Origin: Octopus sinensis
Taxonomy: Eukaryota
NCBI RefSeq assembly: GCF_006345805.1
Contig: NC_042999.1
Location: 121,086,001-121,150,000, forward strand
Direction of reading: 5' to 3'
DNA: 64,000 nucleotides
The position numbers and the translations under genes were made by a program. Every line of letters starts with the position of its first letter. The first letter of the stretch is position 1. The notes beneath the pieces are model-generated. The model saw only the letters and a program-made list of their open reading frames with translations, was not told the origin of the DNA and ran no database searches. Positions 1-64,000 of the stretch are shown piece by piece.

Positions 1-301
1 AATAGACGCTAAAGAGAGCCTCATGACAAATTTTTTTTTTCCATCTGGCAACGGTAATTTTAACTGAACGACTTGACTGTTTTAGAATGAAACAAGTATA
101 TGACACTGAATAGCAACAGTTTACTATAAAGATAAAAATATGATCTTATCAATATGAATACTTTATGTTCTTTCAAAACAAATAACATTAAGAACAATTT
201 ACTTTTGGGAGGAATAAAGTCTAAAAAGATATATAAATACTATGATACATATCATCGTTGTTAAGATAAGAACTGAGTGCTGTTATTGTTATAAGACTTA
301 C

Positions 302-388
302 CGACCAACTAAGCTTCTTGAGAAATGGTTTTGGATAAGCTGATCTTTATGCATATGAACATGAAATACGTCATGTAGTAATATATTT
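302..388 (-). CDS. Putative internal exon A of unidentified host gene (xNILLHDVFHVHMHKDQLIQNHFSRSLVG-R)
   Basis: Acceptor ...gttttgatatatag|, donor |gtaagt; 87 nt open; phase 2->2; joins exon B in frame (AG|A=Arg). Confidence 0.55.
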
Positions 389-2744
389 CTATATATCAAA
401 ACATTCAAAGCTATGAAGAAACTTTAAGATTAAAATCTGGAGTTAAAATCTGAAGATAGTGTCAAACCAGATATGGGATAAACAGAGGTCTGTTACTGGC
501 AAATCATGTAAATCAGTACAACGGACAACCAGTAACCAAACCTGCAAACGCATTAACCTTGTTTGCTAAGAAGGTGAATTCTTAGAAATCCTTCGGAACG
601 ACAATCAAAGCTCGTCAAAGAAGGGTGAAATAATTCGGTATAATCAATGGTCATCCAATACTGACTAGGTGTACCATAACAAGACTTCAAGTAGGCAAAG
701 ATGCATCACAGTCTGCAGCCCATTTGTTGCAGTGGCTTGCCTTCCTTACCCGCTGTTTACTACCAAAGAATGCTACGGCAAAGCCTACTATCACTTAAAT
801 CTCTTGCAAGTAGCCCTAATAAATCATATCAACTTGTTAAAAAGGCACTGGATAAATCGTCGCCCGGATAACGAAGATTACGTTGGCTGTTCCCCACTCC
901 AAGCAGAAACAAGAATTTTACTAGAATACAAGACAGAGGGCCTTTATCTTTGCCAATAGAATGTCAGGACACTACTAGAGAGAAGGAAAACAGGCCAATT
1001 AGAATAGTATACCACGTGTGGCTCTTGATCTGGAAAGATATAGCAACCCTTTGTGAGATAGGACAGCGAAAATATGGTACTATCAAAGACATGAGGCATA
1101 TATTCTTGATAATACCATATTTTGGCATTAAATGTTGTTTATAAACCACAGGCCTGGAAAGATGCTAGTATAGTCCCCAATCCCAAGAAGGATAGCACTA
1201 ATGAATGCCGTTACTATCAACATTTTTCTACACTTGCTGGAAAGAACCTTGCAAAAGTGTTGCTAAACAGGCTGTAAGAAAATCACAGTCCTTAGCCTGT
1301 AACTCAATGTGGATCCAAGGAAGGAAAAGTGCATCATTGATACATTATTCTGTCTCTGTTAGATCCAGTTAAAAGTATAGCAGAACAGAGCATTGTATGT
1401 GGTATTCACTGACGTTACGAAATTGTAACGAAAATATGATTGTCGGTTACTAAGTATGACGGTTATATATAACGATATGGTGCATCAGATTAATGAATGA
1501 AGAACAATATTAATTGCTTGTTGAGATGGCTATTTTATTTATGCCATTAGTATGATAGTCGTTACACTATAGAAAATACAACTTCTTCAAGTTGCAGTAT
1601 ACAAGTTATTTGTTGATCTCGAATCCATTACATAGGTGGTAGATTCATCTGTGAGACACTACTACAGAGAAAGAGAAAGAGTAAGAAAGTCAAGGCAGAT
1701 ACAAAGAGTAAGAGTTGTATTGTCCCTCGAACAAAAAGGGATTGTTCTCCATTGATACCGAACAGAAGGAAGAAGGATGAGAGAGAAACGTGCTCTTGGT
1801 AGGTGCCGAGTGACTAAAGAGATGCCCCGGTCTTTGGATGTGTATTTATATTATTCATAACTAAATATAAGGTCGAGCTAAACAAAGCGTTTTTCCTCTA
1901 CATCAATTTTGACCTATATCTGATTTTTCAAAGCTCAAGAAGTCAGCTTATTTTCATAAGTCTCCTAGTGCAAAAGGCTAGAACAATGGGCCGAGGAATT
2001 GTTGAAAACTGTGGATTCAGTTTTGAATCCTGGTTCAGAAATTTGGTAGTTGTTCTCTACAAAAGCATCCGATACAGTAAGCTAGGCTTCAGTCTAAGCT
2101 AGGTATTCAGGTTTGAATGTCATGAAAAATTTCTTCTTGTCATAAAGTCGCTTCATGGTGACATAGGGGCTTCATTTATGCTGCTGAAAATCAGCTCTAG
2201 GCAGCTTGATGTTTCAGTGGGAATCACACAGGACTGCGTGTTAGTGTTATCATTGTTTTCACTTCTACAAATTCTTAATGAGTTATTCTGCAACTCAGTT
2301 GAAAGTATAAACATAGAGACACGATCTGATTTTGATCTACTGGAGTTATCACACCATAAGGTATGTCTAAGAGCGCACATATCTTAGTGAGAGAAATGTT
2401 GATTACTGACAATTTTACCCTAGTCTTCAATAACGAAGAGGAATGCACCGTTTGTTGATGGTTTTTTAGTAGTGCTACTTCAAAGCTCCATCTGAATATC
2501 AACATCCTGAAGAGTAGTGTTAGATGAGAGAACCTGAAAACACCACCATCGAATTTTGGTAGCAGCAAGCTATCTTGCCTACCTGGACGTTACAATCAGA
2601 AACGATGGATGACTCGGCGAAAAACTAGATCGCAGGATAAATAAGATGAACTCGGCGTTCAGAAGTCTGAGGTTAAGAGAGCCCAAATGAAGCAACTGGC
2701 ACGTTAGAACGAAAGTGAAGTGCAAATCTATCGAGCAACAGTCT

Positions 2745-3064
2745 TGGCACTCTGTCGGTTACGACGACAAGTGTTTTAGTTGATCAAATCGACGGAATAG
2801 CCAGCTCGTGAAATCAACGTGCAAGTCGCTGAGTAATCCACAGACACGCATACCCTTAACGTAGTTCACAGGAAGATCAGCATGGCATAAAATGTAACAA
2901 GGTTGGCCCTTTAAATTACAGGTACAGCTCATTTTTGCCAGCTAAATTGTCTGGAGCATCGTGAAATAAAATATCTTGATGAAACACACGACGTGCCACC
3001 GGGAATAGAACTCACAACCTTACGATCGTGAGCCGAATACACCCAACCACTAAGCCACGCGCCT
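2745..3064 (-). mobile_element. tRNA-derived SINE (core M1 + tail T1)
   Basis: Minus-strand head aggcgcgtggcttagtggttggg...gagttctattcccgg with Pol III A/B-box-like motifs; homologous to 41250-41570. Confidence 0.85.
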
Positions 3065-3168
3065 AGGTTTCCCAAGCGGTCAACATCAAAGAACTAACTA
3101 GGCTCGACGTAGTTTAATTTCGATGATCGGACACGAACCGACGCATTTAATGTGATATGGCCGTAAAC
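3065..3168 (-). pseudogene. 5S rRNA pseudogene, 3'-truncated, fused to a SINE head
   Basis: Reverse complement gtttacggccatatcacattaaatgcgtcggttcgtgtccgatcatcgaaattaaactacgtcgagcctagttagttctttgatgttgaccgcttgggaa is colinear with metazoan 5S rRNA from nt 1 to about nt 100; many substitutions; 3' end missing. Confidence 0.85.
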
Positions 3169-3505
3169 AATAGTATTACCTACATATTATACGGATAGAA
3201 GACATGGAAGTTACACAATAATGAGAGACCTGATACACATCATGAACATTATCTGGCTTAGGTTCAGCAATGTCCTTATTCTAGAAAAAGTATATGGGAT
3301 ATATTTGTAAAACGAAACCAATGCTTGTTTACACTCGGTTCCAAAGACGATTACTATTTCCCCGTCGGCTAACGATACGAAAATTCAGGGTACACCACTT
3401 CTAATATACAATGATGTGGTTAAATCCAAATTGAAACGGGACATTGATCCTCAAAACAAGATCACAGTGTCTTTGTAAGAAACTTATTGATACCCTAACT
3501 TGTTA

Positions 3506-3548
<43 letters not shown>

Positions 3549-4239
3549 TATGGGAAGAGTCATCGTCGATATCGACGGACCTATTTGGTATCGATATCAT
3601 GGCCACCTCTTGTTTTCTGAGCATTTCTGTACCTATGCGTATTCTAATGACATTGTAAAATGAATATCCTTCTCTTTTTCTCTCTCTCACACACGCATAT
3701 ACACGTGTGCGTGTGCGTACATAAGCACATACACACACACACACATGACTCTCCATTTAAATGTCATATTGACATACACAGTAATGAAATATATAATTTT
3801 CAAATTCCTATATATTTGTTCTATCGTCATGACTTTCTTTTTCTACTAAAGCTACATTTCGGTCATCCTTCGTTTCAAAATTAGTGTCAAGTGCGCTAAA
3901 CGTACGTGTCTCTTGACTATTTAAGCACGTATCTTCCTCTACTTCCATGCATGAATATTATTTATACGTACCCTTGATACCACACTTTCAATCTGCAATC
4001 ATTTAGGATCTTAAAACACAAACGAATTAGTCCCATTCAACATCTTCACATTCAACTGCACCAGAACAAAACTACATTCGGTACACATATTTATGTTATC
4101 TTGCACTCCACTTTCAATATGCATAAGTAATTCACAGTATTTCCAGAATACTCGCAAATATCAAGCCTCACAATTATCTCTCAAGATGAATTCTATGGTA
4201 GTGTTTCAGCATTAATTCTCAATTACAATATTGTTACAC

Positions 4240-4375
4240 CTGCATTCCACAATACAGACGTTCTCTTTATTTCCAAAAAATACTTCAACACTGCTTATTT
4301 TCTTATGCTCCTCATAGTTCAGATCCAACCACTGAGTACTGTCACTTAAACATCTAGGAACGGTTAACGTTCTGC
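4240..4375 (-). CDS. Putative internal exon B of host gene (G-RTLTVPRCLSDSTQWLDLNYEEHKKISSVEVFFGNKENVCIVEC-R)
   Basis: Acceptor atttattttacatcttag|, donor AG|gtgtaa (weaker); 136 nt open; phase 1->2; lies within track ORF 4212..4427. Confidence 0.6.
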
Positions 4376-5799
4376 CTAAGATGTAAAATAAATCAATATA
4401 GCTGAATATCAAATATTCACATAGCAATATGATAAACTACTTGTATTTCTGTCACTACTACATTAGCTTCTTAGAAAACTGCATACGGCATTCATCTAAT
4501 CTATCCGTTGCGCCCAATCTTTTCCTCTCGTCAGTTCTACTGCTCATCAATCTTCAAACCCACGGTTAACATTTAGCACAATCCTTTATCATTTTCCATT
4601 GAAAATCAACGGTTAGGCTTGCGTGCATCCCCTATGTCACCTTTAACTTTTAGAAATAATTTTTAAAAGTATAACAGAATTATATTTCCAAAAATCGGAG
4701 CAGCACACTTGTTTTAATCAACCACTTGACTTAAAACTTATTTCATTGGATTCAAACTTAACTTATACTCAGTGGATTTAAACCATTATTTTTTTCTTTT
4801 GCCGTTTATAGATTGTAATGTTGCAGTAAAAGGAAAGCCATGTTTTCTACCTAACGTACTTAAGACTCTTGTGAACCTGACATTTTGCGTTAAAACCAAA
4901 CCCATATAGATGCCAGTGTGTGGAAATTATCACAGTTCAATTGACAAACATTAACAGCTTTTTATCACGAAGAGTGTAAATCTGTGTTAGTCGAAGAGTA
5001 AATCAGGACATTATGTTTACAAGATAATCTAATATTAACAAAGTCTTGGTTGCGCTCGTTGCCGTTTCAGTACATAGTTGAAGCTATTTCATTTTATTCA
5101 TATCAAATCGTATAAATCGCATTCATTTGTGATACATGCCAATGTTCATGATAAAATTGTACATGTGCTAGGATTAAACATTAATTTTCAGTTCTAAATC
5201 AGTTTAAATATATATGCTAAAAGATTCAAACTCTAGCTATAACAAAAAAAAAGACATTTTATACATCTTGGCTTTAGCTTTATGCAAATAAGAAATGCAA
5301 ATGTGCTACCTTCTTGCATTTCTCGCTAGTAACATAAACTGACATGACTGGAAATAAGGATTGCCAGGTCCACAGAAAGGGTACCTTTAGTCATTAAAAG
5401 TCTTTAGATGTATTCTGGAGAAACAGTAACTGCAATTCTTAACTGAGTATAATGTATCAAACGGCGATAAGGTCTTATGTATATTATATTACGAGTTGAA
5501 AAACTTGAATTAGCTGAAATTATCCACAAAACTGTTTAACTAAAACACCCTATAAAGACGTCTACAATCAAAGAACGATAAGTAAATAAGATAGCATAAT
5601 TTAATTTATAATTTTGAAAAGTATAGATTTAATGTTTAAGTTAACTGGTGGTAGCAAGGGCATGTTTCTGACTATTAGACTTCTTTAGTGAAGTGAAGCA
5701 TAATCAACTCAGTTGGCAAGACTTATCAAAATATATAAACATGGAAAGAATAAAGTGAGTTGATTGCAAAAATATCAACATTACGAAAAGAAATAAATG

Positions 5800-6050
5800 A
5801 ATGCGCCCTTTTAAAGCCTAGTCAGGCTCATGGGCCCGGTTTCCCGGTTTCAATAGCGTATGTGTTCGCCAGCTGGACGGGACGCCAGTCCATCGCAGCG
5901 TTACTCATTTTTGCCAGCTGAGTGGACTGGAGCAACGTGAAAGGAAGTGTTTTACTAAAGAAGACAACGCGTCGCCCGGTCCAGGAATCGAAACCACAAT
6001 CTTACGATCCATGATGCTGCCACCCTAACCACTAAGCCACGCGCCTCCAC
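5800..6050 (-). mobile_element. tRNA-derived SINE (core M1 + tail T2)
   Basis: Same head and M1 core as 2745-3064; 3' part homologous to 12558-12665. Confidence 0.85.
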
Positions 6051-6551
6051 ATCAACATTATGTCTGACGAAATAATCTAAGCCACAGGAGATTGCTCTGC
6101 ATAGTAATATTTAATTACGGTAGGGTCTTACACTTCAATATAGTTAGTTAAAAAGCTTTGAACAATTGACATTATTCGTACAGTTAGTAAAGTTTTTGAT
6201 ATCTAAAAATAACAGCAGAATAAATAACCCCAGTAATTCACTTAACCGAATTCTATGGAATATATAGAAAATAAAGAACAGTAGTCCTGGTCTTTAACCT
6301 AAGTGGAGAAAGCAATCAATGTATGCTGGTCTTATTAAACTACTCGAACACGAATGAAGCATATTTTTGGTAAGACTAATTATGATTACAATACAGAAAA
6401 TAAAATAGGTTTACTAACACCAATGAGGAATATCAGTAATATGGCTAAGTGGTAAGGGCAGAATGTCGTGGATAATTTATCTCTTTTATTATTCTTATTT
6501 ATAATCAGCAACAATACTAATTATTAATTACATTTGCTCTTTCACTCTGTC

Positions 6552-6633
<82 letters not shown>

Positions 6634-6655
6634 GTATATGTGTGTATGTATGTAT

Positions 6656-6695
<40 letters not shown>

Positions 6696-6709
6696 TTATA
6701 TAAACATGA

Positions 6710-6788
<79 letters not shown>

Positions 6789-7029
6789 TCATGAACGACT
6801 CTAAGATGCCTACACGCATATAAATGTACTTACGCACAATGCAGTGGGAATGAAGTTTGAGTAACTGTTAACATAATTTAATTCACTTTAAGGTATGGAT
6901 GACTTTACTTTCAACCTCCCCATTCTTATAAACACCAACTAGGTAGCTAACTCCCTTTGCGATCATGAGTGCACCAAGCCTCACTTGTGCGTATGCTCAC
7001 ATTTTTGCGGATATTTGTATGAAAGTGTG

Positions 7030-7405
7030 TACTCGCCCCATGCAGCTTGCCCGAGGGCATTTATACATCCGTATTTGTTAACGGTTATTTTTAATACTTT
7101 TCTCGTTGGATTGCCTGTTGGTTTCTCATTTTGCCATCAGTGATTTTATTTTTGATCTTCTATATAAATGAAGATATTTCCTCCATCTGGCTGCTTTTCT
7201 TTCTACAAAAGGGTAAGTTACATTGCAGAACAGGTATTTTAACGAGTTGTATTTATTTATCACCCGACGAGATACATCTGCACCGCCAGATGCTCCTGAA
7301 CCAGTTGGTGAGTGTCCCACCCATGAGGAATCGATGCCAGATGTGTCGAAACAATTGCGGTGATTAATAATAAATTCTCGTATATTCCATCTTCCGTCTT
7401 TCATT
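7030..7405 (+). mobile_element. Possible Penelope-like terminal-repeat remnant containing a dead hammerhead fold
   Basis: Moderate-GC island with cacc-CATGA...GAAAC-AATTG-C-ggtg topology at 7318-7362. Confidence 0.3.
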
Positions 7406-7485
<80 letters not shown>

Positions 7486-7975
7486 GGGTTTAGTTCACCG
7501 GTGATCTAAACGAATAGGTACGCTGATTAAGTGTTATAATTGGTCATTCAAGTTCACATCTGAGGTTGGGGCTAGGGATCTGTATTAGACTTCCGTATTA
7601 GCACGTAGATATTAGAGGGAAGGGACATAGAAACCAAAGCAGGACGAGTATCTCAAGTCATTTATAATAATTTAATTAGAGTAAGGTGAATTTGAAGTCT
7701 TACAGCTCTTTCTGTGATATCCCAAGTGATAGGCTAACGTCTTCGTACACTGGGTATTCCAGGTGAGTATGTATGAAAGTTCTAGATACAGAAATTCACA
7801 GTTTGTAAGGAATAATCTAGAAGAATAAAGACTAAAAGTAGATAGAAGAATACAAACAGAACAATAACGTTCACAGTTCATCTTTTTCCAATGGGTATGG
7901 AGGCCGGTCCGTACTTCTGTGTTTCTACTAAATATTAATCCTTATAACATATCCCCACGTGTGTGGGTATATATA

Positions 7976-8347
7976 CGGGTGTGGCTGTGTGGTAAGTAGC
8001 TTGTCTACCAACCACATGGTTCCGGGTTCAGTCCCACTGCGTGGCACCTTGGACAACCAAAGCCTTGTGTGTGGATTTGGTAGACGGAAACTGAAAGAAG
8101 TCCGTCGTATATATGTATATATATATGCGTGTGTGTTTGTGTGTCTGTGTTTGTCCCCTAGCATTGCTTGACAACCGATGCTGGAGTGTTTACGTCCCCG
8201 TCACTTAGTGTTCGGCAAAAGAGACCGATAGAATAAGTACTGGGCTTACAAAGAATAAGTCCCGGGGTCGATTTGCTCGACTAAAAAGGCGGTGCTCCAG
8301 CATGGCCGCAGTCAAATGACTGAAACAAGTAAAAGAGTAAAAGAGTA
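7976..8347 (+). mobile_element. Abundant tRNA-derived SINE with internal microsatellite and CR1/L2-type 3' tail
   Basis: Head gtggctgtgtggtaag...ccgggttcagtccc; tail ggcggtgctccagcatggccgcagtcaaatgactgaaacaagtaaaagagtaaaagag; homologous copies at 44661, 53081, 54341 and 61711. Confidence 0.9.
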
Positions 8348-9405
8348 TATATATATATATGCGTGTATGTATGTGTGTATGTATATATATGCATGTATGT
8401 ATGTATGTATGTATGTATGTACGTATGTATGTATGTATGTATGTATGTATGTATGTATATATGTGTGTGTGTGTGTCTGCGTGTTTGTATATCAGGGACG
8501 TGTCGTCTAGGTAGGCAAGGTAGACAGTACCTACATTGAATAAAATAGATCGAGAGCAACATTTTCCTTTTATGAAAAACTATGCACCTAATTCAATAAA
8601 ATTATGAAGGTTACTCTGATTACTATGCATAAAATGCAAAATATATGTATTTCGTTTGTAGATTAGGTAGGCATAATTCGACCCTGATTTTTAATCTCAT
8701 TATTAAAGCTACGCAGAGTACTGCTGTATTACATGTGGTGCGCACACTCCTACAACACCTTTTTCTTTACGTGCTAGAAAGGCACAAGTAAATCTACCTT
8801 CAACTCAGTTCTACGCCTGTGTTTCGCTTATATTTTTGTCCATTTTACTTCATAAAGGTCACCAACTGTCAGATAGAATGAATGGGGTGATAGAGAGGTA
8901 TAATAGTGTAAAAGTTAAAGGAGTGTCAGTTATGCAGTGATAGAGCCTAAGTGGTGGGACAGAGAGGGGTAGTAGTATGGTGGAATGAAGAATTTAGGAA
9001 TATAGACTCCTTCTATCTGACATTCCTTTACTCTTTACCTATCATCTTTTTACAGTCTAATATATTTCTCTCTCTACCACCCTCATCTCCCCGTTCCTAC
9101 TTTCAAGTTATCTTGACTGACCACTAACTGGTACACTTTCCCCTGTCTTCATTTCTTTATTATCTCTCTCCTTGTTTTTCTTTTTTCCTTTTTTTTTCTT
9201 TACATTATTCCTCTCTTCCTGTTTTTTCTTTTTTCTTTTTTCATTTTTTTCTTCTCTTTTTTCTCTTTTCTTTATTCCTCTCTTCCTGTTTTCGATTTGA
9301 CCTTACAAATACAATATCCCTGCATATCTCACACTTATTTTCATTCCTACACTTCATTCTCTATCGTATCTAAATTAACTATTGCTTAACCATTTTCTCA
9401 CACCA

Positions 9406-9451
9406 TCTCCGATGAAGGGATATAATAAATATCCTGGAAACAGCTGTAAGA
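9406..9451 (+). ncRNA. Degenerate minimal type-I hammerhead ribozyme motif (Penelope-type)
   Basis: tct-CCGATGA-A-GGGATAT aataa ATATCCT-G-GAAA-CAGCT-GTA-aga; palindromic stem III ACAGCTGT; U4C change and an extra G. Confidence 0.55.
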
Positions 9452-9981
9452 CTTTCTATTTATAAATGTTCTAAAATCTTCACAGCCTTGGGTTTTTTTA
9501 TCTCATTCTGGAATTTTTATATATATATATACATAGATATATACATACATACTCCAATTAAGATCCTTTGGATCTAGGTTAGAAACCGGTTCTTTCTCTA
9601 TTGGCAAGAAATCTTGAAATAATACTGAACAATGACATACGTACGTGAGGTATCCACTGTTACCGGATGGTAAACCAAGTTTTGCTTCTACTTATATTTA
9701 GAAAGACAGTGGTTAATCAGCTACTTACAACGCCAGTGCCGGATTAATCGCTAGTTTTCTATATACCATTACAAGCGAAATTTGTCCAAACACCCGGAAA
9801 CAGAAAATACCTGCTGATAATGACGCGTAAATACGAAGAAAATGCGTGATTTAGCCGTTCCACCGCCGATACTAGATATTCTATACTTTATAACGCAATG
9901 TTTGTACGAGATGATTTCTCAAGTTGAATACCGTAGTATTATCGCATTCTTAAAGTATATCCACGTTAAGCAGGACACACA

Positions 9982-10014
<33 letters not shown>

Positions 10015-10671
10015 CACACACACACACACATGCACATGCATATATATAAACAAATTATCAATATAAGACTTAATCTATTAAACAAAGTTCAATAAATTTC
10101 ATCGAGTAAATGAAATGAAGCAGATTAGATGTCACAATGATTATCCTTTTATTTCATATTCTCAGACAATTATTTCTGACAAAAAGGACCAAGATTTCCA
10201 TAAAGAGAACATCACAAAGGTCGAATTTATACTCTTCAGTAGGTGAGATTTGAAGGTAAGTAAACAAAAAAGACGTTTAAAATATACATTGAATCTTTTC
10301 TTAGTTATCATTATTATAGAGGTATTAGTATATTCATTCTTCCACTCACGATAATTTTAACCAAGACTAAAACATTAAACGTTCTGGCTGTTTAAATATC
10401 TAATAATTAATTCTTGTCTTCCTCACTATAAAATCCAATAAATGTCTATTCAAAAAACTCTCTAAAGAAAATACTAGTCAAGATGTATGTGAATGTAGAT
10501 TTAGAAATACCAAATAAGGAGCTATATGTTATTTCAAATTCAAATTTCTTAACCGTCATCTATCATACCTACTATGTTTTTAAGTAAATCGGAAGATAGA
10601 ACTACCAAGTGAGATTAATTAATAGTTTATATAGATATTTTATTTAAGTATTTCAGAAAAGTCAATCGTCG

Positions 10672-10972
10672 TGGCATTCTATTCGCTGCGACGACGATGG
10701 TTCCAGTTGACCCGATTAACGTAGTTCTTGGAGAGATTCAGTGTGACAAAGCTGGCCCTTTGAAATATAGGTACAACGGAAACAGGAAGAAAAAGTGAAA
10801 GAAAGTTGTGGGGAAAGAATACAGCAGGGTTCGCCACCACCCCCTGCTGGAGCCTCATGAAGCTTTAGGTGATTTTGGTCAATAAACATTCAGAACGTCC
10901 GGTCTGGAAATCAAAACCGCAATCCTCTGACTGTGAGAGCCCACTGCCCTAACCACTGGGCCATTGTGCCTC
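10672..10972 (-). mobile_element. tRNA-derived SINE (core M2 + tail T1)
   Basis: Tail homologous to 2745-2930; core homologous to 12665-12790. Confidence 0.8.
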
Positions 10973-11464
10973 TCCAGAAAAGTCAATGATCGCTAGACAA
11001 TATAGTTATTATATGTTGCATTAATTATCTAAAAGCAGCTAACTGAATTTAAAAGTATGAAACTTACGAAATACAAACTCCTGTAAAGTTATATTTAAAG
11101 GAGACCACTTACGTGATTGTCGTAAAATATAATAAGAGTAACACTGAACTATAATTCGCATTAAGAAAAGTTATTTAAAAAATAAAGATTATTATTTCCT
11201 CGATATATTTTGTTTACGGCGAAAATATTGTTGTTTTTCCTAAAGGGAAGAGCGAAAGAACTAATGGGATATATTTATAAGCAATGCAGAGGAGACAACA
11301 TTTGAAAAAAGCATATTTACTAGCTAAATTTTACTTCTAAATGCATATATACGTATACATATACTTATGTTTATACATGAAAGAGGGAGCATATTAAAAA
11401 TTATTCTCGAAAAACAATGTCTATTTCATGTACTAATAATGTATTCAAGATACATATATATACA

Positions 11465-11534
<70 letters not shown>

Positions 11535-12037
11535 GTAAATATATACACACACATACACGTACATATAGATATATATATATCCACACTGATGAATAAAAAC
11601 TATTTACATATACATAAACATACACACATATACATATATATTCATATACATAAATATACGTACACACGCATATACATATATATATTTAAGCATATATACA
11701 TAGACATGCACATACACATACATTTAAATAGATAAACCCGCATACATATATATCTCTATATATATACAAACATATATATATATATATATATATTCATACA
11801 TACTCATCCAAATACAGATAAATAAATATACAAGTAAAACATATACTCATACAGACAATACATCTTAAATATTATACAATGTTATTAAAGATAAATTCTA
11901 TAACGGTTACGGGGATATTAATATTAATATCCCTACAAATGGATGTACCAAGAGAAAAATTAATAATTTCCAAAAATATTAATAGACGAAATTTAATATA
12001 AAAGTATAGTTATACATATATACATACATATATATAT

Positions 12038-12083
<46 letters not shown>

Positions 12084-12557
12084 CACACATATTTTTTTAC
12101 TTGTATAAAACCATATACATACATATATATATATACACACACACACATACATATGCGCATATACATACATATACATATATAGATATATACCCACATACAT
12201 GTGCATATATACCTGTACATACATACACCTACATACATACATATAAAAAGCAAAAAAGGAAATATATCAGGTAAAAAAACAAAAAAGCAATTTAAGGCAA
12301 ATATATAATGTACATTAAATGAAAATATATAATGTACCTAAAAACAATACATTCTACATGCATAAATCCATAAATCCGGCTACATAGAAATTATATTTGT
12401 GTATTTGTCATTTGGATCCACACATACACCCCCCCCCCACCAAAAAAAAGGGGGCATATTTTATTTTTATATATGTGTATGGGCATATAAACATATATAC
12501 ACTATACAGGTAATGGATAGACATAACATACATATATATATATATAAAACGATAAAC

Positions 12558-12850
12558 GTCGCCCTTTTCAAGCCTAACCAGGCCCATGGGCCCAGTTTCC
12601 CGGTTTCAGTGGCGTATGTGTTCCCCCCAGCAGGACGGGACGCTAGTCCGTCGCAGCGTTACTCAAGAAACAGGAAGAGAGAGCGAGAGAAAGTTGTGGC
12701 GAAAGAGTACAACAGAGGTCACCACCACCCCCTGCTGGAACCTCGTAGAGTTTTTTAGGTGTTTTCGTTCAATAAACACACACAACGTTCGGTCAGGGAA
12801 TCGAAACCGCGAGTCCGCTCCCCTAACTACTGAGTCATTGCGCCTCCACT
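12558..12850 (-). mobile_element. tRNA-derived SINE (core M2 + tail T2)
   Basis: Tail homologous to 5800-5905; core homologous to 10775-10900. Confidence 0.8.
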
Positions 12851-13199
12851 ATACATATATATACATACAAATATCTTGTTTCTTATATCTAAGGTGTTAA
12901 TATCATATACATAGCTATTCTTTTTCATATCTAATAGGTTCATATAAGTTATTATGTGTACACTCATTTAGTTTTGTTATAATTCAATTAGTTAATTTTG
13001 GCTATTGAGCCATTATAGATTTATATGATTGAATTCTTCAATTGCATAGTTCAATTTAGCTATCATTATAGAATGTAATGTTATATCTATAGTTTAAAAA
13101 TTATGGTTATATTATTTTAAGATATATATTTAAGAAAACGTGTATGATGTTTAAGTGACACCATATCTCATCTATAAATCACTTAAGTCTAATAAAAGT

Positions 13200-13530
13200 G
13201 CCTACTTATATGTCTACATGAAAAACCTCTTCATTATTTTATAGTTTTCGTCTAGGCATAATCTACAGAATTTATTGTTAATTTTGTAACTAGGTACATG
13301 TGCTAAAATCTTCCGTTTGATTTTGTAGCTAACTTGTTTTTGCTTCTCAGATGCCATATTTTGTTTATAATCCTGTACTATTCATTTTATTTTGGTCCCT
13401 AAAAGTCGTTTCTTCATTTAAACCAATCTTGCGTTGATCCGATATATTAATACTTAATCATATCTTGTGTAATTATTGTTGCCCGGTATACAACGTCTTT
13501 TTTCTGCAATCCCTTTTTAACATATATCTG
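13200..13530 (-). mobile_element. Penelope-like element GIY-YIG endonuclease remnant
   Basis: Minus-strand translation with stops and frameshifts: RDCRKKDVVYRATII...YIGSTQDWFK...NSTGL...IWHLR...YKIKRKIL...FCRLCLDENYKI, matching the VY-YIG and CxxC pattern of PLE endonucleases. Confidence 0.7.
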
Positions 13531-13614
13531 TCTGGCTCACTACAATTACAGTTTATATTTTGCCTAGATAATGAAATATTATTATGCCTGATACATTTAT
13601 ATAAGTTATGTAAG

Positions 13615-13682
<68 letters not shown>

Positions 13683-14893
13683 ATTATGATGTTCACTTCA
13701 CAGTCACAAATGTCCCGGTTTCGTTCCCACTGTACGTATTTTAGACAAATCTTTATAACCTAGGGTGACTCATAACTTGTGAGTAAAATTGGGTAGACGG
13801 ACTCTGTATAGAAACCTGAATCCGTGATTGAAGATGTGGATTTGATCTGTAATTCCAAATAACAAACTTGTCTGGGAGAATTTACGCTGGTTTTGCCTGA
13901 CATTTACGTTAAGGATACACTTGTTTTTTTTATATAAACGTACATCCATTTGTATGCTAATTCAATAGACAGGTATTTCAGTTGATCGAATAACCGAATC
14001 CTCGTTCTCGAAACCGGCGGAGAACTATATGACTATATGCAGGACTGTATGCAGGTATGTATGCATATGTATGTATATGTGAATGTGAGAGAGAGAGAGA
14101 GAGAAAGAAAGAAAGAAAGAAAGAGAGAGTGTGTGTGAGTGTGTACATTGATAAATTGTTACTTTGTCTTGCCCACTAAGTAAGGTATGTTTCTCTGGCG
14201 ACGTAATATAGGTTAGAAATATGTTTATTATTTTCGTAGGTTGTCGTAATAACGAAATCAATTCTCATACTTCATATTCTATTTTTTTCAAAAAAAGTTT
14301 CAATATGCTGATTTTATTGAAGTTATCTCTCGTTGAATTTAGATTTTAAACATTCCTATAAGTAGGTGTTTGCCTGCCAGTTATATAAACTGATTACATT
14401 TAATCACTGTTTTTCAGTTTTCTCATATAAGAGACTCTGTCGTATTTGTATTCAGTATACAAATTTGTTTCTAGAAGTATTTTTGATCAACCTTATATAG
14501 AGTTACAAATAATATATTCTGTACTAATTTGTTAGTGCTGCGCCTTACAAACCATAAACATATTAATTACTTTGTTTCAGTACTGTATATATGTGACTTT
14601 TATTGTTGGCATCTATATGATGCTTTGTGTTAATTCTTATTCAAATCATTCATATATTATAATGATTTTAGCATATCCTTTCATGAAGTATCATCATGCT
14701 CACATGTCATATTATTTTCGCTACAATCAATACGACTTTGATGAATAGCCATTTAGACTGTACCAAAATATAGGTTAATAAAGAAGTGTCATTGTTACAC
14801 AGGAGCACACAGCCTGGTTTAAAAGTGTGAGAGAGAGTGTGTATGCTTGTACGTGAGAATATGCATAACATACACATACATGTATATATATAT

Positions 14894-14967
<74 letters not shown>

Positions 14968-16149
14968 CATAGATGAAGAAACATTCGTATATATATTTTT
15001 CTGTATATATATATATATATACATACATGCATGAATACATACATATATACTTGCATATAAATGTCTGTGAGGGTGTGTTTGTGTGTGTGTGCATGTATTT
15101 GTATGGGAAAGAGTTACGTGTGCTTTGCATGTATCTTTGTATTGTGTTTATCTGTATGAATATATCAGTGTATCTGTTTGAATTTGTGAGAATTAAGTAG
15201 AGTGGAGGTTGGGGTTTAAACCTGGGTTGGTGGTTACATGCAAGCAAGCAAAGATAGCTTCTCTTTCTCTTACTTTTTATATTTACAATTACAATTACTT
15301 TGCTAGACCATTACTTTTCATAGTCAGACATTTTTCTTCCACAACTGACTGCTCGATAAAACAATGGTGCTCATAAATCAGCCATCTGTATTTATTGTCT
15401 TTGATCTTTCTTATTCAAAATGCTACACTTATATTCAACATCAGAGAGTTTCTTTAAATGTCAATAGTTAGTCATGCATTTTTAATGTAAATCAACACAA
15501 TCAATGATAGCCATTGAAATCACAGTTTGTCAACTCATTTATCACTTAAAAACCTATGAGATTTTTCTCTCACTCTCTCTCTCTGTCTCTCCCCTTCTCT
15601 CTCTTTATAGTAAGCAATAGTAAATAATGAAATCACTTTTTCTTTACTTAGCACATACATGGTCGATCTTTTAGGATGTGTGTTATAAATAGGTTAAATA
15701 TCTACAAGCATATTACTGATATTTATTCAATAAATCTCTCTTTCAATGTCTGGTCTGATTAAGTTCGTCCTCAAAACTGTACGGTTATAAACAACATACT
15801 TTACCCTTCTATCAACTGAGTCAAAACCACCGTTTGAACCGTATAAAAATTAATGAAACCATAAAATATAAAACGAAAATATATGGTTATTACCTTAAAG
15901 GTTTTGATATTCATGCAATGGTGTTTGAAGTAATTTTAAATAGGTTAATGGCTCGACAAAGACCCCCTAAGAATTCGGGCAATAAAAGAACTATAATTAT
16001 TTAAGATATTATCACAGTAAGTAGTTATCATAATTGATAGCAGAAATATTCTTTCGTAGAAGGACTTAAGATTTAACTTGAAACTCTTTGCAAGTCATAA
16101 AAATTCTACTGAAGCCATACAACAAATCATCTCGTAAATCTATTGTTTC

Positions 16150-16760
16150 TTTAATTACAAATTATTTATTGCTCTTACATTTTTCAAAATCTGAAATAGC
16201 ATTTTTCTAACAAAAGTAAGTGCTCTTCATAAATTATTTCGAACTATATTTCCTACTCTTTCGCTAAAGATTTTAAAATTGTTTGAATTTTCTACATCAG
16301 CCTCAGCTGGTATTATTCTTCAGCTCACCTGCTCTTGATTTTTACTTGCGAAGTTAGTTTTGGATTTAACAATTAGGCAAATGCAAGCATTTTCTAATTA
16401 CACTTGATATCTCATAGAACGCTTCACAAAACATAAGTGTTCTCCCATTGATATATTAACTGAACATCTGTCTTTGTCTTCTTCCGTCAAAATTAAGCTT
16501 CATCAATGAACTTCTTTCACTGCATGAATCCATATGTGCTTTTGAAAAATAAGATTAATTTTATGTTAACTACTTTCCAAACCCGCAGTAATTAAACGAG
16601 ATGTTAGTTATCTTAATTTGTTGATGACAAATCAAGTGTAGAAAAAATTTAATTGCTTTTCCTGATTTTGTGTTGATATAACAAATTAACATCATTCTTT
16701 GTGTATAAGATTGTCTGGCAATTTGAATCGTAAATAGAGCGGTGGATTTAAAATTCTGCG
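16150..16760 (-). mobile_element. Possible very old hAT (Buster/ZBED5-like) transposase remnant
   Basis: Weak motif resemblance only: FTIQI....LICY....AIKFFL versus FxIQxDESTD...LxxVRY...EEFLF; multiple stops. Confidence 0.25.
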
Positions 16761-16889
16761 TCAATTAGTCCTTGTAGGACTAAAATAAAATCACGAAATA
16801 AGAATAGTTGTAGTTCAAAGTGTCTGTGAAAATGTCACACAGAAAACATCTCTGATATTCTTCCAATCGGTTGGTGGAGTACATTCACT

Positions 16890-17410
16890 TTTACGGTTTC
16901 AAAAAACTGTGGCCATGCAGGGGCACCGCCGTTTTGCTATACTATTATGATTGAGAGTCTCCTCTGATATGCGGCATTTGGTCAATAAGGGAGTTTTATG
17001 TTACTGTCCTCATTTGTGCCTCCTGTCGCGAGATAGGTTAATCTGGGACTCTCGACGAGAAGGGATCCAGTTCCGTTTTGAAAACACCTGCATCCACTTT
17101 TTGTAGGTCCCTCAGACTCTTTGAGCGAATATTAAAATGCTGTGGGCCGTTGAAATTTAGGTTATTGCAGTAACTGGTCCTGAAGCGCGACGGCATTGCT
17201 GGGATCTTTGCCACTGTGTAGTGGCGATCCGTTCTGGCATTTGTGTAGTTTTCAATGCCAAAGTTTGATGCAATCACTTCCAGGATATTCCAGATGTATA
17301 TTACTGCATATCTCTCCCGCCTTCGCCTTCTACAAGGAGTAGAGTCTTAGCTGCTTCAGTCTTTCCCAGTAGCTAAGCTGTTGCAATGAGACACGTGAAG
17401 CTTCAAGGTC
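16890..17410 (-). mobile_element. CR1/L2-group LINE 3' fragment
   Basis: SYWERLKQLRLYSL.RRRERYAVIYIWNILE...FNGPQHFN...FKTELD.F.SRVPD; 3' tail ggcggtgcccctgcatggccacag..gaaac. Confidence 0.8.
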
Positions 17411-18172
17411 CACTGTTAATTTTACACTGTGGGGTGACCATAGTTTAACGGAAGTTTAAAAACACATTTTTTGCCAATTTCTATAGAGACTCTTGCGAAA
17501 AAGTTAATGATCCTTTGTCATTTGAAATTTAAAACTTAGATGTTAGAAACTTTTTAAAAATAATAAAACCAGTTATTAAACTGTTTATACCGTTGATATA
17601 TCATTATTTTTTTAAATTTGATTAAGTAGAATAACATGTATATAACATATTTGATTTTTCAGTATGACAACATTTGGAAAGGAAGAATTTATCGATTAAA
17701 TCGATCCTGAAGAAAAGGGAACACAAAGTACAGAAATACAAAAATAAATATCTAGATTAAATATACATAATTGTTAAATGCCTGTCAATTGTCTCCACTT
17801 TGTTTTCATAGAAACATAAGCCTCTAGACAGTCAACGATTAATTATAAAACTATGTTGATATAAGTTGAAAAACGTCAAAAATAGTAAAAAATTGTTTAA
17901 GGAATTCTCGTCATGAATTTTTCTTTTAACAATTTACCCAAGGTAAATATCAATAATGAAATCAAAGTAACGTCAAAAGCAAAAGGAGTAATTGGTTTAA
18001 CAATGGTAATATAACAAAGAAAAGTTGCAGGTTATAGAACAGAAACAATCGAACACTTGAGGAAATTTACTCAAACAAATCGACTCCAATACTTACTTTT
18101 TGTAAAGCCTGGTAATTATTTTATCGGTTTCTTTTGTCGAACTGCTAATTTATAATCACGCAAACTATATTA

Positions 18173-18219
<47 letters not shown>

Positions 18220-18220
18220 T

Positions 18221-21866
<3,646 letters not shown>

Positions 21867-22288
21867 GATAGATAGATAGATAGATAGATAGATATGTTTC
21901 TTTATTAGCCACACAGGGCTGCACACAGATAGAACAAATTACAAGGTAGAGCTTTTCTTTTGAAGGTATTAAAAAAAAAAAAAAAAAAAAAAAAAGGAAG
22001 GGGGAGTTCGATCAAAAGGGATCGTAAAAGGAGAGAAAGAGGACAAAAAGGGGGGTTAAAAAAAAAAAAAAAAAGGGGGGGGGGAGAGGAAAAAAAAATG
22101 ATCAATAGGATCGTTATCACAGAAATGTCAATATGAAGTGTAAGGGGAGGACAGGTGAGGTTTACCCGTGGAAAGAAAAGCCTGCGGAAAAGACCACGGT
22201 AACCTCGGTCAATGAAGTCACTTTTATATTTCTTTTTTTTTTTTTTTTTTTTTTGCAAATAAGCAACTCTCTGTTTTCGATTCTGGGT

Positions 22289-25200
22289 TCATAGGACTAT
22301 GCTCAAGGTGGCTTCGTCATTCATACGTGCCATTCTTGCTACATTCACCCATCTTTTTTTAAAACATTCGCTAGACAAAACTTGCCTCTCTACTCTCACT
22401 TTCCTTTTCAAGTGGTACTTGAAGAAGTTGATGAGAGATTGACCAGAGAGGAAAGTGTTTGTCTCCAATCCTTTCAGACGCGTCCACCAGATACATTCTT
22501 TCGCCATAGCCACAAGGATGATGAAAATAGCTCTTCCTTCCCGTTTGAAGGAAGGAGGCGTGACAATATTGACGATAGACTCAGCTGATAAACCGACTCG
22601 TCCCACACGTGACAGCAGTTGTTCGACATAAGCCCACAGGTCGGAAATTGTTGGACACTGAACGAGTGCGTGCAGAACGGTTTCGTCGCTCTGACCGCAT
22701 CTCGGGCAGGTCGCCCCGTGTTTCTCGAGCCGTGTCTGTAGAGCTTATCCCGAACGGGTAGCGCTTCTCGGTAGCACTGCCAGGCCAGGGATCTCTGGAA
22801 GTTGTCCATGGGCCCTGGCCCGAAAGTCGTCCCGAACAGGCGGGTCAGGTACTCCTCGTCGACGTCCAGGTTCGCCCCGAGCTCGTCGTCGTACCTCCCC
22901 TCCACTAAACCCCTATAGAATGCTTTGGTTGTGTTGAAGTCACTTAAGGTCGACCCAGGACGGCAGAGTTGCTTGAGAGCAACGCGACACTCGCGGTGCC
23001 ATTCGCCCTTCCTCGGCCTCTTTTTGATCCACGACTGCAGTTCGGTCATGGAGACGAGCTGCGGGAAAGCGTGCCTCACAAACGGCGACCCACCCTGTTC
23101 ACCGTCGTCTACATAGAGCCAGAGATGTCGCAGTCTCAGCGCGTGTCTGCGCATCATCAACCACGGCATGCCCAGCCCTCCTTTTAACGGGTGTTGACAG
23201 CAAATGGATCGCCTGACCATCGGGACGCATCCTTTCCACAAGAAGCGAAAGAGGATGCGTTGTAGTTTGGTGATGGTAGGGTCGGGACAAGGTACGACGG
23301 TCAGGCGGTAGTAGATGACGGACGCGATGTACGTGTTCGCCACCTCCGCTCGACCTTTTAGGGACAGTTTCCTCTCGGCCCATTGCCGGGCGAGAGTGAC
23401 CACCCTACTCGTTATCTCGTTCCAGTTCTTCTCCACTTGGAGGTCCGGACCAACCAGACCCCGAGCAACTCAACCGGGCCGTCGGTCCAGCGTCCCACGA
23501 CGGAGGCGCTGGTGGACGGCATGGGCTTGCTTCTCCAGGTGCCTAGTCGCAAGCCCACTGACTTTTCCCGGTTGATTTTCGCTCCTGTCACCGCTTCGTA
23601 GTTTTTCAGTGTCTCGCCGACCAGCTCGATGTGCTCGTGGCTAGACACTATGACGGTGACGTCGTCCGCGTATGCAGACACGCTCGTCCCGCATCCCAAT
23701 TCTCGCGGGATGCCCCTTAGAGTCGCCAGCTTCCGCAGTAGTGGCTCAAGAGTCAATACGTATAGAAGCGCCGAGAGGGGGCATCCCTGACGGACCGAAC
23801 GTGCAATGTCGAAAGGTCTCGATAGATGTCCATTTACGCGAATTACCGAACGGATGCCTCTGTACAAGGCAGCTATCCAGCCGCGGAAGACGGGACCGAA
23901 ACCAGCCGCTCTCAGGACTGCCTCCAAGTATCGATGGTCTACCCTATCAAAGGCTTTTGATTGATCCAAGTTGATCAGGCCCCACCCATGCCAGGTTCGT
24001 TAACTACCCTGTCTATGATGTAGCGCATCAGATGGAGGTTGTCATGGATGGTCCGGCCTGGCACGGCGCATGTTTGCGCCTTGTCGACCAGTTTCTCGAT
24101 GACAAGCGCCAACCTCTTGGCTAGCACCTTGGCCAAAATTTTCAAGTCTGCATTAAGCAGAGTGATGGGCCTAAAGTTATCTATTACATTTCCCTTGTTT
24201 AGATCTTTCTTCAGCAGTGTTACGGCTCCTCGGCTCACAAAACCAGGAATGCTCCCGTTTTGCTGCCAGTTGCAGTACACCGCCGCCAAGAGATCTCCAA
24301 ACAAGTCTGGCATACAATTGTAAAGCTCGTAGGGTAGACCATCCAAACCCGGTGATTTGTCCCTCGAGCATTCTGCCATCGCTTCCCGCACTTCCGCCGC
24401 CGTGATGGCACCTTCGCAGCACCCTGCCTTTCTTGTCGAGAGTCGTGGTAGGCTATGTAGGTAGGCACTGAAGTCCACCCTACGTTCTTGCCCTCCACTC
24501 GTTCCGAACAGTCGGGCAAAATGCTGCTGAAAGGCCTCACACATTTTACTTGGCTCGAGCAATTCGCGCCCCTGTTCATCTACCAGTGACCGAATGGTGG
24601 CTTTGTTGCCCTGTTGCGCGCCTCTGCCACCCGGGCCTCTCTCGCGGCTCCAACACCTTCGTTCCTTAGAGCACGCATCCTAGCTCTGACAGCACATCCT
24701 TCGTGTTTGGCGTTGAAGTGTTGGTCGAGGGCCAACCTCGCCGCCAAAACGTCGGATGCGATGCCGCTTCTAATTGCCTCTTCTAGCTTCTTAACTAGCT
24801 CACCCTCTACTCTATTTCTATCTATGGCTAGTGCTTTGCTGTACCTAATCGCTTCTGCTTTTACTGCTCTCTTGAGGGCAAACCACCATTTGTTGTTGAT
24901 GATGGCTCCCGTCAAAGCCCTCTTTACTAGTGTGCTAATCCGGTCTCTGAAAACTTGTCTCGATGGGAAAGACGCGTTTAGTTTCCAGTATCCGGGACCC
25001 TGCCTAAGTGTCTTACCTAAGTCTAGCGTACATGTCACAAGTTTGTGATCCGTGTAGCTGACTATGTGGAATTGTGGACATCCTATGCTATCTCTATCTA
25101 CTGTCCTACACAGTATCCTATCTAGATACGATCTCGACGACCCGATGCGGTTGCTCCATGTCCACGTTGGCGCATTCGGGTGGTCTAGTCGAAACCTGTC

Positions 25201-25726
25201 AGACAGTTGAAAGCGTCTGAGCAGGTCTCTGAGGCATTTGCATCCCCCCGTCTATTCCTATCTCTACCCACGTAGTCTACATGCGTGTCCAAGGTAGCAT
25301 TCCAATCCCCCACTAAGAGTAAAGGACGAGACGTTCCCAAGAAAACTTCTAGACGTTGAAAGAAATCCGCCCGACCTGTTAAGGGCGGTGCGTAAACTGA
25401 TACGAGCCGAAAAGCGCACCCATTGCTGCCGTCGACATCCAGGACGACCAGTCTACCCTCCGGGTCTACGAATATTGTCCTTACATTGAGATCCAGACTC
25501 TTGTGAAAAAGTACCGCGGTGCCACTACCGCCCATTCTCGGCAGACAGGGGAAAAATAAATGTTGAACTGTCCGCCAAACATGGTCTTTAGGGCCCGCGG
25601 ATTGTGGAGTCTGGTCTCGCTTATGGCTATGATTTCTAACTTATGTGACTTTATGTCATTTAAGAGGTACCCTTGTTTCCAAGGGGACCCCAGACCACGC
25701 GCATTTACACAACCAATCTTGATCAT
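22289..25726 (-). pseudogene. Tx1 ORF2 (APE endonuclease + reverse transcriptase), split by several frameshifts
   Basis: Starts MIKIGCVNARGL...IIAISETRL; contains LLVGDWNATL, NFRPITLLNADLKILAK, DQSKAFDRVDH, QGCPLS and YADD across track ORFs 25481-25726, 25185-25535, 24580-25038, 23975-24562, 23412-23969, 22474-23436 and 22289-22606. Confidence 0.9.
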
Positions 25727-25757
25727 AGTTCTAATGAATTAGAATACAGAGGGTTAC

Positions 25758-27760
25758 TTACTGCTCGAAAGTTTTTGCTTTCTCCTCCGTTGGTTTGTCC
25801 TCGAGAAGATCCCAGTACAGTTTCTTTGTGAGATATTTTTGGCATTTACCAACCGCACTGGGGAAAATGCCTTTGAGTGTGTGGTGCAGACTTTTGGAGA
25901 TGTGTATTATTTTGATGTGGTCTGGTGGTGTTGTGTATGGGTGGTTGTTTGTTTTTATGTCATCTTCTGTTATGTTTGTTTTTGATTGGATGTATTCCAT
26001 CAAATTTGTGTTTTTGGTGTCTATGGCTGTGAGCATGTTTGCTGTATATGTTTTTGTGGTGTTGGTGTGGCTGTTGTTTGCGTTGGGTTTTGAAATGTCT
26101 TCGGGAGATGTATTTCCCCCTGCTTTGTTCGTGTTTGCATTTGGTTTGGTTGTGTTTCTGCTCTTTATTTTCCTTCTTTTTGTAGCTATTTGCCATTCCT
26201 CACTGGTTTCGTCTTCCGACGAAATTTCTGAGGAATCAGAAGGGGGTAGGGGTATGTTGTGGCTTCTATGTATGTCTGTGTAAGTGGTTGTGTTGTTGTT
26301 TTCGTTGTTGTTGGTTGTTGAGTGTTTGTGTGTGTTGAGTGCGGTATAAGGGATGGGGGATCAGTTTGTGTGTGTTTTCTTTGTTTTTCTGTTCCTTTGG
26401 GTTTTGCTGTTGATGGTAGTGTTGGTATTTTTCCAGGTGTCGAGTGGTTTTTGGTTGATGACGGATTAGCTTGGTGTGCTTCTCTTGTCGTCTTCTGTGT
26501 TGATGGTGGTGTGGGTAGTAGAGCTTTTTTTCCGGAGTGCTTTGGTTGTGGTAGTGGTTGTTGTTGTTGCTCTTGGTGTGCAGTGGTTGGGCACGTCTTT
26601 TTCAAGTGTGTTTCGCTTCCACACAAATAGCAGCGTGGTCGCCTGCCCTCTACCACTATATAGAGTTTGTAGCCTCCTGGCAGTTCTATAGCGGTGGGTA
26701 TCTTCTCTCTTGCTGCTTCATCCAATTGAAGCAGGAATTCGATTGATTTGCCCACATAGTCTTTCTCTCCTAGAACCGCGATTTCCAGGATGTTTGTCTC
26801 TGACATTGTCTCTGACATTTCAAAGCAGATGGCAGAGACCACCCATTGTGTTTCGACATCAAATGGTATGTTTTTTATTTGGACTTTCGTGACCCTTTTG
26901 TTTAAATAGACTGGTATCATTACCAAGTCGTCCGAATGTAGCTCCAATGTGGAAAAACGTTTTGCTAAACTTTCGTTGAGGAAACGTACTTGGACTGTAC
27001 CAAATTTGTTTCCCCAACTGATATATTCCTTGGAGTCCCATACAGGACGAAGGCATTTATCGATTTTTTCCTGCGGTGCATTTTCTGTTCTTCTTGTTTT
27101 TTTGTTTATTACTTTATAAATTATTGTTTTTTTTTGCGTGTTTTCCACGATGTGTTGTGGAATATGAAGGTGCAATTTGTCTCCTTCTTTGGAGAAGAGT
27201 GCCTTTGTGCGGTTTATCTCTTGTGTGGTGAATGTTACAATTGTTCTTTTTTGTTTTGTTACGTCCGCAAAATTCGTTTTGAATTTGGCAGTAGAAGTGT
27301 TAATTGTGGCAGTGTTAATTGAAGTCATGGTAGTGGTGTTGGTGTTGGCGGTATTAGCAGCAGAAGGCTTGGATGTAGCATTTGACGTCGTAGTAGTGGT
27401 GTTGGTGTTGGCGGTGTTGTCTTTGGTAGGCGGCTTTGTGCCAATTTCGTTGTTGTTGTTGTTGGTGGTGATGGTGGTGGTGCTGGCATTCATGTTTTCG
27501 TTTGTATTCATTTTTGAAATCCCTTTCTCTGTCCCTTTATCATCAACAAGTGGTGTGGGGAGTGAGGGGAAATCTAAGTTAATGTCTTTGGTCGCGGCGA
27601 TGGTGAATGCGACGTTAGATTTGTTGTTGTTGTTGTTGGTGGTGGTGATGGTGGTGACAGCGGTGTTCACGCTGCGATGTTTAGCAGCTAGTGGTAGCAA
27701 TAGTGTTTTGCTACCGTTCTGCATGACTGGCGGGCTAGCCACGTGGTTTCTAGTTGCCAT
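25758..27760 (-). CDS. Tx1 ORF1 (gag-like nucleic-acid-binding protein), with an apparent frameshift near 26300
   Basis: ATG at 27760 (the track starts at an upstream TTG); RRM-like KVQIKNIPFDV; zinc knuckle CYLCGSETHLKKTC; the second frame (SSEDETSEEWQIATKRRK...) runs to the stop at 25758. Confidence 0.85.
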
Positions 27761-27981
27761 TTTCAAAATGAAAAATGGCTAAAAAACCCACGAAAGTTTT
27801 GAAAGTTTTTTTGTAATTTCGCCCATACAGGGGCGGAATTCTACGTGAATAATTCTCAGGTTTTTTAGTGAATGAATTTGCACAACGATTAAAACAAAAT
27901 ATTTGACAACAAGGAGTTTTAAACATGTAAAAGTGGCCAACTTACTTGGAGCCGATATGACTAGCGTCCGTCCATTGTGAT

Positions 27982-28490
<509 letters not shown>

Positions 28491-31451
28491 ATTAGCTTTT
28501 CTATTCAGTTGAACTCACCACTGTGGTGTGTCTGACTTGGAAACTCCGGGCAACAATATAACCTTCATTTCATTAAGATTCTCTGAACTTGATTAGCCAT
28601 GTTAAGCGTAGCTCATTGCATAACAATAAACAATACCATCATAAGCTTTAGCTAGCTAAGAAACATATGTGGCGTGCATTTTACCTGTTCCACTCCTTCA
28701 GTTTGGAGTTTTATTCGCATTTTTAGCAGCTTTAGTTGCTAACGGTAAGCTATATTGAAACTATCAGCTTATCGGATTTCCTCGCAACTTCGATATAGGA
28801 AAAAGTGTGTAACTCTCACTACCAATAAATTATTATTGTATCTTATCCTATACATTCCACATTTTGTTTTCTATGCCTGCTTAAAGCTTTCCGACGTTTT
28901 ACACCCAGATCCCCGGATCATTCACTTCAGTTCTCTTATCTTCTTTTCTTCTTCCTTCCGTACCTTACACCTACTGATACTTCCTCTCCATCATTCATCT
29001 CTGTATCAGCCATGTAACCGCACACATGCTTTTCCTGGGCATTTTTCCTTCTCCGGACTTTTCCTTTCCCCTCTTTCTGACAAAGAGTCATTCTTGAAAC
29101 GTTAATGCACCTACTCTTCCTCCCACTATTACTAAGCGTCAAGTTAGTACATTCCATGTCATTTTGACTTTCGTTGTTCAGTTATTGGTTATTTTTAATG
29201 TTCGATTTGTCTATATACGTAACCAGCTGTCACTCTCAGGCGAATGTGACAATGTCTTCAGGGTACATGTCCGCACCTTCAAATTTCATCTAGCAGAACA
29301 TCGGGGATGTGACAGCTAGAGAGAGAGGAGGGAAAGAAAGAGAGAGCATGATGCACCAGCACCCGCCTGGTCCTCATTGCAGCTGAACAGACTGAACCAG
29401 CGTAAAATGAAGTTTCTGGCTCAATGATACAAAGCGCTGCCGGTTCACGAATCGAACCTAAGACCTTATAATTCTGAGCCGAACACCCAAGTGTATGTAT
29501 TTGTGGATATATGTGTTTAGAGTATCTGTTAAAGAATGTGCGTTTTGTAGAGGAACAAGAACAAGCTTGGAGTGTTGGTTCGTAACGTGGAGTGTGAAAT
29601 AAATATATATATGACACTGTATATATGTTTTATGCGATGTTTCTGCAGAAAAATTGTGAGGTTATGTATATATTCGTAAACCGTCGTTTATCTAGATATA
29701 AGAGCCTATCATGTATACAAATATAAATGTGTGTATGTATGCGTGTGTGAGTGAGTGTGTGTGTGCATGCCAGCGTGCGTTTGTGCATGTGTGTGTGTGT
29801 GTGTGTGTGTGTATGTAATCACTTTCGCAATAGCGACTGAAACTTTCTTAACAGAATTTTTTTTTTGTAAATTATGAAGGAGTGGTAGTTTTTATTCCTA
29901 ATCTAAAGTTAATGGCACCCAACAAATAACTTTAATATCATAGATGGGACTTACAATTCCTCTGCTGTTATGCCATGTGAATATGCACAACTTAGGTTAA
30001 AAGATAAGAGATGCCAATACTCGGAGTAACGTTTAAGATTTACCATCAAAAGCAGGTGATCACGAAAACAATGATTTTATGTTAAGACTAAGATATTGTC
30101 AATTGGTCAGTTTACCTCTGCTTATATCATGGTAGGACACATGTGAGCGTTGGGTGTCTTAATTATGGACACCAAAAAATAAAGCGCCACGTCTTCCACT
30201 GTTATGTCCCCAGATACAATTCTCTTCTTGATTAAATAATTCAATAGTTTCAATAATAGTTTCCTTAGGTGAAAGAACAGTTTGGTTGTTTGCGTGAGTA
30301 ACAGAAAAATAGGCGGTTCATTCAGCTACTGTTTTATTGCCTGCCTATGATCCACCTCTGATAATTTCTAATCCACCTTTTTCATCACATCGTTAACAAG
30401 CATTTTTATGAGTCAACAAAAACTGGCATCAAGGATATTGCATTTTGCATTGCATGTTGGGTAATGGAGAATATCAATCATTGCTATGGAATCATTATTG
30501 GTTAAATATCATTGTGTTAAGAACAAAGAGTAGTGAGATATTTTGTGCATACTATAAATATGGCTTGTTAAATTTGTCGTTTTGGACAAATTGTTTTATA
30601 GTTTAGCTTTCCATAATTCATGCTTTTGGATCAACTAGAACAACTAACCCATAGCATTCCTTATATCTTTTCCCTAATAAATGAAATGGAAAAGAACTGT
30701 TGTGAAAGATCTATTATATGAAATTAATAACTCAGATCTTAGTTTTAGTATCTATCACGTTATCTACCTTGGATGGAATTGCATATTTCATGACTCTCAG
30801 TTATGGTTTAACCTGATTAGCCATAAAGAATTCAAGTCAGCTATTGCTCACAGTGACTGTTTTCCTTTCTTTTGTGTATATTTGTAGTATATTACATCGT
30901 TATTAGTTAGGTGAAATCCTTTTGTTCGAGATATTTGAAGTTCAAGATAATTGAAGCTGGTGTGCATATAGCCTTTTCTGTGTTATTGCATGAAAATCTA
31001 TAGAACGTAGACATTATAACATACAAATCAATTTAGTAACACCATTAAAGATATCGACTTTTCAGTCAACAAACAATTGACATGTGTCTCATACTGATAC
31101 ACAAGAGCTTGGAGTAAATTACCAACAGGAGCGGTATCTGAACTAGAGTCACGTATAATGTATAATAATTGTAGACGTTGAGTAAAAGTTGAATAAATGT
31201 TTTGAATCAGAGGTTTTCTGATTTTCAGCCAACCAATTGCATAAGAACGAAGAGAAAAAGTAGGGAAAATAAAATCCGAGCAGTTATTCCATTGTTATTA
31301 TAACTACTAACACGTATTCATACAAAACATCGAAAGTACTACGGTATATACTTATGTACTGCTATGTATTTGCTTCTCTGTGTGTGCATAAGTTATGAAT
31401 GCTAAATTATAATATAAACTAATCATAAGATCTAAGTTATTCATATATTTC

Positions 31452-31464
31452 GTTGCTTAGCAAC
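31452..31464. promoter_or_regulatory. Candidate RFX X-box
   Basis: Palindromic GTTGCTTAGCAAC matches the GTTGCY-N-RGCAAC consensus; function untested. Confidence 0.35.
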
Positions 31465-32619
31465 GGCAACGTAAGATAAAGACGACACAGCTCAATAAAA
31501 AAGACACTGGTGGTGGTATTCGATTGGTAAAAATGGTTTTGGCCCGGCTGATATATTTGATGTTGGCTGTTACAAAATCTCTTGGGGGAAAAGAAACTAG
31601 ATTAAAACATTAATTTTTAATGTACGTTAAAAACTGAATTACGATAATTCATCACTACCCCCCAAGCTATATCTTTATCTTCGAAAGTATGAAATCTTGT
31701 TCGTTGACAGTATGCCAACTGAGCAAAAATAAAAAATTGGCAGATCTTGTATTTCATCTTACCAAATTGAATTCTATAAAATTCAGCAAGAAATGAGCGA
31801 AGTGAAGATGAGAAATATATGGAATTAGCTGTTTTATTCAAAAGATATAGCACAGAAAGCATTTTAAATTCTATTGCAGAGTGCTCTGTTTAATTGTCAG
31901 GATGAATAATGGAATAAATGTTTGAAAGATTATTTTGGTACTCCAACTAAATATATTAAAATAGTGCATTTAATTTTGCGAAGAAAAAATAGTATACAAA
32001 AATCACAGATAACTGATAGATATTAATATGAAGGAAGTAATGGAACTAGACTGAAAGTCTAATGTTTTCAGCTTGAATAAAAATTAGTTTCTACAATGAT
32101 AATCATTATTATAATCAAGTGATAATACTAAAAACATTTGAACTTCAAATCTTTGCACAGATTACTTCAGCTTATATGATTGCCTCTCATTTTTCAATCA
32201 GATTGTTGTTGTTTTTGTTGTTGTTGCTGATGGTAGTGGTGGTGGTGGGTGGGGGTGGGGGTGGGGTTGGGGGGGGGGTATTGGTGGTGGCGGCGGCGAT
32301 GGCGGTTTTGAATTTAATATCAGTCTTAATTGAGCAGATATATATGATCAAAGTATGTCTAAGTCATGAGTAGCTTGTCTTTTTCAGACATAGTTTCTTC
32401 ATAATATAATGTACAGTGCACATTTTTTTAGACTGCTCAATGTGTTTTGAGAGATTATAAATTTGGAAAAATAACTAATTGCTTGAATACCAAGTATCAC
32501 CTATTTTCACCAAAAGAAAATCTTGAATAGAGTATTCTGTCTCCTTTAGATTTCAGTATTGAAAATGCAAATGCTGTATAGTCCGGTTTTTCCAAAGTTG
32601 ACTTTACTTTTCCTCTTAC

Positions 32620-32711
32620 CAGTATGCATAAAATCATGGGTAACTGGAGCTTCTTCCCACATTTGATATAAAAAGAATTTAATGAATGACCTTTCTAGAT
32701 ATAATGCCTTT
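32620..32711 (-). CDS. Putative internal exon C of host gene (R-KALYLERSFIKFFLYQMWEEAPVTHDFMHT-G)
   Basis: Acceptor ctttcacag|, donor G|gtaaga; 92 nt open; phase 2->1; compatible with exons D and B. Confidence 0.55.
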
Positions 32712-32782
32712 CTGTGAAAGTTCTGTGCATGACATTGCTTAATCTCAGAAACAAGAAACCTAAGTCAATTGCATTTGTGTTT

Positions 32783-32963
32783 CTGTTATGTCGCAATACT
32801 ACACAGTGGCTGTGTGAGCTACGCAATCCTCGTCGCCACTGTTATATCGCAATACTACACAGTGATTGTGTGAGCTACAAAATCCTCGTCGCCACTGTTA
32901 TATCGCAATACTACACGGTGGCTGTGTAAGCTACAAAATCCTCGTCGCCACTGTTATGTCGCA
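32783..32963. repeat. 56-bp tandem minisatellite, about 3.2 units, with internal inverted repeats
   Basis: Unit tcgcaatactacacagtggctgtgtgagctacgcaatcctcgtcgccactgttata starts at 32791, 32847 and 32903, with a partial unit at 32959. Confidence 0.95.
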
Positions 32964-34159
32964 CGTTCAGATGACCTCTACTCAACTCAAGTCTTCGACG
33001 TCTAGACTTCTCCCTCTATATTTACGTATTAGACTAGCCTACTTCATCGTCTGAGGGCGTCCATACAACAGTTTCCAATTGTTACAATGGTAGTATACAC
33101 ATCCAATTGCAGCTCAAGGCATAGAAACAATACAACACCATCTTCTCTGTCAATTGAGACACTCTGTTTCTAACAAGTGAATACAACAATTTTATGTGCT
33201 TGAAAATGAATATTGATTGCACAGTAGCGCAATGTATAATCAATATTCTGCTAAATAGAAGAGGTGTCAGTCAACTTTTTGGGGACCAGACATTAAAATT
33301 CTCAAAGTTCTGAAATCAATAGAAAGCTATATATAAGACATGAACATCTTTGTAAATGTTTATCCAAAAATTATATAATTGATTAATGGAATGTATTATC
33401 ATGTACTAATTTTGTGCAACTTCGAGGAAAAGGTGGAACAATAAAACTGTAAGGTATAGCGTACTGGTAAACCTATGCTCACAAAGTAAATATTTAAAAT
33501 AAAATATTATGAAATGTGGAACGTTCCCTATTAAAACTATTATTGCTTAGCCACAGATCTCTTATAATCTCGCAGGTTGCCTGACTAACGTCTGTAAGTA
33601 GGAGATACATAGTTGCATTAATAAGAATTTTACTAAACTGCAGCACAGTGCAATCTCTCCTGTAGATAAAGCTTCCAATGACAAATCTGTGCCTATTTTG
33701 ATGGGGTTTTATTACTCCTCATCTTAGGCATCACTCCTATGAATCTTTTCAACTTGTTAAATACTAATTAATAACATTTTACTATTTATGATATATACAG
33801 ATGAAAGTAGATTTCTGTGCATGAAGTTAGTAAACTTTGTCAAAATCAAACCTAGACGTAAATTTATTTATAGGTTATGACATAAGATCAAATGGTACAT
33901 TCATTAGCACCAGGCAGAATAAAATATGTCTTACACAGCCTAGATAAAAATCAGCACCTTTCAACTTTATTTTAATAGTTATATTAGAAGGATATTAACA
34001 AATATATGCCATAAAATTTAATTGATTATTCTTTAATAAGTAAAAAGGGAACGTGAGACTAATGTTAAATGCATATTTCTCTGGACAGGTACTAATTTGT
34101 CATGGATAACAAAATTCACTGGGCATATTGCACTCTGAATTACGAGATGATTAAATTAC

Positions 34160-34212
34160 CTTTGATTCCACTGTACCTTCTTCTTACAGTGGTCAGATAC
34201 ACACCCTATTAG
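34160..34212 (-). CDS. Putative internal exon D of host gene (LIGCVSDHCKKKVQWNQ-R)
   Basis: Acceptor ccttatacag|, donor AG|gtaatt; 53 nt; phase 0->2. The antisense strand also has plausible splice sites, so the call is uncertain. Confidence 0.4.
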
Positions 34213-34813
34213 CTGTATAAGGACTCAGTGGCTGAGAGGTAATACTTCTTAACCCTTTAGCATTCAGATTACTCTATCAAATGTAATGCTTTTATATTCA
34301 CATTGTTTGGTATTTAATCATGCATTATCTTGTAGCTTTGAGATTTCGATTAAATCTTTGTATAATTTTAAAATGACATTGTTTGGGTGGTACAAAAGGT
34401 TGGATATGATCAGTTTAAATGTAAAGCAGGTAGAATATCTGAACTAGATATGACTGATTTAAATGCTAAAGGGTTAAAAGGGGCACAGTTTATAAGTGTC
34501 CTAATATTTTAAGTTTACGTAAGTGGTTATTAGTTTTAAGAGTTTTGAATAGTGTTATTAAGAGAAGTGTGGGTGGAATTAAATTGCTCTGCTCTATGAT
34601 CATTATTTCATTTTAACGAAAGCTACATGAAATATCTCTTTTGAAAAAGAAGAAAAGAAGTGATGATAAAAATCTAAACCCATCAGGTATGACAGTGATT
34701 TTGTTGATTACTTCATATTAATATTCAGCCAATTGAAGAACGATATCTCCAAAAGCAATGTTGAATATATATGAAATCGCTAAATATCTAAACACCTGAA
34801 TATATTAACTCAC

Positions 34814-34884
34814 AATTGAAATTTTAAATATGAAGTCCATTATAAAGTTTATTACTGGAATCAAATTTGAATAAATTATGAAAC
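34814..34884 (-). CDS. Putative internal exon E of host gene (G-FIIYSNLIPVINFIMDFIFKISI)
   Basis: Acceptor cttactgtatttcag|, donor |gtgagt; 71 nt; only the phase 1->0 frame is open. Confidence 0.45.
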
Positions 34885-35609
34885 CTGAAATACAGTAAGC
34901 TGAGTGATTTCTTACAAAAATAGTTGTTTAATTAATACCGACATCAAAACTGAATACCAGAAAAAATAGCAATAATTATATATTAATCAAGCTAGGTGTT
35001 TACATCCTCACACAACATTTACAAACATCATTACCATATTTGCTTTTATCAAAGCAATCAAATAAAAAAAGTACGTCCAAACTAACTATTTTGTATAGAC
35101 ACAAAGGTGAATGAGACTTGAAATTCTACAATATAACATTATTATGCATGAAATCAAAGATTTGCAAATGTTTTATTCTATAGTAATACAAATAGAATTA
35201 TTGTCTTTACACAAACATTAAACATAAAATGTGAAGTGAACTAACATTTAGGTTATACACCATCATAAATTATTTCTCCTTGCATAAAATTAAACCATGT
35301 GTTAGCAGCAACCGATTAGAAAAATAATTAGCATAACTGTACCATTATCAACACTGAATGAATTAATCTTTAAAATGTATGAAAATAACACAAAGTCTTT
35401 GTTAAAATAGCAATGAACAGTCTTATTTTGCCATATCAATATATTTTTTTAAATCACTCTGAAATAGTTTTGTGTTTCTTCTTAACCCAAATTAACATTT
35501 CGTTATCAACAATTAGGTAGACATTGAAATATTCAGTAACTTCTATAAAAATAAATATCATATTCACTGATCTTCAGTTGTTGAGTCTCACAGAAGTGCT
35601 GACAAGGGA

Positions 35610-35885
35610 CTGAGACTTCTGACGATTTGCTGTGCTTGAGAAGACATGTCAAGCTAAGTGAAAAACATGGTCATGGCCAATGGGGGTGACATGTAAGAAG
35701 CACTCTTGCAAATAATATGTAAAAGACAACCACTACACGCTGTCCAATGCTAGGCGTTAGGAAGAGTATCCACTTGCAGACACCATGCCAAAATAGGCTA
35801 GTCTTGTGCGGCTCTCCAGTTTACCAGCTCCAGTCAAACTGTCAAACAGACCAGAATGGAAAATGGATACTATATGGTGATGATT
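35610..35885 (+). mobile_element. Degenerate SINE-like repeat ending in (GAT)-type tail
   Basis: ggcgttaggaagagtatcc...accatgccaaa...cagtcaaactgtc...gaatggaaaatggatac..ggtgatgatt; a possibly related inverted piece lies near 58380-58560. Confidence 0.45.
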
Positions 35886-36034
35886 ATGAGTTTTTTAAAG
35901 GAAATCTTATTTGATGTTTTCATTAATTTAAGTCTAATATGCTAATATCAACTTTTACCGAGCTTTATGATATTTGTATATACATGTGTATTCATTCAAA
36001 CATATGTATATAAATCTGCATTCACACACACACA

Positions 36035-36074
<40 letters not shown>

Positions 36075-36216
36075 TATATATACACGCATATATATATATA
36101 TACACATATATATATACATATATATGCATATGTGCGTGTGTGTGTATGTGTGTGCATGAGTGTGTATGAGTGTTTGTGTGTGTGAATGTGATTGCATGTA
36201 TGTATATATATATGTG

Positions 36217-36247
<31 letters not shown>

Positions 36248-36370
36248 TACAGGGGTTGGACAAAATAATGGAAACACCTAGAATCCTAGAAACATAATTT
36301 TGAAATATCTATAAAACCATCAAAAACTAGCTTATTTTTATGTGTTTTGATTTATTATTAGTGTTGCTTA
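36248..36370 (+). mobile_element. Solo Tc1/mariner-type terminal sequence
   Basis: TA followed by CAGGGGTTGGACAAAATAATGGAAACACC; no partner TIR found in the window. Confidence 0.45.
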
Positions 36371-36995
36371 ATAGTGATTAATGCATACATACAGATCTAT
36401 CTATCTGACTATATGTTTTTAAGTTACGAAAATTCCTCGTGATATTAGGATTTTGTTATTGTTAAGTAAGATTTCATAAAACTATTTCTCCCTGTGTGTG
36501 TATGTGTGTGTGTGTGTGCGTGTGTGTATGTGTGTGTGTGTGTGCGTGTGTGTATGTGTGTGTGTGTTTATGTATGTATGTATATGTATGGGTATGTATT
36601 TTATTTATTGGTTAACAAGGCAACCAAATGTTACAAGTGAAGAGATCTTAATTGTCCAAGTATACCACATGGAAGTGTTGGTACTCGTCTCTGGAGATAA
36701 AGTTCTAGCACTTCCATGCGACATGCTTAGACAGTTGTGAAGAACTCTTCAATTGAAACCATTGATCACCTTGTTAATCCACAAATAAAGAATATTTAGC
36801 CACCAATGCAGTGTTAAGCACTCATTCTCACTGTTCCATATTAACATATGTGTGTGTGAGAGTGTACATATGTAGAAAGAGGGAGAGAAAGAAAGACATA
36901 CAGCATACAGAAATGTGTAATGCTTGTACACTATTTATGGATATCAGCAGCAAAGACTATTACTCTCAAATCATGCACTGCAATCGTTAAAAAGG

Positions 36996-37185
36996 TATCT
37001 TGGATAATATAGTCGTAGTTATTCTTAGAAAGAAAGTACAGATGTCTGATCACGATCGTCGACAGGCTAGACAAAAGCAAAAATGATTATGTGCAACACT
37101 CAAGCAACATTATATATATGCAAACACACACACACACGCACACACACACACACACACGCACACGCACACACACACACACACACAC

Positions 37186-37252
<67 letters not shown>

Positions 37253-37400
37253 TTATATATATGTATATAAATATATACTTATATATATATACACGCATGT
37301 ATTACAATTTTTCTGAATTTTCAGAATTTTCTATATGCTAGGCTACTGGTTTTAATTGATGTTAAATTAATATTCAATTTATCACCTTCATTATTTAAAT

Positions 37401-37452
<52 letters not shown>

Positions 37453-37580
37453 TATATATGCATGTATAATGTCGCTTGAGTGTTGCACATAATTTTTGGT
37501 TTTGTTTAGCCTGTCGATAATCGTGATCGGGTATCTGTACTTTCTTTCGAACAATAACTACGACTATATTATCCAAGATA
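36996..37580. mobile_element. MITE-like element with about 118-bp terminal inverted repeats
   Basis: 36996-37114 is the reverse complement of 37465-37580 with few mismatches; spacer is microsatellite-rich. Confidence 0.8.
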
Positions 37581-37589
37581 ACTTTATAT

Positions 37590-37780
<191 letters not shown>

Positions 37781-38289
37781 TATACATATATATATGGAGA
37801 TAAGTGTATATGTGCTGGAGGAGGAAACCTGAACCAAAGTTCTCGTTGTAAGAGACAACATTCAAACTCTTCTAGAAATGGCATGGGTAGCATGGACAGA
37901 CTTTTGACTGAGAGATGGATAGATAAAGTAAATCAGGTAGTCAGGATGTGATAGGGTAATTTATTTAAGACTAATTATAGCTAACACAATAGCAGCATTT
38001 ATCTCGGCATACACCCCACAGGTGGAACTGCCAGATGAACAGAAGGAAAGCAAAATCCTTTCCTGACAAAGAATGCGTTACGCAACTGGTTAGTGACTAG
38101 TAACTTCATAGTCAGAGGCCGGCAAACGCAAAAATAAAAGACAAAATGGAGAAAGAAAGCATTGAAATTTTAAAATCTCGCAGTCGGGAACGGATTTAGA
38201 GAAATTTTAATTGACGCACATGACTGTAGGGAGGACGATTTAAGAACCTGTAGCATTGGTGATCAGCTTACAACCCCGGATAAGACATG

Positions 38290-38750
38290 TGGCTGGCGCA
38301 AAGGCCAAAAGTAACATGATAGTGGAATGATAAGGTTGATTACGCAGTTAAGACTAAGAGACGAGCTTGAAGAGCCTGGAAGGAAGGTGGTTGTAAGGAA
38401 TATTACCTAATAACGAGGTCATCTTGGTAATATATGTACTTGGTAAAAAGAAAAAGATTTTCAATGGTCCTGCAACTTGAAGACGAAAGGGATGAAATGT
38501 TCAGGATTACGAGAGTGTGAGAGAGGACCAGATTGTTATTGTTGAGAAGTGTATTTGGAAGGGTGAAATTAACGTTATGGAACAAAAGAAACTGGCTTGG
38601 AATGCTATTACGAAAAACTGTTAAACCAGCAGAGGGATCGGTAATTCATGTTGACAGCGGAGTCGCATATCAAAGTAATAAAGAAGAGAGGAAAAAGGAG
38701 TTACAGACTGTGAATAAAGAAAACGCTGGAATTCCTGAATGCTAGCACCG
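38290..38750 (+). mobile_element. Decayed RTE-clade LINE fragment (APE-RT linker)
   Basis: RAWKEGGCKEYY...EDERDEMFRI...VEKCI...W.CYYEKLLN, with frameshifts. Confidence 0.6.
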
Positions 38751-39173
38751 TGAATACACTGTGGATTTGTGAATAAGTAGAAGCTCGCGGCTATTTTTTA
38801 AACGTCTAAGTCTATATAATGATCTAAACATAAATTAACTATTTTTATTGTTTCATTTTGATTACTCATACAGAAACGTTAAATAGTTTTGTAAAAGCAT
38901 CATTTTATAGTTATGCTTATCTATTATTTGTAAATGGAAACAAAATCTTAATTCAGTATATCGTGCAGATAAAAACGATAAGCTTCTTACATTGTATTAT
39001 TTCTACATTTTGTGAATGTTAAAAGTTATTTGCGATTAGTCTTCTTATTTCAGAATTACCAGGTTTCAATAATTGATTTTCTACACTTATATTCAGCTGT
39101 CAATTTTGTTTTAACTGCAATATACAAGCTTATGATACTCAATAAGTTTTAAGCTTATATGTTATGTATATAT

Positions 39174-40300
39174 GTACGAAGGTTATCACAAGAATAACAC
39201 AAAATGTGGTCAAATCTTTTTATCACAGGTTGTTTAAATTGTTCATGCAGGTACAGTAAACTCTTCCTCTATAGTTACTCTTCTTTCTGCTCTTCATCAT
39301 AGGAAAATAATGAGTTCCATACGGAAAAAATGTGTCGTCGTTGAGTTTTTGACGAAGGAATGGGTGCAAGCTGTCCAACATCTACAGAAATTATAGGTTG
39401 CTTACAGAAATGATACCTTGAACAAGAGCAATGTGTACACATCGAAACCAGCATTGAACATAAACTACGCAATCAGAGATTATCAGCTGCGACCACTGGC
39501 GCAAATTACCAGCCAGTAGATGAGTTGATTCGCCACAATTCGTGAACTTTCTGCACAACTGTAGTGTGGTCACATGTTCCACAGTCGTGGATGGAAGACT
39601 TTGTATCGTAAAGTCTGCAAGCTGTGTACCTCGGCAGTTGACAAACAATTAGAAGGATAGACGGGTGGAAACCGGCTCTAATCTATTGGAAGCGTTTGAA
39701 ACGAACGAAGACGTTTTTTTCCGACTTCGTGACAGGAGATGAAAAGTGGACGTATCTTTGCAATCCAGAAACGAAAACTGTGTCCACAGCAAAGCATCAC
39801 ACCTCTTCGCCAAGACGTAAGAAATTAAAGAGCCAGCGATTGCAGAAAGTCATGCTGACAGTTTTTGAGGAGGTGACAAATACGTCATTCTGCCTGATTT
39901 TCTGGACTGTACTGTGTTGTGAACAACGTTGAAACGCTCAAAAAGTTTAGAGAAGTTATTAGAAGGAAAAGACCCAAAAGAATCAGAAAACGATCCATAT
40001 TCACCATGACAATGAGTGACCGCGCAATCGGCAAATTGGGCTGATCAGCCGCCTTCTTTCCACTGCAAAGCCCAGATCTATCACACCCCACACCCCACAC
40101 CCCAGTTTCCGTCTGTTAGGTGCAATGAAAAACAGTCTTTGGTGGAAAAAAATTGATAACACAGATAAGGTCAAAGTGGTTATGAAGAAAGGGTTATACC
40201 TGTGCACACGAAACGAATTTTTTCAAAGAAAATTGAAGAATTGGGTTTTAATGACTGTTCAAATGCATTGCTTGTGAAGGAGATACTTTGTGTAGATGAA
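39174..40300 (+). pseudogene. Decayed mariner (DD34D-type) transposase
   Basis: FVTGDEKWTY..NPETK...SSPRRKK.K...KVMLTVF; degenerate HDN and SPDL motifs; F.LLGAMK; C-terminal CI..EGD; 5' end tacgaagg; right TIR not recognised. Confidence 0.8.
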
Positions 40301-40437
40301 AAGAGGTGCAATTAGAACGACCTAGGTCAGTTAGTAAAACATTTATACCCACTATTACATGACATTCTGCACAACTCATTCATTTTTGGCCATGGATGAT
40401 TGTTTTTTCTTGTTTGTTACATCTTTTTCAAAATATC

Positions 40438-40486
<49 letters not shown>

Positions 40487-40595
40487 ATATTATATATATA
40501 TATATACATATGTATGTATGTATTATATAGGAGCAACAAATATAAATAAAATGAGACAAGTTATTAATCTATTTATACATTTATACGTATACATA

Positions 40596-40633
<38 letters not shown>

Positions 40634-41049
40634 TATGTATATGTATATACCCCCACCCTCAGCCTAACACACACCCCACTTTCGCCTCCCCCACATCCCA
40701 TCACCATCATACCACACCACACACCACTACACCATACACCACCATACCACACAACACCACATCACACCACCACGCACACGCTAGCACTGACCACTTCCCA
40801 GCCCCACATCGACACATCTACATATACACACACGCACACGTCAAGGTCACCAGCCCTCTTCCACACGCACATATATGCTCTCTTATACACATGCACGCGT
40901 ACCTTCGTTTTGGGATCACCACTACTTTATTATCTCCTCGTATTCGTAGCTCTCCTGTGCGACCCCTCTCTGCGGTATTCGCCATGATTGATCGCTAGCT
41001 ACTACACATTCTTTATTTTCTCTCCCTCTCCTTGTTTCTTTCTGTTTTC

Positions 41050-41085
41050 CTTTCAATGGAAGAGCGTAGGCTCGAAACGTTAAAG
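41050..41085 (+). ncRNA. Hammerhead-like fold with diverged catalytic core
   Basis: cttt-CAATGGA-A-GAGC gtag GCTC-GAAA-C-GTT-aaag; all three stems and spacings fit, but the core differs from CUGANGA at 3 positions. Confidence 0.4.
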
Positions 41086-41158
41086 ACTTTTTCACTTCCC
41101 GAGCGTACATCTGTTTGTTATCTACACCACCTGTTTCCGTCTTTCGTATTTTTTTTGT

Positions 41159-41249
<91 letters not shown>

Positions 41250-41251
<2 letters not shown>

Positions 41252-41570
41252 CATTCCGCCGGATACGACGATGATGGTTCCAGTTGATCCGGTCAACGGA
41301 TCAGCCTGCTCGTGAAATTAACTTGCAAGTGGCTGAGTACTCCACAAATACGTCTACCCTTCACGTACCTCTCAGGGAGATTCAGCGCGACACAGAATCT
41401 GACAAGGGTGACCCTTTGAAATACAAGTACTACTCATTTTTGTCAGGTGAGTGTACTGGAGCAAGGGGAAATAAAGTGTCCTGCTCAAGGACACAATGTG
41501 TTGTCGGGAATTGAACTCACAACCTTACCACCGTGTGCCAAATGCACTAACCACCAAGCCACACGCCGCC
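41250..41570 (-). mobile_element. tRNA-derived SINE (core M1 + tail T1)
   Basis: Colinear with 2745-3064 over its whole length. Confidence 0.85.
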
Positions 41571-42692
41571 TTTGCTGTATATGTATGTAAGTTTTCACTC
41601 ATATATATATATATATATGATCCTGTTTCCTTCGTCCAACTTTAAATAGCTAGTCTCATATTTTATATTCGCTGTTCCAATCAAATGGCACTCCTTATCT
41701 TACAACTGAAATATAGAAAGCATTAATGAATTTATTGCGCTTAACGTTTCCTCTCAAGTATATTTAATATTTGTTTGTAAATTATATGGGGGAGGGTAAA
41801 ATATGTATGTAGAGTAAAATGAGTAATTTCTGATTTCTTGTTATTTTCTCCCTACCTGTTTGAAACCATTATATTGCAAGTATCGCATTTTCATTTTGTA
41901 ATGATATAGTTTTTGTAAAGTAGTGAACATTTGTAAAAAATATTTCTTCCCTCAGAGTCAGAAATGCGGTAAATTGTGCCCAACCCCGTCCCCCAACAGA
42001 ATGAAAATTGAGAAGTAATGCAATATAACATGTCAAATTTCTACACGTTTGCTAAGGAACAGGGAAGTTAGTAATGAGTAGTGTACTGTAAGGAATACTT
42101 AGATTCATTAACTCACTTAAGACTGTTACACAAATTTTAATTTGCTTGAAGGGACAGGAGCTTTAATTAGTTTTGACATTCATCACGGTGGTTATCATTT
42201 TCAGTATTGAACAGATCGCATCACTTTGGAAAAAATTTTGCTTTTAATTAGCATTCTTGAATTAACACATTTGAAGTTATATTTCTTTTGTTTTTAACAC
42301 GTCACACGAATGAATCATGATCAAATGCGAATGAATCAAGATCATGTGCTTAGCTGGATTAGCTTTTACTTCTAGCATGAAATAATAACACTCAAGTTTC
42401 AAAGGAGTAGCGATTAATTTGAGCTCCGTATAATGTACTTTATTTCCAAGGATTCGGAAAATAGTATTCATTTCGTAGTAGGTCGTGTAAGTATTAATGT
42501 GATTAGGATTTTTACATTGGGTATAAGTCCATAAGACTTATAACACTTTTCTTCCACCTTTTTAATTCTCTCTGTCGTTTGTACACCGTAAATTAGACCT
42601 ATTAACATAAATATCTATATATCTATACTTAAATATTCATCGCGTAAAAGTCTCCATCTTTTGTTTTCTCTCGTTTTGCATGTATATATACG

Positions 42693-42723
<31 letters not shown>

Positions 42724-42968
42724 ATACACACAGACACACACACACACACACACACACGCACATATTATATTTCATACCCAAACTATTATATTTGATATAT
42801 TTAATGTATCTAATTTGTTTATCCACATAATTGCTTCTATATCCGTTCAGCTTCATCCATCTTACAGCCATTCTTTACCTGGCAGAATCAGAGTCTAAGT
42901 TTGCATCTTTTGAGCACTACTAAGTGTCTTCTATACTGAGAATCTCTGGATTTCATCTGTGGACTACA

Positions 42969-43026
<58 letters not shown>

Positions 43027-43355
43027 CAGTCACTAAGAAGCGAGTATTACATGGTAGCGAGTACCGCGAATTTGCTAATTATGTTAGGTATCTAAATAGT
43101 TGCGAACAGACATAGACTGTCTGTGGCGACTGCCGTCTTTATGTAAAAGAACGTCTAGGATTTGCCTACTGAAGGTAGAGAAGACTGTACGACTATTTGG
43201 CTGGTACTTATTTTTAATTAAACTGCAACAAAGTAAAGTGAGTTGCTTTGCTCAAGGACACAGTACGTCGTCGAACACAAGAATCCAATCCATGACATTG
43301 TTATTGCATTCTTAGCGCATGTGTACATATATATATACACACACACACACGCACG

Positions 43356-43474
<119 letters not shown>

Positions 43475-43611
43475 CAATATTTAGGAGAAGTAACAGAGTG
43501 ACTCGAGGAACGGAAGTTTTGTGAACGCAACTCTGTTAAACAGCAAATATTTGCAAAAAACCCAAGTTTTTTCTTGTTTGCATCTACAAACCTATGTGTT
43601 TATATATATAA

Positions 43612-43703
<92 letters not shown>

Positions 43704-43864
43704 TATATATGTATATACATATAGCTACAGTTTGCAATTTATCACAGGTAAAGGTATAATTCTGAATTGTCTTTCACAAAATAAAGGAACGTATTGTTAC
43801 CTACATACTATATTTATCTATACTGTAACTGGTTCTTATACAAATATTTTAGGGGTTGTGATAC

Positions 43865-43921
43865 CTTTCACAGGCAACGTAATCCCTATTTTATACATTT
43901 GGACTTCAGATGTTACTATTT
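43865..43921 (-). CDS. Putative internal exon G of host gene (K-IVTSEVQMYKIGITLPVK-G)
   Basis: Acceptor ttttgtattctactacag|, donor AAG|gtatca; 57 nt; phase 1->1; fits between exons F and E. Confidence 0.45.
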
Positions 43922-44402
43922 CTGTAGTAGAATACAAAATATTCTGGCTTAAATTATTTTTTAAGTATTCATGGAGCAACAGTTAATACCGAACAACAGA
44001 AAACACAAGTGCATGAAGAAATTTTAATTTTAGTAATTCTATAAAGTATATATACTTAGCGATAAAACGAAAGTAGATAACTAGTGGTTCTTTGTTTTTA
44101 TCATCAATTTGTAACAGATTAAAATGCCACTTATATTACCCAGCTCAATTTAAGTTTCTATTTAGAATAATACTGCACAAATTACCATTTCACCTCTTAG
44201 CATTTCGCTTTTAAAATATTCAATACAAAATGTGTGTTTTAATTTAAACATTGAATTAATGCAGTTTGTGCTAAGATATTTAATAGAAGAATATTAGAAA
44301 GATAATTGGAAATATGCAGTGTGATTTAAACAAAATTAGCCATTGACTAATACATTGATAATTATGAGAGACAATTCCAGACATATTTTATTGTTACCCA
44401 CT

Positions 44403-45320
<918 letters not shown>

Positions 45321-47066
45321 AGCACGCCAGTGAAGTATAATATTCCCAATATTTGCCGAAATAGTGATGCAGAAATCATTAAATAATTGCTCAAGAATGC
45401 ATACTGTTTGACATAGAATATTAGAATGTTTTAGAGAATAAATTCTTCTATCGAGAATAATATAACAATAGATTAGTTAGTTTGCCCGTATTTAACCCTG
45501 GAAAACGTGAAGAAAAGTTAAACACATGGGGTTGACCACATTGGTACAAGTTAAATTTGTGTTGAAGAATATTTACAAAATATAAAAGACTTAATTTACA
45601 CGCTTTCATCTTTGTGGCTTTCACATGCAAAAATCTGACATTCTTGAGAGATAATTCTATTCTGTTTTCCTTTTTCCCTGAAGGACAAATCCTGAAAAAT
45701 CCTCATTAGTTACCTGTTTTCTTTTTTTCTTTCTTCTTCTTTTCTCTCTCTTTTGGATACTGAAAGATCTGCAGCCAGTATTTTATGAAGAAAATCGCAT
45801 CTAGATTAGAGTTTGTTCTTCTGCTTGAATTGTGGGTGATTTTCAATATATAACAAAAAGCACAATATGCTTCTGTATCAGTCAGGATGGAAAACACTGC
45901 TATTAGCCATCTTCGTGTAGCTCTATTCACCGAATATTATTTAATCCGCTGGTCAAGTGTGTCGTAAAAATTTTCAAACACTAAAGAAAACCAGAGAATG
46001 TGTTTCTTGAAACGAAGTTATCATTTTTATCTACGAAGTAAGGCACACTATTAACAGGACCACAGCGGTCCAGTCTATGTTTTCACGGAACTTTTTTAAA
46101 ATTTAAAGCCCAAATTCAAAATGAATTTTTTTTTTACCAAAAAACATGCGATAAGTTCAAGACAGTATTAATTTGTAAAAAGTAAATGGAAATAATTATG
46201 CTGGAAAGAAAAATATCAGTTATTGGTCTTTTAATTGTTTCGACAAGTACATTATTAAGTGTGTGTTTTAGTTTTATTGTGCCTTATTCTTTGCTATTCT
46301 TTCAAGATTATAATTAAAGTGGTTAGTAAAAAAGTAATTGGCTTGGATTTAAACAATAATAAGCTGGCAATGATTATTTCAATGATAAATGTACTAGTGC
46401 TTCGAGAGAAAATATTGAAGTCTCTTCTGTGGATAAAATTAAAATATTACTCCTGAAGTCAGATGAAAGTTTATGTAAATAAGGTATAAATACAACCAGG
46501 CCAACAGAAAATGCAAGAGAATTTATAGTTGCCAACAAGTTGCTGAAAACAAACCCTCGGCAATTTATTTGGGTTCTAAATCTGATTTTTAAAATGCTAC
46601 ACGAAACTAAGGGGGAAATCTCTAGCAAAATATCATTTGCATAAAATTACGAAGCATGTAAAACTCTCTCCCATTTCTATACCTTCCTTCCCTCCGTCAC
46701 TCCTTCCACTTTGTAACTCCCGTCTTCTCCGTAACACCCTCCTCTCTCTCTCTCTCTCTTTTCTCTCTCCCTCTCTCTCTCTCTCTCTTTTCTCTCTCCC
46801 TCTCTCTCTCTCTCTCTTTCTCTCTTTCTCTCTCTCTCTTGTAGAAACGCCAGTCTTACATCTTTGTCTTCAATATACTCTTACAGCCACAAACAACAAA
46901 ACTGATATCTAATATCAGGTTTTTGTATAAAAATGACACATACCAAATGTTGGTATCCAACCAACGAATACCATTTTCTGTTCACAAATACATGGCATAG
47001 CCTGTAAGCCAGATAACATATTTCCAAACTATCCGTGAAAAATCCATTGTTGATTCATAAACTTAC

Positions 47067-47130
47067 TGACATATAAAAACGCGGCCTCATCGGTGAAGTA
47101 ATAAGGTAACAAATGTCTATAACTATAAGG
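47067..47130 (-). CDS. Putative internal exon F of host gene (PYSYRHLLPYYFTDEAAFLYV-)
   Basis: Donor A|gtaagt, acceptor tttttagttgatag|; 64 nt; phase 0->1. Confidence 0.45.
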
Positions 47131-47411
47131 CTATCAACTAAAAATCTAACTCATTTCCAGAAGATACTTCAGCTTTTAAGTGTTCTTAGTAAAACAGAAC
47201 TTCTCACTATCATTTCTAAAACAAGAAGCATTCATCCCAATAAGTATCCGCTCTTAACATCAATGAAGCTTTTGATGTGGTCTGACAAAACAGATTTTGC
47301 ACCAAAATGGGTTTTTGAGTTAATACGTGGTAATCTATTTATACCCGACAAAGTTAATTTATTTACATTATTTACAATTCACGGATATTTGTCCTCATCT
47401 TGTTTGTTGTT

Positions 47412-47457
47412 AACACAACGTTTCGGCTGATATACTTTCCAGCCTTCATCAGGTGTC
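47412..47457 (-). ncRNA. Minimal type-I hammerhead ribozyme, nearly intact
   Basis: GACAC-CUGAUGA-A-GGCUG gaaaguauau CAGCC-GAAA-C-GUU-GUGUU: intact CUGAUGA and GAAA cores, 5-bp stems I and II, palindromic stem III (AACGUU), GUU cleavage triplet. Confidence 0.8.
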
Positions 47458-47530
47458 TTGGGGAAATTTCGGACCTGGGTTCTCATTCCTGAGGTATTTT
47501 TCGATGTTATCATCATCATCATCATCATCA

Positions 47531-47597
<67 letters not shown>

Positions 47598-47604
47598 CAT
47601 TATT

Positions 47605-50600
47605 CAGTAGTTTTAATTTTATAGGTGCTTTCACTTCACTACCGAGCGCAGCTCTGTGTGCCTTAGGTATGTGCTGTGATTTGTTGTAATGTTCTGATGG
47701 TTATTGTATGGAAAGTGTTCTGCGTAGATTGTGTGCAGTGCCTACTAGTGCAATTTTCTGTATGTTATATGTGTTTGTAAGTCCTGGTGTTTTTGTTATG
47801 TATTTGTCTGAATATTTTTTATCATGCCTAATGTACCTACTATGATAGGAATTGTTTCTGTTTTCAGATTCCACATTCTGGTTACCTCTATTTCCAGGTC
47901 TTTGTATTTTGAAAGTTTCTCCATTTCTTTTAGATACACGTTGTCATCTTCCGGTATTGATACATCAATTAGAAAGCATTTTTTTCTTCATGATCTCTGA
48001 CAACTATATCTGGTCTGTTGGCCTTAATTTCTTTATCTGTGTGTATCGGCATATCCCAGAGTATGGTTGCTTTCTCGTTTTCTGTGACCTTTTCCGATGT
48101 GTGCCTATACCATCTTTTTTCTGTTGTTATTCCATAATGTTGGCAGAGCTTGCAGTGTATGTAGGATCCAACTCTGTCATGTCTGTGAATATATTCCTTC
48201 TTAGTCAGGACTGGGCAGCCAGAGATAATATGATTTATTGTTTCTTGTCCATCTCCACATATTCTGCATATTTCTTTTCATTACATGTTTTGGTAACTTC
48301 TGGTGGTCTTGTGCTGCAATTAAAAATCCCTCTGTCTCTGCTTTGAGTCCTGAGCTTCTCAACCATTGCTGAGATTTTTCTTTGTCCATTTCTTTTGCAT
48401 TTAGTTTAGTCCAGTACTTACCATGAAGGGGCTTTTCTTGCCATCGTTTTATCATGGTTCGTTGCTGTTCTATTTTTAGTTTGGATTTTATTTGTTTTAT
48501 AGCTTTTGTTGTTTCATCATCTTCTTCTTCTTCTTCTTCGTATTTATTAGGTGGTATGATTTCTTGTTTGTATTTGTCAGCTACATTAAATACTGAGAAC
48601 AGTTTTTTGTTTTGCTCGTGTTTTGCCGCTATTTGTGTCAGTTTTCCTTCCTTCTGAAGTAGATATTTTTGCAGTCCTATGGTGGTTATTTTATAGTAGT
48701 TTTCCAGCTGTATAAGGCCTCTACAACCTTCTATACGTTGTATATATAGTCTTTCTATGTCAGATTTTGGGTGATGCATCCTAGATCCTGTCATTATTTT
48801 TCTTGTTTTCCATCTATTTTGGTCAGTTCATTTAGTGTCCAGTTAAGGATATATTAGCTGTAACTTATAACTGGGACAGCTAAAGTGTTAATACCTATTA
48901 TCTTGCTTTTAGCATTGAGCTCTGTGTTTAGTATTGATCTAACTCGTCTATAATATTCTTTTTTTTTATTTTGTCTTTCATTTCTGTGTGTTGTGTCTTA
49001 TCTAGCTCATGGATTCCTAAGTATTTGTAAGTTTGGCTTTGGTCTAATTCTTTTATTTCATTGGTTTTATCTAGTGTGATGTTGCTACTCTTAACTAGTT
49101 TTCCTCTTTTCAGGGTTACTTTGGCGCATTTTTCTAATCCAAATTTCATATCTATTTCTTTGGTAAATCCATGAACTGTCTTTAATAGTGTTTCCAGCTG
49201 CTTGCCATTTGCAGCGTATAATTTTAGGTCATCCATATATAAAAGGTGACTGATCGTTTTGCCGTAACATTTATATCCGCATCCAGTTCTATTTTGCATA
49301 ACAGATAGAGGTGACAGTGCCAAACAGAAAAGGAGTGGAGAGAGGGTATCTCCCTGGAATATTCCTCTTCTAATGGGGATGGCTTTGGTTTTCATAAGTC
49401 CCTCTTTTGTTTGGAGCTGTAGCACTGTTAGCCATTTATTCATAGAGTGCCCTATGAATTTTATAATTGTTGGTGCTACTTTGTTAATGGCTAGTGTTTC
49501 GAGGATCCATGTGTGGGGGATGCTATCAAACACCTTTTTGTAGTCGATCCAGGCCATACTGAGGCCTTTCTTCTTTCTGTGGCTTTCTTCAGTTATGGCT
49601 TTATTAATCATTAGTTGATCTTTACAGCCATATGAGCCTTTGCGGCATCCTTTCTGCTCTTCTGGAAACAGGTTGTTTTCGTCCAGGTGCTTGTTCAGCC
49701 TTTGCGATATCACTGCAGTAAATGCCTTGAACATAGTAGGGAGGCAGGTTATTGGTCTGTAGTTTTCTGGTTTTTCTGTTTCATTTGATTTGGGAATTAA
49801 GATGGTTTTCCCCTGCGTGAGCCATTCAGGCATTGTCTCTGGCTCTGCTAGTACTTTGTTAAAGTTTTCAGCCAGCTTTTTGTGCATTCCTGTTAGATAT
49901 TTCAACCAGAAGTTGGGGATCTTGTCATGCCCAGGTGCCTTCCAGTTGCTTAGTCTTTGCAGTGCCTGGGTGACCTCTTCAGTTGTTATGGGGGTCCAAT
50001 GTTGTTCAGATGCCGAGTTTGTTATTCTGATACTCCTTTTTTTGGTGGTTCGTTCGCCGACCATATTTCTCCCCAGAATTCTTCCAATTCTTCTGCCGTT
50101 GGTGCTGCAGTGACTTCTATTTTATTTTTTCCCAGTTCTTGGAAGAACTTTTTGGGGTTAGAGTTGAACTTTTTGTTTTCTTCAAAGAAGCGTTGGCGTT
50201 TCTTGTACCGGCGGATCCTTTGTGCTTTGGCAAGGATATCTTGCTTCAGCTTTTCTTTTATTTCAGGCAAATCTTTCTCTGTGATGTTATATTTGCGGAG
50301 TATTTTTGTTCTCTTTTTGTTGCTCAGTAGCGTTGATTGTTTGCTGATTTCATTAAGAATCGACAGGTCTTTTCTAATTTTTTTTATTTTGCTTTGGATG
50401 TTATTTATCCACAGGGTTTGTTTGGGTGGTGGTACTCCTGTTTGGGCGGGTTTGGGTGAGTATCCAGCTTCTTTTGTGGCTGCAGTGGCTGCTCCGTATA
50501 TTAGGTTATTTAGCTCAGTGATATCACTTTTTTTTTATTCAGTGGCTATCAGTTCAGTGACGGCTAGGTTTATGCTGTTTATAATAGGTGTTGTTATTTT

Positions 50601-51574
50601 GGTTATTTTGATTCTTGGGAGGTATGGTCGGTGGTCCATTTTGAGCTCTGTGGTTTTCAGTTCTTTGATTATTTTATTTTTTATATTATCATAATCATTA
50701 GGCTCCCCTTCGTTGTTTACATCGTGTTTGTTGGGAATGTTGCGTTTGTCTTCGTGTTTTACAATTTCAGTGTTTATATTATTGGGCATTGTTGTGTGGC
50801 TTCTATCTACATTTTCCTGGTGTATGTTTTCTTTTAGGTGTTCTATTTCTATTTCTGATATTTTTTTGTGTTGAGAATGTATCTTCGTACGTTAGCTAAT
50901 TTATTAGGGTTCATTGCTGTATCCAAGTCTATATCTCTATTATTTTCCTTCCATATTTTATATGTATGTGTTGTTGTATTTTCATTTTTTGGGTAGAGTA
51001 CTGCTGTGAAGTATGTGTTTAGGATAGAAATGTATTCCTCACGTGTCCATTTACGTATTTTGGGTTTTATTTGCGGGACATGAGGTACAACGTCCGGCCC
51101 ATTATTTTGACGGTCGTCATTTTCGTAGGGTACCGGTCCGTTTATTTCTGTTGTCACATTATTTCGCACGTGTAGTTTTTCGTACATTTTTTGTTGTAAG
51201 TTTAATGTACGTACCGCTCGATTGTTATTCTTGGGTTGAATAGTATCGGTGGTATTTAATTTCTTCGTAGTTCCTTTGTACATGGTGTTTGGGGTCGGAG
51301 ATGATCGTGATGTTCCACGCATGTTTACATGTGTTGCGTTAGAGGCGGAGATGATATCGAGTCAAAATACATAATTTCGTTTCGAAAATAGTAATAAATT
51401 TCAATTAGTATTACTTACTCGGATACAGTCCAATTCTTTGTTAGTAAAACTTTGGCTCCATAGGATGTCCTTGTTTTCGATGTTTGTGGATAGATTTCGG
51501 AGCTCTGAATTTTCCTTCTTACATCTTAAACGTCCCCGGTGTTCTCCTCCTTAAACATCCCCGGTGTTCTCCTC

Positions 51575-51577
<3 letters not shown>
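47605..51577 (-). mobile_element. R4/Dong-clade (RLE-type) non-LTR retrotransposon, apparently full length, inserted in (TAA)n
   Basis: Single frameshifted ORF 51322->47701: RKWTREEY N-terminal domain, KAPGHDKIPNFWLK, QGDTLSPLLF, YMDDLKLYA, CRICGDGQETINHIISGC knuckle, NRPDIVVRD...LIDVSIP endonuclease; (ATT)n on both sides. Confidence 0.93.
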
Positions 51578-51640
<63 letters not shown>

Positions 51641-51642
51641 TG

Positions 51643-51717
<75 letters not shown>

Positions 51718-51720
51718 GTA

Positions 51721-51786
<66 letters not shown>

Positions 51787-51810
51787 TATAATAATAATAA
51801 TAATAATAAG
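51578..51810. repeat. Inverted (ATT)n / (AAT)n microsatellite pair around cag-tgcc-ctg
   Basis: Direct reading. Confidence 0.95.
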
Positions 51811-53080
51811 TTTGGCCTCAGCTGTTTCTAAAAGGTAGATCATTTGTTTGTTATATTTTCGAGGATAATGTATTTCATGCTGGCTCATACTTTGCAATAC
51901 ACAATAATTGCTATTTATTTATGATGCCTCTAACCAAATCTAATTTATGGTTTAATCTTGTGCAACATCAAAGCCTCTTTGCAGCTGTTTTAGAAGTTTG
52001 CTGCCAGAGATAACATCCAGAATTTCAACTTAGATTTTCACAAGTTGCTTAAAGAGCTGTATGCGTAGCCTTCGCACTCCTTCCTACTCTAGGTGAGACT
52101 GATCAGCTTAATGTCTTGCTTGAATAGTTGAAGTTGTCAGTAGATCGAAATTAGTTTTTGTTTATGATAGGAACAGGGAATCAAAAATATGAATGTATTT
52201 ATGTATATATGTATCTTATATTTAATCTTTCTATAATATGTAATTTTTCCAAATAGTATAATTTAATTTTTCATTATTGAATTAATAAAAGGTGGGTTTT
52301 TTTTCTAATTTATATATATATATTATATTTTGTGAAATTTGATTTAGTATTTCTAAATTGAATTTTTCCCTGTAAGTTTGGAATAATATTCCCTCATATT
52401 ATGTATATATATGTGTGTGTGTGTGTGTGTGTGCGTGTGTGTGTGTGTGTGTGTATACCTAGATTGTTCATACGGACAAATATATAAATACATATACATA
52501 ATATGCATATATTTATAACACACACACATACACATATATATGTAGAGAGAGAGAGAAAGGAGAGAGAGAGAGCGATACATAGGTACATACATACATACAT
52601 ACTATTTTTGCAGCACTGCAGCTTTAATAAGCAAAAGACGCGAACTAATTTCGATCTGCTAACAAATTGGACTATTCAATCAAGATATTAAGCAGGTCAA
52701 TCTCACCTGGATTAGGTGTGTAAAGGCTATGAGTAGAGCTCTTTCCTCTCTAGACCAAACAAAGGGAAACAAAAAGGAATACTCAGTTGTAAGCAAGACA
52801 GAAGATAACGATTATTGTGTTAGCTTCCAGAGCTAAATTTGCTTCAATTAATCTATATTGGGGAACTGTATGTTCAATGAAACTAATACATTTTGGATAT
52901 ACTAAAAGAACTCTTTAATGTTGTTCAGTTCCCGCTGATTCATTGTATTCATTGTACATATACAAACACACGCAACTTCATGACCCCTGAATGCTCTCTC
53001 GAATCACCAGGAATAGCAAAATTTACAGTTCATTAGCTGTAAGATAGGAAGCATCTGGTGGCAAGATTGCTTTCTTTTAA

Positions 53081-53436
53081 GGCGCAGGCGTAGTTGTATT
53101 AAGAAGCTTGATTCCAAACCACATGGTTCTGGGTCTTCTACTATATCCTCTGGTCGACCAAACCTTTGGGAGTGGATTTGGTAAACAGAAACTGAAAGAA
53201 GCTTGCCGTATGTGTGTATGTGTCTGTGTCTGTCTATGTTTCTCCCTCCCACCTCACCGCTTGACAGCCGATGCTGGTGAGTTTATATCCCTGCCACTTA
53301 GCGAATCGGCAAAAGTACCGATTGAATAAGTACTGGGCCTACAAAGAATAAGTCATAAGATCGATTTCTTCGACTATAACCTTTCAATATGGTGCTCCAG
53401 TATGGCCGCTGTCTAATGACTAAACCAAGTAAAATA
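53081..53436 (+). mobile_element. Diverged tRNA-derived SINE (7976 family)
   Basis: Colinear homology to 61711-62127. Confidence 0.85.
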
Positions 53437-53508
53437 CACTCGTTGGTGATGTCCTGTACTTATTATGTATGCTTCTGGTACTTTGTCCTATATTTATATA
53501 TATATATG

Positions 53509-53590
<82 letters not shown>

Positions 53591-53797
53591 TATTAGAGTT
53601 ACTTCTCTTATATTTAACGGTTTTTTGTAGCGTCGGTTGTCATTAATAGCCGACGAGAATGCATCGTAGCTCTTCGCTCCAGCAATCGAAACTCCGAGTA
53701 CTATAATGACAACCTTTTACTATTTGTTCTAATCCTCTATTTCTCTAATATCAAGGTCTCATTCTTTTGCTGTTACATTTTATTATTATTATTATTA

Positions 53798-53842
<45 letters not shown>

Positions 53843-53893
53843 TATTATTATTATTATTATCATTATTATTATATATATGTATATATATGTATA

Positions 53894-53961
<68 letters not shown>

Positions 53962-53964
53962 ATA

Positions 53965-54304
53965 TTACGGAGATGTACTTGCATAGCAAGTGATTTGATC
54001 TGAGATCGTGTGCTGGAACGAAAACAATTGCAGCGTGGAAGATGTTTGTAAGCCATTTAAGAAACACAAAAGCCATTCGATTCACTTCAACATTTAAGTT
54101 TAATTTGTCAAAATATTTTCGTCGCTATAAGACCGCGACCTGTTCGCTAACAAAAATCCATGCTGCATCTCGGATTTTTGTCAGTGAACAGGTCGCGGTC
54201 TCAGAGCGACGAAAATATTTTGACAAATTAAACTTAAATGTTAAAGTGAATCGAACGGCTTTTGTGTGTTTCTTAAATGGCTTACAAACACCTTCCACGC
54301 TGCA

Positions 54305-54343
<39 letters not shown>

Positions 54344-54534
54344 TTTATCGCTTATCTTTTATATTTCAATTGTTTCAGTCATTAGATTGCGACTATGTTG
54401 AGACACCACCTTGAAAACTTTTTAGTCGAAAGAATAGACCCTATTGTATTTTTTTAGAGCCTGTTACTTTTGCCAAACCGCTAAGTTACGAGGATATAAA
54501 CACAACAAGGTTGCTTGGAGACATCCTCAGAAAT

Positions 54535-54612
<78 letters not shown>

Positions 54613-54772
54613 CGACGGTCTTCTTTCAGTTTCCGTCTACGAAATCCACTCAAATGGCTTTGGTTTGCCCGGGGCCATAGTAGAACACCTCTTGCTCAAG
54701 TTGCCACGTAGCGAGATTGAAACCAGAAGCATGCGGTTGGGAAGCAAACTTCTTGCCACACAGTCACGTCCG

Positions 54773-54847
<75 letters not shown>

Positions 54848-54852
54848 TACAT

Positions 54853-54887
<35 letters not shown>

Positions 54888-55126
54888 CAATTGCAGCGTG
54901 GAAGGTGTTTGTAAGCCATTTAAGCAGCACGGATTTTTGTCAGTGAACAGGTCGCGGATTTTAGCGACGAAAATATTTTGACAAATTAAACTTAAATGTT
55001 GAAGTGAATCGAACGGCTTTTGTGTGTTACTTAAATGGCTTACAAACACCTTCCACGCTGCAATTGTTTTCGTTTCAGCACACGATCTCAGATCAAATCA
55101 CTTGCTATGCGAGTACATCTCCGTAA
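53965..55126. mobile_element. Foldback/MITE element with long TIRs, rearranged and interrupted by a SINE
   Basis: Outer ends ttacggagatgtac... and ...gtacatctccgtaa are reverse complements; internal palindrome 54025-54308; second partial palindrome 54888-55066. Confidence 0.85.
54341..54772 (-). mobile_element. Diverged tRNA-derived SINE (7976 family)
   Basis: Reverse-complement homology to 7976-8347. Confidence 0.8.
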
Positions 55127-55169
55127 CATATATATATATATATATATGTAAGTATGGATGTATGTATAT

Positions 55170-56883
55170 ATATATATTTCTCAATATATGGAATACACTG
55201 TGTGTGTGTCCTCAATGCACGCTCAAACCTCTGGATCAATCTGTACCATACTTGGTATATATGAATAATTTGACGGTCTTTATTTTTTTTAATAAAAATT
55301 ATTGCTCTGTATATAAAGATTCACTTCATCAAATCGTTTTCTCAACTTCCTGTTTTTGGCGTCCTAACCAGCTATTTACACACACACACGTATGTATACA
55401 TCATTACAATTGTGACGATTTCTGATGAAAAGGAATTTCTGAAGATACTTTCATGTCAGAAAAAAATTTTCATACAGAGATTGACGCCTTTTTCTCAATT
55501 AATTAAATGAGATACTATATTTTGTACATTGATTTTCCAATACATATTTCGGATATTCTTGGAAATCTCGTGTGATTATTCTTGGCGCAAATCGACTTAT
55601 TAACACTTTCATTTAACTGTTTTGTCGATGTCAACATAGTAACTAAGTAACCAGCTATATACACACACAGACACGTATGTATTCATCATTACAGTTGTGA
55701 CGATTTCAGGTAAAAAAAGTATTTCTGAAGTTACTTTCATTTTTTATATTTGTCTCCGGCTTTCTATTTATGTAAGATGCATACATATGTGAGTGTATGT
55801 GTGTGAGAAAACAAAATTCATACGGAGATTTCATTTAATTGATCAATTGTCAACAGGGCATAACTACAGATTTCTTTCCCCTCCCCCAGCTTTTTGGATG
55901 GTCATAACTTTCAGAAAAATGGATATTTTTTAATGAAATTTTCTACGAATGTGTTAATCATGTAGATTCCGAATGTACAAAATTTGGGTAGGGGTATTTT
56001 TAGGAGGAGTGAGGAAGGATTTGCGGAAAATTCACCGGAGTCCACTTCGATTCACTTAGGTTTCAGGAAAAAGCATATTCTTTAATGAAATAGTCTACAA
56101 ATATACCTTGGACTATCTAGATTCCGAGCAAATAGGAATTTTGGGGGAAAACAATTGGGGGTTATTTTTAAGAACTGTTTCCCACTCGGGGTGTTTCAGA
56201 AACACGTCGTCCATAATTGTTTCATTTTCTCTGTTTTGGGCTTCACCTTGCTTCTCTCATGGGCAATTATATGTAGGATGTTCGTGAGTTGGAAGTCCCC
56301 AAAATCTTTTCATTTATACACTAATTAAAGGACACACACAAAACATCATATATTTAGAAGCTCTAGATAATTAAACTGTGATTGATTTCCGGATTTGTTT
56401 CAATATATTTGTTTATACTCACGTCATCTGATAGAATATTTGCTAAATGTACTTATTAACAAGAGGAGAGCGCGCGCAGGCCGGTTCTTCTCAAATTTAT
56501 GCATTTTCAGGTTCAGTGTGTTTCAAATAAGTACTGACAATTGAAGGTGATTGCAAAGACAAAGAACTACCTAGTTTTTTAACAATTTTAACAGTAAGAA
56601 CATCGGATAAAACATGTTATTGACATTAATAGTTTGTACCTCAGCTAATTACTCTTGAGAACTGCATAATCCATGTTTCATTTTACTTAGAGATTTAAAA
56701 GGCATACTTACATTTCTTTATTTTCAATAACCTGAGAAATACCGGCTTATTAACGTATGAAGTTAGTATCTCAGATACTAGGAGGTAAGACCTGCGTAGT
56801 CTATGTTTCACGTTAAAGATCTAAAAGGCATTTTAATTTCATTATTTTCTTTAACCCGAGCAACGCCGGGTATTTCTGCTAAT
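55170..56883 (+). mobile_element. Possible non-autonomous Helitron/Helentron-like element
   Basis: 3' hairpin cccgagcaacgccggg followed by tatttctg-CTAA-t (CTRR) at 56856-56883; 5' (TG)n plus ggatcaatctgtaccatacttgg; internal direct repeat of about 90 bp (55366-55453 / 55649-55740). Boundaries uncertain. Confidence 0.45.
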
Positions 56884-56932
56884 ATATATATACACAATAC
56901 ATGCATGTGTATATGTGTAAGTCTATATGTAT

Positions 56933-57028
<96 letters not shown>

Positions 57029-58679
57029 TTGTATATGTCTATGTGTGTACATATGTATCGTATCTATACATCAGCGGTGGCTAGATGCAATATCTTTCAC
57101 CGTGCTAAATCAGAAGGAAAAGGAACAGTTACACAATATGTATTAAATTTGAAATACACTCTACTTTTTTTTAAATCACAGTGTATATCAGAAACAGGAT
57201 AAACTTAAACAATACAAAGCCACACTTGGCTAAATGACGCTCCCTCCCTTTTATTCTGCGTACTAATAGTATAGAAGATGTGTTTACATCTCTATCTAAC
57301 CCGCAATCAGGTTTTGTAACATATAGATTTATTTCAGTTCTTCACATTTACTCTGTACTATGCATAAAATAGATGTTGTTTATTAATCGTCAACAGCACA
57401 AGTATGCAAATTAAATCATCCACCAAGGCTCTAGCTTAATTTATAACTGCTTTGTGTAGCAGGTGATCTGTGTTTGTGACTAGAGAAAGGAACTGAGTAC
57501 ATCTTCTCTGAGAAGAGCTCAACAAACCATGAAATGTGCTGTCATGTGATGCGCTCCTTATTTTTTCCTGCATATCAGTTGCATAGAAATGATAAATTTA
57601 CGTTCATATTTAACTCATTATGGGCTCCGTAATGTTTAAATTTATTTCACCTCTTTAAATATATACATTTCAAATTTCCAGTAAGTACACAATTTCCGAC
57701 ATTTCGAATAGCTAGAATCTTCCCGTAATTACGCAATATCGTATATTCTAAGCATTCGATATTGAATGATCAAATGGCTTTTCACATTTATTTAAAAATA
57801 AATCAACAAAAACTCAAACTTCCTCTTTTCTGAGACCCACAAAATATACAATAATTTCTCAAAACACAAACAACCGAAAAATAAACTCATCAAACATTTC
57901 AGAATAAATATAATAAATTTCCAGATAGATCACTATTGAATCGGCATTACATTACATACGCTGATACAGCGAAAAGATGAAAAATACAACACAAAATGTA
58001 AAGCCCAACGGAAAACTAAAAGTTTTGATATAATGAGAAGCACATGAGGCAAAAAGAAAAAGAAAAACTCAAACTTTTGAATCTATTCATAGGTTGCTTC
58101 AACAGCTTTTCAGACATTAAGCGTAACTGTCGCTGCTTGCTTTCTCTTTTCCCTTCAACCATTCTCGCGGTATTCGTTATCCTATTGATATTACTTTTAT
58201 TACTGTTGTCATTGTCGCTAATACATAAAGTTGCCGAAATTGGAGAAAAAAAAAAAGAGAAAAAGAGAAAAAGAACGAATTATTGCCTGAATGTTTACTG
58301 AAGTTTGTAAATGAACATCTACAGCAATTCTGAAAACATATGAGTCTTTCGTTTAACGTCCATGTTTTCATAATAACATGACTTTAGACGGGAAATTATT
58401 TGAGGCAGAATTTTACGTTCGTATGATCTTGCTGTCACCAACCCTCCCTTACCTGTTTACAAGCAAGATATTTTTATTATCCCAGAGGTCCTCGAAAGCG
58501 CAGAAACCCCGGTCATAATGTCAATAAACAGTGTCAGCATTACCACTGCTTCACTCAGGCGGTGACAAGCTCTGATTATCAACATTTACGCACATTCGTG
58601 CATACACACACTTCCACATATTTACATAGACATACTTGTATTACATGTATGCACACGCACGTACTATGAGTTTCCGTCT

Positions 58680-58790
58680 TACCCATATATTACACTCCCA
58701 CACAAGGCATTGATTGGCCTGGGGCTACAGTTGAACCACCTACCCAAGGTGCTGAAACCACATGGTTGAGAAGTGAACTTTTTAACCATA
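58680..58790 (-). mobile_element. SINE head fragment (7976 family)
   Basis: ccacatggtt...gcaccttggg...gccccaggcc..tcaatgccttgtg on the minus strand. Confidence 0.6.
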
Positions 58791-58915
58791 CATTTCAGGT
58801 AATACACACACACCACACACACCACACACACACACCACACACAATACATATATATATATATATATATATATAGATATATATCTATTATGTATATGTTGTA
58901 TGTATATATGTATAT

Positions 58916-58949
<34 letters not shown>

Positions 58950-60011
58950 CTATATATATAGACACACACACATATATATTCGCGCAACATTTATATATAT
59001 ATATATATAGGAGAGAGAGAGAGAGACTCACACGTTTCTAGACCCAATATCAGGACATGCATAACGTAGTCATACTGTACACACAGTGCATAAACACATA
59101 CATTGAAGATGCACTTCGTATTGTAATGTCCAATCAATAGGAATTCTGTACGCCCCCTTATACACACATCATTTTGCACAATGTACATACACAAGAAAAA
59201 ACGTACTTTGAATGACATCAGAAAGACCAGAGAGCGTAATTTGAGAATGGTTAGTGAGTCGTGTAGAGCGTATCATGCATGAAGTATTTTAGATAGATAT
59301 CATATATATTACTATATATATATATATCTATATATATATTATATATATACATAATATATATATATATAATATAATATATACAGATGTAGTACATCAGTGC
59401 CAAATAAAAGAATATGTACGTATGTATGGGCATCCTTCTAGGAGAAGGTAACTCAGGTAACTGGGATAACTCCGACATAAGACCTGCGGCTCAGTGGTTA
59501 CCGATGATGTTGACTTGTTCTTCATTTCGGATTATGGCTACTGTTGCTTAGTGAGTGGGATTGACTCAGTGCACAGCCTTTCCTCACTTTAAAAAAATCT
59601 TCTTGCACAGGCATTACACGATAACAACATTGATTAAGCTTCGTGCAATGGCCATACTCGATAACGAGGGGGCAGCCAGCATGTATGTATGTGTCCATCG
59701 GTATTCTTCTGGTACTTTATTTAATCGACCCCACAAGAATGAAAGACAATTCTTCAACGATCTAATAACTATGTCATTAATAACGGAAACATGTAAAACA
59801 TCTCCGCTATTTATATGTGCATTTGAACAACCATTATTTAGCGACGCACAGCTGAAGAAAATGTTATCAGTAACTAACTTTTATAACACTGTCTTTGCCA
59901 TTTTGGCTTTCTGTCGTAAAGCAATTTTGCCTTCGATAACACTTTTATTAATAAATATAAACTGATCTCAATCAGCTGCGAAAAAAATTACGGGGAAAAG
60001 AAATCAACACT

Positions 60012-60042
<31 letters not shown>

Positions 60043-60494
60043 TTATTCTTTTTTTTTTATATATATTTTCATAACGCCATACAATAATGCTTAAAATGTT
60101 TTTAAGTGATGATGTCGGCTATAAATTAAATATTACTTCCGGATGCTACATTGGAGTAAAGAAAATAATTGCAGGAAATAGATTCTCCTTTGGAAAGGAC
60201 ACCAGTCTGTTGCAGAAAGCAATTCTAGATGTAGTTCTTACTTTGCAGAGTTTAATAGTCTATCTACACATTCATTTGTGACTCCATATGTGAGTCACCA
60301 CATGAAATCTTATTAACCATAATTATACATACAAGTATACGTCAGACCCTCAAACGAGCGCCGTTTTAAGTTATCACATAATTTGTGTGCTAATCCAGTT
60401 GGTAAAATCGGATGAAATGGATCTGTAAAACTGAATAATATATACTGTTTTAATAATACTGTATATATGATATATATATATTAAAGGAATTGAA

Positions 60495-60992
60495 GGCATG
60501 GCTGCTCTCGATTATTGGAATCGCCTTAAAGCCTTGAAACTCTACTCTCTCCAGCGTCGCCGTGAGGGGTACATCATTTGTACGATGTGGAGAATATACC
60601 GCCAACTTTGCCCAAACGACCTGAACATTAGCTTCAAGGTTCATCCAAGACTGGGACCACGGGCCATACGTCCCCTGCCCAATTCAAGATCATAGCATAC
60701 ATGTACACTGCAACATAATTTCTTTTCCTCAACAGGCCCTGCCCTATTTAACATAGTCCCGAAAGAGATCAAAGAGGAAAAGGATCCCATCAACTTTAAA
60801 CGGAGTTTGGATAGATTCTTTCAAGGAATACCAGATAAGCCACCCATAATTGGATACATCTCACCTAACAAAAACTCACTACTTGAATGAACCATAAACA
60901 AAACTTGACTTAAACAGGATTCAAATAATCCTATCAGGTGGTGCTATTAAGTTAGACATGGCCTGGACCAATCTTTGGTCGAAACATATCTA
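60495..60992 (+). mobile_element. CR1/L2-group LINE 3' fragment with complete tail
   Basis: LDYWNRLKALKLYSLQRRRE.YII...GPALFN.VPKEI...FKRSLDRF...IPDKP; tail ggtggtgc...catggcc..gaccaatctttggtc-gaaac + (atctaagttt)x2. Confidence 0.85.
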
Positions 60993-61002
60993 AGTTTATC
61001 TA

Positions 61003-61081
<79 letters not shown>

Positions 61082-61097
61082 GGTGTGTATGTATATG

Positions 61098-61142
<45 letters not shown>

Positions 61143-61150
61143 ATTTGTAT

Positions 61151-61181
<31 letters not shown>

Positions 61182-61239
61182 CATACATACATGCATACAT
61201 ACATACATACATACATACATACATACATACATACATACA

Positions 61240-61273
<34 letters not shown>

Positions 61274-61710
61274 CACATACATGCAGGCATGTATGTATAT
61301 GTATAAGATGTAATAAGGATTATAAACCCAGGCAATTATCTATAAAGCACTCAATGTTAAACGAATTTGGTTAAGTATATCAAATTATCAGATGACAATA
61401 TGTGCAAGTAGAATTAACATCTAAGGTAATTCCTTGTGTATGATAAGCAAATCCAAATATCGGTTTGAAAAGTTCCAGTAAATTCAGAGTATAAGACAGC
61501 AAGAATAAGAATTAAGAAAATCACATCTTTAATTGGTGACTACACCATATATATTTCGGCTATCGTTTCTGTTGTACAAGTATATTTAGATACAGAGAAA
61601 GCTATGAAATGCCAGTCAAATTAATATATCCGAAAAATATGCATTAACACAAAGTTATCAAGGCAGTCCAAAATGGATTTAATTCAAAGTGAACTAGGAA
61701 AATATCTCTA

Positions 61711-61881
61711 GGCGCAGGAGTGGCTGTGTGGTAAGTAACTTGCTTACCAATCACATGGTTCTGGGTTCAGTCCCACTGCGTGGCACCTTGGGCAGGTGCC
61801 TTCTACTATAGCCTCGGGCCGACCAAATCCTTGTGAGTGGATTTGGTAACTGAAAGAAGCCTGTCGTATATATGTATATGC

Positions 61882-61919
<38 letters not shown>

Positions 61920-62127
61920 TTGTGCGTCTGTGTTTGTCCCCCCAACATCGCTTGACAACTGATGCTAGTGTATTTACGTCCCTGTAACTTAGCGGTTCGG
62001 CAAAAGAGACCGATAGAATAAGTACTAGGCTTACAAAGAATAAGTCCTGGGGTCGATTCGCTTGACTGAATGCGGTGCTCCAACATGGCCGCAGTCTAAT
62101 GACTGAAACAAGTAAAAGAGTAAAAGA
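61711..62127 (+). mobile_element. Abundant tRNA-derived SINE (7976 family), full length
   Basis: Head ggcgcaggagtggctgtgtggtaag; tail gactgaaacaagtaaaagagtaaaaga. Confidence 0.9.
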
Positions 62128-62264
62128 TGAACGCATATCGTGTATACATATACATACATACATACATACATACATACATACACATACATACATACATAAT
62201 ACACACATACATACACATACATACATAATACATACATACATACATACATACATACATACATACA

Positions 62265-62298
<34 letters not shown>

Positions 62299-62571
62299 CA
62301 TACACTTATGTACGTATGCATGTATGTATGTATGTATTCCAATATTCCAATAAAGAATCATATTAATTTTTCCTTCTTGTCAAATAATCACAGGCACTAC
62401 ATATATTCATTCTTCACTCGTTTATTGTTGTTCCTATTTTATCCTATGTCCATTATCTGGAAATCTTTCGTCTGACATCTCTAACCTCTTCAGCGACTCT
62501 TCCATACCATGTGTTTACTCCTGTTCTGTTTATCAGGAATCTTGCAAAACAAAATAATTTCATGTTCCCTC

Positions 62572-62665
62572 GAAAGTTTAGTTATATAAAAAAATTTAGT
62601 TTTATAAAAATTTAGTTATATAAAAAATTTAGTTACATAAAAAAATTTAGTTATATAAAAAAATG
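62572..62665. repeat. About 19-bp AT-rich minisatellite (aaaatttagttatataaa), about 5 units
   Basis: Direct reading. Confidence 0.9.
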
Positions 62666-63137
62666 CTTTACATCTATGCCCTAAATGGGAAAAGAAAAAC
62701 TTCGTTTATCAACACATTATGAATTGCCCCAAATAATGGAGAAATCGGTCCTGATGAAAAGGTCTTGTCCGTCAGAGAAGACATGATCTGACGTGAAATA
62801 TATTTAAATAAAAAGAATCAAAATAAAAGCATTCCATTGTGAGAATTGTCCGGCAATGATGACCTACTCAGCTAATACATACACCACATACATTTGTACT
62901 CTCTACCAAAGTAATTTTTAAAAACCACCAGATACGGTATTAAAAGCTGTTAATGAAATTGGTAATGCGTATTTACAACAGTGTGATGAACCCATGCACT
63001 GGCAGAGTAACTCCTATCTATATGCTCTGGCTACTACTGTAAAAAAAGTACATGAATAATATTCAAGAAGAAAACAAAACTGAAATAACAAAGAAAGTAC
63101 TCTCATGGATTTTGAAGACAGAGAAAAAGATAACTGG

Positions 63138-63495
63138 TTGAGCTGGCAGAAACGTTAGCACGCCGGGCGAAATGCTTAGCAGTATTTCGTCTGCCGCTAC
63201 GTTCTGAGTTCAAATTCTGCCGAGGTTGACTTTGCCTTTCATCCTTTCGGGGTCGATTAAATAAGTACCAGTTACGCACTGGGGTCGATATAATCGACTT
63301 AATCCGTTTGTCTGTCCTTGTTTGTCCTCTCTGTGTAACCCCTTGTGAGTAGTAAAGAAATAGGTGTTTCGTCTGTCTTTACGTTCTGAGTTCAAATTCC
63401 GCCGAGGTCGACTTTGCCTTTCATCCTTTTTGGATCGATAAATTAAGTACCAGTTACGTACTGGGGTCGATCTAATCGACTGGCTTCCTCCCCAA
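63138..63495 (+). mobile_element. Dimeric tRNA-derived SINE with CORE-like centre and Tx1-like 3' tail
   Basis: Monomer 1 is 63138-63361 (gagctggcagaaacgttagc...gttcaaattctgcc); monomer 2 is 63362-63495 and lacks the A-box region; both share gccgaggt.gactttgcctttcatcctt. Confidence 0.85.
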
Positions 63496-64000
63496 GCCAT
63501 CGATGTGAAAACCCGAAAAATACTAACAAGCACACATAATTTCCACATAAACAGTGATGTAGACCGCCTTTACTTAAAATGAAAACAAGGCAGCAGAGGT
63601 TTAACATCGATCCAAAATGCCTTTGAATGTCGCATCATATCACTTCAGCAACATCTTTTAACCACCAAGTGTCGAAATACATCCCTTGACCAGGTTTGCA
63701 TACATGAGGCTAATAACATTATAATACTTGGAAGGCAGCTCCTTGAGCAACACTCTTTGTCTGATAACCGAGGATACATGCCCAATGAAGTCACTCGACT
63801 CTACCGCAACATATCATCAGATGAAAAGATGAACCTATATGAGCATAAAACTATACATGGATATGTTAGTAGAAAGCTCAGAGATGATAGTAACATCGAT
63901 CATCAAAGCAGTTATTCATGGCCCAATAGCCGGATTACTACCTCCCATTTTGAAGAGTATGCGTTTGCAATCCAGGAACAGGAAATATCAACCAAGTACC
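63490..64000 (+). mobile_element. Second R4/Dong-like LINE fragment (post-RT region), different subfamily, running off the window end
   Basis: IDVKTRKILT..NFHINSDVDRLYLK.KQGSRGL...IHGYV...SYSWPN...FEEYAFAIQEQEISTKY aligns by eye with SDIERLYIQRIEGCRGL...LHGKYW...ETEGFLIAAQD of the 47605 element. Confidence 0.8.

What the first reader, a model, noticed from the sequence alone, without database searches (positions are those of the whole stretch)
2736..3178. 5S rRNA head fused to a complete tRNA-SINE, inserted as one unit
Seen: on the minus strand, 5S nt 1 to about 100 runs directly into the first base of a full tRNA-SINE. The composite interrupts an RTE reading frame exactly at YRA(T/I)VL, and that codon block occurs on both sides (caacagtcttg 2736-2746; caatagtatta 3168-3178; 8/11 identical), like one decayed TSD. 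Established: LINE RTs make template-switch chimeras (e.g. U6-L1), and 5S-derived SINEs exist. Inference: either a one-off SINE-to-5S template switch or a member of a 5S+tRNA double-Pol III-promoter SINE subfamily.
Basis: partly seen in the sequence, partly recalled or inferred. Interest (0 to 1): 0.7.

Follow-up and report, generated by a model that had tools for sequence, protein, structure and literature searches.

The report
5S rRNA fused to SINE retrocopy
A decayed 424-base retrocopy, made of the first ~105 bases of 5S ribosomal RNA joined directly to a whole tRNA-like SINE, sits inside an old LINE remnant; this kind of fusion is already known as the way 5S-headed SINE families arise, so it is a neat example rather than a new phenomenon.

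Summary
On the minus strand, window 3168-3064 is a significant 5S rRNA match (RF00001, 46 bits against a cut-off of 38; 43.2 bits without the SINE; model positions 1-106). It runs without a linker into a 319-nt tRNA-like SINE (3063-2745). Two 5S-less relatives in the window (41567-41249 and 6046-5904) define the SINE's ends. Both flanks belong to one decayed LINE reverse-transcriptase frame: ...IYRATVL | insert | (T)IVLPT(L)LYG*KTWKL. They carry a same-phase direct repeat, CAACAGTCTT / CAATAGTATT (8/10). There is no separate repeat around either part. The best reading is one target-primed insertion of a 5S::SINE fusion, made by reverse-transcriptase template switching from the SINE RNA's 5' end onto 5S rRNA.

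I could not resolve whether this is a one-off chimera or a copy of a composite 5S+tRNA SINE family. The host genome is absent from every searchable collection, and all searches for a second copy were empty. The repeat alone is weak (p about 0.045). The RTE clade and the tRNA origin are not confirmed by models. Close precedents exist (AmnSINE1-type Deu-SINEs, HaSE3, CoeSINE5, 5S/L1 chimeras). I rate it a new member of a known kind, of moderate interest.

The parts
3064..3168 (-). 5S rRNA-derived segment: 5S nt 1 to about 106, missing the 3' terminal ~14 nt. It covers the region of the type-1 internal promoter (box A, IE, box C), now decayed.
   Evidence: RF00001 46.0 bits. 43.2 bits for model positions 1-106 when the SINE is excluded. 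It is the only 5S hit in the window.
3061..3066 (-). Fusion junction ...GGGAAACCTA|GGCGCGTGG.... It has no linker, no A-run and no target-site remnant. The 1-3 nt (A)GG are assignable to either part, which is possible microhomology.
   Evidence: Sequence. Homology to the other SINE copies begins at GGCG, window 3063. The 5S model alignment ends at 3064.
2990..3063 (-). tRNA-like head of the SINE, with box A TGGCTTAGTGG (3057-3047) and box B-like AGTTCTATTCC (3012-3002).
   Evidence: The box A/box B pattern is shared by exactly three loci in the window, 0 expected. ARAGORN calls it only at a relaxed threshold. There is no Rfam tRNA hit and no cloverleaf in the consensus fold.
2745..2989 (-). 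SINE body and 3' end (...TCGTCGTAACCGACAGAGTGCCA). It is complete relative to copy B and has no A-tail or microsatellite tail.
   Evidence: 75% identity over 320 nt to 41567-41249, with the alignment running to the last base.
2736..2745 (+). Left copy of the putative target-site duplication, CAACAGTCTT. It encodes (A)TVL of the host LINE.
   Evidence: 8/10 match to 3168-3177; frame.
3168..3177 (+). Right copy of the putative target-site duplication, CAATAGTATT. It encodes (T)IVL in the same codon phase. Its first base overlaps 5S nt 1.
1122..2744 (+). Host LINE reverse-transcriptase remnant upstream of the insertion. It has many stops and frameshifts and ends ...RTKVK/QIYRATVL.
   Evidence: Window 1122-1274 is 53% identical to P0126 (E 7.7e-4 in a library of 1.8 billion proteins). 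P0126 is RVT_1 by Pfam. The remaining motifs were read by eye.
3169..3500 (+). Host LINE remnant downstream of the insertion: PT(L)LYG*KTWKL..., followed by a (CA)n run.
   Evidence: Translations. The motif assignment is from general knowledge of LINE RT C-terminal regions and was not model-tested.

Best explanation
A single retrotransposition event inserted a 424-nt fusion into an older LINE copy. The fusion is 5S rRNA nt 1 to about 106 joined head-to-tail to a full-length tRNA-like SINE.

Proposed mechanism: a partner LINE reverse transcriptase nicked the target and primed on the SINE RNA's 3' end. It copied the SINE RNA to its very 5' end. It then switched template onto a 5S rRNA molecule at about nt 106 and copied that to nt 1. 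The switch may have been helped by 1-3 nt of GG microhomology. Second-strand cleavage about 9-10 bp away produced the flanking duplication.

The switch happened either in this very event, giving a dead-on-arrival chimera, or once in a progenitor. In the second case the progenitor's 5S type-1 promoter then drove Pol III transcripts starting at 5S +1, and the SINE 3' end let the LINE mobilise them, so this would be one copy of a composite family. My split is about 0.45 family, 0.35 one-off, and the rest other origins.

Shown: the anatomy, the orientation, the exact boundaries, the single flanking repeat and the continuity of the host frame. Inferred: the RNA-level template switch, the identity of the reverse transcriptase, and any promoter activity.
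For: - The 5S match is significant and independent of the SINE.
- The SINE boundaries are defined by two 5S-less copies.
- The parts are directly abutted in the same orientation.
- The host LINE frame stops at the SINE's last base and resumes at 5S nt 1, with a same-phase 8/10 repeat. Removing the insert and one repeat copy restores ...IYRATVLPT(L)LYG.KTW....
- No repeat flanks the 5S alone or the SINE alone (best 4/9 and 5/8). No remainder of the 5S 3' end lies beyond the SINE.
- About 7 broken pairs in the 5S alignment and 2/10 mismatches in the repeat suggest similar decay of both.
- Published precedent for this mechanism and architecture: PMC4758252 (citing Nishihara 2006), PMC3272025, PMC5786205, bioRxiv 10.1101/2025.02.02.635956.
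Against: - The repeat alone is weak: p about 0.045 under a permissive null.
- That (T/I)VL occurs only once in an intact element rests on general knowledge of LINE RT C-terminal motifs. No full-length homologue could be retrieved.
- Template switching cannot be told apart from read-through transcription of a SINE that had inserted into a 5S gene at a source locus.
- No second copy, empty site or orthologous locus was available.
- In published human 5S/L1 chimeras the 5S piece is often antisense and truncated at nt 46 or 90 (bioRxiv 10.1101/2025.02.02.635956), unlike this one.
Confidence: 0.75

Rival explanations
1. Refinement A, family member. This locus is one copy of a multi-copy composite SINE family: 5S head, then intact tRNA-like head, then body and tail. 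It would be transcribed from the 5S type-1 promoter and mobilised through the SINE 3' end. That is the stage inferred for the ancestor of AmnSINE1-type elements.
For: - The 5' boundary is exactly 5S nt 1, which is where a 5S-promoter-driven Pol III transcript would start.
- The retained 5S piece (1-106) spans the whole internal control region.
- Families of this architecture are documented (PMC4758252, PMC3272025, PMC5786205).
- Base-rate argument (inference): a random 64-kb window is far more likely to contain a member of a family of hundreds to thousands of copies than one of a handful of unique chimeras.
Against: - There is only one copy in 64 kb, against two or three 5S-less relatives.
- No other copy was found anywhere, but the host genome is not in the searchable data.
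- Type-1 promoters of retroposed 5S copies are thought to be weak without upstream signals (PMC3272025, citing Kapitonov and Jurka 2003).
Confidence: 0.45
2. Refinement B, one-off chimera. The template switch from SINE RNA to 5S rRNA happened during this very insertion. The product never amplified.
For: - The junction is unique in the window.
- Stand-alone SINE copies exist nearby.
- The structure matches the rules of LINE-mediated chimeras: small RNA at the 5' end, same orientation, one TSD (bioRxiv 10.1101/2025.02.02.635956).
Against: Such events are rare per insertion in the one system where they have been counted (253 candidate small-RNA/L1 chimeras in that study). Chance discovery in a single window is therefore a priori unlikely. 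Nothing in the sequence distinguishes this reading from refinement A.
Confidence: 0.35
3. The fusion arose at the DNA level at a source locus. A SINE inserted into a 5S gene at about nt 106 in the same orientation. Pol III then started at 5S +1 and read through into the SINE, a form of 5' transduction. That transcript was retrotransposed here. There was no template switch.
For: It gives the same final anatomy. The 5S internal promoter (up to about nt 97) would stay intact in such a source gene, and its terminator would be displaced (inference; anatomy).
Against: It needs an extra, specific event. Published authors favour template switching for comparable elements (PMC3272025, PMC4758252, PMC5786205). 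No source locus is available to check.
Confidence: 0.1
4. Two independent insertions occurred at this locus. Either a 5S retropseudogene landed exactly at the 5' edge of a resident SINE, or a SINE landed in a resident 5S pseudogene and a deletion followed.
For: The outer repeat is only 8/10 and borderline significant on its own, so the single-TSD argument is not watertight.
Against: - No repeat flanks either part alone.
- No 5S 3' remainder lies downstream of the SINE.
- The SINE starts at its first base and the 5S at its first base.
- The host frame is continuous across the pair once one repeat copy is removed.
Confidence: 0.05

Closest known systems
AmnSINE1 / 5S-headed subgroup of Deu-SINEs (Nishihara, Smit and Okada 2006, as summarised in PMC4758252)
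   Same: [quoted passage not shown] A template switch of the LINE RT is the proposed origin.
   Different: [quoted passage not shown] Here the tRNA-like head is complete and only one copy is known.
- The central domain is different (Deu was not identified here) and the host is different (vertebrates there; an unidentified AT-rich, microsatellite-rich animal genome here).
- I could not open the primary paper.
HaSE3 of Helicoverpa armigera (PMC3272025)
   Same: [quoted passage not shown] It has an RTE-type 3' tail, and a template switch from SINE RNA to 5S rRNA is proposed.
   Different: In HaSE3 the 5S replaces the tRNA head and the central domain, so only body and tail are shared. Here the switch is at the very 5' end of the SINE, and the whole tRNA-like head is kept behind the 5S.
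CoeSINE4/CoeSINE5 and other RTE-related SINE3 elements (PMC5786205)
   Same: Paired tRNA-headed and 5S-headed SINEs share the same LINE-derived 3' parts. A template switch adding a small-RNA head is the proposed birth mechanism.
   Different: Those have either one head or the other, not both in tandem. Their bodies are demonstrably RTE UTR-derived, which I could not show here (not significant).
LINE-1-mediated chimeric retrocopies (U6/L1, 5S/L1; Buzdin et al. 2003 as cited in PMC3272025; bioRxiv 10.1101/2025.02.02.635956)
   Same: Two RNA-derived parts are inserted in one event with one TSD, with the small RNA at the 5' end.
   Different: - The 3' partner here is a SINE, not a LINE.
- The enzyme here is presumably a non-L1 (RTE-like) LINE, and there is no poly(A).
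- Human 5S/L1 chimeras are reported as often antisense and truncated at nt 46 or 90. This one is sense and runs 1-106.

Membership tests
5S rRNA (Rfam RF00001) | Covariance-model score at or above the curated gathering score | tested here: met
   46.0 bits against 38. 43.2 bits with the SINE head excluded.
5S rRNA (Rfam RF00001) | Full-length molecule with an intact helix I, as in a functional gene | tested here: not met
   The model match is 1-106, flagged 3'-truncated. About 7 non-canonical pairs appear in the alignment. It is a 5S-derived fragment, not a gene.
tRNA-derived SINE (SINE2) | Internal Pol III type-2 promoter: box A and box B at tRNA-like spacing near the 5' end | tested here: met
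   GTGGCTTRGTGG-N(25-45)-TTCNATTCC is found at exactly the three SINE copies, 0 expected by chance.
tRNA-derived SINE (SINE2) | Head recognisable as a tRNA by a tRNA model | tested here: not met
   ARAGORN at default settings finds none. There is no RF00005 hit at E up to 10 on copy A or copy B. The consensus fold shows no cloverleaf. Only relaxed ARAGORN runs give Val/Arg-like calls. The tRNA origin is therefore likely but rests on the promoter boxes.
tRNA-derived SINE (SINE2) | Interspersed copies with different flanks | tested here: met
   Copies at 3063-2745, 41567-41249 and 6046-5904 have unrelated flanks.
tRNA-derived SINE (SINE2) | 3' tail shared with a partner LINE | tested here: inconclusive
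   The best match of the SINE tails to the region 3' of the host LINE scores 23, against a shuffled mean of 17.5 (sd 2.2, max 28). No intact LINE 3' end was available.
5S-headed composite SINE family (SINE3; AmnSINE1/HaSE3-like) | 5S-derived head at the extreme 5' end that includes the internal control region | tested here: met
   5S nt 1-106 sits at the 5' boundary of the inserted unit.
5S-headed composite SINE family (SINE3; AmnSINE1/HaSE3-like) | Multiple copies sharing the same 5S-body junction, each with its own flanks and TSD | tested here: inconclusive
   There is one copy in the 64-kb window. There were 0 hits in metagenome, prokaryote-genome and viral collections and in the protein collection. 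The host genome is not represented there (best identity 55%).
LINE-mediated template-switch chimeric retrocopy | Two RNA-derived parts, same orientation, directly abutted, flanked by one TSD, with no TSD around either part alone | tested here: met
   The TSD is 8/10 and in phase, with a standalone p of about 0.045. Nested repeats are absent.
RTE-clade LINE (the interrupted host element) | Reverse-transcriptase domain | tested here: met
   Window 1122-1274 matches the RVT_1 fragment P0126 at 53% identity. Pfam itself finds nothing on the stop-ridden conceptual translation.
RTE-clade LINE (the interrupted host element) | Placement in the RTE clade by RT phylogeny or architecture (single ORF, APE plus RT, short UTRs) | not testable with these tools
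   No full-length homologue was retrieved. The copy is too decayed. The motif wording resembles RTE-type elements only from my memory.

The most novel reading that the evidence does not exclude
The locus is a copy of an undescribed invertebrate SINE family that still carries two complete Pol III promoter modules in tandem: a 5S type-1 head in front of an intact tRNA-type head. That would be the 'frozen intermediate' stage postulated, but not observed, for the origin of AmnSINE1-type 5S-headed SINEs. It would allow a direct test of which promoter drives such a composite.
Probability: 0.4. Interest if true: 0.5.

Novelty: new member of a known kind. Interest (0 to 1): 0.35.

Why it matters
SINE families are thought to acquire new heads when a LINE reverse transcriptase jumps from a SINE RNA onto a small Pol III RNA. 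Published cases are mostly inferred from family consensus sequences, after later remodelling.

This locus shows the primary product. The jump occurred exactly at the SINE's first base, the whole tRNA-like head is still present behind the 5S, and a single target duplication flanks the pair. If more copies exist, it would be a new composite SINE family caught at the double-promoter stage. If not, it documents 5S capture by a non-L1 LINE machinery acting on a SINE template. Either way it illustrates a known mechanism rather than revealing a new one.

Tried and rejected
**Searches for more copies**
1. I translated the junction-spanning open frame and searched the 5.8-billion-protein collection. 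No candidate was found.
2. I searched a degenerate junction pattern in the JGI metagenome contigs: 0 hits. A SINE-head pattern gave 42 loci, but none contains the SINE body. They are probably real tRNA genes or chance matches.
3. I searched a 28-specified-base pattern from the conserved SINE 3' region in prokaryote genomes and in viral contigs: 0 hits each.
4. I tried to sample the host genome through its LINE proteins. The best hit to the intact RT ORF 48928-50064 is only 55% identical. The contig fetched for one hit (L043) shares nothing with the window except 66% RT similarity and has no SINE copy. An exact look-up of the 524-aa window ORF found nothing on record. I conclude the host genome is not in the collections.

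**Searches for an intact homologue of the host LINE, to prove the empty site**
- tblastn with 120 RT proteins found nothing.
- The word-indexed search had no hit at E <= 0.001.
- A 51-aa window ORF returned only short fragments.
- A regex for the Y.A..L..LYG.E.W motif in the fetched proteins found none.

**Leads rejected**
- A PDB search gave a weak engrailed-homeodomain match (E 5e-5 to a tandem construct, about 0.03 to single domains). I reject it as an artefact of an out-of-frame stretch. The true RT frame there reads SYLAYLDVTIRNDG*LGEKLDRRINKMNSAFRSLR.
- The SINE head mimicking the 5S 3' end, as a long-microhomology guide for the switch: it adds only 2.8 bits to the 5S score. I keep only 1-3 nt of possible microhomology.
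- Similarity between the SINE tail and the sequence 3' of the host LINE is not significant.
- The published RTE insertion signature (a TSD starting with T about 10 nt after a T-run, PMC6007223) is not evident here and cannot be judged from one site.
Full report
**What is in the sequence**

Read on the minus strand, window 3168-3064 is a 5S rRNA-derived segment. The Rfam 5S model scores 46.0 bits against a gathering score of 38, with E 2e-6 for the whole 64-kb window searched against all families. It is the only hit in the window above any gathering score.

The 5S alignment ran on into the next element. I therefore re-scanned 3064-3180 alone. The match persists at 43.2 bits, covers model positions 1-106 and is flagged 3'-truncated. 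So the 5S piece is real. It begins at nt 1 (window 3168), ends at about nt 106 (window 3064) and lacks the last ~14 nt. About seven base pairs are non-canonical in the alignment, as expected of a decayed pseudogene-like copy.

**The SINE**

BLAST of the region against the window finds two relatives. One is 41567-41249 (minus strand, 75% identity over 320 nt, E 1e-57). The other is 6046-5904 (minus strand, 73%).

In both relatives, homology to the finding starts at GGCG(C/T)GTGGCTT, which is window 3063. For the first, it runs to ...GAGTGCCA, which is window 2745 (alignment A1). Upstream of that point the two relatives carry unrelated sequence, not 5S. The SINE in the finding is therefore complete at both ends, and the same SINE type exists without a 5S head.

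All three copies share a perfect box A (TGGCTTRGTGG) and a box B-like motif at tRNA spacing, with 0 matches expected by chance. The tRNA origin itself is not confirmed by models:
- ARAGORN at default settings finds nothing.
- The Rfam tRNA model gives no hit at E up to 10 on copy A or copy B.
- The consensus fold is not a cloverleaf.
- Only relaxed ARAGORN thresholds give Val- or Arg-like calls.

'tRNA-like, type-2-promoter SINE' is the safe description.

**The junction**

The sequence is ...GGGAAACCTA|GGCGCGTGG.... It has no linker, A-run or target remnant. One to three bases, (A)GG, could belong to either part. The 32-nt junction is unique in the window.

**The flanks**

The insert lies in a decayed LINE reverse-transcriptase remnant on the plus strand.
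- Window 1122-1274 is 53% identical to a database fragment (P0126) that Pfam calls RVT_1.
- Further motifs are visible by eye in the three-frame translations, for example SYLAYLDVTIRNDG*LGEKLDRRINKMNSAFRSLR and then RTKVK.
- After a frameshift the frame reads QIYRATVL, ending at 2746.
- Beyond the insert it reads (T)IVLPT from 3167. After a 1-bp deletion it reads (L)LYG*KTWKL.

Removing the insert and one copy of the repeat gives ...IYRATVLPT(L)LYG.KTW.... This has the spacing of the Y-x-A-x-V-L-x-x-L-L-Y-G-x-E-x-W block that follows the RT domain in many LINEs. That spacing is established knowledge recalled from memory. I could not retrieve an intact homologue to show it.

The two repeat copies are CAACAGTCTT (2736-2745) and CAATAGTATT (3168-3177). 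They match at 8/10 positions and sit in the same codon phase. Against randomly paired sites in the window, with the same freedom of offsets and lengths, a repeat this good occurs 4.5% of the time. The repeat alone is therefore weak. The same-phase duplication of three codons within a continuous frame is the stronger argument.

No comparable repeat flanks the 5S alone (best 4/9) or the SINE alone (best 5/8). No remainder of the 5S 3' end lies beyond the SINE. I did not verify that the host LINE belongs to the RTE clade.

**Interpretation**

The anatomy is that of a single target-primed insertion of a 5S::SINE fusion. The two RNA-derived parts have the same orientation. The small RNA is at the 5' end. 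The SINE's own 3' end sits at the priming side. One target duplication flanks the whole unit.

The most economical origin is a template switch. The LINE reverse transcriptase copies SINE RNA to its 5' end, jumps onto 5S rRNA at about nt 106 and copies to nt 1. I tested whether the SINE head mimics the 5S 3' end well enough to have guided the jump. It adds only 2.8 bits to the 5S score, so only 1-3 nt of microhomology can be claimed.

A rival origin gives the same product and cannot be excluded here. In it, a SINE inserted into a 5S gene at a source locus and was then read through from the 5S promoter. Sequential insertions at this locus are unlikely, for the reasons given under the flanks.

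**One-off or family**

I could not settle this.
- The window has one composite and two to three 5S-less relatives.
- Every external search for another copy was empty: the junction peptide, the junction pattern and SINE head in metagenome contigs, and the SINE 3' core in prokaryote genomes and viral contigs.
- These negatives carry no weight, because the host genome is not in the searchable data. An intact RT ORF of the window has no hit above 55% identity. A fetched 'relative' contig shares only distant RT similarity. An exact look-up failed.

From base rates (inference), meeting a family member in a random window is more likely than meeting one of a few unique chimeras. I put about 0.45 on a family, possibly a small one, about 0.35 on a one-off, and the rest on other origins.

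**Comparison with what is known**

The architecture and the mechanism have clear precedents.
- A subgroup of Deu-SINEs (AmnSINE1) arose when a 5S sequence was fused to the 5' end of a tRNA-derived head. It later lost part of the tRNA region (PMC4758252, citing Nishihara et al. 2006).
- HaSE3 of Helicoverpa is described as a 5S/tRNA-SINE chimera with an RTE-type tail. Its authors attribute it to a switch from SINE RNA to 5S rRNA (PMC3272025).
- CoeSINE4 and CoeSINE5 are a tRNA-headed and 5S-headed pair on RTE-derived bodies (PMC5786205).
- LINE-1 makes U6/L1 and 5S/L1 chimeras (bioRxiv 10.1101/2025.02.02.635956).

What is slightly unusual here is that the entire tRNA-like head is retained behind the 5S. 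This is the unremodelled primary product.

The organism is unidentified. It has an AT-rich (64% A+T) and extremely microsatellite-rich animal genome. From memory only, the 5S variant looks more like arthropod than vertebrate or mollusc 5S. That is a lead, not a result.

**Verdict**

This is a new member of a known kind, of moderate interest (0.35). A junction search in the source genome would settle the family question in minutes.

Noticed in passing
window 41249-41567 (-), tail to about 41160: A full-length 5S-less copy of the same SINE type, 75% identical. It is followed directly by long (TA)n and (GA)n runs, whereas the composite copy has no microsatellite tail. RTE-type SINEs are reported to end in microsatellite-like repeats (PMC6007223).
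   Followed up: partly
window 5830-6046 (-): A different SINE shares the tRNA-like head and a ~35-nt core (TTGCTCCAGTCCACTCAGCTGGCAAAAATGAGTA) with the other two but has an unrelated 3' half. This looks like module exchange between SINE families in this genome. A 34-nt core fragment also lies at 10742-10775.
   Followed up: partly
window about 1490-2150 (+): The host RT remnant contains about 650 bp that does not fit between the FDTV-like and GxxQGC-like RT motifs. It may be another old insertion or a rearrangement. No repeat of it was found elsewhere in the window.
   Followed up: no
window 18735-25038 (-) and 26186-27766 (-): Two adjacent or nested copies of another LINE family have long open RT and C-terminal frames that are near-identical between copies. 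There is also a 526-aa ORF with a CCHC knuckle (CYLCGSETHLKKTCP) that looks like a LINE ORF1. These appear much younger than the element hosting the finding.
   Followed up: no
window 48201-51322 (-): A third LINE with an intact 378-aa RVT_1 ORF. Its best match in 5.8 billion proteins is only 55% identical, which shows that the source genome and its close relatives are absent from the collection.
   Followed up: partly
whole window, e.g. 56931-57012, 61121-61208, 44866-44985: Very dense (TA)n, (CA)n and (GA)n microsatellites generate more than 150 sub-threshold Rfam 'miRNA' matches (mir-3149, mir-297 and others). All are below their gathering scores and are low-complexity artefacts.
   Followed up: yes
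window about 2520-2700 (+), frame starting at 602: There is a weak engrailed-homeodomain similarity in an out-of-frame translation of the RT remnant. I judge it spurious, because the neighbouring frame carries the canonical YLG...RI.KA..AF..L RT-downstream motif.
   Followed up: yes
window 3559-3579 (+): TCATCGTCGATATCGACGGA, just beyond the (CA)n run that follows the host LINE, resembles the SINE tail TCATCGTCGTATCCGGCGGA. The score is within the range of shuffled controls. It would be worth checking against intact LINE 3' ends if the genome becomes available.
   Followed up: partly
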